Below, one piece after another: positions 1 through 64,000 of a stretch of DNA of 64,000 nucleotides. Each line of letters starts with the position of its first letter. The first letter of the stretch is position 1. The notes beneath the pieces were generated by a model, which was not told where the DNA came from, searched no databases, and saw only the letters and a program-made list of their open reading frames with translations. The position numbers and the translations under genes were made by a program. The DNA comes from Macrostomum lignano (taxonomy: Eukaryota): the NCBI GenBank assembly GCA_002269645.1, contig NIVC01001726.1:124001-188000 (forward strand). Direction: 5' to 3'.

Positions 1-107
1 ACTAGATTATAGCTTAATTACCTGTTGCTGCTTTGCTTCACTGGCAAATTTTAACAGGTACAGTTTTCATATACCTTCATTTCACAAATGAGTGGGAGAT
101 AAGGGAG

Positions 108-735
108 GAGAGGAGATAAAGTAGACATGAGACAGATAAGGTAGATGTGAGACAGATAAGGTAGACATGAGACAGATAAGGTAGACATGAGACAGATAAG
201 GTAGATGTGAGACAGATAAGGTAGACATGAGACAGATAAGGTAGATGTGAGACAGATAAGGTAGACATGAGACAGATAAGGTAGATGTGAGACAGATAAG
301 GTAGATATGAGACAGATAAGGTAGATGTGAGACAGATAAGGTAGACATGAGACAGATAAGGTAGATGTGAGACAGATAAAGTAGACATGAGACAGATAAG
401 GTAGATGTGAGACAGATAAGGTAGACATGAGACAGATAAGGTAGATGTGAGACAGATAAGGTAGACATGAGACAGATAAGGTAGATGTGAGACAGATAAA
501 GTAGACATGAGACAGATAAGGTAGATGTGAGACAGATAAGGTAGACATGAGACAGATAAGGTAGATGTGAGACAGATAAGGTAGACATGAGACAGATAAG
601 GTAGGTAGATGTGAGACAGATAAGGTAGACATGAGACAGATAAGGTAGGCATGAGACAGATAAGGTAGACATGAGACAGATAAGGTAGGCATGAGACAGA
701 TAAGGTAGATGTGAGACAGATAAGGTAGACACGAG
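108..735. repeat. Minisatellite, 20-bp unit GAGACAGATAAGGTAGA(CAT/TGT), two variants mostly alternating (40-bp higher order)
   Basis: Exact 20-nt periodicity visible across lines 121-720; the overlapping 213-227 aa ORFs are translations of the repeat. Confidence 0.97.
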
Positions 736-844
736 GGAAAAACACATTGCTACCCTCCACTCAATCAGTCATGCATCAAATATGATAGATAGCAGAGTAA
801 AACACGAGCTGAGGCAGTCAGGTGCATACGCAACAGCCTCCCAG

Positions 845-3800
845 TCACTCCGAACAGTCGGTAAGCAGTTCCACAATGACCGGCTCCAGCCAGTCGCCGC
901 GCATCAGAACTTTACAACCGATAGCCTTAGCAAACCTGCGCAGTCCGTCAGCCCTGAGCCCGGCCTCGGCCTGGCTAAATCTGTACAGCTCGCCCGGCTG
1001 GCCAAGGTGCAGGCGGAGCCGGTACCAGAACAGCGCCTCCATTAGGGCCGTGCACACCAGCTGACAGCTCAGGGCATCGCGCGGTGCCCGCCTGACCAGG
1101 GCTTCGTAGCCGCCGCCGCCGCTGGACACGAAGGCGAACCAATCGCGGCAGTGGAACAGAGCGTCTAGCAGGCGACGGATGCTGTGATAGGCGGCCACGT
1201 GTTTCTCCGTGATCTGGCGGCAGCGAGGGTTGGGGAGATGCTGGCTTGAAAATGCATTCCAGTGAATAAGAAGAGATCACCTACTACTGAGTAGACCCGA
1301 CAAAAACGGCACCCCAGAAGCTTGCTTGCATCGCCCCAGAATCGTTTCACAGTCGTTACAGGTAACACAGGTAAAACAGAAAAGAAGTGACTCCAGACGA
1401 TTCTAAAACGACAAAATGTCACCCAGACGGAGCTTCTGGACCTTCAACAGGTGGCACCAGCCACCCTGCTGCGAATTAGTCTAGTTCCGCTAATCAAGCC
1501 TCCACAGTGGGCAAATCTCAACTGCTGGACATCCTCAACTCGTAGTCTTTTAAGCATTCTCATCCCCTTTGTAGTTCGACGGGCGGAAAAATGGCTTGGT
1601 ATTCCTACTGTTAATATTGAAATGCTATCAGTTAAGTTCCAATCTTTAACTTTCACCGTTGTATATCGACGGGTTTTAGTGCTAATCCTATTAACCGCCG
1701 CTGCTCCTCCAGTCCTACATCGATTGCGTCATCTCAAAGTTCTCACCGCGGCCACGTGACTCGGCCGCAGCTCCAGCGGCTCCCTGTGGCAGCGCAGCAG
1801 AGCGGTCAAATAATCGCGCTTAAAATCGCGGAAGATTCCAACACGACGGCAGTGCTTATCGAAGCTGGCTTCGGTCCAGCTCGTCACCAGGGCGATGTTC
1901 TTCAGGCTGGTCTCCAGGCCGGGCTCCAGCGCGATCTCCGAGGCCACGGTCCGCAGCTGCTCCAGCGCGGTGAACACTGAGCGCAGATACGGCACGCTCA
2001 GCTTAGACCGTCTATCGCTGACAATGCGCTCAATGACGCCTGACCAGAACTGGTTCAAGCCGGTCCTCAGCACCGTCACGCCGCCGGACTCGTCGGCGCT
2101 ATTATTGGCGCCGTCCCGACTGTCTGTCAGGAATTCAACAACGGCTTGGGACAGCAGGTTGGCGGAGAAGGCGTTCCAGCCGTTGAATGCAAAACGGCTG
2201 GCCCACATGTCCAGGGCGCCGATCAGCGAGGCCTCGTCCGGGTTCAGCGAATCCGCATTGCGACGAGCTTTGCCGTTGTTGCCGTCTCCGGCCGCCGGTT
2301 TCGACTTCGGCAGGTCCTCCGCCGTTGAACTTTTTGTTGACGAAATTGGCAAAGTTGGCGGCGGCGGAGGCGGCGGCGGCGGCCGGTGGACGCTGAACTC
2401 CAGCAGGCTGTAGCGCTGGCCAAGGCGCCAGTCAATTCGACAGTCGGCAAAAGCGGCCGACGTCAACGAAGCTTCCGGCGGAGTGGCGTCGGCGATGATC
2501 TCGGCATCCAGTCGGACAGTGTAGGCTGGCGGGCTTGGCTTTTGCCCGGACACTGCGGCCAGGCAGACTCGGCGCAGATTGGCTTCGTCAAGGAGGCCGG
2601 GCGAGCCGCTGCCGGCAGTCAGCAGCTGCTGTCGGAGCGCTGATTCCGATGGCCAGCTGCTGGCGCCTGCAGCGGCAGCGGCGCTCTTGGCAGCGGCGCC
2701 TCGTCTTCGAGTCTTTGTTGGCGACACGTTGCCGCCGCTGCAGCCGGCGCCACCGAGAACGCCGAGCTCGACGGCAGAATTGACGCAGGCAACGCCGAGC
2801 GGCCATTCGACGGTGCCGCAGCATCGAGCCAGCATGTCGTCGATTTGACGTCGAAGTTTCGACGCACTGGCGGCATCAGCGTTAGCTGACGACGAAACTA
2901 GTTCAGCGACAAGCCGGCTGATAGCAGCGCGGCCGTGGCGAGCCCAGGCCACGGGCGGCTGGCCGCGATACTTCAGCAGCTCCTCGCTATCAACTTTAGG
3001 CAGCTGGTCGTCTGGCGGCAGCGGCAGACTGTCATCCGGGTCGTTTAGCAGCCAACGGGCCAGAGGGTCGGGCTTTGGCTGAGGAGTCAGCGGCTCAAGC
3101 AGGCACTCGGCGATGGCGTCCAGGGCCGGGCGAAGCTGCTCTGCCGAGTTGAAGGCCTCGGCCAAGGCTCGGGCGTCGTCTAGACGTCGACGAATACTAG
3201 CGGCCGAGGCGATCTGGCGACGCGGATGCGGGGTCAGGTGCAGGATGACGAGGCATTCGATAAGGGCGGCGGCCAGGGCGGGCCGCGCGTAGGCGATGGC
3301 GGCGGCTTTGGCGGCGGCCTCCGTTTCGGCGGCCGCCTTGGCAGCGGCTTCCGCTTCCGGGTCGGGCTTGACCGCTTCCGTCTCGGCATTGTCGGCAGCC
3401 GAATTGTCAGCCTCGGCCTCGCCCTCCGCCATTGACGATTTCTCAGCCTCGGCTGGAGCGGCAGCGGCCGCAGCGGCCACGGCTGCCGCCCTCTGTTTGG
3501 CCAGCTCCCGAGGCAAATTATCCAGAGCCGATCGGATCCGATCGATAGCTTGATCGAGGCGCCACACCGATTCGTTATTGTCGCCGACATCGTCTTTGCC
3601 CTCGGCGTCGGCTTTGCCAGCGTCGGCGTCCAAATCGGTGAGCAGACAAGCAGCGATAGCGTCGCGAACGACGGCTACAACGTTGAACGGCAGTTGTACA
3701 GTCGGAAAGGTCGGAAGTTCGAGCTTCTGCTCGGTTAGTCGGACTAGCTGAGACAGCATCGGCTGGGACAGGCCGGCTTCGCTGGACCAATCGGCGGTCT

Positions 3801-4515
3801 GGCAGATGCTTGAGAACAGCTGCTGAGGGGGCAGCTGCTCCGCCAGGCTGGCCAGGTTGCCGGCTAGCTGGGCGGCGGACTCGGCCAGCTGGAAGCCGAA
3901 GCCGCTGGCCAGCCGGTTAACTTCGGCGAGGGCATCGCCAACCTGACGAAGCGACGGCATGCGCGGATTGGCAGCGTCGAGCCGCTGCACCGGCAGGTGG
4001 CGCACGTAAAGGCGGAGCAGGCGGCTGAAGCAGGCGGACAGCAGGTCGACGGCGGCTTCGGCGACTGCGGATGCAGCATCGCTCTCGTCGGCCAGACAGT
4101 CGGCCAGGCAGCATTCCAAACGGTCGGATCCGGCTGCCAAGAATCGGACAAAAGCGTCCGGTCGGGCGATGAGTCGGACAGCGTCGGCGCTGAAATCGGA
4201 CAGGCGGGCCTTCAGGCCGGCCAGCTGCTCAGAGTCGGCGTCCGACGGTTCAAGGAGCTCCAAGAAGGCCCGGTCAGTTGGCGGCCTGGGCGACGAGGAT
4301 GTCAACAACAGTTTCATGCGTTTAGCCGGCGTCGCGCTGTCTCCGTTTTGACTAGCCTGAGTCTTGGTTTCCCCATCGGAGTCTTTGTTTGAGTCGGCCT
4401 TGCGCTTCTGGCCGGCGGTGGCAGCGGCGGCCGCGGCAGTGGCCGATGTCGTCTCGTCCGGCTTGGTGCTGGCGGCTTCCGCGCCAGTCATGCTTTCGTC
4501 TGTTGGTTCGGACAT
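845..4515 (-). CDS. Orphan protein A, about 1054 aa, two exons, Ala/Leu-rich, predicted helical, basic NLS-like clusters
   Basis: Exon 1 4515-1747 (ATG in ACAGCCATG context; donor GCG|GTGAGA; 923 codons). Exon 2 1240-845 (acceptor CCAG|CAT; 132 codons incl. TGA). Phase 0/0 joins cleanly. GC-rich coding-like composition. No family recognised. Confidence 0.8.
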
Positions 4516-4647
4516 GGCTGTCTCTTATCTAGCTGGGAGATTGCTGAAATTCATAACGTAACTAGGAGTTTAATTTACTACGATACATATCGGCTCGCTT
4601 AAGGCAATAAACATGCATCAAGTGATAGTACAAAAATTCACTGGGTT

Positions 4648-6292
4648 GCCTCACTGGTTGTGGTTGCCTGACTGGTTCTGGTTGCCTCACTGGTTCTAGT
4701 TACCCCACGAGGTTGCCTGACTGGTTCTGGTTGCCTCACTGGTTCTGGTTGTCTCATTAGGTTGCCTGACTGGTTCTGGTTGCCTCACTGGTTCTAGTTA
4801 CCCCACGAGGTTGCCTGACTGGTTCTGGTTGCCTCACTGGTTCTGGTTACCCCACGAGGTTGCCTGACTGGTTCTGGTTGCCTCACTAGGTTTCCTAACT
4901 GGTTCTGGTTGCCTCACTAGGTTGCCTTACTGGCTCTGGTTGCCTCACTGGTTCTGATTGCCTCACTAGGTTGCCTCACTAGGTTTCCTAACTGGTTCTG
5001 GTTGTCTCACTGGTTCTGGTTGCCTCACTAGGTTGCCTTACAGGCTCTGGTTGCCTCACTAGGTTGCCTCACTGGTTCTGGTTGCCTCACTAGGTTTCCT
5101 CACTGGTTCTGGTTGCCTGACTAGGTTGCCTTACTGGCTCTGGTTGCCTCACTGGTTCTGGTTGCCTGACTAGGTTGCCTTACTGGCTCTGGTTGCCTCA
5201 CTGGTTCTGGTTGCCTCACTAGGTTGCCTTACTGGCTCTGGTTGCCTCACTAGGTTGCCTCACTGGTTCTGGTTGCCTGACTAGGTTGCCTTACTGGCTC
5301 TGGTTGCCTCACTAGGTTGCCTTACTGGCTCTGGTTGCCTCACTGGTTCTGGTTGCCTGACTAGGTTGCCTTACTGGCTCTGGTTGCCTCACTAGGTTGC
5401 CTTACTGGCTCTGGTTGCCTCACTAGGTTGCCTTACTGGCTCTGGTTGCCTCACTAGGTTGCCTTACTGGCTCTGGTTGTTTCACTAGGTTGCCTCACTG
5501 GTTCTGGTTGCCTCACTAGGTTTCCTCACTGGTTCTGGTTGCCTCACTGGTTCTGGTTGCCTCACTGGTTCTGGTTGCCTCACTGGTTCTGGTTGCCTCA
5601 CTAGTTCTGGTTGCCTCACTGGTTCTGGTTGCCTCACTGGTTCTGGTTGCCTCACTGGTTCTGGTTGCCTCACTGGTTCTGGTTGCCTCACTGGTTCTGG
5701 TTGCCTCACTAGGTTGCCTTACTGGCTCTGGTTGCCTCACTGGGTTGCCTTACTGGCTCTGGTTGCCTCACTAGGTTGCCTCACTGGTTCTGGTTGCCTC
5801 ACTAGGTTGCCTCACTGGTTCTGGTTGCCTCACTAGGTTGCCTCACTGGTTCTGGTTGCCTCACTGGTTCTGGTTACCTCACTAGGTTGCCTCACTGGTT
5901 CTGGTTGCCTCACTGGTTCTGGTTACCTCACTAGGTTGCCTCACTGGTTCTGGTTGCCTCATTAGGTTGCCTCACTGGTTCTGGTTGCCTCACTGGTTCT
6001 GGTTACCTCACTAGGTTGCCTCACTGGTTCTGGTTGCCTCACTAGGTTGCCTCACTGGTTCTGGTTGCCTCACTGGTTCTGGTTGCCTCACTAGGTTGCC
6101 TCACTGGTTCTGGTTGCCTCACTGGTTCTGGTTACCTCACTAGGTTGCCTCACTGGTTCTGGTTGCCTCACTGGTTCTGGTTACCTCACTAGGTTGCCTC
6201 ACTGGTTCTGGTTGCCTCATTAGGTTGCCTCACTGGTTCTGGTTTCCTCACTAGGTTGTCTTACGTGGGTTGCCTCATGTGGGTTGCCTCAC
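4648..6292. repeat. Minisatellite mosaic of 18-bp GGTTGCCTCACTGGTTCT and 12-13-bp GGTTGCCTCACTA units
   Basis: Direct reading of tandem units with interleaved length variants. Confidence 0.96.
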
Positions 6293-7164
6293 TGATCGGC
6301 CGCAAAGCTAAACATCTATACAGCTGGTTAACAAAACAGTAAGAAGCAAATTACAAAGAGCAACATTTTATAAGCCGTTTTTTTTCAGGTACCGTTGCAG
6401 TATAAAAAATAATAAAATAGAAACGATCAATGACCATTATTGCAGCGGAGAATAGATTTTTATTAGCAAAATATATGATAGATAAAAGAAGTACAGCGGA
6501 ACGTTAACAAAAATACATGGAGAAGCTTTAGCGCATATTAATAATTGCTTGATAGAAAACTCATGCGGTTCGATAGTAAAAAAACAGCTGAGAACAATTA
6601 ATACAGTGCAGCATAATACAGGAATATAGTTAAATAAAATAGGTAAAATAAACGCAGCATACTACTTTCAGTCGCCGACTTGAATTAATACGAATCAAAT
6701 GAAATGTTATATATATAAAGCATAAGCATGTATTTAAAAAAGAGGCTTGTCAATTTTAAAAAACGGATCGATTGTGTATAAATAGAATCAGATAAACACT
6801 TACTGATAAGCGCAACCATTTACAGTGCAAAGCGTATAATTACCGGTAATTGGCTAATATACACTTCAATTTTTGGGATATTGTGAACAATCGAACACAG
6901 AATTGAACGCTTATTTCGCGAATAGAATATGTTTTATTACAATTAATAAAGTAAAATAAAACTGTTACAATGTGCGTAAAGATGCACGTAAAAATGCCCC
7001 TATAAAAATGCTCAACTTGTTTGCGTTATAAAAATATAGCAATTATTATAAGAATAATTAGCAGTACGTAAGGGATAGACTATTTCCCTAACGCATACTT
7101 TTCTAACCTGTTATTAATTTAATCTGCCTAAATCTGAAAGTATAACCACAAATCCTGCAAAATC

Positions 7165-7660
7165 CCATTTTCAACAATCCATAAATCCCATTTTCAATAA
7201 TCCATAAATGCCATTTTCAATAATCCATAAATCTCCTTATCAACAATCCATAAATCCCATTTTCAGTAATCCATAAATCCCATTTTAAACAATCCATAAA
7301 TCCCATTTTCAATAATCCATAAATCCCATTTTCAACAATCCATAGATCCCATTTTAAACAATCAATAAATCCCATTTTAAACAATCAATAAATCCCATTT
7401 TAAACAATCAATAAATCCCATTTTAAACAATCAATAAATCCCCTTATCAACAATCCATAAATCCCATTTTCAGTAATCCATAAATCCCATTTTCAACAAT
7501 CAATAAATCCCACTTTCAGTAATCCATAAATCCCATTTTAAACAATCCATAGATCCCACTTTCAGTAATCCATAAATCCCATTTTAAACAATCCATAGAT
7601 CCCATTTTCAACAATCAATAAATCCCATTTTCAACAATCCATAGATCCCATTTTCAAATA
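7165..7660. repeat. Minisatellite, 23-bp unit AATCCATAAATCCCATTTTCAAC
   Basis: About 20 degenerate tandem copies just 3' of orphan gene B. Confidence 0.93.
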
Positions 7661-7715
7661 ACCCATTAATCCCAAGTCATTGCTGCACACAAGCCAACCA
7701 GTCTGAATTCATAAA

Positions 7716-9600
7716 TCAAATCTCAGAGCAGCGCTTGCCAGTGAGCGGGTAGGGCTCCATAACCAAGCCAGGCAGACGCGCATAGGACAAAGGCTGACAG
7801 GCCACTTCAGACGCTCGCGACAATCCAGCCGAAGAGGCACCAGCAGCCGCGGACGCCGCTGTGGCCGACTTTGTCGCATTCGCGGTAGCTGTCGCAGATT
7901 TAGTAGTCGGAGCCATCGAGTAGGCGCCCCGGCTGCCGATAACGCTGAAACCAAGCTTGGACAGCAGGCCCGTCAGCTTGCGGAACCCGCCGACGTTTGA
8001 TCTCGACGTGCTTGTCGGAGGCGGCGGCGGCGGCGGCGGCGGCATCAGCTTGCTAGTCTTACATCGGGTCCGAGTTGATCGGTGAAACACGTCGGACAGT
8101 CGGTGCGGCGGCGTCAGCAGCACCGCCGGTTGAAGCTCCAAAGTCAACGATGGCGGCCGAGGAGCCGGCGTCTGCAGTCGACGAACAGGTGTAGATGTTG
8201 AAGCGTCAGACGGAGACGGTTGAGGCGTCTGGCTGAGGCGGTGCTGCTCATTATTCTGCTCCTCGTTGCACTGCTCAGCAGCAGCAGTAGCAGCGGAGCG
8301 AAGATCAAAGCGGATTTGCCGCCTCGGCTGCTGCTGAGCCACTGAGCCGGTCGATACGTCCGCGGCGGCCGCAACATTGGTGGTCGAAATGAACGAAGCC
8401 GACATGGTTGGCCCAGCCCCGCCACCGCCAACAAAGGAGGCTCCGCCAAATAATTTCAAACGTTTCCGACGCCCCCGAACATCGTCGGGATCTTCTAGTT
8501 CGCGGCGCTTTGCTTTGCGCTTAGAGGCGGTCTCGTCGCTCACTGGCGCGGGAGCCGCGGCAGGCCGTCTGCAGGGCAGTTTATCGCGCAGCCGGGCCAG
8601 GATTCGATCCAGTTCCACTTCGATGACGGACTCCAGCAGTCGGTGAGTAACTGGAGGATGCAGCGGCGACGACGTCAGGGTCAGCACGTCGACTGAAAGG
8701 TCGCTCCAGCGACGCCAGGCGGCGCGAACTGTGTCGGCGCTTGGTAGAGACGGATTGGCGACGTTGTCGTCACAACAGAACTGTAGCTGGGGCACCAGGG
8801 CTACCTGCAGTTGAATTAAAACTATTAATTGTCCATGTTCTGTATTGACTATGCTCAAGCGATTCCTACTGATTTCCGAAGGCAATTGAGTAGATATAAA
8901 CGGTTCTTAAACAGTTGACAGGAAGAATCTCTTTGAGAAGGTTGAGATTATCCTCATTCCCTAAGAATCTCCCTCTTATCCCCCTAAGAATCTCCCTCTT
9001 GTCCTCCTAAGAATCTCCCTCTTGTCCCCCTAAGAATCTCCCTCTTGTCCCCCTAAGAATCTCCCTCCTATCCCCCTATGAATCTCCATCTCATCTACTA
9101 ACAATCTCCCTCTCATCTACTAACAATCTCCCTCTCATCTACTAACAATCTCCCTCTCATCTACTAACAATCTCCCTCTCATCTACTAACAATCTCCATC
9201 TCATCAACTAACAATCTGCATCTCATCCACTAAAAATCCACTAGAATCAATAACAACAGAAATCCCCAGACGATACCAGTGAGACCCTCAGTAGATAGCA
9301 ACATAACTTATTAAAATATCCCAGGCATTTCCATCCCGTTGAACAAACCTCGACAAAGCAGTGCACCAGAACGGACACAACCAGGCGCCTGCAGTGCGCC
9401 GGAGTTGGCGCAGAGGCGCGCAGTTTCTTCAAACTGAGACTGACGGCGTCGCACAGGGCGGCTCGAGTTTCGGGTCGGACGGCGTGTGTAGACTGGGACC
9501 AGCCCACTGCCAGCAGGGGCAGCAGGTCACGAAGCAGCTCCCGAGACTGGCAGCGGAGCTGGCTGCAGCTGTCATCATGACTCGAAGCCAGCGTATTCAT
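7716..9600 (-). CDS. Orphan protein B, about 446 aa, two coding exons, bipartite NLS-like motif and low-complexity C-terminus
   Basis: Exon 9600-9349 (donor GAG|GTTTGT, 84 codons) joins exon 8804-7716 (acceptor CTGCAG|GTA, 363 codons) in phase 0. Contains KRKAKRR...RRKRLK. A donor at 9641 and acceptor at 9605 suggest a 37-nt 5'UTR intron. Confidence 0.65.
8960..9235. repeat. Intronic minisatellite, 23-bp CTAAGAATCTCCCTCTTGTCCCC grading into 22-bp CTAACAATCTCCCTCTCATCTA
   Basis: Tandem copies fill most of the intron of orphan B. Confidence 0.92.
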
Positions 9601-12109
9601 TTCGCTACCAGCAGGCGATTATCCAAAATATTTTTACTTACCTTTTCTTTGCAATTGACGACTCTTTTAGCTTATTCTTTAAAAGTACATTCTTAGACTT
9701 TCAATGCTGCCCTTTCTGTCGATCCGGTCTCGGGAGGCTGAAGGTGGATTTTTTTACTTTTAGCTAATATCTAGTTGACATCTAGCTGATATCTAATTTT
9801 CTAATTTACATCCAACGGACGAGCGTATCTAGCTGGTATCTAGACTACATCTACCTGATATTTAGTTTGCATCCAATATCCAGTCCACATCTAGCTGATA
9901 ACTAGTCTACATCTAGCTGATATTTAGGGTATCCTGAAGACCATAATGAGATGACCTAAATGGCGCTACATCTGAAAATAACGAATACAAAGAAAGAACA
10001 AAGCAAATAATTCCAGAATACAAAATTCAAAGTATAATTATTACATGCTCAAAGCATGGACAACCAAAATAGAAGAACGCCGAACTTGAAAAAAAGTTCG
10101 CTAAAAGCCGGTTTCTGCTGCACTCGCGAGTTTCCCAAGCTATTTTTCATGAAATGCTACCGGATACCGACAAGCCAGCGAGGTTACAACAAAACTTCAG
10201 ATGTTTCTATCGCACTTTTAAGTAATTTTCTAGTACGTTTTTTTGTAATTCCAGAAGGTGAGATACGTTCGTATTGTCAATTTATCGTATTGTCAAAAAC
10301 CGGTCTCAAGCGAAATTTTCAGGATTTGCGAGTTCAGCGTCATTCTGCTTTGGCAGCCCATGGCTCACAATCTGACAGAGAGCTAAATATCATACTCAAA
10401 ACACTTAGCCACACAAAACCTTGACAAGTAAAAAGCAAAGTCAAAAAATTTTTTAGCACCAAATTGCACAAGAATTCATAAAAAATAAGTCATAAAGATG
10501 GGAAGAAAAATATCCGGAGCGAAATTCTTTGTTGAAACATGAAAATGCTTTAGCATAGCATATGCATGGTGTCGTAATAATAACAGATAAATTTGGAAGA
10601 GGAGAAAACCAGGCAGATTTAAGCCAGAAACCACACGAGTTTTTAAAGAGATTTGCTAGCAAAGCGAACTTAATAATAAATTAGTAAAAAATATCAAACG
10701 TTTGTGAAAATATAATTACTCCTATATTATAACATTTCAATTTATTCGTCTTTCTGTTTTTTCTTCTAGACACTCCAATGATGCTAGCTACTGTTATTAT
10801 TTAGCGCGAGTTTTACTAAAACAGTTTTGATTTTTTAAAGACACTGATTTAATTATTACCTGTAGAAGCTTATTAATGATTTATCTCCCTAATTCAAAAT
10901 GGTCCTTTTTGGGTTGGTAAAAATCTCAATGGATTTACAAACATCGTAGTCTGTATCGAAAGCCAACAGGTCATTAACCTCTCTAGAAGAGATTGAATTC
11001 CGAGGCGCACGCTTACGCTGCAACAGTGCTCGGGCGGGCTCCTGTCCCAAATTCACAAAGTCTTCTTGAAGATAGTTTCCAGTTAAGTTTCTTGCAATAA
11101 TCTTAAGGTAGTTTAAAAGGTATTTTTTAAGTTTTCCGACATGGAAGGAAAAGATAAATAATCTAAGTCATTGTCGGCCGATTCTCCGTTCAGGAATGAT
11201 ATCTTGTACGCTTTTGCGCGCATGAATGGATGTCTATGGCAAAATCTCACTGAAAAAGCATTAGGCGCAGAAATGCATTCCTGCACGATGACTCATCCGA
11301 CGTTGGGATTCCTTTACGTTCACTCTTGACCGTGCAGGAATCATTCAATGAGAGCTCATGGTTCATGGTGTCTGTAATATGTATTAGTAGTCCTTAACTA
11401 TGGATGTACTGATGATGACCATGACCAAATCCTGTCCGGACTTGTTCCGAGATCCCGACTCCAAAAGTTTGTCCCATTCAATCACTAGTGCGTGCTCTGC
11501 CAAAGAGCGAAAATATTTCCAAGACAATTTATTCTCGTAATTTCGTAAATTCACTTTGTATTAAGAGCTAAGATGGATCTTATACTGTATAAGCTTCTAG
11601 TAGCCATTGTATTGACGGAATTTCCTAGATCAGTCAAGACAGGTATCAATTCAAACCTTTATAACAAGCAACTGAGGTAGAAATTATTGTTTTTTTCATT
11701 ACTTCTATTTTTGAAGCACATTGCAAAAATCAGCACCAAGACGGACGGAAGAGATGTATAAAAAACGTTTGTAACTAGACACGGACTTCGACCTAAATGC
11801 AGGAAGCAGACAATCCTGAGGTAAAGATATAGCCAAGCCAGATCAACCAACGATGTATACTCTTTCAAGATACCTACCTACCGATAAACCATTTTTAGTA
11901 TATGGATGAATAACTCATTGAGAAAGGAACAATCATACACGTTCATCTGCACCTTCAAATGAACTTTTATATTCAAAATAAGGATCCAGAGAAGCTACGA
12001 GTTCAGCTCTTCTCAATCAAAAGAGCTCAGAAGACACTAAATAAAAAGTGACAGAGTGAGAGCTAGAGTATCCGCAAAGTAGCGGACTGCTGAAGATTCA
12101 TTTTAAAAC

Positions 12110-12858
12110 TTGTTCTAATTAGGCTTCGAGCCTGTGTTTGCTTTTTAGTAAACGTGCTCTGACACAAAATACGACACGAACAAAAAAATGGCGACAAGGC
12201 CGGTTATCTGCAGGTAATCTACAGCAACCCTTGTAACTAGGAGTACGAGTAGCGTATGTAGTATTTTCTTCTGGCCAAGAAAGTCACTGAAGCTGAGAAA
12301 AAGGCCAACCTGCTGACCTGGATCGGAGAAGAGGCTTACTCAATTCTGAGGAACGCAATTGCACCAGAAGTCATACAAGGAGCTACTGACTGCACTCCGG
12401 CACCAGTTTACCCTGGAACTGAGCTCTATTGCTCAACGATTTCCATTCGCCCAACGGAAGCAGGATGGTGAGACAATAGCGGACTTTTTGGTAAGTCTTC
12501 GAAGTCTCAGTGCCACATTCCTCGATCAAGCTCTTTGCGATGCTTCTGGCTTCGATCTCAGATACGAGCATATGTTGAACAAGCTATTGACTCTCTAACT
12601 CTAAAAGACGAATCGACATTCAAAGTCGCAGTTGAGGCCCGGGTCATTGAAAATGCGTACAACAACGCTCGCAGCATCCAAGGATCGGCTTCAGCAGTGA
12701 ACAGAGTGGAAGCTCGAAGCGACCCACCAATACTGAGACCCACCAATTCAGGGAAGGAAAAGCCTACATCTACTCGCAAGTTCTACCGTTGCTCTGCCAC
12801 AGATCACTTGGTAAATCCATGCCCACATCGTAATAAAAAGTGTAGACACCACACTTAG
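12110..12858 (+). mobile_element. Degenerate Ty3/Gypsy LTR retrotransposon 5' part: LTR end, PBS and frameshifted gag
   Basis: ...ACA then TGGCGACAAG (12189-12198, PBS-like). Gag-like peptides LLTWIGEEAYSILRN, SYKELLTALRHQF, AQRFPFAQRKQDGETIADFLVSLRSL, FLDQALCD and a decayed CCHC knuckle (FYRCSATDHLVNPCPH), spread over different frames. Confidence 0.8.
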
Positions 12859-12949
12859 TTGCAGAGACTTGGTATAAATGAAGAAAGAGAGCTGTGTAAA
12901 AATATATTGCTAATTTTTTACGGTTTCATTTAAATGATGAAACTTGATA

Positions 12950-14150
12950 GCTTGTCAGTTAGGTTCTACTCTTCACATTCTACTTCAGTGCTGTCATTGG
13001 AAGTTGCCCTCAATAAGCATCGATAGAATTCTATTGAACCTTTGATGAGATCTGGCAAGATGGGCCTGCTCTGGAAGCCTGTTCTTCATACAGAAGAGTG
13101 AACTCACATCGCCTTCTGCAAAGCAAGTCTTCCACAAAAGGTTTGCCCAATATTGGCCGACGCGAGGCCAGTAAAATTTGCTAAATAAAAAGTTAGCCCA
13201 TATTTGGGCATTGAATGCGATTTATAAATTTGAGATCTAAGGGTTTGCTCAGAGAGCAACGTGCACCTAATTATTGTGGATGTACATTAGTTTGATGTAC
13301 ATTATAAATAGACAAGGGTGCAACACGCAAGGTACAACAGGTACTGTCTCTAGCCGCACATTGTTTTTTCGTGGACAACCCGACCAAAAATGGCAGTGAA
13401 CGCAAACAAAGCGGCGGTAGAAACAATCCGGAGCCGGAGCAGACGCAAGACAACGTCTGTTTCGGTTGGCAAGTACTCTCGAACTCTCTTCAACAAGGCA
13501 GCAACCTAGCAAGCAGGAGTCTTCTGGATGGAATGAAGTTTTCTGGCTATTAGTGTCATCTTTGACAGAAGACTGCAGAGCTTCAGATGATGAAAAGAGG
13601 CTATAGCAGCATTGTGATCGGTAGACTTCAACCCTTATAAGATGCAAAATGTCAAACTCAGCACTGGCCGCTCACAATGCATCATCAAGGTAAATGGACA
13701 ACCAACTTTACCAATCGACACTGAAGATGCTATTAAAAATTCTTTGATCAAGCGGAGGGCAGGATGGTCCGTCGAGAAGCGCAGCTCTCTCCTGCTAAAA
13801 GACAGTTAAGAGTACCTTGCATCCTCTGGATGCGCTGGCAGGAAAAGGGCTCCACTCCGACGGCGCTAGAGGCCCAAATGTAGACCTAGGTCAAACTACG
13901 CAGGATCGAAGGAACTCAAGACAATTGACAAACTTAATGACAACTAGAAGTCTTGGACGCACGCGCACAAAGAAAAGGCCCAATCGCTGGGCAAGAACCC
14001 ACGCCTTCCTTCTGTCAATTGCAAACGCCAATTTGTTTAAAACGCCAGCCAAGCAAGCAGTCAGAACCAACCGGACTGGCTGCCAAAAAACCCAGTTACC
14101 TAATTAGATGGGACAATAATAGATACAGCATGGAATATAAAATCTAGTCT
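12950..14150. mobile_element. Highly decayed non-LTR (LINE) reverse-transcriptase fragments
   Basis: Minus strand: PCVLHPCLFIMY (resembles QGCVLSPCLF motif) and VEDLL/FAEGDV across a frameshift (resembles LLFADD). Plus strand near 13680: IKVNGQPTLPID. Many stops; weak recognition. Confidence 0.4.
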
Positions 14151-15431
14151 ATGTATTCGGTATCGGTAAGCTGTGCATAGTCAAGTTTACAAATTCACAA
14201 ATTACACATGGCAATAGAGCCATTTGAATTCATGTAAGCCAACATAAGATCAAGACATTGTCTGGAATATGGAAGTGAATATTAAACTCAAATAATTCCA
14301 GGAATTTTAATTTTCAATTACTGGACACTGTAGCAGTCGTGTAACTCAAATCAGAAAGCTAGTGCTCAAAATGTCTAATAAAACAGTACGTCAGGTGAAT
14401 TTCATACTTTGATTTTAAGCTTGTTGATCCTGCACCCTTTGATTTTGTTTTTTTGTTGTTTAAAATGTATTGGCAGGAGATCTTAATAGAATTTGTTTAA
14501 AATGATATGTATCACACCCTATTATAAATCATATATAGTTTACTCAGTTTTATATTTTTAAATTTCAGCTATCTATAACCTCTATAACCCAGTCAATGTT
14601 ATATACATAAAAATGATTAATCGTAATTCTTGATTTTATCCATTTTAAAAATATTTCAATTGAGATTTACTGAGACCATTTGTTGAGCAGTCGATAATAA
14701 TTGGGAATTTCGTCAGTTTTTCTTACAAACATTCCAGTTTTGTTATTTTACTAACCCAATTCAAATCTGCCCCTAAATTTTGAAAATCACCGAGTTGCGT
14801 CTTGAGTACATCTGCGTCACTTTATATATTAGAATCGCATTCCGCATTTATATCAACTCTATTTAGCCTACTTAAGCCAGTAAGAAGTTAAGCGCAGATA
14901 AAACGACTCTTGAATGACTTTTTCGCAAGTTTTTCAATTTATCAACTCATGTGATGCACCTGTGACTCAACAGTCGCCTATCCGTCGCATTACAGTCATT
15001 TGAGTCATTAAAAGTCACAAGAATCGCCCCCCCCCGAGTCGCTAGAATAGTCACTAGTGAGTTGTTTACAATGACTTTTCAGTGATCCTTGTCACGGGTA
15101 GCGTTTTAAATGGGATCACACGGTTTGCCGAGCTACATGCATGTATACCTCCTTTAGATGGAAAGCAAGTTGTATTGCCTATATAGTCATCCATTGCTCA
15201 TTTTGTCCGAAGTGAAGAAACCTTAAATAGGCCTCCTAACACAACAGCCTACGAGACGTAATAGCTGTAAGCTTACAACTGTAGACGAAACAAACTAATT
15301 TTATAAAAATTCGATAACTATTTCGTCAATATTGTACTACTCGTATGACTGATCCTTAGACTAGTGCAGGAGTAAACGTGTAAAATTACTAATCTAGCTA
15401 GTTATATATCATCAGCATTTCAGGCCTCCCT

Positions 15432-18400
15432 TCACTGACCGATGCCGAACTCCAGTCGCAGAGCTTCAATCAGATGGTCGCAGCCGAAAAACAGCGATTC
15501 ACCCAGGCGCAAGCACAGGGGCAAAAGCGAATTCCGAGCTGGAATCGGCAGGCCGCTAAATTCCAGTACACTGCGCCATTGTGCGATACCGGCTTGAACA
15601 CCTGATAGGGTAAAATGAAATTCACAATACTTTATATTAGACTAAGATAGACAAATTAACCTAAGATGAAAACTTCCCCTGTGATCGTATGAGAAAGTTG
15701 TGCTAAGCAAGAGCAGGAATTCGTGCCACAATGCGCTCGCAGACTCCTGAGCACACAAGCGCGCCAATGCTGTACGCAGGCACGGCACTCATGCACACGC
15801 TCACACAGGGTGCACATCGGCCCTTAAGCTTCTAATTGTCAAGCGTGTATACTCTCTGTGCCTCGGGGGGCAACCGTCGGCCAGTCTTGGGTGCGCACCG
15901 AATCAAAGCAGGGGTCGTGGCGCGAGTCGGACTCGTTTACCAATCCAAGAAGATGCAAAAGAAAAAAGTTCAGTTCATGCTCTTGAATTCTGATCTATCT
16001 CAGAAAAATTTACAAAAAGCACGGGTTTTGATTGAGTAATGCCTTGAAAAAAACCTGCGCTTTATTGATATCCTATTGATATCCACTTTTAGTGGATATC
16101 GGCGCAGAGAACAAATATCAATCCAATGAAACAACCCGACGAAAGTACATAATTGGCCTCTCACCAAGCAGTCCGTTAGCATTCAATCGCAGAGTGTGCA
16201 GCAGACCCAACAGACAATGCCCATGTGCTGGACCCAAATTCAATGGCGGCATCTGGGCACTGTCCGGCCAGAGCTCGGACGCAGCCGCCGACTCCAGATG
16301 GCGCAGATCGGCCGTTGGTTTTACGCGGCGAATGAAAGCGCAGGCGTGAAACACCACCGCCTCGGCGAGTTGCCGGCCACCGGTGCAGGTCGCCTCGGCT
16401 AGCAGACGGCCAACACTGTCGGTGTCGTGCGATCGCAGAGCGGTCGTTAAAGAATTTAGACAGGCTATGTAGCGGTCAGTTTGACAGTGAAAAGTTGGAT
16501 CAATGATAGCCCTGAATCTGTTAACATCGGTGGCGAGTTCGCACAACTCTAGCTCGGCAATCAAGCAGCTGCATCTGTAATCCAGGCGAGCTATCTGTGC
16601 AATTTCGCTGCCGCGGCTCAAGTGTCTCAAGCGCTCATTTGCTAACGCCCAGAAGGCGCGCTCAAGACCGGCGTTCACAGCCTGCACCTTGTTCGAATAG
16701 GTGAGACTGCGACCGTGATGAAGCACGGCGGTCTTCACCTTGGCGCTAAAACTGCTGCAGAAAACTTGCCGGCTATCAATAAGTCGATGCTTAATTGTCC
16801 TTGTCAGAAGCCACTTTTCGGCATCAGGTGACGGCGAATAATTCAAAGCCAAATCCTCAACAACCAAAGCAAGATTGCTGAGCTCGGGAATCCTTCGAGA
16901 ATTCGCAGTCTCAAATCGATGAAGCGTCAGCACAGAAATTGTATCCGATGTCAACGGTGGAGTAGCCCAATAACCGACATCAATAATTGCGTCTGTTTTG
17001 AGTCTAGCAGTGTAAGCAGCGGCGAATTCCTTTAGAGACTGCGAATACACAGACGGGCGGCACAGACAGCCGGCATGCGCCATAGCGACCAGATTTGGTT
17101 CCATCTGCACACTAGTGCGACAGACGACAGCTCGATGCACAAAGCACAGATCAACTGGACGGCCAATCCCGCCGCTGGCTAAGGACAGCAGGGCCGGACC
17201 GTGGCTCATGACAAGCCGAAGGACGGCGCAAGCGCTGGTGTCAGACATTGCTACTAATATTGAGCGGCACGAGGGCCAAGTATCAATCAGATGTTCAGCT
17301 GGCAGTTGAGCCAAGTGTACTAAGCGTCGAAAAGCAAGGTAAACCTCTGCCGGTTGGAATGCCAATTCGTGTTGATAGGCCAAATCACCTGCATTGACGA
17401 TGCCCATTAGAGCTTGGTCAATATTGTTGATAACATCCACGGCTGGTCTGGAGCTATGCACAAAACGTTGAAACATAATAAACTGCTCGACAGCCAGACT
17501 CAAAGCAGGCTGCACTAGCCGAGTTGTGTCAACACGAAAGCAACGAGCCGCAACAATGCTTTGATAAAGTCTCACGCAAGACAAAATGTCAGTAGGCGAC
17601 AGACGAAGCAGCAGGCCAAAGTACAAATGGTCAGTGCATCGGCGACAATCGTACAGGGTTGACAGCAGCGCGTTGACAACTCCGCGTGGAATGCCACCGG
17701 TAGCAAAGGCGCGAGTTAGCATATGAGCAAAGCCGAACTCAAGACAGGCGTTGAGCATGTACTCGCTCTTCTCTGCAGGCTCCAACGGCCACACATTCAG
17801 TGCTTTCCGAAATTCTTTTAATGCAACGCTAAAGCAGCCTGTGCTAGATGGATCGATGCTGGACAATTTGTCTAAGCACGCTTGCAGGCGAATCCAGTAG
17901 AGCGAGCTGCGCTCGTCCTTGTTAGTAGGATAGCTTAAATTAAAATTGAACGAGTTATCATTCAAATCGGAGCTATAAAATAAATTTCAATTCAAAATTT
18001 TAATAATAAATCAATTTGGTCCTACCGAAACAGAAGTGGCCAAAGAGGACTAGCAGTCAGTTCTGCATAGATATCCGTGTGTATGGCCGTTGCTGGATTG
18101 TTTCTTGTTAGCAACAATGGCGGCTGCCGTACAGGTGGCGGCAGTGGCTGCCGCACAGGTGGCGGCTGCCGCACAGGAGGCGGCGGTGGCGGCTGCCGCA
18201 TAGGTGGCGGCTGTCGCATTGGAGGCGGCGGCGGCTGTCGCACTGGAGGCGGCGGTGTCGGAGGCCGAGGAGCTTCTTCAGTTGTATTGTCAAGTAGGCT
18301 TTCAATTCCTTCAACATCGTAGACCAGCTCATCGGCCTCGTGATGCATCATTAGATGGTCCATTGGTGCCGGCTGATCTGTCGGAGTCGCCGGCGGGTCA

Positions 18401-19050
18401 GTCGAAGTCGCCGGCTGATCTGTCGAAGTCGCCGGCGGATCTGTCGGAGTTGCCGGCGGATCGCTTTCCGTCTGACTCGCCAGCCGAGGCACGGAACCGA
18501 CAGCAGGTTCATTCGGCTCCGATTTAATTTTAACTGTTTCTGTCGAACACTCAGCTGCCGCATCATTCAGTCCGAGCTGGGCAAGCCGCCGCCTTAGCGC
18601 AGCCCGCTTAGCCGGAGTGAATGCCGCATCCAAGCTCTTGGCGAGCTCTTCCTGACTAACCGACAAGCCGCTAAGACATTGGGCGCTGGATGCTAAAAAT
18701 CGACGCCAAAGTTTATCGACATCGCTAGAGCAAGAACAGTCTGACGAAGCGACAACAGTGACGGTGCTATTAAACACCGACAACGCGAGTTGCGGCAGTG
18801 CCGACTTCAGCTGTCCAGCCGTCAGCGCTGACAGGCGCTTCTGGCAGGCGCCGCGCAGTCTCTGACTGGCGGAATCATTAACAAAGCCAGCAGCTAAGAA
18901 GTCAGACACATCCTGACGCAGTCGATCGTCTAGCACAATTTTAGTCAGCTTTGCGGAGCTACGCAGCAGCAGTTTGGGCGCTTGGTTCTCCTTGCGCTGT
19001 CGCTGTCGTCTAGTTGTTGGCGCCTGTAAGTCAAGAAGCATTAATGCCAT
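15432..19050 (-). CDS. Orphan protein C, about 1000 aa, three exons, Pro-rich repeats N-terminally and helical Leu/Ala/Cys-rich body
   Basis: Exons 19050-18026 (donor CG|GTAGGA), 17972-16165 (acceptor TTTATAG|C after a 53-nt intron; donor G|GTGAGA) and 15601-15432 (acceptor CTATCAG|GT, ends ...EFGIGQ*). Total 3003 nt, in frame. The 5' end is uncertain because an in-frame acceptor TTACAG|GCG lies at about 19023. Confidence 0.8.
15715..15935 (+). repeat. Dispersed repeat family, copy 1 (intron of orphan C)
   Basis: Shares GACTCCTGAGC...GCAC(G/A)GCACTCAT...CTCACACAGGGTG...CTCTCTGTG...GGGGTCGTGGCGCG with 43460-43740 and, inverted, 63285-63410. Confidence 0.8.
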
Positions 19051-19598
19051 GAAAGTTTGGAAAATTTTTTAGAAAATATAAATTGCAGCAATACGCAAGA
19101 AGACTCCGACCCGCAAAGCCTCTCTATCCGGCCCTCTGGTCCTTTGAAACTTCACAATAGCAATGCGGCCCTCCCAATGTTTATATCTCTTCTCAGCGTT
19201 CTTCTATCTTATCTCGTCTCTCTTCTCCATTCCTCGCCTCTCCTTTCCTATCCTCTTCTCTTTCCTCCCCTCTCCTCTCTCGGCTCATTCCCGCTGAGCT
19301 CAGGATGTACATCAGCCCTAACTTAATCACAATCAGGTAGTTATGCATGCTCTGTGCCTTATGGCTTGGTCTAACAGGCTACGGGCAGATTCCCAAGCCA
19401 CAGGGTGTCAACAACGGAAAAGTTCAAATAACATCCCTGAGACTAACTACAGATTAACGAAATACAATCTTAAATATCAAATTAAAAGATCCAATCTTGC
19501 AAAAAATGAAAGTAATCGAAAGCTCAAATTAGTAAAAAAATGTACCAACAGGAATTCAATTGTATTTCTTTGATTAGTCAATTAGCATGGAAAATTTC

Positions 19599-22500
19599 CT
19601 AGGTGGCATTAACAACGCGAGGCAGATTTGGATCGAAAATTGACCAGCGACTACATTCGAGATCGAAGTAGACAGCTTCCCCGTCTTGCAGCATAGACTC
19701 AAGCTCGTCAGCTAAATTAGCATCCGGGTCGACTGGCTCGCTCAGGTAGGCAGCTTCAAGCTCCTCTGGTGTCGGCTCGGGCGGAGCTGGCATCATTGCC
19801 GCTGGCAGATTCTGAGCGGCCTGCTGCTGATAAGCCGAATAAGCGGACTGTGGCGGCAGCGGCGGCTGATACTGAGACGAGCCGCCGCTGTACATGTGAG
19901 CATAGTAACAGGCCCACTGGTGCGCATAGTACGGCCCATATTGCGGCAGATAGGATGCATAGGCCTGTTGATAATAAGCGTAGGCTGGGTCGCTAGGCAA
20001 CGGCGGCACGTCCATACTGCCGGCTAGATGAGGCGGAGGCTGAGGCGGCGGCGGCACACCGGCACTGTAATAGCCGTGCGACGGCCCTGAGCCTGACGGA
20101 GCAGCCACAGCCGGATTATCGGGCCGTTTCGGTGCAGCTAATGACACTCGAATCGGTTTGCGGCCCAGGTGAGGATAATTCTGCATCTCAGTCATGGCTC
20201 GCTTGTGATCCTTCTCGTCTGTGAACCGCACGAAGCCGTAGCCGCGACTGCGGCCATTGTCTAGTACAACCTGGAGGGCGGATTTGGGGGTGGAGAACTG
20301 CTTCGGGTTGGCATCTTAACATTCCTGTAAGAGTAGTAGGGGCGATTCTTATAGTCAGCTTTGATGGGCGATTCTCATAGTCAGCTTTGATGGCCGATTC
20401 TTATAGCCAGCTTTGATGGCCGATTCTTATAGCCAGCTTTGATGGCCGATTCTTATAGCCAGCTTTGATGGGCGATTCTCATAGTCAGCTTTGATGGCCG
20501 ATTCTTATAGTCAGCTATGATGGCCGATTCTTATAGTCAGGTTTGATGGCCGATTCTTATAGTCAGCTATGATGGCCGATTCTTATAGTCAGCTATGATG
20601 GCCGATTCTTATAGTCAGCTATGATGGCCGATTCTTATAGTCAGCTATGATGGCCGATTCTTATAGTTAGCTATGATGGCCGATTCTTATAGTCAGCTTT
20701 GATGGCCGATTCTTATAGTCAGCTTTGATGGCAGATTCTTATAGTCAGCTATGATGGCCGATTCTTATAGTCAGCTATGATGGCCGATTCTTATAGTCAG
20801 CTATGATGGCCGATTCTTATAGTCAGCTATGATGGCCGATTCTTATAGTCAGCTATGATGGCCGATTCTTATAGTCAGCTATGATGGCCGATTCTTATAG
20901 TCAGGTTTGATGGCCGATTCTTATAGTCAGCTATGATGGCAGATTCTTATAGTTAGCTATGATGGCAGATTCTTATAGTTAGCTATGATGGCCGATTCTT
21001 ATAGTCAGCTATGATGGCAGATTCTTATAGTTAGCTATGATGGCCGATTCTTATAGTCAGCTATGATGGCAGATTCTTATAGTTAGCTATGATGGCCGAT
21101 TCTTATAGTCAGCTATGATGGCCGATTCTTATAGTCAGGTTTGATGGCCGATTCTTTTAGTCAGCTTTGATGGCCGATTCTTATAGTCAGCTTTGATGGC
21201 CGATTCTTATAGTCAGGTTTGATGGCCGATTCTTATAGTCAGCTATGATGGCCGATTCTTATAGTCAGCTTTGATGGGCGATTCTTATAGTCAGGTTTGA
21301 TGGCCGATTCTTTTAGTCAGCTTTGATGGCCGATTCTTATAGTCAGGTTTGATGGCCGATTCTTATAGTCAGCTTTGATGGGCGATTCTTATAGTCAGGT
21401 TTGATGGCCGATTCTTATAGTCAGCTATGATGGCCGATTCTTATAGTCAGCTTTGATGGGTGATTCTTATAGTCAGGTTTGATGGCCGATTCTTTTAGTC
21501 AGGTTTGATGGCCGATTCTTATAGTCAGCTATGATGGGCGACTCTTTTAGTCAGCTTTGATGGGCGATTCTTATAGTCAGGTTTGATGGCCGATTCTTAT
21601 AGTCAGCTATGATGGGCGACTCTTTTAGTCAGCTATGATGGCCGATTCTTTTAGTCAGGTTTGATGGCCGATTCTTATAGTCAGCTATGATGGGCGACTC
21701 TTTTAGTCAGCTTTGATGGGCGATTCCTATAGTCAGCTTTGATGGGCGATTCTTAATGTAAATTTTGGGCGATTCACAAGGTTAATTTTGGGCGATTCAC
21801 AAGGTTTATTAGCCCTAATTAGGGGCGATTCCCAGGGTTAATTAGAGGCGATTCCCAGGGTTAACAAGGGGCGATTCCTAGGGTTAATAAGGGGCGATTC
21901 ACAAAGTTAATCGGGGGCGATTCCCAGGGTTAATTAAGGGCGACTCAAAACTTCAATTATTTTAGATTTCCCAAACAAGTTAAGGCGCCTTAAAGAACGG
22001 CACAGGACGTACAGGCAAAGATAATAAACTAAAAGATAGCAAAGATATTGGTGGACAAACCTTAGCAGACCGACACGAAGGATACCGCTTGAAAGCGTTG
22101 AACAGAGCCAAATCGTCGACATCTTCGCTTAGCTCGCCGACAAACATGGAGAATTCCTGCACGTTAAGGTGCTCCTTACCGTAGCTGGCATGGTTCAGTT
22201 TGAATCGCCTTGGCGGACTCGAACCCGGGATCTCTTTGCCATTTAGTTTCAGCATTGCATTCCGGCCGTCTTCGATATTGTTGAATTCAACAAAGCAATA
22301 GCCAAGCGGTTGCATTGTTGTCTTATTGCGAATGATCTTCACTGACACGACATTTTCACCCATGGCCGTGAATGCCTGCTTGATGAAGTCCTCAGTCATG
22401 TACAGGTCCAGCTAGATGGGAGAGATAAAGAATGGAAACATAATTTTTGGGATTGATTAGTATTTGTAAAGTATATGTACATTTATTTTACTGTTATTAG

Positions 22501-25500
22501 ACTTTGTTCTTATACAAATAACAAATAACAAATACAGATAAAATAGACTTAGGTTAAAACCTCAAACCTCCTATAGATTCTTCATAGGAATATGTTTTAT
22601 TGGACTTTTTGTTTATAGGTATATAAGTACTTACAATTTTCCAGCTTTAATGAAACTTTTGCCTGGGACTAAGTGGGCTGCCAATATGAAAAAATTAAAA
22701 AATGTAAAGAATGCTTTTTCTAGTGGTGACAGGACTTCAATTTATAATCTTATATACTATAAAGAATAATTTGATATACATAGTTTCATTTTTAATGATC
22801 TATTTTTAAGTCAGACACTTTTTTGGAAATACAGTCACTTAGTAAAAATAAGCTTTGTAAAGCAGTCAAATTGAAAAAGAGAAATAATTTCAGAAATTTT
22901 GTACAATGTTGCATATGATAGGTCAAATACTGAATTCACTTATTAAATGAAAAAGTGCCATGTCACTGTTTGTTTTTTTATTATTTTGCCATGTTACAAT
23001 GTGCTATTCATCTCTTACTTTCTAATTTGCTAACTATCAAATGGTGCTCTAAACTACAGGGCTATCTCAAAAGTAGAGTTTTTTTTTCTTGAGCTCTGTA
23101 ATGAGCTCTTTTTATGCATGCAAATTTAGGTTTGGTATAAAATAAAGTTAGCACATTTAGTTAAAATATATTAATAGAAATCCTCATTGAGTACACAATG
23201 AGTACACAAACACAATCTATGCAATATTTCTCTATGCTTTTCTTGATCAGGCATTCATAAGAAGGAGCTAGTATATTTGTATCTGAAAATTTTAGGACAA
23301 ATTCAAAAAATTCTTATACCAAAAAACCATATGATAGTTTGATTTTTTCCTTAATATACTTTTGTATACACAGTATTATTCTAACATTTTTTTAAAATAT
23401 ACAAAACATACATGTAAATCTTCACAAAAAACTCAACACAGTTATTAAAAAAAGCTTTTTATCAGTAAAATGACCAACTTACTGACCATATTCAGGATCA
23501 TGGCACACCTGCACTTGAACAAATCCTATCAAAAAAGTTTAATTTAATTGATTGTGCCATGTGCCAGAATAAATCCGATCAAAAATTTTGCATATGCTAT
23601 GCATTGCAACTATTCTTATCAAATATTTGGTTGGGGAGAAAGTTCCCGCGGTTTCTAGAACTTTCTGTCTAAGAACTTTCTGGAACATTCTAGAGCCCGG
23701 CTGTGTGGGTATATATTGAGGGTGGGTGTGTGTGATTCTAACATGCTATTTAAACCAAAGAGATTACTCACTAGTCACCAGCATTATGGATCTCTCTCGG
23801 GCCTATATTTGTGGTCTCCTGCTCTACGACTTCAAATCTGGACTGTCAGCCGCAGAATCCAGCCGTCGCATCAACGCTGCATTTGGTGCGGGTACCGTGT
23901 CTGAACGCACTGCCCAGGACTGGTTTGCGCGGTTTCGTCAGGGAAATTTTAACCTCGAAGATTTGCCCCGGTCAGGTCGTCCTTCCGAGGTTGATGACGA
24001 CCGGCTGCGCACACTCGTAGAGGCTGACCCTCGGCAAACCACGCGTGAGTTAGCGCAAGTCCTTGATGTAGACCATAAAACAGTCACCAGTCATTTGCAT
24101 CAGCTGGGCAAGGTGTACAAGCTGGCACAATGGGTACCCCACCAATTGTCAGATTGGGACAAGGAGCGCAGGGCAGAGGTGGCCACTTCTCTCCTCTCCT
24201 ACAGGCGCACGCACAACTGGCTGAAGTCCATCGTTACGGGCGATGAAAAGTGGTGCCTGTACGTCAACATCAAACGTCAACGATTATGGGTTGATGCTGA
24301 CGCGACGCCTGAGCTGCAGCCAAAGGCCGGACTCCACCCACGCAAGGTCATGCTGTGCGTGTGGTGGGACTGCAAGGGCGTCATCTACTACAAACTGCTG
24401 CCACCCAACACATCGATTACGGCCAACCTATACTGCCAACAGCTGGACCGATTGGCCGCCGCCATCGCACAGAAGTGTCCAAACCATGGCCCGGTACGAT
24501 TCCTCCATGATAACGCTCGTCCACACACTGCTAGGGTGACTCGCCAAAAGCTACTGGACCTTGGCTGGGAATTGGTGCCCCATCCACCATATTCACCAGA
24601 CTTGGCACCAAGCGACTATCACCTGTTTTTGTCTCTGGCCAACGCCTTGAACAACAAAACCTTCGCTGATGATGAAGAGCTCGATAACTGGCTGAACAAC
24701 TTTTTCACTTCAAAGCCAAAGAAATTTTACAGTGACGGTATTATGAGTCTGCCCAAAAAATGGCAGAAGGTGATCGATTGTGATGGTGATTATTTTATTT
24801 CTTAATTGGCTTTTTGTTTAAAAAAACTCAGTTTGACAGAAAGTTCTAGAAACCGCGGGAACTTTCTCCCCAACCGAATAAGTCTGCTTGCATTGTATGC
24901 TAGAACTTTTTTAAAGAAATAAAAACAGAAAATTCTATATTTTCTATAATTTTTATATGTCTACATTTGAAAGATACTATTAAAACTTAAATTTGAATCT
25001 GTTTCATAGAAATTGCAATGTTAATGTATTTTAATTAAAAAAGCCATCAATATACAAACACTGGTGAAGAAAAAATGCTAATAAAAAATATATGTTGGTG
25101 TTTTGTTTGCAAAAATATTGTCTTGCTGAAAGTTTTTTCTTGCAACAAATTGTGCTAATTTTTTGTCTTGCACTATACTGTGCTGGATTTTTTCCCTTTT
25201 GCACTGGGATTTTCTATAAAAAAAGCCATTGTAGTGCATTGCTATGTTGGGTTTCTCCTTTGCTCTCACTATAGCCTTCCCCCATGTGCCTTGGCATTGT
25301 GTGTATGCCCTTGCACTATTATGCAACAATGGCACATTGTGCTCACTAGCTTGCATGTACTCAAACTAGTATATATATGCTTAAATATATGGCCATGAGA
25401 GACCAAGTTCTGCACCCACACAAGCGCACTACAGCCGTCTTCCTGACTATGTCTAAGGCTTATTGAATCTCTTATTTTGGTGTAAGACCAAGATGGCCAC

Positions 25501-27689
25501 ACTAAGATAGGCACAATATTTAAACTCTATTATATCTACTCTTTTTCTATCATTAATTAGCAATATAATAGCTATTGTTATATTAATTATTATGTTTAAT
25601 CAACCATACTTATAAATACTGATGCAATAATAGATTTGAAACTAATTACCTATAATACAAAAACTTAAATCTTTTTAGTGTCTATGCTAATCTTAATCTT
25701 AGACCATCTTAGTCATGTACCTTTATTTTTCAAAGGTGAAGCATATCTACTAGTATCACAGAAGAGCAACTTGTTACCAAAACAACTAATTGTCACCAAA
25801 AGGACTTATTACTAAAACAACTTGCACCCAATAGTCATCATAACTTATAATAATCAGTAATAATAATCAATAATAATCAGTAATCAGTATATTATCAGTA
25901 ATCAGTAATTTTCCATTTGAAAAATACTGGTAAAACTTGTATTTGAATCTGGTTCATAGAAAATGCAATGTTAATATAAATTAATTAAAAAGCTATCAAT
26001 ACATTGGCAAACAAAAAATGCTAATAACAAGAAATTTTATATACTAATTTTCTGTCAGAGAAAATATTGTCTTATTGGAAGCTTTTTTACATCAAATTGT
26101 GCTATTTTTGTCTTGCACCATATTGCACCAGATTTTTTCCCTTGCTTGCTTTTGCACATTCTAGCACAATGCATGTCTAACCCTCTTTTGCATTGGAATT
26201 TTCTGTGAAAAAGGCCATTCTCCTGACTGTGGCTTGCATCTATTTTAATTAGTTTTATCCTTCTTAATCTTGTTTTTTATTTTGTAATTTTTTAACTGGA
26301 ACCTAGTCTTTAACCAAATTGTTCAATTGCTTTATGATATACCATAGCAAATGGTATATCATAAAGCAAAAACATTTGAGACTTGAAAGAAACAAGAAAA
26401 ACAATTTTTTGTATGTCTAATAAGGTCCCTTCTATTGGTTACAATGTTGGTAAAGGGATTTGCAAAAATATGCCATGCAAAAAAATGACCAAATCTAAAT
26501 ATGCATCCATGCACCAAATGGTCCCCATGCACCACATACCACATTCTCAAATATGCAAGATGTCCAATTTAACAACACACTTTTCAGTTATTTTAACACA
26601 CTTATATGGCCATTATTTTACATTTATAAACTTTTATGGGCATTTTAAGAAAGCGTTTATTATATATAATTTGCTTTAACTTGTCTTTAGCTATAAAAAG
26701 ATATGTTGCCAAATTTGAATTTGCCAAATTTGTCCATGTTAAATTTCTGTCATAGAATTTGTTTATTGCCAAATTTGCATGCACCCATATAATGGATACC
26801 AAATGCCTAGCTAACATTGTATTGCTATTAATAAGATAGATATTTGTTAACATTATATAATAAAGAAAAAATGTTGATCCTTTAGTTTCCCACTCTAAAT
26901 TATTTGGTCCCTGGACATTTCGATGACAAGACGTTTTGGTGACAGCCTTTTCAATGACAATTTAAGACATTTTGGTGACAAATTTAGACAATTTGGTGAC
27001 ATGTTATAAAAATGAAAGTTAATTTAGTCTATAAGATAATAAGCTCATGAACAAGACTTAATACTCAAAACTTGTTATATTTTTGCACCATTTTTTGTCG
27101 CCATAGGCCTAAAACATGCAAAAATTATTGATTTCCATATAACAAGTTAACAAATTAAAGTGGGGTCGGGGTTCAGGGGGATAAAGCAATGGAATGTCCC
27201 AGCTTCCTCTCCATAGCCTTGATAGTGTAGATAACAAACTATAGGCCTAACCACAACTTTTGTTTGCATCAATACAGTAGATTGATTAGGCGACTCATGA
27301 AAATATGCTACATGTACATTTTTTACACAAATTGCCTTGAACACAGTTATTTATCCAGATAGTGTCACAAAAATAATGCCACTATAATATGTAAAATAAG
27401 CGACTTGATGTGTTGCGTCAGCTGACTGACATTATCTAGAAATGCAGATGGGTCTGTATAAAAGCTGGACACATATTGGATACTGGACACACATCCAAAA
27501 CTTGAATAAAAATACTTAGTATTAAATCTAACTTTGAAAAATGAACATTTTAAATTCATGTTCTTTGATCGGTTTTATGATTGGAAGAAAGTCTAGAATG
27601 TTATTGTAACAGTTTTTGCTATTACACTTTTAACTGTAGTTACTTACATCACCCATCCAGATTGTGTGAGAAAAATTTTGTTTTGACAT
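19599..27689 (-). CDS. TRNAU1AP: tRNA selenocysteine 1-associated protein 1 (SECp43), two RRMs plus Tyr/Pro-rich C-terminus, 354 aa
   Basis: Exon 1 27689-27648 ([14 protein letters not shown]|GTAAGT), exon 2 22411-22061 ([14 protein letters not shown]...GYCFVEF...YPSCRSAK|GTTTGT), exon 3 20270-19599 ([19 protein letters not shown]...). All phase 0. Matches the known SECp43 pattern (WMGDL, FKLN.A.YGK, YPSCR..KVVLD). Confidence 0.95.
20345..21945. repeat. Intronic minisatellite, 26-bp GATGGCCGATTCTTATAGTCAGCTAT, grading at about 21760 into about 23-bp GGGGCGATTCCCAGGGTTAAT units
   Basis: About 53 copies at 26-nt period; fills nearly all of TRNAU1AP intron 2. Confidence 0.97.
23626..24878 (+). 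mobile_element. Full-length mariner DNA transposon (1253 bp) in TRNAU1AP intron 1, antisense to host
   Basis: 44-bp TIRs at 23626-23669 and 24835-24878 with one mismatch; TA target-site duplication at 23624-23625 and 24879-24880; intact transposase ORF. Confidence 0.97.
23786..24805 (+). CDS. Mariner transposase, DD34D, 339 aa from the first in-frame ATG
   Basis: HTH region, RSGRP, WVPHQL, TGDEKW, HDNARPH and [13 protein letters not shown]; exactly 34 residues between the second and third catalytic Asp; no stops or frameshifts. Confidence 0.97.
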   Translation: MDLSRAYICGLLLYDFKSGLSAAESSRRINAAFGAGTVSERTAQDWFARFRQGNFNLEDLPRSGRPSEVDDDRLRTLVEADPRQTTRELAQVLDVDHKTVTSHLHQLGKVYKLAQWVPHQLSDWDKERRAEVATSLLSYRRTHNWLKSIVTGDEKWCLYVNIKRQRLWVDADATPELQPKAGLHPRKVMLCVWWDCKGVIYYKLLPPNTSITANLYCQQLDRLAAAIAQKCPNHGPVRFLHDNARPHTARVTRQKLLDLGWELVPHPPYSPDLAPSDYHLFLSLANALNNKTFADDEELDNWLNNFFTSKPKKFYSDGIMSLPKKWQKVIDCDGDYFIS

Positions 27690-28618
27690 TTTAATACGCG
27701 TTGCCTCTTTGACCTGATGATCTCGTATGACCACGAATAAACTGACTCTAAAGTCAGTACCAAAATAAATTAGTAGGCCCTAGCGTGTCGTTTTCATGTG
27801 CAAGCTATTAAAGATTAAACAGTGACACAATAATGACAAGAAACAAGTGGAACTTGCAAAATCAATTTTTATAACTTTTATCAGCCAATAAAAAACTAAA
27901 CTACCAACTTAGAACCATATCTCCAACGATGATCTGACTATCGGTACGTACGATCGATCGAACCGAATTTGTCTCTTCGAAGCATTTGAACGGAACCCAT
28001 GCTTAATGAAAGACAAAATGTTATTAATTGGATAAAACAACGAAGTTTTGTCACCTATTTTATTTAAAGCCGAAAACTTTCCTTTGATTTTTTAGTTAGA
28101 TTTATTTAAGAACTTTTAATATGTCTTTTGTTGAGACGAACCAGAGTAATTAAACTCGGAAGCTTATAAATCCTAAATCTGATAGCATTCGCTATTTTAG
28201 AGTCAATCAATATTTTTTCTTAGCAGAACACTAAGAAGTCGGTCACGCATCGGGCATCTCGATCATTATATATAGCCAAAAAATTCATATCATTTCGCAA
28301 TAGTTCCTACAGCTGGATTAATATGTAACTACACTGTCACTGTCTGGCTCAAGTCTTATTCTCTAGGTGCCCTGGGGCCCGTTCTATAAAGCCATCGTAA
28401 GATAAAATCGTTCTTAGCTCCTATCTCCGCCGTGTAAAAGTTCCGACGTACAATCCAACTTACGCTACGACAGCTTTATAGTACGACCCCCTAGAGCTCA
28501 CTCCCTAATTCTCAGGCAATCCAGCATTAGTAATGCTGATTTAGATAGGTGACAGTAGAGTAGTGGTATCGATCAGTCACTCCAAACCTAGCTACTGTGT
28601 GTCACGACGTATACCCCA

Positions 28619-28805
28619 CAGTATAGCGCAACCAGAAAATTGCTGAGGGGGGCAGATTCTCGAGGGTAAAGACCCAAGGGGGCGGAGGGATGCGGCTCTG
28701 TATTTTGGCGAAAATTCGCTTTATCCCTCCATTGCTTTTTTTCTGGTCTCCCTCCGCCTAAGGGGAGCGACCCCTCGCCCCCCGCCCCCGCTGGTTGCGC
28801 CACTG
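28619..28805. mobile_element. Small degenerate hAT-like MITE
   Basis: Imperfect inverted ends CAGTATAGCGCAACCAG and (reverse complement) CAGTGGCGCAACCAG with G/C-rich subterminals. Flanks ATACCCCA and CGTACCCA only partly match. Confidence 0.45.
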
Positions 28806-29248
28806 CGTACCCACGTAATTAATCGAGTCCCTGCATGCATGAAGGCATGACTTATAGCTACATGTACTTTCGAGGCCAAGTACACAATGACCAAAAGTTT
28901 GAGCTGAATTCTGTCCTGGAGCTACATGTATGTAGAAAACGACAAATTTAACCAGCACACTACTACTAGCTGCATATCGATTGTGTGACATTTCGTATAC
29001 CCTTACATGTATCTAGGGGTGTCGGAACCCGGGGGGGGGGGGCTGGAGCCCCCCACTTTTTAGCATGATCCTACAAGTGCCCATTTTGAATTTCAAGCAA
29101 GTGTCGGCCGGTTTTCGGCTTTGGCTTTTCTGAGTCTTGGAAGCTAAGGGTACCACCAGCTGATATACATATGTATAAGTTCATGTTGTTTTCAAACCCA
29201 TTCTACTACAGTTTTTATCTAATGTGCCTAAGCCTAGTGCTTTTAGTG

Positions 29249-30028
29249 CAGGGGTCAGCAAACTTTTTACCTCAAGGGCCAGATTGAGAACAGAGCATAA
29301 CTGCCCTTCTGGGTCCGCTTCGATGGGCCCCCTAAGCAAAACGCGCGCCCAGGAGTCCCTGATCGATGACTGCTGGCTATAGGGAGAGAGGATAGGGAAT
29401 AGAGAAGAGAAATACGAGCGCAGGAGAAAGGAGAGGCGAAGGAATAAAGGAGAAGAGAGTAGACGAGAAGAGAGATAAATAGGAGAGGAGAGTGGTGAGG
29501 AGATGAAAGGAGAGGAGAGGATAGGAAAGGAGAGGAGAGAGGTGAGGAGATGAGAGGCGAGGAGAGGAGAGGAGAGGAGAGAGGTGAGGAGATGAGATGA
29601 GAGGCGAGGAGAGGAGAGGAGAGGAGAGGAGAGGAGAGGATATGAAAGGAGAGGAGAGAGGTGAGGAGACGAGAGGAGAGGATAGGAAAGGAGAGGAGAG
29701 AGCTGTGAGGAGATGAGAGGCGAGGAGAGAGGTGAGGAGAGGTGAGGAGAGAGGTGAGGAGAGAGGTGATGAGAGGTGAGGAGATGAGAGGACAGGAGAG
29801 GAGAGAGGTGAGGAGAGGTGAGGAGATGAGAGGAAAGGAGAGAGGAGAGGTGAGGAGATAGAGGAAAGGAGAGAGGAGAGGAGACGAGAAGAGATAGGTG
29901 AGGGAAGAGAGCTGAGAAGGGACACAAACATCGAGCAGGCTATTGTGAAGATTCATAGAAGCCAAGGGCCGGATAGAGAGGCTTTGCGGGCCACATTTGG
30001 CCCTCAGGCCGGAGTTTGCCAAGCCCTG
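29249..30028. mobile_element. Charlie-type hAT MITE nested inside the outer element
   Basis: TIRs CAGGGGTCAGCAAACT and (reverse complement) CAGGGCTTGGCAAACT; 8-bp TSD TTTTAGTG / TTTTAGTA (7 of 8 match, central TA); GGGCC subterminal motifs typical of Charlie elements. Confidence 0.85.
29380..29915. repeat. Purine-rich (GAGAG/AGGAG)n microsatellite inside the nested MITE
   Basis: Almost purely G/A plus strand with 5-nt periodicity. Confidence 0.93.
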
Positions 30029-30807
30029 TTTTAGTATTCAGCCCTTTTACTTTGGTATCTCTGATCAATAGATTGATAGTGCAGTGCAGTTGCGCAATGT
30101 TTGAATTAGTTGAAAATTCGAACATTATTCAGATTTTTGGCCACTTCCAACACAGAATTGAATATCGGCCTGGTTGTCACAATTAATGTCACAAACTGAC
30201 ATAACAGCAGGAGTTTGGGTGCCCTTAGACTAGAACAAAATCATGTGCAATGTGCCCTCCGACCAATAAGCCCCCCCCCCACTTTGAAATATGTTCCGAC
30301 ACCGCTGCATGTATCTGTCTTCTAACGATTCCTGTAAACAGTGCGATGTACGATTACATACTGTATAGCATTTTATATGTTAAATATGCATTATATAGTA
30401 ATAGCACATGTACATATCATGTAGGACCAGAGTTGCTTTCCTAAACCATTGATAAAACATAAGTTAGTTGCATAAATAAGTAAAAAATGCGTACTGTGTA
30501 TTTATTCGATAAATAATAAAAAATTGTTTAATAAACAGTTTTAGCCGCGGTGTACGTGCAGTTCGGCTACCAGACGCGTGCATTGTTGTGTAAGCTAATA
30601 AATAAATACATTAATAGATGTGTCATTGCATGCTTAAAATAAAAAAGTAGAAATAGATATGACAAAAAATCGCCGCGGTAAGACAGCGTTAGCACTAAAG
30701 ACTTGCGGTGCGTACGGTATAACAGATTAGAACACAGCGTGTAACAGATGCGGTGCCTGTCTGGCTCACATGTATAAGCAAGTGGAGTTACTGAGTGTCT
30801 GATTGCT

Positions 30808-32583
30808 TTACTGGACTTGAGCAGTTCCATCAGACACAAGCGGGTCATCCAATTTTGTAGATGCTGTTGTTGCTGCTGCTGCTTCTGCAGAGTCTGATTG
30901 TTGCTTCGAGTAATGAAGGGCCGGTGACGCTGGCTGAGGCGCGTCTGAATTTGTTGATTTGAATTGCACTTTTATAGTTTTAGCGGGTTTGATCTTATTG
31001 CCTATAATGACTCCCGCATTTTTTATTACTTTGGCTTTTATTATTGACACACTGAGGCATTCCTGACACTAATACTCTGATACTAGACGCTTTCCTGACA
31101 CTGTTACGCGACACTAGAGGCTTTCCTGACACTAACACCCTGACGCAATGAGACTTTCCTGACACTAACACCCTGACGCAATGAGACTTTCCTGACACTA
31201 ACACCCTGATACACTGACTACTGATGCCCCTGATACACTGACTACTGATGCCCCTGATACACTGACTACTGATGCTCCTGACACACTGACTACTGATGCC
31301 CCTGATACACTGACTACTGATGCCCCTGATACACTGACTACTGATGCTCCTGACACACTGACTACTGATGCTCCTGACACACTGACTACTGATGCTCCTG
31401 ACACACTGACTACTGATGCTCCTGACACACAGACTACTGATGCTCCTGACACACTGACTACTGATGCTCCTGACACACAGACTACTGATGCTCCTGACAC
31501 ACTGACTACTGATGCTCCTGACACACAGACTACTGATGCTCCTGACACACTGACTACTGATGCCCCTGATACACTGACTACTGATGCTCCTGACACACTG
31601 ACTACTGATGCCCCTGATACACTGACTACTGATGCTCCTGACACACTGACTACTGATGCCCCTGATAAACTGACTACTGATGCTCCTGACACACTGACTA
31701 CTGATGCCCCTGACACACTGACTACTGATGCTCCTGACACACTGACTACTGATGCTCCTGACACACTGACTACTGATGCCCCTGACACACTGACTACTGA
31801 TGCTCCTGACACACAGACTACTGATGCTCCTGACACACTGACTACTGATGCCCCTGACACACTGACTACTGATGCTCCTGACACATTGACTACTGATGCT
31901 CCTGATACACTGACTACTGATGCTCCTGACACACTGACTACTGATGCTCCTGACACACTGACTACTGATGCTCCTGACACACTGACTACTGATGCTCCTG
32001 ACACATTGACTACTGATGCTCCTGACACACTGACTACTGATGCTCCTGACCATACAGACTCTTGTTCCTTCTGACGTGAGAACTTGGGTGTCAAGTGTTT
32101 ACCGCCCCGCAATGAATTGAAATACAAATTTAGCTGCATTCGCACCTGCGTCCGACTGTCGCTCAGCTACGGCCGGTCGCGAGATGCAGAGCCGTTTGCG
32201 CAAATAACGAATTTCCATCTGCAGCAGCTTGTTCTCCTGCAATTATTAGTTTAAAGCTTGTTGAGAATTTAATTTCTCCACAGTAATACCAAACATTCTT
32301 TTTAGACTACTGATGCCGCTACTGAGTAGCATCATGTGCATTTTATGTCTCAGAGTATACGAAACCAAACCTGCGTCAGATCGGCGATCATTCGCTCCAT
32401 CGCTGCGTCGTTGAGTCGGCGCTTCTCTCGACTGCGCCTGGCCGCCTCGTTGTTCTTCATCCGTCTGGCCAGGTACTTCGCCTTGTCCGGCCCCTGCTCC
32501 TCCTCGGTGTACGTGGCGGCCCCCTCGCTGGTGTCTACGCTTTGAACATCATCGGCACTTGAAGAAGTTGGCTGAGTTGCCAT
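30808..32583 (-). CDS. bZIP transcription factor of NFIL3(E4BP4)/vrille/giant type, about 146 aa
   Basis: Exons 32583-32371 (donor CAG|GTTTGG), 32236-32146 (G|GTGCGA) and 30944-30808; phases 0 and 1 consistent. Basic region KYLARRMKNNEAARRSREKRRLND followed by zipper ...LTQENKLLQMEIRYL. REKRRLND is typical of the NFIL3/vrille group. Confidence 0.88.
31060..32052. repeat. Intronic minisatellite, 24-bp ACACTGACTACTGATGCTCCTGAC with 33-bp variant units at the left edge
   Basis: About 35 near-perfect copies in bZIP intron 2. Confidence 0.97.
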
Positions 32584-32611
32584 CAGCCTGAGGGGATTGA
32601 GAAATGATAGC

Positions 32612-33028
32612 TGACAGACTGACTGACAGACTGACAGACAGACAGACAGACTGACTGACTGACTGACTGACTGACTGACTGACTGACTGACTGACTGACT
32701 GACTGCCTGACTGACTGACTGACTGACTGACTGACTGACTGACTGACTGACTGACTGACTGACTGACTGACTGCCTGACTGACTGACTGACTGACTGACT
32801 GACTGACTGACTGACTGACTGACTGCCTGACTAAATGACTGACTGACTGACTGACTGACTGACTGACTGACTGACTGACTGACTGACTGACTGACTGACT
32901 GACTGACTGACTGACTGACTGACTGACTGACTGACTGACTGCCTGACTGACTGACTGACTGACTGACTGACTGACTGACTGACTGACTGACTGACTGACT
33001 GACTGACTGACTGACTGACTGACTGACT
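32612..33028. repeat. (GACT)n microsatellite
   Basis: Direct reading; starts about 25 nt from the acceptor at 32588. Confidence 0.98.
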
Positions 33029-33900
33029 CACTCCACACGATGACAACCAAGCAATCCTGACTGAGTGTATCAATATGGGAACAACTAAAGAGGAACTGCG
33101 GGATTCCATGATGACGCATTCTCATGCGCTCTCCCTCTTTTAATGTATCAAGCCCGCCCAGCATCCCGCACTCTGTGTTCTGTTCAAATTACATGCATAC
33201 AACAACATCCAGGCTATAATAAAATTAAGCAAAAATATTCCCTTACTGTCGGCTCGGCAGTATCCTAGCCCATGGACGCCTGAAGGATTAAATCTGGACA
33301 GGCACCACCTGGGCTCGGTCTAAGCCAGGCTTTGACTGTGTTTAACTGCCGAAAATGTTTGACAGTTCAGAATTAATTCACATTTTACTACTTAAATTTT
33401 TAATAAACCTGTTCCAGAATTCCCGGTGAGAGATCAGGAATTTGGTGCTAGAAAGCTGAAAACTTTCGGAAAAAATTCAGAGTTTGTGTGCAAATGACTG
33501 AGAGTTTCCTGAAAAAAACAGTGAGCCTTCCAATCCAGATACCGTCTCCCTCTCTAGAAGTCCCTGGCCCGCCTAGCGACGCGACCCATAGGAATTAGAA
33601 ATTAGAACTGAGGGAATATTGGTGTAGAATCGGATTCAGCGTGAGAAACGGATGTAGGAAACGGCTGCATGGCTAACTTTGGCCGGGGGAGGGGGTTCCA
33701 GCGAAACCGCGCGGAGGTCAGAAGGTGCGCAGGAAGTGGAGCACGCAAGCCGCACACATACGCTGCTTCACCTCAAAAAGTTTACAATGTTTTTTCACCA
33801 CAAAAGTCGCCCCTTGTATATAGATAATAATAGCAGCTGAGGCTGTGACAACTGCAAGCTGGGCTCAAACAAAGGACGAGGAGCCATGCAGGTCGCGATT

Positions 33901-35684
33901 GTTACGCAATCGATCCGATTGTAAAAAACGGCCCCCGCATTGCCTCATCAAATATTATCCAGCAGACAGAGAGATTCTCACTTTTTATTTTATGTCATCG
34001 GCAAGTCAACAATCCATGCCTGCTTATTATACTCAACTGTCTCGCAGACTTAATTATTTGGGGAACCCGGGGAGTCCGGGCTCACCCAGTTCTCGCCCGG
34101 CAAAAGACGCAAAGGCACAAAGACTGTAAAAAACTTGACAGAAAAAAAGCAATTTTTCTACTTTTGCTTTTTTCTATAAAGATGCAAGACTTCTTTCTGT
34201 GAATCTATCTACATAAAAAGCTCAAATCCCCACACTGTGGGAAGTGCATGACGTCATATGAGGTCTTTGTCTGGAACGGGCTTGCTTGATTTTTCTCCGG
34301 GAGAAGCTTATTTGGCAGAAAAAATCACTTGAATTTATTATTTAACTTTTTTCACTTAATCAGAAAAATGACAGCAGGCAAGTCTCATTAAGTTTCCTTG
34401 GTCGCAAAAAAATATTTTCAAATCTTATTACTGATTTTTTGTCTCCAAGAGAGTAGGGGTAAACACTGTCAAGAGACTTCTCCCCCGTTTTTTAGGTCTC
34501 ACAGATTACGTAATGCCTTTCTGGGCCTGTCCTCTCTCTCTCTCCTAGCCGGCTGAGGTCATCCCGTGTCAAGACAGGCTCTATTTTTCTCCCTTAGCTG
34601 CGCCTCCCTTGCCTCATCTGACCGGCTGCATGGAGAGCTCTACTAATCCCTGGAGACGACCTGCATGGCAGCATGAGGGTTGCGTAACTCTCATTCGCAA
34701 TAGGAGGTCGGCCACTCGAGGTCATCTAGGCACTTCTTTTTCCTGGAATCTTTCTTTTTTGCGACTGCCTCGTTCTCCGTTTTAATTGCGTCTAATCTAT
34801 TGTAGCATAGTGGGCGGGAGCCGATCCATATGTTATCGATAGCTAAAGATTTCCCCTGCCGCTCTGCAGTGGCGGCGCAAACTACGCTCGTGTGGTCAAA
34901 CTGCATTGAAAACTGCCACATGAGGCTGTTGTACGTGTGATTCTACAGTTAATCCGGCTGATTCCTGTGGCCTCTTCTCTTCAGACTGCCGTGATCTGCT
35001 TACCCCAGGATTGCTAATATAGCCTACATCAATGATGAAGGAATAGAATGGATGGCTAATCTAGCCTAAATCAGTAAGGAATAGAATGGATTGCTAATCT
35101 AGCCTACATCAATGAAGGAATAGAATGGATTGCTAATCTAGCCTACATCAATGAAGGAATAGAATGGATTGCTAATCTAGCCTACATCAGTGAAGGAATA
35201 GAATGGATTGCTAATCTAGCCTGCATCAGTGAAGGAACAGAATGGATTGCTAATCTAGCCTACATCAATGATGAAGGAATAGAATGGATTGCTAGTCTAG
35301 CTGACATCATCCGAGTACGTACCGGTGTTCGTGTTGCAGAGTCCCAGATGCAGCAGTGCTTTAATCAGCAGAGGCAGGCATATTTTTGCCTTCGCTTAAG
35401 GAATCTGCGATGAGGAAGGTGGGAGTGCCGGTGCAGTCGGGATGACAGGTAGAGGTGGGCATAATAAACAAGTGACCTCTTTTCCTCTGTTCCACACCCC
35501 GCGTTGCCCAGCCAATCAGCTTTGAGCCGTGACCGACGCCAATTGCAAAGCATTGCGTAATCACTTTGGCCCAAAAAACTCTCAATGCTTTTTCTCGTGA
35601 CCTCAATCAATCCAGACCCCTAGAGAGTAAAATCTGTGCCGGCCTACAGAAATACAGAAATTGCAGCGTTGAAGGTTGCGCAAT
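33901..35684. promoter_or_regulatory. Cluster of PAR/NFIL3/C-EBP-type bZIP sites plus a CRE upstream of the bZIP gene
   Basis: GTTACGCAAT 33901, ATGACGTCAT 34248, ATTACGTAAT 34505, GTTGCGTAAC 34679, ATTGCGTAAT 35552, GTTGCGCAAT 35675. Confidence 0.6.
35008..35305 (+). repeat. Minisatellite family X, array 1: GAAGGAATAGAATGGATTGCTAATCTAGCCTACATCA(A/G)T
   Basis: About 7 copies; same unit as 41333-41490 and reverse complement of 49222-51070. Confidence 0.93.
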
Positions 35685-35889
35685 CATTATTGGCGCATAT
35701 CTATCCATGCTTTGTCGAGCGAGTAAAACTGTCGCTGCCAAACTGACTTGGATGCCGGATAACTGCCAGCGGTTCCTTCTACAGCCACTTGGCTCTTGAC
35801 CTGCCTGTCAGTAGGTAATTGCTGCTGAACAATGGACTACAGCTGCCTCTTTGTCCGATTGGGTAGGCAGGGACCCCAGGCATTGGCAC

Positions 35890-35944
<55 letters not shown>

Positions 35945-35950
35945 GTGTCT

Positions 35951-36046
<96 letters not shown>

Positions 36047-36065
36047 TTGTTTTTTGTCTGTCTGT
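35890..36065. repeat. Compound (GTCT)n/(GT)n microsatellite
   Basis: Direct reading. Confidence 0.97.
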
Positions 36066-36285
36066 ACCTAAGTTTACGTGACACAAATATATTTTTTCGT
36101 TGAATTTAGTTTTTCGTCAGTTGATATGTATATTTGAAAGATTCCAATCAATGCGAAAATACGATAAATGGGGTTCGCAAGTTTAAAACATGCTTGCAGT
36201 CAATTGCAGATGCTTTCTTTAAAACTCCTAGAAGTTTCCAAGAAATGCACATTTTGGTCTCCTGGCCCGGAGAAGACAGGAGAGT

Positions 36286-38188
36286 TCAGCGCAGCGACAG
36301 AGTGGACTGCTGACCCCCGCAGTAAGCCAGGCCTCGGCGGCGCTCTTCCCATTCACCCGGGTCGCTGGGCCACCGGCGGCTCAGCCGGCGCTGCCCCGCA
36401 TAGCAACAGCCGTCCTCTGCCAGCAGGCGCTCAACGGCAGCCCGCAGCCTCGTCGCTGTCGGGCAGGCCAAGCCCAGGAGTCCTTGAACTGGCCTGCCGG
36501 TGTCCTTGTCCAAGCCGGCGAACTGCAGCACGAGGCAGCCGGCGTTCACAACGCCGAACCCGACGATGCACCTCGGCGGGCAGACCAGCCGGCTGGTTGA
36601 ATTGACGTCGATGAGCTCCAGGCCGGCCCGGGTGCTCAGGCGGAGGCCGTGCAGGTGACCCGGCGGCAGGCCGAGCATTTGAGCGGTGAAATTGCGGACC
36701 GGCCGGACTGTCCACACTGTGCATGCTGGCTGCTCGTCTGGCGCGGCAGCTGAGCAGATGTCGGGGGAGATGAGCACCTGAAAGCGGTGGTGATGAGCTG
36801 GTTGAGTTAACAGTAGCTACTCTTATTAAAAAGGAATAATAATAAATAAATAAATGGTAACAGTTTATTAGAATAATTTTACATTGGAGAATAAATATTT
36901 AAAAAATTAACTATGATTGCTCATACATAGTAATAGTACTAATAGTTATATGGTAAAAATAGTAACAGTAATCATAACAAAAAATAATGTATATAATACG
37001 TTAGCGCAGTGTTTTAAAAAATGAGCAAGTATTCGCAACTTTAAATACAAATATATGCAATTTAATAAAATCTTCAATAAAAAACGAAGGTAAAACAACA
37101 GCATGATTCATGCACAAAAAAATTAAAGCTGTTATCAAATATAACGTTAAAAGAGAAACAAATTAATATTTTCTTTTTGTTTCTTAATTTGCTTAAAACA
37201 ATTATTTTGTTTATCAGAATTTGTATTCAAATCTCTGTTCTTTGCGTTTTTTATAAATTACTTTTTAAATTTAAATAATACAATGCAATTATATTCTATA
37301 GATTTGAAGGTATTTTATATTTTGTATATTATATTCTAATTTAATAGCGCAGCTCTTTTTGAGGCTTTCACATTACCAATTCCAGAACCAGAAAAAAGAA
37401 GTATAATTGTTTAACCTTGTTGAATGACTGTTTGACTGCCTTAACAGCCTCAATTTGCACAATGTTTCACTTTCTTCTTGGCGATTGCCATTCAATAACT
37501 ACAACTTTAGAGCACCTATATCCCCCTAGTTTGGGAGACAGAAAGTTGTACTTCACAAATTGAATCTGGTTCTAGAACCAGAACTAAAACAAGCAATTTG
37601 AAAATGCCATTCGAAAGGTCAAAAATGCAGCAAAAAATCAGAAGAAAATATGCTCACCTTAGCAACAGCACCGCAGGCGGCCGCCTCGATCAGGCAGCAC
37701 AGTTTGTCGATCTGCCCGGCACCGCTGCTGTACAAGCTTAGCCAGCGCCGGCCAATCAGCGGCGCCGGCCGGCCGCAGCGTAGTCTGAGGGCGAAGACGC
37801 CGGCTCCAATTTCGACAAGCCGCATCCTCGGTCGCCGCGGCAGCGACAGCTGCACTTCCGAAGCATCCTCGTCAAGCTGCCAGCCGTCGCCACATCGGCG
37901 GCATTTTTTTCGACGCGCCTGGCAAAAAAGTCGACATCCTCCAGCCGACTGTCGTTCGAAGGTCGCCGATATGTCGCCGCCGAGTCGACGGAATCGACGC
38001 GCTTCGCGCAGTCCCGGCAGCGGCGGCGGCGGAGTCAGTCGAAGTTTCGGCGTCGCCCTGCGGCCGCTGAGCACGACGCTGGCTCGGAGCAGCTGGCAAC
38101 TGGCGAGGTCGGCACTGCAGGAGGGCCTCCCGACTCGTCCCCGCCTTGCGTAGACCAGCGCGGCGTCCATCAAGATAAAATTACTCAC
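36286..38188 (-). CDS. Two-exon (at least) protein, possibly a tandem PH + IRS-type PTB adaptor (DOK/IRS-like); 5' end unresolved
   Basis: GC-rich exons about 38144-37658 (donor AAG|GTGAGC) and 36777-36286 (acceptor TTTCAG|GTG), phase 0. The second exon (LVCPPRCIVGFGVVNAGCLVLQF...GLLGLAC...RLRAAVERLL) loosely fits an IRS-PTB layout; domain call is inference. Confidence 0.55.
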
Positions 38189-38939
38189 GCCAGTTGTACT
38201 GCTTTTTCTTTCTTTTTGTGTCTTTTAGAAGAAGAAATTTCCTTGGGCAAGCTCGGAGCTGAAACTACACGAGTGCAAACAAGAGCGCTTCTGCAATCAG
38301 GGTTTCGCTCACCTGAGCTTGAGCCTGGCTCTCAGTGCCTGAGACTGCAAATTTCTTTCTTTTAAAATGTCCATCTTCTTCTTTTTTGGGGCAGAAATTT
38401 TTCTGCTATTCTGCTATTCTGTGAGCGAGAGAGATAAAACAATTAAGTTTCGAGCTTCACACACTGGCTAGGCAGTTAAGAAATGGCTAGCAACTCTCAA
38501 TTCTATGAACACAAAACTTTTAAGTTTTAATAATCAAAATTTTCCTAATCCGCTGGGATTGAAATCCAGTTTTCCAAAGTCAATTCTGATCTGGTTCGTC
38601 AACATTTTGTTTTTCATAGAAAAGTTGCTGTATATCAATATGCTACTAGCTACTTAACTGGAGTAGTATAGTTGGCATTTTTATATTATGCAATAGAACA
38701 ATTTTAGCTATTCATTTGGAGTTGCAGTCGGAGTCTCAATTAGCTATTAATCATTTAACTATAATTAGAAATGTTATGGTGAAACTAAAACGCAAACGAA
38801 CTACTTTCAGTTGCGTATCAATTAATTGGACAAACTATGAACGACCCTTGAACATTACTTAAAGCATTATATTTTCGACCAGAAAAGTGCGTTTAAATTC
38901 GTAACTGGGGAGTTATGAGTTTATGGCATTTATGTAAAT

Positions 38940-39172
38940 AATAACTATGATAATAATCGATTACACCTGCCCCAATTGGGCCAGATGTGCAACCGACAGC
39001 TCAGCCGCTGCGTACGGCTGTTCAGTCCACAGACTGAGGGACAGTGTTGGGAACTGAAGCAAGAGTTCAGTGTCTTGCTCAAAGGACACAAATTGTTCCA
39101 AGTGGGTGGAGAATCGAACCCCCGACCTTTCAGTCGTGAGTCCAAAGCTCATAACCACTAGGCTTACAACCT
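38940..39172 (-). mobile_element. tRNA-derived SINE with V-SINE-like central motif
   Basis: Minus strand: A-box-like AGCCTAGTGG (39164-39155), B-box GGTTCGATTC (39120-39111), then GTGTCCTTTGAGCAAGACAC (39089-39070) resembling the V-domain motif, and a short ATT-rich tail. Confidence 0.75.
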
Positions 39173-39397
39173 CAAGTACGAAATTTTGAATGTACGAGCG
39201 TAGCTAACAGAAAGGTGTGCAGCTGATGTAACAAAATATTGGACGCCGCAGTGTCTGGTGTCAGCGAATGCCGCGATGCTTAGCGCCGGCTTGTTCCATC
39301 TCTCCTTCACGATCGGTTGATATTTGGCTATGACGTTGAATTCGTCGCCAAATGATCGACAAAACCAGGCGAAGGAGTGACCTAAACAAGCGAAAGT

Positions 39398-39940
39398 TCA
39401 ACGCTTGGCATTGCGTTTACGATGCCTTAGAAAGTTATGCCAGAGCTTGCGGCATTCTACTGGCATCTTGCAGAGGTCCGAGAGGGCCGTGATGCCCAGA
39501 GTGCGGCGGTCCACTTCCGTAGCCGGGCAGTCGAGAAGGACGTGCTGGAGGTTCTCTGGTTCGTCACCGCACCTCCGGCATGTCGGATCCGCTGTCCAGC
39601 CAATACGATGGGTATTCACTCGCAGCCTTGCGTGTTTTCCTGAGCGGAATTGTGCGTAGTCCGCCCGCTCGGCTCTCGTCCAGGTGGCCGTCCGCTGTCG
39701 GTTGGATTTGCTGCGCACCGCGGCGTTGCCCAGTGTTGTAATTGACGCGGCGGCGAGTAGTCGCTGATGCGAACGCGACGTCACTTGATTTACAGTCGCA
39801 TCAGACATCTGCTCGCGAGCTGGTAATTGCCGGTCTTGATTGTTAAGACTCGACCCAGCGGTAGTCTGATTTAAAAAATCAATGATTTTTGACTGTCGAC
39901 CGCGAGACCTGCTCGACTTTGGCGTAGGCGCTCCAGCCAT
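39398..39940 (-). CDS. 180-aa single-exon ORF ending in a non-LTR retrotransposon ORF2-type C-terminal CCHC domain
   Basis: ATG in AGCATGG context; uninterrupted ORF; AQFRSGKH..L...HRIG....PTCRRCGDEPENLQHVLLDCP (C-x2-C-x8-H-x4-C) is the hallmark LINE ORF2 C-terminus; no RT or endonuclease upstream in frame. Confidence 0.6.
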   Translation of the reverse strand: MAGAPTPKSSRSRGRQSKIIDFLNQTTAGSSLNNQDRQLPAREQMSDATVNQVTSRSHQRLLAAASITTLGNAAVRSKSNRQRTATWTRAERADYAQFRSGKHARLRVNTHRIGWTADPTCRRCGDEPENLQHVLLDCPATEVDRRTLGITALSDLCKMPVECRKLWHNFLRHRKRNAKR

Positions 39941-40137
39941 GCTAAAGCCTGACGATTGTGATAAAGCTAAGTTGATAAATTAGTATTGAATATGAATGCC
40001 AATCATTTTACTTATTAACAGACAGCCGCAGAGTAGGTTGGGCATAGACGATTGAATCAAAAACTGTACACATCAGCTTCTTAGCTTGCGAGCGCCTAAG
40101 GTGCGAGCTAACACTCAGGAGCTAGTGGAAAGCCAGA

Positions 40138-40147
40138 GTCACGTGAC
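40138..40147. promoter_or_regulatory. Perfect palindromic E-box GTCACGTGAC (USF/TFE-CLEAR type) between the divergent 180-aa ORF and the Fox gene
   Basis: Seen directly; about 200 bp upstream of the ATG at 39940. Function inferred. Confidence 0.4.
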
Positions 40148-40967
40148 CATAGACTTAGCGGTACTTTTCAAGTCAATCACCGAGGCATACGGAATGGGGT
40201 TTTAACGTAGGGAGATTCTTTATGGGGATTGATTTTATATATCAACCTAAAACTTGAATAGAGGCATAGAGACCTATTCAAAATGACGTAATATTTATTC
40301 TGACTTCATTAATTTTTTCAGTTACAAGTTCTTATGAGTATGAAAAACAATTATAAATAGCAAATAGCAGAAGGAATTAATTTTTTGTAGTTTTTTTATT
40401 CTATATCATATTGAAGATCCACATTCACTTAGACTCGCAGGAAAATCCAAATTCTTTTATCAAACCCAAACGTCCGATAACGGATGCTCAAAGTTGATCA
40501 ACACCAACAGAATAATGATGTGAAAATATGAAATATGAAAAGAATAAAATATTTCATAAAATACAGAATATGAAAAGCTGCAGAAAGTGGCAGATCTCCA
40601 TAAAGGTACTATTGTGTCTCTTTATTCATCTACACGGGGTCTTGAGAAAAAGTGTGTAACAAACCGTGTGGGGATATTATTAGCTGTCGGAGTTTCCACA
40701 TGCTCTGCGTGAATCTTGAGCGTCACTATAGCTAACAAACTTTTATTGTCTTTCAATGCATAGTTAATAAATTGAAAACAGCCCTAGTTCAGTTGAATTT
40801 GGAAGCAGGCGTGCTTTTTCTGCTTGCAGAAGCAACAATTGGACAATTTGCATTGCTAGATTTTCATTGGCTCACCTCCATCAGGTCATATTAAAGACCT
40901 TAGAAATGTTGCAAAGTTCTGAATTCTGAAATCTCACACATGTACGACACTGAGCATTTCGGAAGAG

Positions 40968-43900
40968 ATGGAGCAGCTCAATCTGCTGGAGGCAGCAACA
41001 GAAACTGTGCAAACTTTTGATCGAATCACCTGGGACACCTTGGCAACGGCCCAGCAACCACAGCAACCGCCACCAGTTCCTGCATGCAGCTATGCGCAAG
41101 ACCTTGTTGCCCCAGCTTGCCAGCTTCATCTAGGACGGACCCAGCTTCCAGCAGTGGGATCGATGGAGCAGCTCAACCTGCAGCTGGAGCATTTTGTCGC
41201 TGTCCAAAATCAGGAGCTGGCCAAGCCGCCGTATTCCTACATTGCTCTGATCAGCATGGCTATCACTGCTCAGCCTGAGCACAGGGCCACCCTCAGCGGT
41301 ATCTATCAGTTCATCAAGGACCGGTGCGTATCTAGCCTGCATGATATGAAGGAATAGAATGGATTGCTAATCTAGCCTACATCAGTGAAGGAATAGAATG
41401 GATTGCTAATCTAGCCTACATCAGTGAAGGAATAGAATGGATTGCTAATCTAGCCTACATCAGTGAAGGAATAGAATGGATTTCTAATCTATCAATCGAG
41501 GATAAAATGGATCGCTAATCTAGTTCTAATACAGTTAATGTGTCTTTGCTCTGAAAGCAACTCCCTCTTTATTGAATGCTTCGATCTCACTTCGCTTTCT
41601 GAGTAATTTGGGGGTGCAGAAGGTCGCAGCTTTAAAATAGAAATAGCTGTCTATTCGAGGCACTCAGAAAGAACAGCTGCAAATGCGCAAGCCTACTCAA
41701 TGCCAGCCTACTTTGCGCGAATTAGTGGCCTTACAGCAGCACATTATACTGCTGGGTCTGCAACTCAGTTAGAAAGCGCAAAACTCGAATAATGAAAAAA
41801 ATACCCCCATCATCTTCACTTTGAGGCGTCATTTCTGACAGGTGCGTCAGTTGATGAATGTCACACAAGCCGGAGTACAATAGCCTGAGAGCAGGGTGGG
41901 TTCGGGTTTATCGTGATAAAGTGGAAACCACAGCAGACCGCCTTTTTTAAGAGACGATACCAAACTGTTTTGCTAAAGTTGGCAAATATTGCCGCGGTTG
42001 CTTCCACACCTCTCTTGGCAATTAAGAGGCCGCCTGCTAGAAGCTGAGACGCTCCTTTGACGATATACCGCTTCATAGACGTTTCGAATGAATCAAAGTG
42101 CTTAATTAGTTAAATTAGGCAAAACGTTGGTTCAACGAACACTATCAGGGTCTATTCTCTGATAGTGTTCAAGTAGTGCTTGGGTTCCAGAAGTAGAAAA
42201 ATGAATCTAAAGTACATTAGATATGGAATTAGATCAGAGATAAGAATGTACTCAGGATCAGAGATAAGATAGTACTCAGGATCAGAGATAAGATAGTACT
42301 CAGGATCAGAGATAACAATGTACTCAGGATCAGAGATAAGATAGTACTCAGGATCAGAGATAAGAATGTACTCAGGATCAGAGATAAGATAGTACTCAGG
42401 ATCAGAGATAAGATAGTACTCAGGATCAGAGATAACAATGTACTCAGGATCAGAGATAAGAATGTACTCAGGATCAGAGATAAGATAGTACTCAGGATCA
42501 GAGATAAGATAGTACTCAGGATCAGAGATAACAATGTACTCAGGATCAGAGATAAGATAGTACTCAGGATCAGAGATAAGATAGTACTCAGGATCAGAGA
42601 TAAGAATGTACTCAGGATCAGAGATAAGAATGTACAATGGATCAGAGATAAGAATGTACAATGGATCAGAGATAAGATAGTACTCAGGATCAGAGATAAG
42701 ATAGTACTCAGGATCAGAGATAAGAATGTACTCAGGATCAGAGATAAGATAGTACTCAGGATCAGAGATAAGATAGTACTTAGGATCAGAGATAAGAATG
42801 TACAATGGATCAGAGATAAGAATGTACTCAGGATCAGAGATAAGATAGTATCAGGATCAGAGATAAGAATGTACTCAGGATCAGAGATAAGAATGTACTC
42901 AGGATCAGAGATAAGATAGTATCAGGATCAGAGATAAGAATTTACTCAGGATCAGAGATAAGAATGTACTCAGGATCAGAGATAAGAATGTACTCAGGAT
43001 CAGAGATAAGATAGTATCAGGATCAGAGATAAGAATGTACTCAGGATCAGAGATAATAATGTACAATGGATCAGAGATATTAATGATATGAAAATGACAC
43101 AGATCCACTGCACTTGACCGACTCTGGCCCGCAGCTTCCCTTACTATCGGGACAACAAGCAGGGCTGGCAGAACTCCATCAGGCACAATCTGTCATTGAA
43201 CGAGTGCTTCGTGAAGGTGCCGCGAAGCGATTCAACTAAGGCGGGCAAAGGCAGCTACTGGACGCTGCACCCGGAGGCCTACAGCATGTTCGACAATGGC
43301 AGCTACCTGCGCAGGCGGAAGCGGTTCAGACGGCAGCGTCAGGACAAGACGGTCACAGAGGAGGGAGCGAGGAAGTCGAACGACAAGGCGGTTTGTTTTT
43401 TTGATATTGCCACTGCTGGTTATGAAAGTCAACAATAATAAGAATAAGATTCACAGGAAGGCACCCTGGCGACATGGTCCCACAGCCAGCGCTGAGGCAA
43501 TTCTGCCCGTTCCGCTGACTCCTGAGCTGACGCAGGCACAGCACTCATACTCACATGCTCACACAGGGTGTACACTTTCTAATCGTCAGGCATGTACACT
43601 CTCTGTGTCTTGGGGGTTGGAGCACATTGGTGTGAATCGCATGACAAGGCCCCTGCAAATTCTTATAGACGCACAAGCCCCAAATTGATGTGACCGAGTA
43701 CGGAATTGAACCAGAGGGGTCGTGGCGCGCGAGTCTGGCGCTTTACCGCTCTGCCACTGTCATCACCGTCAGATTCAATTTAGATGTCATTCGGTCTGGG
43801 CTATAGATATCCAATTGATAGTTCTTCTTCAGGAATAAATATGCTTGAATTTTTTTAGGAAGCATCGTCTGCCGCGTCGGACGCGATGGAACCGGCCGCT

Positions 43901-44239
43901 GCAACCACACCGATGCCGACGAGCGCTGCAGGCACAGGCGCATGCGGTTACAACACAGACTGCTTTGACGATCAAAAGCTAAAGCGCGATCAGTATGGGT
44001 TTCATTCAAGCACGCAGCAGCATCCCAACTACTATAATGAATCGAAACTGCTTGAACAGGAGTTTCCCTCACAGGGCGAGCATCAAATGTACTTTTATCC
44101 TCAGCTGCAACCGCAGCAGAATCTGACGCAGCAGCAGCAATTTCCGTCCTTCGATACAGGATATTACTACAATTATTACTACGACACAGCGGGTGGTTGC
44201 AGTACCTATTCCCCGGCAATGCAAAATACAAGCTTCTGA
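40968..44239 (+). CDS. Forkhead transcription factor, FoxC/FoxL1 class, about 330 aa, three exons
   Basis: Exons 40968-41323 ([14 protein letters not shown]...GIYQFIKD-R; CG|GTGCGT), 43135-43390 ([30 protein letters not shown]...GKGSYWTL...[10 protein letters not shown]; GCG|GTTTGT) and 43859-44239. Phases 2 and 0 consistent; 993 nt total. Confidence 0.93.
41333..41490 (+). repeat. Minisatellite family X, array 2, starting about 9 nt after the Fox exon 1 donor
   Basis: About 4 copies of GAAGGAATAGAATGGATTGCTAATCTAGCCTACATCAGT. Confidence 0.92.
42233..43080. repeat. Intronic minisatellite, 24-bp TACTCAGGATCAGAGATAAGATAG
   Basis: About 35 copies ending about 55 nt before the Fox exon 2 acceptor. 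Confidence 0.97.
43460..43740 (+). repeat. Dispersed repeat family, copy 2 (Fox intron 2)
   Basis: GGCGACATGGTCCCACAGCC...AGCGCTGAGGCAATTCTGC...GACTCCTGAGC...CTCACACAGGGTGTACAC...GGGGTCGTGGCGCG is shared in part with copies 1 and 3. Confidence 0.8.
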
Positions 44240-45854
44240 TTTCCATCTGTACATGTACATATACTCAACTAAACGAGATTTACTTATAGAAAATCGCAAC
44301 AGTTACCATTTTTGCATGGACTGCATGTAAATTAAAACGTACACTCTAATTTAGCATTCGCACTTTTTACGGATTTTTGTTACATACGAGGTTCGTACAT
44401 GTGATTAGGTTGACATTTTTATAAATAAATATTTTTTTCTTTAAATAAATGTATCCAAAAAACATCGCTAAATGCTCATTTAGGCCCATTACCATTTATG
44501 AAATAAAATATCTATTCACATATACGTCATTTGTGTTACATGAGCAATGCAAAAGTTGTCTGGTGTAGGTTAATGAGCTTCTAAAATGCAATAATTTTTT
44601 TTTCTTTTTTCCAAAAAATCTACAGTATCATGTAGATTTTATACGTGTTATGGGTATAGAATCGGTACCCTCACTCTGAGAAAAATACTATATTTCCGAC
44701 ACTTTAAATTGCGTTTGATTTAAAACGCTTTAAGGCTTCGATTTGAACAATAAAAGAGAATTAGGGAGCCCACGTTTGGAGGTACATGGTCATGTATGGA
44801 TACATTACGCCAACACGTCTTTGCGTCAATGTTCCCTAGCAGTCCTAGCACGATGATGGAAGGTTTGACAGGATGGCCTCACTCTGGCAATTTTGAAGAA
44901 TAAACAAAAAGCTTTTTTCTGCTTAGTATCCACAGAATATTCTGTGGTAGTTTAGATCTACTGCCGGCAAATCAACAACACAAACAAGTTCGCGTTTTCG
45001 AACGGTCTGAAATATCATACTTTTATTTTAGTGCATGTAAAATTAACTATATGAATTCAAATAAAAATACAGAATAATGAGGTACAATGGCAAAATGATT
45101 CACTTTTTTGTTATTTCATTACAAAAATGAACGTTGATTGACTCGCTTCGTTAAAGAATTCAACTTGTCATTTTACTGCCGTTTTTTATCAACACCATGC
45201 CTAAGGCGCATCCTCTAGATTTAAATTAAATAACAAAGCAATGAATTATATTTTATTCTTTTTAATGTTTCGTTTTAATTTTCAAATCTTTCTTTAATTC
45301 TATTCTTTAATAAATTGTTCATAATTTCAATAGCAAATTAATTAAAATTGACATTGCCACATTGGCGAAAACTAAAATAGCTGCATGGACGTCATTTTCT
45401 ATTAAATTCTTTCCAAGCGAATCCAAGGACCACTGTATAGCTATATACAGTGGTCTTTGATTCTTTCTAGTTCTCATGACAATTAATATATCATTATGCG
45501 AACAGGTTGATGTGATTAATATTAATTGAATGAATATTTATCGGCTTCTAGCCTTTTCAAGGCAAAGAAGAAATTATTCAATATTTTTCAGTGTTGTGTA
45601 GAAACGAAACTAATTTTTTTGCAATTTAAAAATATTATTCCTAAAGAATCTATTTAATTACATAATTTCTAGAGTTATGACTGAGAATACTACCTAAAGT
45701 ATAAATAATTCCTTACCAAACATTGTAAACTCTTATCAGTAATAAGATATTGGATATAAATGATATAAATTAGTCAAGTAATTTAAGTCTTTAGAAACGT
45801 CTATTAATCTCATTACTTTACCGAATATATAAAACTTTCAGATCACAATTCTAC

Positions 45855-52824
<6,970 letters not shown>

Positions 52825-53917
52825 TGCTGGAGGAGACGCTCGTGCAGAGGCGGGGGGTTCACCCATAGACAACTCGAAGAGATCATTCTGTACCATGGAG
52901 TTCTATAAATAACTTCCAGTCCAGATGCTGAAAATCTGAAATTCTAGGACTGATGAAATTTTCGGCAGGAAAAAACAGTTCGCCAGCAACAATGGGCTAT
53001 TGGCAAAATAGGATTTTTTGTTATTCTTAACTAGATTTTTAAATAACCGATCCATGAACACCTTGACTAAGCGGCCTCCAGCATAACATATACGATTTGC
53101 GTCCGTAGTTCTACTTCAGCTGCCATGGTAAATTGCTAAAAAAAATCAAAACGATTTTAGAAGATTTTTTAAAGATTTTTATATATTTTTACCTTTATGT
53201 ACACAGCTGTTTACTGACAGTAGAAATGATAGCTTTTTTTCGCCTGTTTCCTGTTTCGATACCCGAGGGTATCCTCTCTTGGATTCGTTTTGGCTATACA
53301 GCTGCATGTTAAAGGCTGAAACCAGCTGTGTTTGTACACTCGTAACCATGACAACGTTTACAGATAAAATAAACTGTTTATTGAAATCAGTCTTCGACTG
53401 ACTCGAGAATTACCTCAGTAATTTATTTTAGCCGCTTTGTTAGTTTCAATTTATTTTAGCTTTTAATGTTCCAACTGATCTTACTTCAGTACGAGTATCT
53501 GTGGGACTCCCCTGAGCAAATCTCAGCTCCAAAGGAATCTCACCCACAAGACTCCACTGAGAAAATCTCTGCATAAACGAATCTCACCCATGAGACTCCA
53601 CTATGAGACTTCATTAATTTCACTTAGTAACTCGTTTAGTACAAGTGTTATATAAACTTGTACTTTTCCTTCGCAATATAACTTTGTACAGATATTTTGC
53701 TTATATTCAAAATTAGCTTTGAATATCATCGCCTTTGAAAATTATCACCGAACAGAAAAGCAAGGACACATGGTGTAAATAAAAAAGATTTAAAAAAATT
53801 AAAAAATAAAACTACTACTCTTAATATACTAATTACTTGTCTCCCATGACTACTCCTAGAGGGTTACTTAATTCACTACACTGATTACCCTGTTGCAGGG
53901 TACATCTTAGGGGCTTA

Positions 53918-55878
53918 ATCTGTGAGTCACACCATTAACCCATCTGTGAGTCACACCATTAACCCATCTGTGAGTCACACCATTAACCCATCTGTGAGTC
54001 ACACCATTAACCCATCTGTGAGTCACACCATTAACCCATCTGTGAGTCACACCATTAACCCATCTGTGAGTCACACCATTAACCCATCTGTGAGTCACAC
54101 TCCCTACCCCAGCCGAGAGTCACACTCCCTACCCCAGCCGAGAGTCACACTCCTTACCACAGCCGAGAGTCACACTCCCTACCCCAGCCGAGAGTCACAC
54201 TCCCTACCACAGCCGAGAGTCCCACTCCCTACCCCAGCCGAGAGTCACACTCCCTACCACAGCCGAGAGTCACACTTCCTACCCCAGCCGTAAGTCACAC
54301 TCCCTACCACAGCCGTAAGTCACACTCCCTACCACAGCCGTAAGTCACACTCGCTACCACAGCCGTAAGTCACACTCCCTACCACAGCCGTAAGTCACAC
54401 TCCCTACCACAGCCGAGAGTCACACTCCCTACCCCAGCCGAGAGTCACACTCCCTACCCCAGCCGTGAGTCACACTCCCTACCCCAGCCGTGAGTCACAC
54501 TCGCTACCCAAGCCGAGAGTCACACTCCCTACCCCAGCCGAGAGTCACACTCCCTACCACAGCCGTAAGTCACACTCCCTACCCCAGCCGTAAGTCACAC
54601 TTCCTACCCCAGCCGTAAGTCACACTCCCTACCACAGCCGAGAGTCACACTCGCTACCCCAGCCGTAAGTAACACTCCCTACCACAGCCGAGAGTCACAC
54701 TCCCTACCACAGCCGAGAGTCACACTTCCTACCACAGCCGTAAGTCACACTCCCTACCACAGCCGTAAGTCACACTCCCTACCCCAGCCGTAAGTCACAC
54801 TCCCTACCCCAGCCGAGAGTCACACTCCCTACCCCAGCCGAGAGTCACACTCGCTACCACAGCCGTAAGTCACACTCCCTACCCAGCCGAGAGTCACACT
54901 CCCTACCACAGCCGAGAGTCACACTCCCTACCACAGCCGTAAGTCACACTCCCTACCATAGCCGAGAGTCACACTTCCTACCCCAGCCGTAAGTAACACT
55001 CCCTACCACAGCCGAGAGTCACACTCGCTACCCCAGCCGTAAGTAACACTCCCTACCACAGCCGAGAGTCACACTCCCTACCACAGCCGAGAGTCACACT
55101 TCCTACCACAGCCGTAAGTCACACTCCCTACCACAGCCGTAAGTCACACTCCCTACCACAGCCGTAAGTCACACTCGCTACCACAGCCGTAAGTCACACT
55201 CCCTACCACAGCCGAGAGTCACACTCCCTACCACAGCCGTAAGTCACACTCCCTACCACAGCCGTAAGTCACACTCCCTACCACAGCCGTAAGTCACACT
55301 CCCTACCACAGCCGTAAGTCACACTCGCTACCACAGCCGTAAGTCACACTCCCTACCACAGCCGAGAGTCACACTCCCTACCCCAGCCGTAAGTCACACT
55401 CCCTACCACAGCCGTGAGTCACACTCGCTACCCCAGCCGTGAGTCACACTCCCTACCCCAGCCGTGAGTCACACTCCCTACCACAGCCGTGAGTCACACT
55501 CCCTACCCAAGCCGAGAGTCACACTCCCTACCCCAGCCGTAAGTCACACTCCCTACCCCAGCCGTGAGTCACACTCGCTACCCCAGCCGTGAGTCACACT
55601 CCCTACCCCAGCCGTGAGTCACACTCCCTACCACAGCCGTGAGTCACACTCCCTACCCAAGCCGAGAGTCACACTCCCTACCCCAGCCGAGAGTCACACT
55701 CCCTACCCCAGCCGTGAGTCACACTCCCTACCCCAGCCGAGAGTCACACTCCCTACCACAGCCGAGAGTCACACTCGCTACCCCGCCGTGAGTCACACTC
55801 GCTACCCAGCCGTGAGTCACACTCCCTACCCCAGCCGTGAGTCACACTCCCTACCCCAGCCGTGAGTCACACTCCCTA
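53918..55878. repeat. Compound minisatellite: 24-bp GAGTCACACCATTAACCCATCTGT (about 8 copies) then 25-bp GAGTCACACTCCCTACCCCAGCCG(A/T)
   Basis: Both units share GAGTCACAC; the array abuts the stop codon at 55876-55878. Confidence 0.96.
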
Positions 55879-58800
55879 GCCAAACGCCAACGCGTGAGTC
55901 ATGAAGCCGGCGGTGCGCATCAGCCTGTAGGCCACCCGGTCAGGCCTCGCCGCCCACACCATGAAGCACCTGCCGTAGCAGAGGGCGCCGAAAAACGCGG
56001 CCGTGACGCAGGGAGTGCCGAACCGGGGCATCGCGTGCTGCTGCCACAGGAAGGCGTCGTCATTCTTCGGGCCGTCGCCTTCAGCGCTTTCGAGGACTGA
56101 CAAAGCCGAGTCGGCCCTAAATTTAGTCTTGGACTTCTGAGAGCTGGCCACGACAAGGGTTTGCCCGCCAAAAAGTACTTTAGACAAGTAAAGGCCCTCG
56201 CAGAAGAACACGCTGGTGCCCGTGTTGCCGCCGTAGCTTTTCTGCTCCAAGTAGGCCAAGACAATCCAGTGCCGCCAGGGAAACGTATCGGACAGCAGTG
56301 CCTGCAATCTGTATGGGGGCAAACAGGCCTCGGTTTCTAGTGGATCCCTGGCCTAACACCTGCCAGTCTATCATAACACCTGCCAGTCTGCCATAACACC
56401 TGCCAGTCTATCATAACACCTGCCAGTCTGCCATAACATCTGCCAGTCTGCCCTAACACCTTCCAGTCTATCATAACACCTGCCAGTCTGCCATAACACC
56501 TGCCAGTCTGCCATAACACCTGCCAGTCTGCCATAACACCTGCCAGTCTGCCATAACACCTGCCAGTCTATCATAACACCTGCCAGTCTGCCATAACACT
56601 CGCCAGTGTGCCATAACACTCGCCAGTCTGCTATAACACCTCCCAGTCTGCCATAACACCTGCCAGTCTGCCATAACACCTGCCAGTGTGCCATAACACC
56701 TGAAAGTCTACCATAACACCTGCCAGTCTGTCATAACACTCGCCAGTGTGCCATAACACTCGCCAGTGTGCCATAACACCTCCCAGTCTATCATAACACC
56801 TCCCAGTCTATCATAACACCTCCCAGTCTGCCATAACACTCGCCAGTGTGCCATAACACTCGCCAGTCTGCCATAACACCTCCCAGTCTATCATAACACC
56901 TGCCAGTGTGCCATAACACTCGCCAGTCTATCATAACACCTCCCAGTCTATCATAACACCCGCCAGTCTATCATAACACCTGCCAGTCTATTATAACACC
57001 TCCCAGTCTGCCATAACACCTCACAGTCTGCCATAACACCTGCCAGTCTGCCATAACACCTGCCAGTCTATCATAACACCTGCCAGTCTGCCATAACACC
57101 TGCCAGTCTATTATAATACCTCCCAGTCTATCATAACACCTCACAGTCTGCCATAACGCCTCCCAGTCCTCCAGATCACTTTCCAATCCCCCTCAGTCTC
57201 GCCAGGTGCAGCATCAGCGGAACGAGCAGGTCAACGTCCACAAAGACTCAACGGCACAGGCTGCGCTCACCCCAGCGTTAACAACCGGCTGTCGATCCGC
57301 CCGCTATCCTTAACAAACTTCCTGACCATCGGCTCCAGATTTGTCTCATACAGCTTCCTGATTTCTTCGCTCCATCGCTTCAAAATCTCCACGATGGACT
57401 CCATCCGCATTGACCAGGTGTGCAGCAGAGTCCTCACCAGCTTCTGCTTGTTTTGCAGCATCCCGCCCTGCTGCGAGATCATCACGGACACGATGGACAG
57501 CTCGCCGCTGCGCACCACCGTCCGCGCCATCGCCAGCAGGAAGGTCAGCGAGCCTCGCCAGTCCTTGCCGTCAGTGGAGTTGATCGCCAGCTCCAGCAGG
57601 CTGTTGGCCGACGCCTTGTCGGTGCCGGACATCGACCGCCAGATCGCCAGCAGCTCCTGCGACTCGGAGGAAATCATCTGCCGCAGGCGCGTGAGCTCGT
57701 GGGCCCGCTCGGCTGGTGGCAGACCGATGGAGTTGTCCAGCATCCGGCTGCCCGCCATCGCTAGCAAACAGGAGCGCTCAAATTTTCTTCTCCAGACCAA
57801 ATCCATGCGGTTGCTCATGTTGTTGACGGCGTCCAGATGCAGCTGGTCCAGCTTCGTGCGCGACTCGAGCAGCCGATATGACAAAGCCATTGAGGACGAG
57901 GAGTTGGAGCCGGGCATGGAGTTGAGATCGAACAGCTTTAGAACTGTCTTGCCGCCCATGAGCACCTTCTTCATTAGATAGGACAGCCTGTGCCGAGCGG
58001 AATAGCCAGTGGGACACCTTTTATCCCGCCGTCTGTGAGCCAGAGAGCTCCCATCCGATCCCATCTGATCCTATTTGATCCCATCTGATCCCATCTGATC
58101 CCATCTGATCCCATCTGATCCCGCCTGATCCCATCTGATCCCATCCGATCCCATCCGATCCCGTCCGATCCCATCTGATCCCATCCGATCCCATCTGATC
58201 CCATCTGATCCCATCCGATCACATCCGATCCCATCTGATCCCATCCGATCCCATCCGATCCCATCTGATCCTATCTGATCCCATTCGATCCTATCTCAGG
58301 CATCTGATCCCATCCGATCCCATCTGATCCCATCTGATCCCATCTGATCCCATCCGATCCCATCTGATCCCATCCGATCCCATCTGATCCCATCCGATCC
58401 CATCCGATCCCATCTGATCCCATCCGATCCCATCTGATCCCATCCGATCCCATCTGATCCCATCTGATCCCATCTGATCCCATCCGATCCCATCCGATCC
58501 CATCCGATCCTATCTGATCCCATCCGATCCCATCTGATCCCATCCGATCCCATCCGATCCCATCCGATCCCATCCGATCCCATCCGATCCCATCTGATCC
58601 CATCTGATCCCATCCGATCCCATCCGATCCCATCCGATCCCATCTGATCCCATCTGATCCCATCCGATCCCATCCGATCCCATCCGATCCCATCTGATCC
58701 CATCTAATCCCATCCGATCCCATCTGATCCCATCTGATCCCATCCGATCCCATCTGATTCCATCCGATCCCATCTGATCCCATCCGATCCTATCTGCTCC

Positions 58801-59337
58801 CATCCGATCCCATCCGATCCCATCCGATCCCATCCGATCCCATCTGATCCCATCCGATCCCATCCGATCCCATCTAATCCCATCCGATCCCATCTGATCC
58901 CATCTGATCCCATCCGATCCCATCTGATTCCATCCGATCCCATCTGATCCCATCCGATCCTATCTGCTCCCATCCGATCCCATCCGATCCCATCCGATCC
59001 CATCCGATCCCATCTGATCCCATCCGATCCCATCCGATCCCATCCGATCCCATCCGATCCCATCTGATCCCATCCGATCCCATCCGATCCCATCTGATCC
59101 CATCCGATCCCGCTGTCACCTCTCGGAAGAAGTTCCATCAAATTCATCCAGGTCGAGCGCGAAGGCGAGCTCCCAGTTGGCCCGGGTGACCTGGATGATG
59201 TCGCTGAGCAGCTGAGGATTCTGGCCAATTGCCGGTCCAATCAGTGGTGACGAAGCCGCCGCGGAGAGCAGGCGCAGCCAGATTACCATGGCAACTAGCG
59301 GCTGTGCTAAAAGTGCAACTCTGCCGAGTTTAAGCAT
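55876..59337 (-). CDS. Putative secreted SE-cephalotoxin/rapunzel-like protein, about 439-455 aa, three exons
   Basis: Exon 1 from ATG 59337 or 59289 to 59120 (AG|GTGACA), exon 2 57987 (or 58032) to 57271 (GG|GTGAGC), exon 3 56308-55876; phases 2 and 2 consistent. Hydrophobic N-terminus, long amphipathic helical region, and LLSDTFPWRHWIVLAY...GG...FCEG...FGGQTLVVASS. Gene structure is solid; the family is recalled similarity. Confidence 0.7.
56352..57170. repeat. Intronic 20-bp minisatellite CCATAACACCTGCCAGTCTG
   Basis: Direct reading. Confidence 0.96.
58050..59110. repeat. Intronic 10-bp repeat CCATC(C/T)GATC
   Basis: About 105 copies; fills the intron almost from donor to acceptor. Confidence 0.97.
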
Positions 59338-59759
59338 ATTTTAGATTGCAAAACATTTTCTGCCATTCAGTCAATAAGGAAGATTAAAAGTATCTCAATT
59401 TTTATTTTGGACTTCGCAAATCCTTGCAAATGAAAATTAGTCTATGGCTCGAGGTTGCTATGCCGACAGCAAGTTAAGCAGAGTTAGTTGCGGTTAGTGC
59501 ATAGCTTAATACGTGAGCTGGGGAAGTGCAGCTCTCGCCTGGTGGGTTGTCGTGCGATACTCCCATTGAGGGCCAGCCCCCAAGGCACAGGGAGTGCAAA
59601 TGCCTGTGGCCCTGTGTACGAGTTCATTGACACTCTATTGTTTTATAATATCCATAGCAACGGAAAAATGAGTTGATTTAATTCCACTACAAGCGGAGAC
59701 AAATCTGTTTATGCGCTGCATCTTAAAAGATATTCAGTAAAACCATAAAAGCACCAAAT

Positions 59760-59765
59760 TTTATT
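59760..59765 (-). terminator. Candidate polyadenylation signal AATAAA of the glucosidase gene
   Basis: TTTATT on the plus strand, about 76 nt past the stop at 59841. Confidence 0.5.
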
Positions 59766-59840
59766 TTGAATTCGCGCGATAAATCCGGAACTTTTTAATG
59801 ATTAAAACAAAATTTCAGCCCAGTTTAAATGAAAGCATTG

Positions 59841-61027
59841 TCAGAGCTCTTCTCGCCGACTCCTCTGGAACACTCTGAGCTCAAGCTGGTCGGGCTTGCA
59901 GTCAGCGGCCTTCGCAATTATGGCGTCTCCGGGCTGCATGGCAACGCCTGAGACGCTGAAATCGTTGCGATTCGCGGCTCTGAAGTCGGCAACGAGGCTC
60001 AGAGAGCGGCAGCCAGAGGCACTCAGGTCCAGCACCAGCGGCTCCGTGTTGGCACTGATGTACATCGCCACGATGTACCTGCGGGGTCAGAGGATTTCCG
60101 TTGAATCGATTCAAGTAGCCCTGAGTCAAATTGTCTAATTGTATCTATGCTTTGTGGCCCAGCAGATGAGAATCTGAGAGGCTTGCCCAGCAACTGAGGA
60201 TCTGGGAGGCTGGCCCAGCAGCTGAAGATTGGGAGGTGCCCAGCAACTGAGGATCTGGGAGGCTGGTCCAGCAACTGAGGATCCGGGAGGCTGTCCCAGT
60301 AACTGAGGATCCGGGAGGCTGGCCCAGCAACTGAGGATCTGGGAGGCTGGCCCAGGTACTGAAGATTGGGAGGTGCCCAGCAACTGACACTGGGAGGCTG
60401 GCCCAGCAGCTGAAGATTGGGAGGTGCCCAGCAACTGACACTGGGAAGCTGTCCCAGCAGCTGAAGATTGGGAGGCTGGTCCAGCAGCTGAAGATTGGGA
60501 GGCTGGTCCAGCAGCTGAGGATCTGGGGGCTGGCGGTGCCCCTGAGACTCAATCTCCATAGCCAGTTCAACTCACCCGCTGTCCCCCAGACCCCGCCAGT
60601 AGGCCAGCAGCTCAGCCTCCGTCTCCATGAGGAATCGCAGCTCGCCATCGAGGAACTCCCGCTGGCGCCGCAGCTCGGCCACGGCCTGGAAGGCAGCCAG
60701 GGTGGAGTTCGGCATCCGCAGCTGCCGGGCAACGCACTTGGCCCCGAAGCCGGACTCGACTGGCAGCCAGGGCGGCGAGGGGCCGTCGGTGAAGCCGGCC
60801 TGAGGGCCTTCGCTCCACAGCATGGGGCCGCGGGCAGGGTCGCGGCTCTGCTCGGGGAATCGCCGGCCAAGCGGGTCGACCATCTGCTCCGGCAGCAGCT
60901 GCAGGTCCGACATGCCTAACTCGTCGCCATAGTAACAGGTCGGCGTGCCCGGCAACGTCAGCAGCAATGTGTTCAAAGCTCGCACGAATCGGCCCTCGGG
61001 CGGGAAGCGGGTGGACAGGCGCGAGTT

Positions 61028-61059
<32 letters not shown>

Positions 61060-63223
61060 CGCCCTCTGGGGCGGCATTCAGGAATCGCTGAGCCGCAGTT
61101 CGCAGGCAGGCGGCGTTGCAGAATCTCCCGGAGCCGCCGCCGCCGCCGCCGCCGCGCTCAGTGCCCGAGGCGGTGAGCAGGCCAAAGTTGAAGGGGAAGT
61201 CGGCCAGCGCCTTGCCGCGCCAGCTGTAGTAGCGCATCAGCGCTGGCAGGTCGCTGTACGCCTCGGCCACGAGGAGACGCCGCCGGCCAGTGGCGCCTGC
61301 CACTTCGTCCAGTACAAGGCGCCACTCGGCCATGACGTCGTAGGTTTCGTTGTAGTCGGTGGTGAAATCGTGCCGCAGGTAGTTGTGGTCGGCCTGTCCC
61401 GGTGTAGGGAGGTTTAAAGTGCATCAGTAATTCCTGCGTGTTTTGCTCGGCTATTACGTGTTCTGTTGCTCAATAAATAAGCATCCTGTTTGTTACTAAT
61501 TAGGCTTCTAATAACTTCTGTGCCGTCACAAGCTATTGCAGTCAAGTGAGGCAAGGTAAACAACCGTTAAACACCCATCCTGCCCGCTAAACACCCGCCC
61601 TGCCCGCTAAACACCTTCCCTGCCCGCTAAACACCTTCCCTGCCCGCTAAACACCCGCCCTGCCCGCTAAACACCTTCCCTGCCCGCTAAACACCCGCCC
61701 TGCCCGCTAAACACCTTCCCTGCCCGCTAAACACCCATCCTGCCCGCTAAACACCTTCCCTGCCCGCTAAACACCCGCCCTGCCCGCTAAACACCTTCCC
61801 TGCCCGCTAAACACCCATCCTGCCCGCTAAACACCTTCCCTGCCCGCTAAACACCCATCCTGCCCGCTAAACACCCATCCTGCCCGCTAAACACCCGCCC
61901 TGCCCGCTAAACACCCATCCTGCCCGCTAAACACCTTTCCTGCCCGCTAAACACCCATCCTGCCCGCTAAACACCTTCCCTGCCCGCTAAACACCCATCC
62001 TGCCCGCTAAACACCGATCCTGCCCGCTAAACACCCGCCCTGCCCGCTAAACACCCGCCCTGCCCGCTAAACACCCGCCCTGCCCGCTAAACACCCGCCC
62101 TCCCCGCCACCTACGGGGTCATCCGTCAGTTTCTCGGCCCCGCGGCCACCGGCTCGTCCCGCAGCATTGGATCCTCGAACAAGTGCTTGACGGCGTCCAC
62201 CCGAAAGCCGTCGACTCCTCGTTCTAGCCAGAATCGAACCACGGACCGCATAGCTTCGCGCACGCCGGCGTGCCTGAAGTTCAAGTCGGGCTGCTGGGCG
62301 CAGAACTGGTGCAGGTAGCACTGGCCCCTGATCGGGTCGAACTGCCACGCGCTGCCGCCGAAGCAGCTCAGCCAGTTGTTGACGCCGCCTGGAGCTTCGC
62401 CGGCCTTTGTCTGCGGCCGGCAGTCCGTCCACACGTAGAAGTCGCCGTATGGGCCGGCGGGATCTCGGCGGCTGGCCTCGAACCAGGGGTGCCGGTCGCT
62501 TGTGTGATTTGGCACGAAATCCATCACCAGGTACATGCCTGGGTAGGTGGTCAGTAGGTAGGTAGGTGGGTAGGTAGGTAGGTAGGTAGGTAGGTAGGTA
62601 GGTAGGTAGGTAGGTGGGTAGGTAGGTAGGTAGGTAGGTAGGTAGGTAGGTAGGTAGGTAGGTAGGTAGGTAGGTAGGTTAGTAGGTAGGTAGGAGGTAA
62701 GTAGGTTAATAGGTAGGTAGGTGAGTAGGTAGACAAGTAGACAGATAGATAGGTCAGTTTGATAGATAGCTAGGAAGGTAATGAGTAGGTAGTGGTTGTA
62801 GGTAGGTATATTGGTAGGCAAGTAAGTCGATTTGTTGGTGGATAGGTAGGTAGGTAAATGGGTAGGTTGATGTTTGTTTGGGAAAGTAAACAGGTACTAA
62901 GGGGGGTAAAAGGGTCGGTACGACCGATAAGTGGCAAGCTAATACGAAAGTAGATAGGCAGGTAGGATTAAACAGTCTAAATCCCTTTATTCCTAAGAGA
63001 AAATCATGCAATCCCCAACCCGCTACTCACAAAGATGACTCACCCCGTTTGTGAATCTCCCTGACAAGCTGGTCAAAGTCGGCCAGACTCCCAAACACGG
63101 GATCAATGTCCGTGTGGTTGCTGATGTCGTAACCGAAGTCGGCCATCGGGCTGGGGTACACAGGGGACAGCCAGACGGCCCTGGCGCCCAGACCCGATAT
63201 GTAGTCGAGTTTCTCGATGATTC
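59841..63223 (-). CDS. GH13 alpha-glucosidase/maltase or rBAT(SLC3A1)-like protein, 5'-partial, with an apparent 1-nt frameshift
   Basis: Exons 63223-63044 (GIIEKLDY...WLSPVYPSPMADFGYDIS), 62538-62115 (MDFVPNHTSD, QPDLN, DGFRVDAVKH), 61393-60576 (VAEAY, NWVLGNHD, GTPTCYYGDELG, RDPARGP) and 60078-59841. All three catalytic acids are present. The N-terminal exon(s) are not in the window. Confidence 0.92.
60150..60530. repeat. Intronic 28-30-bp minisatellite CCAGCAACTGAGGATCTGGGAGGCTGGC
   Basis: Degenerate tandem copies in the last glucosidase intron. Confidence 0.9.
61565..62100. repeat. Intronic 20-bp minisatellite CCTGCCCGCTAAACACCCAT
   Basis: About 26 copies ending about 13 nt from the donor at 62114. 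Confidence 0.97.
62555..62760. repeat. (GGTA)n microsatellite with decayed extension
   Basis: Direct reading. Confidence 0.95.
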
Positions 63224-63284
63224 CTGGAAAATTGAAGAAAAACAAAAAGACAAAAACTCTGTTCGTTAGAATCGACCAAGAAGG

Positions 63285-63410
63285 ACCGGTGTACACCCTG
63301 AGTGAGTGCGTAGAGTACTGGCGCGCTTCTGTGTGCTCAGGAGTCAACGGAATGTGCAGAATTGCCTCAGCGCTGCATGGCTGTGGGACGATGCCGCCGA
63401 TGGCTACACT
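63285..63410 (-). repeat. Dispersed repeat family, copy 3 (glucosidase intron, inverted)
   Basis: Reverse complement reads GGCGGCATCGTCCCACAGCCATGCAGCGCTGAGGCAATTCTGCACATTCCGTTGACTCCTGAGCACACAGAAGCGCGCC...CAGGGTGTACAC, matching copies 1 and 2. Confidence 0.82.
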
Positions 63411-63794
63411 CCAGAATGTCGATGAAGAGTCACCTTGGAAACGACCAAGACAAAACAGCACTTCTAGCGCCTGCCACCTCTTTTTGAGAGCTGTTTTTCT
63501 CGCAAGTGGGCGATAGAGGATTCTCCGGTAGATTGAAACTGGGACCCAGGTGCGCTCTGGGTTATGCTAATTAGTCTGTCATCAATTTGGATGCTTCACG
63601 AATCCTTGAGAGTGGGGCATGGCAACTGCGGTCGTTTGTTGGGGAACTGCTTTGAAGACGCTTGCTTTGTTGCTTTGCCACCTGTGACACTCTCGGGTCG
63701 GCTGCGAGATTTTGAGATTTTTGTGTCTTCTGTTCAATGGACAGTATCAGTTGTGAGATATTTCTCACACCACCTGAGATATCTTTGTGTCCAC

Positions 63795-64000
63795 CCGTTA
63801 GATCACCAGTGCCACCTTTTAGATCACCAGTGTCACCTGTTAGATCACCAGTGTCACCTGTTAGACCACCAGTGTCACCTGTTAGACCACCAGTGTCACC
63901 TGTTAGACCACCAGTGTCACCTGTTAGACCACCAGTGCCACCTGTTAGACCACCAGTGTCACCTGTTAGATCACCAGTGTCACCTGTTAGACCACCAGTG
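63795..64000. repeat. 21-bp minisatellite GTTAGACCACCAGTGTCACCT, runs off the window end
   Basis: Direct reading. Confidence 0.95.

Follow-up and report, generated by a model that had tools for sequence, protein, structure and literature searches.

A probable divergent member of the cephalotoxin-like/rapunzel family in the flatworm Macrostomum lignano, encoded by an intact three-exon gene

Does the flatworm Macrostomum lignano possess a secreted toxin related to those of cuttlefish? A sequence-only reading of the window, i.e. the whole 64,000-nucleotide stretch of DNA analysed here, had proposed that one of its genes encodes a compact member of the SE-cephalotoxin/rapunzel family, possibly a pore-forming protein for defence, feeding or immunity. 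The SE-cephalotoxin-like/rapunzel family spans cnidarians, molluscs, nemerteans and fish and comprises proteins as different as a potent toxin against prey, a protein of the coral skeleton and growth or immune regulators of fish, and for none of its members has a molecular mechanism been established or a structure solved. A flatworm amenable to genetics that has compact secreted members would provide a simple system for the role of the conserved core. Taking all evidence together, the candidate is probably an intact gene for a secreted, divergent paralogue in a small M. lignano CTXL_M family of about 440 aa proteins, and the different parts of this reading carry different weight.

The gene itself is intact and consists of three exons, as had been described before; it lies on the minus strand (Table 1). 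The proposed limits, 55876-59337, match the coding span exactly, the joined exons give 1368 nt or 455 codons plus stop in frame, and both introns are of the GT-AG type. Upstream of the gene there is an in-frame stop, after which the ATG at 59337 comes first among the start codons, and intron 2 falls where the helical domain passes into the alpha/beta domain. All sequence strings quoted in the earlier reading are present in the spliced translation, namely ELLAIWRSMSG, SLLELAI, FLLAMARTVVRSGELSIV, WSMRMESIVEIL, FPWRHWIVLAY, CEG and GGQTLVVASS. The protein is indeed compact, but its actual length is 455 aa instead of the claimed about 440 aa. Furthermore, homology runs collinearly through the gene model: the spliced protein could be aligned with the M. 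lignano paralogue P0005 over aa 46-455, ungapped at both splice junctions (BLASTP E 4e-25), exon 3 was found by tblastn with paralogues (E 4e-12), and tblastn of the candidate against the intronless paralogue locus L003 gave an E of 4e-24. Candidate and paralogue share the C-terminal FG and therefore the stop at 55876 is genuine.

Table 1. Coordinates of the candidate gene and the adjacent intergenic region in the window.
Feature	Positions	Strand	Length and boundaries	Content
Exon 1	59120..59337	(-)	218 nt, aa 1-73; starts at ATG; GT donor GAGAG|GTGACA	Leader aa 1-28/30, about 59337-59248; then beginning of the weakly conserved N-terminal part
Intron 1	57988..59119	(-)	1132 nt, GT..AG	
Exon 2	57271..57987	(-)	717 nt, aa 74-312; acceptor CACAG|G, donor CTGGG|GTGAGC	Amphipathic helix, then long helical region; conserved K118, W138, P163, T211, F222, W264, R267
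Intron 2	56309..57270	(-)	962 nt, GT..AG	
Exon 3	55876..56308	(-)	433 nt, aa 313-455 plus TAG stop; acceptor ATACAG|A	C-terminal alpha/beta domain: FPWRHW, Y331, G339, C348-x-G350, VVASS, F375, C412, terminal FG
Intergenic region	59338..59840	(-)	Stop of the upstream GH13 gene to the candidate ATG	AATAAA for the GH13 gene

Membership in the cephalotoxin-like/rapunzel family is supported, indirectly, via paralogues. In a phmmer search of 1.8 billion proteins, the M. lignano paralogue P0002 was found as the closest relative (E 2.2e-17, aa 104-448). P0002 carries PF27742 (CTXL_M; E <= 1e-5), as do P0003, P0007 and P0008. When the candidate was compared by hhalign with a profile built from P0003, P0007 and P0008, all of them CTXL_M proteins, a probability of 96.7 and an E of 4e-10 were obtained over aa 207-447; P0005 matched the same profile with an E of 2e-45. 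The word-indexed homologue searches returned very few relatives. None of the homologue searches returned SE-cephalotoxin, the coral cephalotoxin-like protein or rapunzel. The family assignment is made through the match to the CTXL_M profile together with the paralogue P0002, a transitive link. From the name alone, we read CTXL_M as "cephalotoxin-like, middle domain", the name being presumably taken from the protein name of the B7W114 type. The coral protein B7W114, whose sequence corresponds to the N-terminal half of SE-cephalotoxin (PMC3748352; PMC4043741), is named "Cephalotoxin-like protein", and SE-cephalotoxin-like and rapunzel proteins were reported to form one sequence family (PMC6315956). 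That CTXL stands for some other toxin name was judged unlikely, given the protein name of B7W114 and the independent naming of the family in the sequence-only reading. On this basis, the candidate would be a divergent member of the cephalotoxin-like/rapunzel family. The local Pfam scan, done with a copy that does not contain PF27742, assigned no family to the candidate, its relatives or the six aligned members at E <= 10; weak single matches to SesA (0.11) and MtrG (0.037) were dismissed as noise, and no weak match was recurrent. Neither the protein nor its family profile found a PDB sequence below E 0.3, scans of metagenomes detected no related loci, and no paper on the M. lignano gene identifiers or on PF27742 came up in the literature.

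The candidate is not the only member of the family in this flatworm. At least four paralogues are already public as hypothetical proteins, which qualifies the earlier statement that no characterised flatworm member is known; the statement itself agrees with the literature mentioning SE-cephalotoxin. The M. lignano paralogues (BOX15_Mlig026676g1-g3 / Mlig027956g1, i.e. PAA78885.1, PAA47548.1, PAA47549.1 and PAA54935.1, as well as BOX15_Mlig002390g1) resemble the candidate in their full length of about 440-460 aa, the signal peptide, the terminal FG, two conserved cysteines and the collinear helical and alpha/beta architecture. However, their identity to the candidate is only 23-26%, and the candidate shows two small insertions. 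Moreover, the Mlig026676-type copies are intronless and three of them are adjacent in alternating orientation, whereas the candidate is the only copy in the window and its two introns are filled with minisatellites. It is the most divergent member found: where the six other members show 44 invariant columns, 23 of these are kept and 21 are lost, including the ES-x-ELK-x-x-x-EQF motif. Such a loss could point to a changed function or to relaxed constraint.

The candidate could also be a decaying or non-functional paralogue, in which the frame is open by chance in a repeat-invaded locus. Besides its divergence, the surroundings of the coding parts fit such a reading. Intron 1 is almost entirely a 10-bp minisatellite (58049-59111, 106 copies), intron 2 is mostly a 20-bp minisatellite (56354-57168, 41 copies), and the 3' flank is minisatellite as well. 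Over the about 2.4 kb that follow the stop no AATAAA occurs, and in the protein collection no gene product of the NCBI annotation matches the candidate. Nevertheless, 455 stop-free codons extend over three exons with canonical splice sites, and the C-terminal domain retains its core as well as the two invariant cysteines and the final FG. In addition, minisatellite-filled introns are the rule in the neighbouring, clearly functional genes of the window. We regard decay as quite improbable and keep to the intact, divergent paralogue.

The earlier reading had also described a hydrophobic leader, a helical domain and a second domain, all of which were recovered. The leader shows a 19-residue Kyte-Doolittle (KD) peak of 1.89 at aa 7-25 followed by SAAASS, and the cleavage context AAA|S fits the -3/-1 rule as judged from hydropathy and sequence. 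An N-terminal hydrophobic leader is found in every full-length family member. The gene would hence encode a precursor of 455 aa from which a signal peptide can be cleaved, and the product is therefore expected to enter the secretory pathway. The predicted mature protein has about 47.6 kDa and is basic (pI about 9.4). It would begin with a stretch of low conservation that includes a single amphipathic helix, followed by a bundle of long helices at about aa 103-320 and an alpha/beta domain at aa 321-455, within which the family-invariant C348 and C412 probably form a disulfide. AlphaFold2 with a 6-sequence alignment as input yielded a model of moderate confidence (mean pLDDT 63.6, pTM 0.56), while a single-sequence run was useless (pLDDT 39.7). 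The model contains helices from H103-131 to H306-320 (pLDDT about 60-80) and strands within E324-454 (pLDDT 60-88); residues 1-116 stay below pLDDT 50. The order of helices at 103-320 and strands at 324-454, compared in words only, agrees qualitatively with the description of cephalopod CTX as "4-7 helices plus beta connector" (bioRxiv 10.64898/2026.04.09.716377).

The founding members of the family, SE-cephalotoxin of the cuttlefish Sepia esculenta (B2DCR8) and the decapodiform DECA-CTX, are secreted from a gland, and their predicted structures, like that of the candidate, join several helices to a small beta element. In contrast to the 455 aa of the candidate, SE-cephalotoxin has 1052 aa and contains LDLa, Sushi, TSP1 and EGF modules, such as were reported for cephalopod members (bioRxiv 10.64898/2026.04.09.716377). 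The claim that the candidate is devoid of accessory domains was borne out: no Pfam domain was detected and the frame ends at the conserved FG, residue 455. Lacking these modules and being far from about 1000 aa, the candidate is no cephalotoxin in the narrow cephalopod sense. Crab toxicity has been shown for SE-cephalotoxin and DECA-CTX. Closer in size is the cephalotoxin-like protein B7W114 of the coral Acropora millepora, a secreted 473-aa fragment with a signal peptide at 1-21, although B7W114 was found in a skeletal matrix, a context absent from the flatworm. B7W114 and other compact SE-cephalotoxin-like proteins, from nemerteans and a stingray, correspond to the N-terminal SE-cephalotoxin core without accessory modules, a likeness to the candidate drawn from their description. 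The M. lignano CTXL_M proteins would likewise represent the SE-cephalotoxin-like/rapunzel family in its compact core form, free of the cysteine-rich cephalopod modules.

Whether the candidate is an alpha-pore-forming toxin for defence or feeding, in which the bundle opens and an amphipathic or hydrophobic helix enters the target membrane, is a separate matter. The candidate as a presumably secreted, basic protein with long helices would suit this mechanism, the family includes a crab-lethal salivary toxin (PMC4986456), and the gene family is expanded in the M. lignano lineage. A suitable membrane-entering element could be the moderately hydrophobic or amphipathic helix at aa 74-95 ahead of the helical core, which is conserved in position (KD 1.66 in P0005 and 1.38 in P0008). 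ClyA/Hbl-type toxins share with the candidate the elongated helical shape, a small beta-containing element and presumed secretion, but this concerns the general shape only, and no significant structural or sequence similarity exists. In a Foldseek search with the moderate-confidence model, nothing in the PDB was matched at E <= 0.001 (best E 0.085); ClyA appeared at E 0.5-0.6 with a TM of 0.12 and the fern insecticidal protein IPD113 at E 0.15 with a TM of 0.18, and there was no significant match among viral predicted structures either. MukF, STAT3, 14-3-3 and tape-measure proteins in the Foldseek lists reflect a generic, not significant likeness of long helices. It must be mentioned that the sensitivity of Foldseek is lowered, because the model is of moderate confidence and its N-terminus is floppy. 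The failure of the family profile to find any PDB sequence also speaks against a pore-former, and the hydropathy of the mature protein may do so too, since apart from one weak peak (KD 1.43, aa 412-430) it shows nothing transmembrane-like. Moreover, dN/dS values of 0.1-0.25 among three paralogues indicate purifying instead of diversifying selection, and the mechanism of SE-cephalotoxin itself is stated as not known (PMC4986456; bioRxiv 10.64898/2026.04.09.716377). Thus, the pore-forming part of the earlier reading found no support: pore formation specifically appears unlikely, a toxin or defence role in the wider sense is doubtful, and the toxin label should not be propagated for the candidate without an assay.

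We lean towards a role as extracellular effector, in which the candidate may act outside the cell on the surface or membrane of a target cell, in defence, feeding or signalling. A related alternative is a secreted factor without any toxicity, either a signalling or growth-regulating ligand or a component of the extracellular matrix, as suggested by rapunzel/rpz5 and the coral matrix protein. The zebrafish rapunzel family (rpz, rpz2-5), which BLAST groups with the SE-cephalotoxin-like proteins in one sequence family (PMC6315956), is compact and shows no known domains. Its reported roles lie in development, haematopoiesis and intracellular immune regulation, and it is related to the candidate through the literature. 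Family members of fish influence haematopoiesis, the regulation of interferon and the growth of the skeleton (bioRxiv 10.1101/2025.08.09.669486), the one of corals belongs to the organic matrix of the skeleton, and the purifying selection on the paralogues fits a non-toxic factor. However, rpz5 was reported to act intracellularly in the interferon pathway (bioRxiv 10.1101/2025.08.09.669486), which is at odds with a signal peptide. Furthermore, neither Pfam nor Foldseek gave a sign of a receptor-binding fold in the sequence, and the fish and coral members are likewise without a known molecular mechanism. We therefore consider a non-toxic factor possible but rather unlikely, and the extracellular effector remains our working view.

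A bolder reading takes the CTXL core, having no counterpart among solved structures, as the mark of secreted effectors that act on membranes and form a new class in metazoans, with the candidate, a strongly diverged paralogue with introns, as a neofunctionalised copy; we give it little credence. RNAi and transgenesis are available in M. lignano and therefore, if such an effector class were true, the mechanism of cephalotoxin and rapunzel would become testable in a laboratory animal. The candidate gene by itself is an ordinary, uncharacterised family member.

The analysis is also of value for annotation, because the public gene model of the locus could be corrected. The sole near-identical protein is the M. 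lignano UniRef entry A0A1I8FN62, whose exons map to the window at 98-100% and which has no precomputed Pfam match. Taken at face value, this public model of 773 aa would make the true gene larger by one exon upstream (60071-59856) and further ones downstream (51.4-47.8 kb), where its pieces indeed map. However, directly before the piece at 60071-59856 there is a GH13 alpha-amylase catalytic domain, which reaches profile position 443/446 and is complete up to there; the piece itself closes with a stop, after which an AATAAA comes, and is therefore most likely the last exon of the GH13 gene. The downstream pieces are low-complexity readings, and those at 48.8-47.8 kb lie where a TTC39-like gene is situated on the plus strand. 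Moreover, every relative ends at FG, exactly at the stop of the candidate, and all relatives start with a signal peptide. On these grounds we rejected the larger gene, which is extremely improbable. A0A1I8FN62 is a mis-fusion of the candidate with the neighbouring alpha-amylase-family gene and spurious downstream exons, and its name is misleading. The promoter of the candidate is presumably located between the GH13 stop and the candidate ATG, within the intergenic region of Table 1.

Canonical splice sites on the minus strand of the window join three open segments into one frame of 1368 nt, i.e. 455 codons followed by TAG. No other start codon lies between the upstream in-frame stop and the ATG at 59337, which has an A at -3. 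A sequence-only reading had proposed a three-exon gene at 55876-59337, which are exactly the ends of this coding sequence, and all peptide strings quoted there were found in the spliced translation. When this protein was searched by phmmer against 1.84 billion cluster representatives, three matches were obtained: UniRef A0A1I8FN62 from Macrostomum lignano (P0001, E 9e-213), an independent M. lignano paralogue (P0002, PAA78885.1, BOX15_Mlig026676g3; E 2.2e-17, query residues 104-448) and the relative P0003 (E 9.5e-4, residues 262-440). The pieces of A0A1I8FN62 map to the window at 90-100% identity, hence the window is from M. lignano and the entry is a model of the same locus. BLASTP with the longer paralogue P0005 gave one collinear alignment (46-455 to 72-463, E 4e-25), gapless where the exons are joined (residues 73/74 and 312/313), and ...FG is the C-terminus of either protein. 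Together with tblastn alignments to each of three copies on contig NIVC01000661.1 (best E 4e-24), this gives homology support to the frame, to both splice junctions and to the stop codon.

Positions of the candidate gene, its relatives and neighbouring features (window coordinates unless a locus is named)
Feature	Position	Strand	Remarks
Candidate, exon 1	59337..59120	-	ends ...GAGAG, then GTGACA (canonical donor)
Candidate, exon 2	57987..57271	-	acceptor ...GGCACAG, then GCTGTCC; donor ...CTGGG, then GTGAGC
Candidate, exon 3	56308..55876	-	acceptor ...CATACAG, then ATTGCAG
CTXL_M paralogues, intronless, adjacent	L003 (NIVC01000661.1) 8349-9683, 10340-11668, 12316-13803	-, +, -	alternating orientation
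Non-Macrostomum relatives	L001 14-1555; L004 3-1364		ENA ERZ3792534; JGI 3300073457
Outer pieces of chimeric P0001	59841-60071 (-); 47854-51408		mapping of A0A1I8FN62
Upstream alpha-amylase family (GH13) gene	60572-63461	-	Pfam PF00128
Minisatellites of the candidate	58049-59111; 56354-57168; 54090-55878		separate units of 10 bp, 20 bp and 25 bp
Further minisatellites	53918-54100, 60155-60534, 61564-62107, 62542-62867		many more across 1-50000
Mariner/Mos1-type transposase ORF	23726-24805	+	359 aa, uninterrupted; Transposase_1 E 2e-26, HTH_48 E 1e-16
Reverse transcriptase zinc-binding tail ORF	39398-39940	-	zf-RVT E 1e-5, narrowly short of the Pfam cut-off
TTC39/Iml2-like TPR gene exons	46912-49112	+	PF10300 E 1e-26 for 46912-47316

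The public model A0A1I8FN62 comprises 773 aa and is labelled 'Reverse transcriptase domain-containing protein'. Its first 68 residues stem from the ORF 60071..59841, which directly follows three exons matching the alpha-amylase catalytic domain (PF00128; E 1.8e-32, 2.8e-40 and 2.3e-23, reaching profile position 443 of 446) and terminates in a stop, with an AATAAA next in the 500-bp spacer. Most likely, the upstream GH13 gene has its last exon here. The copy of the candidate gene in the public model is clipped N-terminally, and the C-terminal 300 residues are low-complexity readings of 51.4-47.8 kb, of which the pieces at 48.8-47.8 kb fall within the region occupied by a TTC39-like gene on the plus strand. 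The fused model was rejected as a chimera of the GH13 last exon, the clipped candidate and low-complexity readings 4-8 kb downstream. A leader at the start and FG at the end are common to all relatives, so the 455-aa model is to be preferred, and this corrected gene model is a useful yield of the analysis.

The family assignment was approached through the relatives. A Pfam copy lacking the newer PF27742 gave no match for the candidate or any relative. However, in the annotation that comes precomputed with the protein collection, PF27742 is assigned to P0003, P0007 and P0008, and the contig annotation gives its name, 'CTXL_M', for these three, for P0002 and for one neighbouring paralogue. With an hhalign profile built from P0003, P0007 and P0008, P0005 aligned over 389 columns (E 2e-45) and the candidate over 228 columns (residues 207-447, probability 96.7, E 4e-10). 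We take 'CTXL' as 'cephalotoxin-like', because this is the name of the coral protein B7W114, the Swiss-Prot mnemonic of which is presumably CTXL_ACRMI. The coral protein, published as 'Cephalotoxin-like protein' (PMC4043741), matches SE-cephalotoxin, a protein of 1052 aa, in the N-terminal part of the latter (PMC3748352), and SE-cephalotoxin-like and rapunzel proteins form one BLAST family (PMC6315956). This chain from the candidate over its paralogue and the Pfam family to the family name indirectly supports the earlier assignment to the SE-cephalotoxin-like/rapunzel family. The family is already known as a sequence family but is mechanistically uncharacterised, the candidate being a new divergent member, and flatworm members are already public, labelled as hypothetical or 'secreted' proteins and annotated with the Pfam domain. 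Among 25 papers that mention SE-cephalotoxin none concerns a flatworm, in agreement with the remark that no characterised flatworm member was known.

The N-terminus, MLKLGR-VALLAQPLVAMVIWLRLL-SAAASS, has the positive n-region and hydrophobic core (KD 1.89) of the leader that had been noticed, and from the sequence small residues stand at -3/-1 of A28 or S29. Beyond the leader no stretch is strongly hydrophobic; the next-highest peak reaches KD 1.43 at 412-430. AlphaFold2 gave a pLDDT of 39.7 without an alignment and a mean pLDDT of 63.6 (pTM 0.56) with six aligned sequences, residues 1-116 being unreliable. In the latter model, long helices (103-320, pLDDT about 60-80) are predicted to precede an alpha/beta domain (324-455, pLDDT 60-88), which corresponds to the helical and second domains of the sequence-only reading; intron 2 lies at the boundary between both. 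The family-invariant cysteines C348 and C412 are both in the C-terminal domain and may form a disulfide, which would fit secretion. The mature protein has approximately 47.6 kDa and a pI of 9.4, and the relatives are mostly basic as well. Cephalopod toxins are described with 4-7 helices, a small beta element and LDLa, Sushi, TSP1 and EGF modules (bioRxiv 10.64898/2026.04.09.716377). The candidate shares the helices and the beta part but has none of these modules according to Pfam. The compact form had been recognised before; since the flatworm paralogues are as a rule also compact, the absence of accessory domains is not peculiar to the candidate. That a tractable flatworm has this core form as a small gene family is a second useful outcome.

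On NIVC01000661.1, the three intronless copies are intact (444, 442 and about 457 aa), and each begins with a signal-peptide-like leader. For these genes NCBI has models of 336-346 aa that are without the signal-peptide end; another, of 523 aa, extends over two copies on the opposite strand. Outside an identical tract, dN/dS among the three is 0.1-0.25, so that the CTXL_M family, judged from these paralogues, is under constraint. In two of them the last 159 codons are identical at the DNA level, whereas dS is 1.5-1.9 elsewhere, a pattern suggestive of gene conversion in the C-terminal domain. Outside Macrostomum, the only relatives found were single intronless genes on two short metagenome contigs, mutually 37% identical.

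Aligned with these three copies, P0003, P0007 and P0008, the candidate is the outlier of the family. It retains 23 of the 44 columns invariant among the six others, among them K118, W138, T211, F222, W264, R267, F321, R324 and Y331 and, in the C-terminal part, G339, C348, G350, V364, S367, F375, C412, F454 and G455. The motif ES-x-ELK-x-x-x-EQF of the six is missing, several charged or polar positions are changed (E to C146, H to K214, D to M293, H to T343), and there are two short insertions. Given this divergence, a 3' flank consisting of minisatellite and no nearby poly(A) signal, it is possible that the candidate is a decaying paralogue. However, the 455-codon frame is intact, core residues are kept, and the neighbouring, clearly functional genes normally have minisatellite-filled introns.

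Regarding function, the proposal of a pore-forming protein found no backing in structure comparisons. When the AlphaFold2 model was compared by Foldseek with 350,542 PDB chains, nothing reached E <= 0.001. MukF scored best (E 0.085); a fern insecticidal protein came up at E 0.15 (TM 0.18), and ClyA pores and protomers only at E 0.5-0.6 (TM 0.12). A viral structure library yielded only generic helical proteins, and searches of the PDB by sequence and by profile gave no match. Ahead of the helical core, a moderately hydrophobic amphipathic helix is conserved in position (candidate 74-95); this would be consistent with membrane activity without proving it, and we regard pore formation as unlikely. 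The biochemical action of SE-cephalotoxin itself is stated to be unknown (PMC4986456; PMC6410017; bioRxiv 10.64898/2026.04.09.716377), and other members have been linked to skeletal growth, haematopoiesis, interferon regulation and the coral skeleton. Therefore, we commit ourselves only to a protein that is probably secreted and acts outside the cell. A toxin or defence role is a tentative minority reading; a toxin is no more likely than a non-toxic secreted factor.

Both candidate introns and the sequence from the stop codon are almost wholly minisatellite (40-106 copies, 87-92% match). Since the NIVC01000661.1 paralogues are intronless, the question arises whether these introns have grown, or even arisen, through repeat expansion. 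Much of the window is similarly rich in minisatellites, including the GH13 introns with their 20-bp and 4-bp repeats. The first AATAAA/ATTAAA on the candidate strand follows about 2.4 kb downstream of the stop (53377-55876, -), past the 25-bp and 24-bp minisatellites. Elsewhere in the window, a mariner-type transposase frame is uninterrupted, and the reverse transcriptase tail is probably a retrotransposon remnant. Part of the TTC39/Iml2-like region is read on the opposite strand by the chimeric public model.
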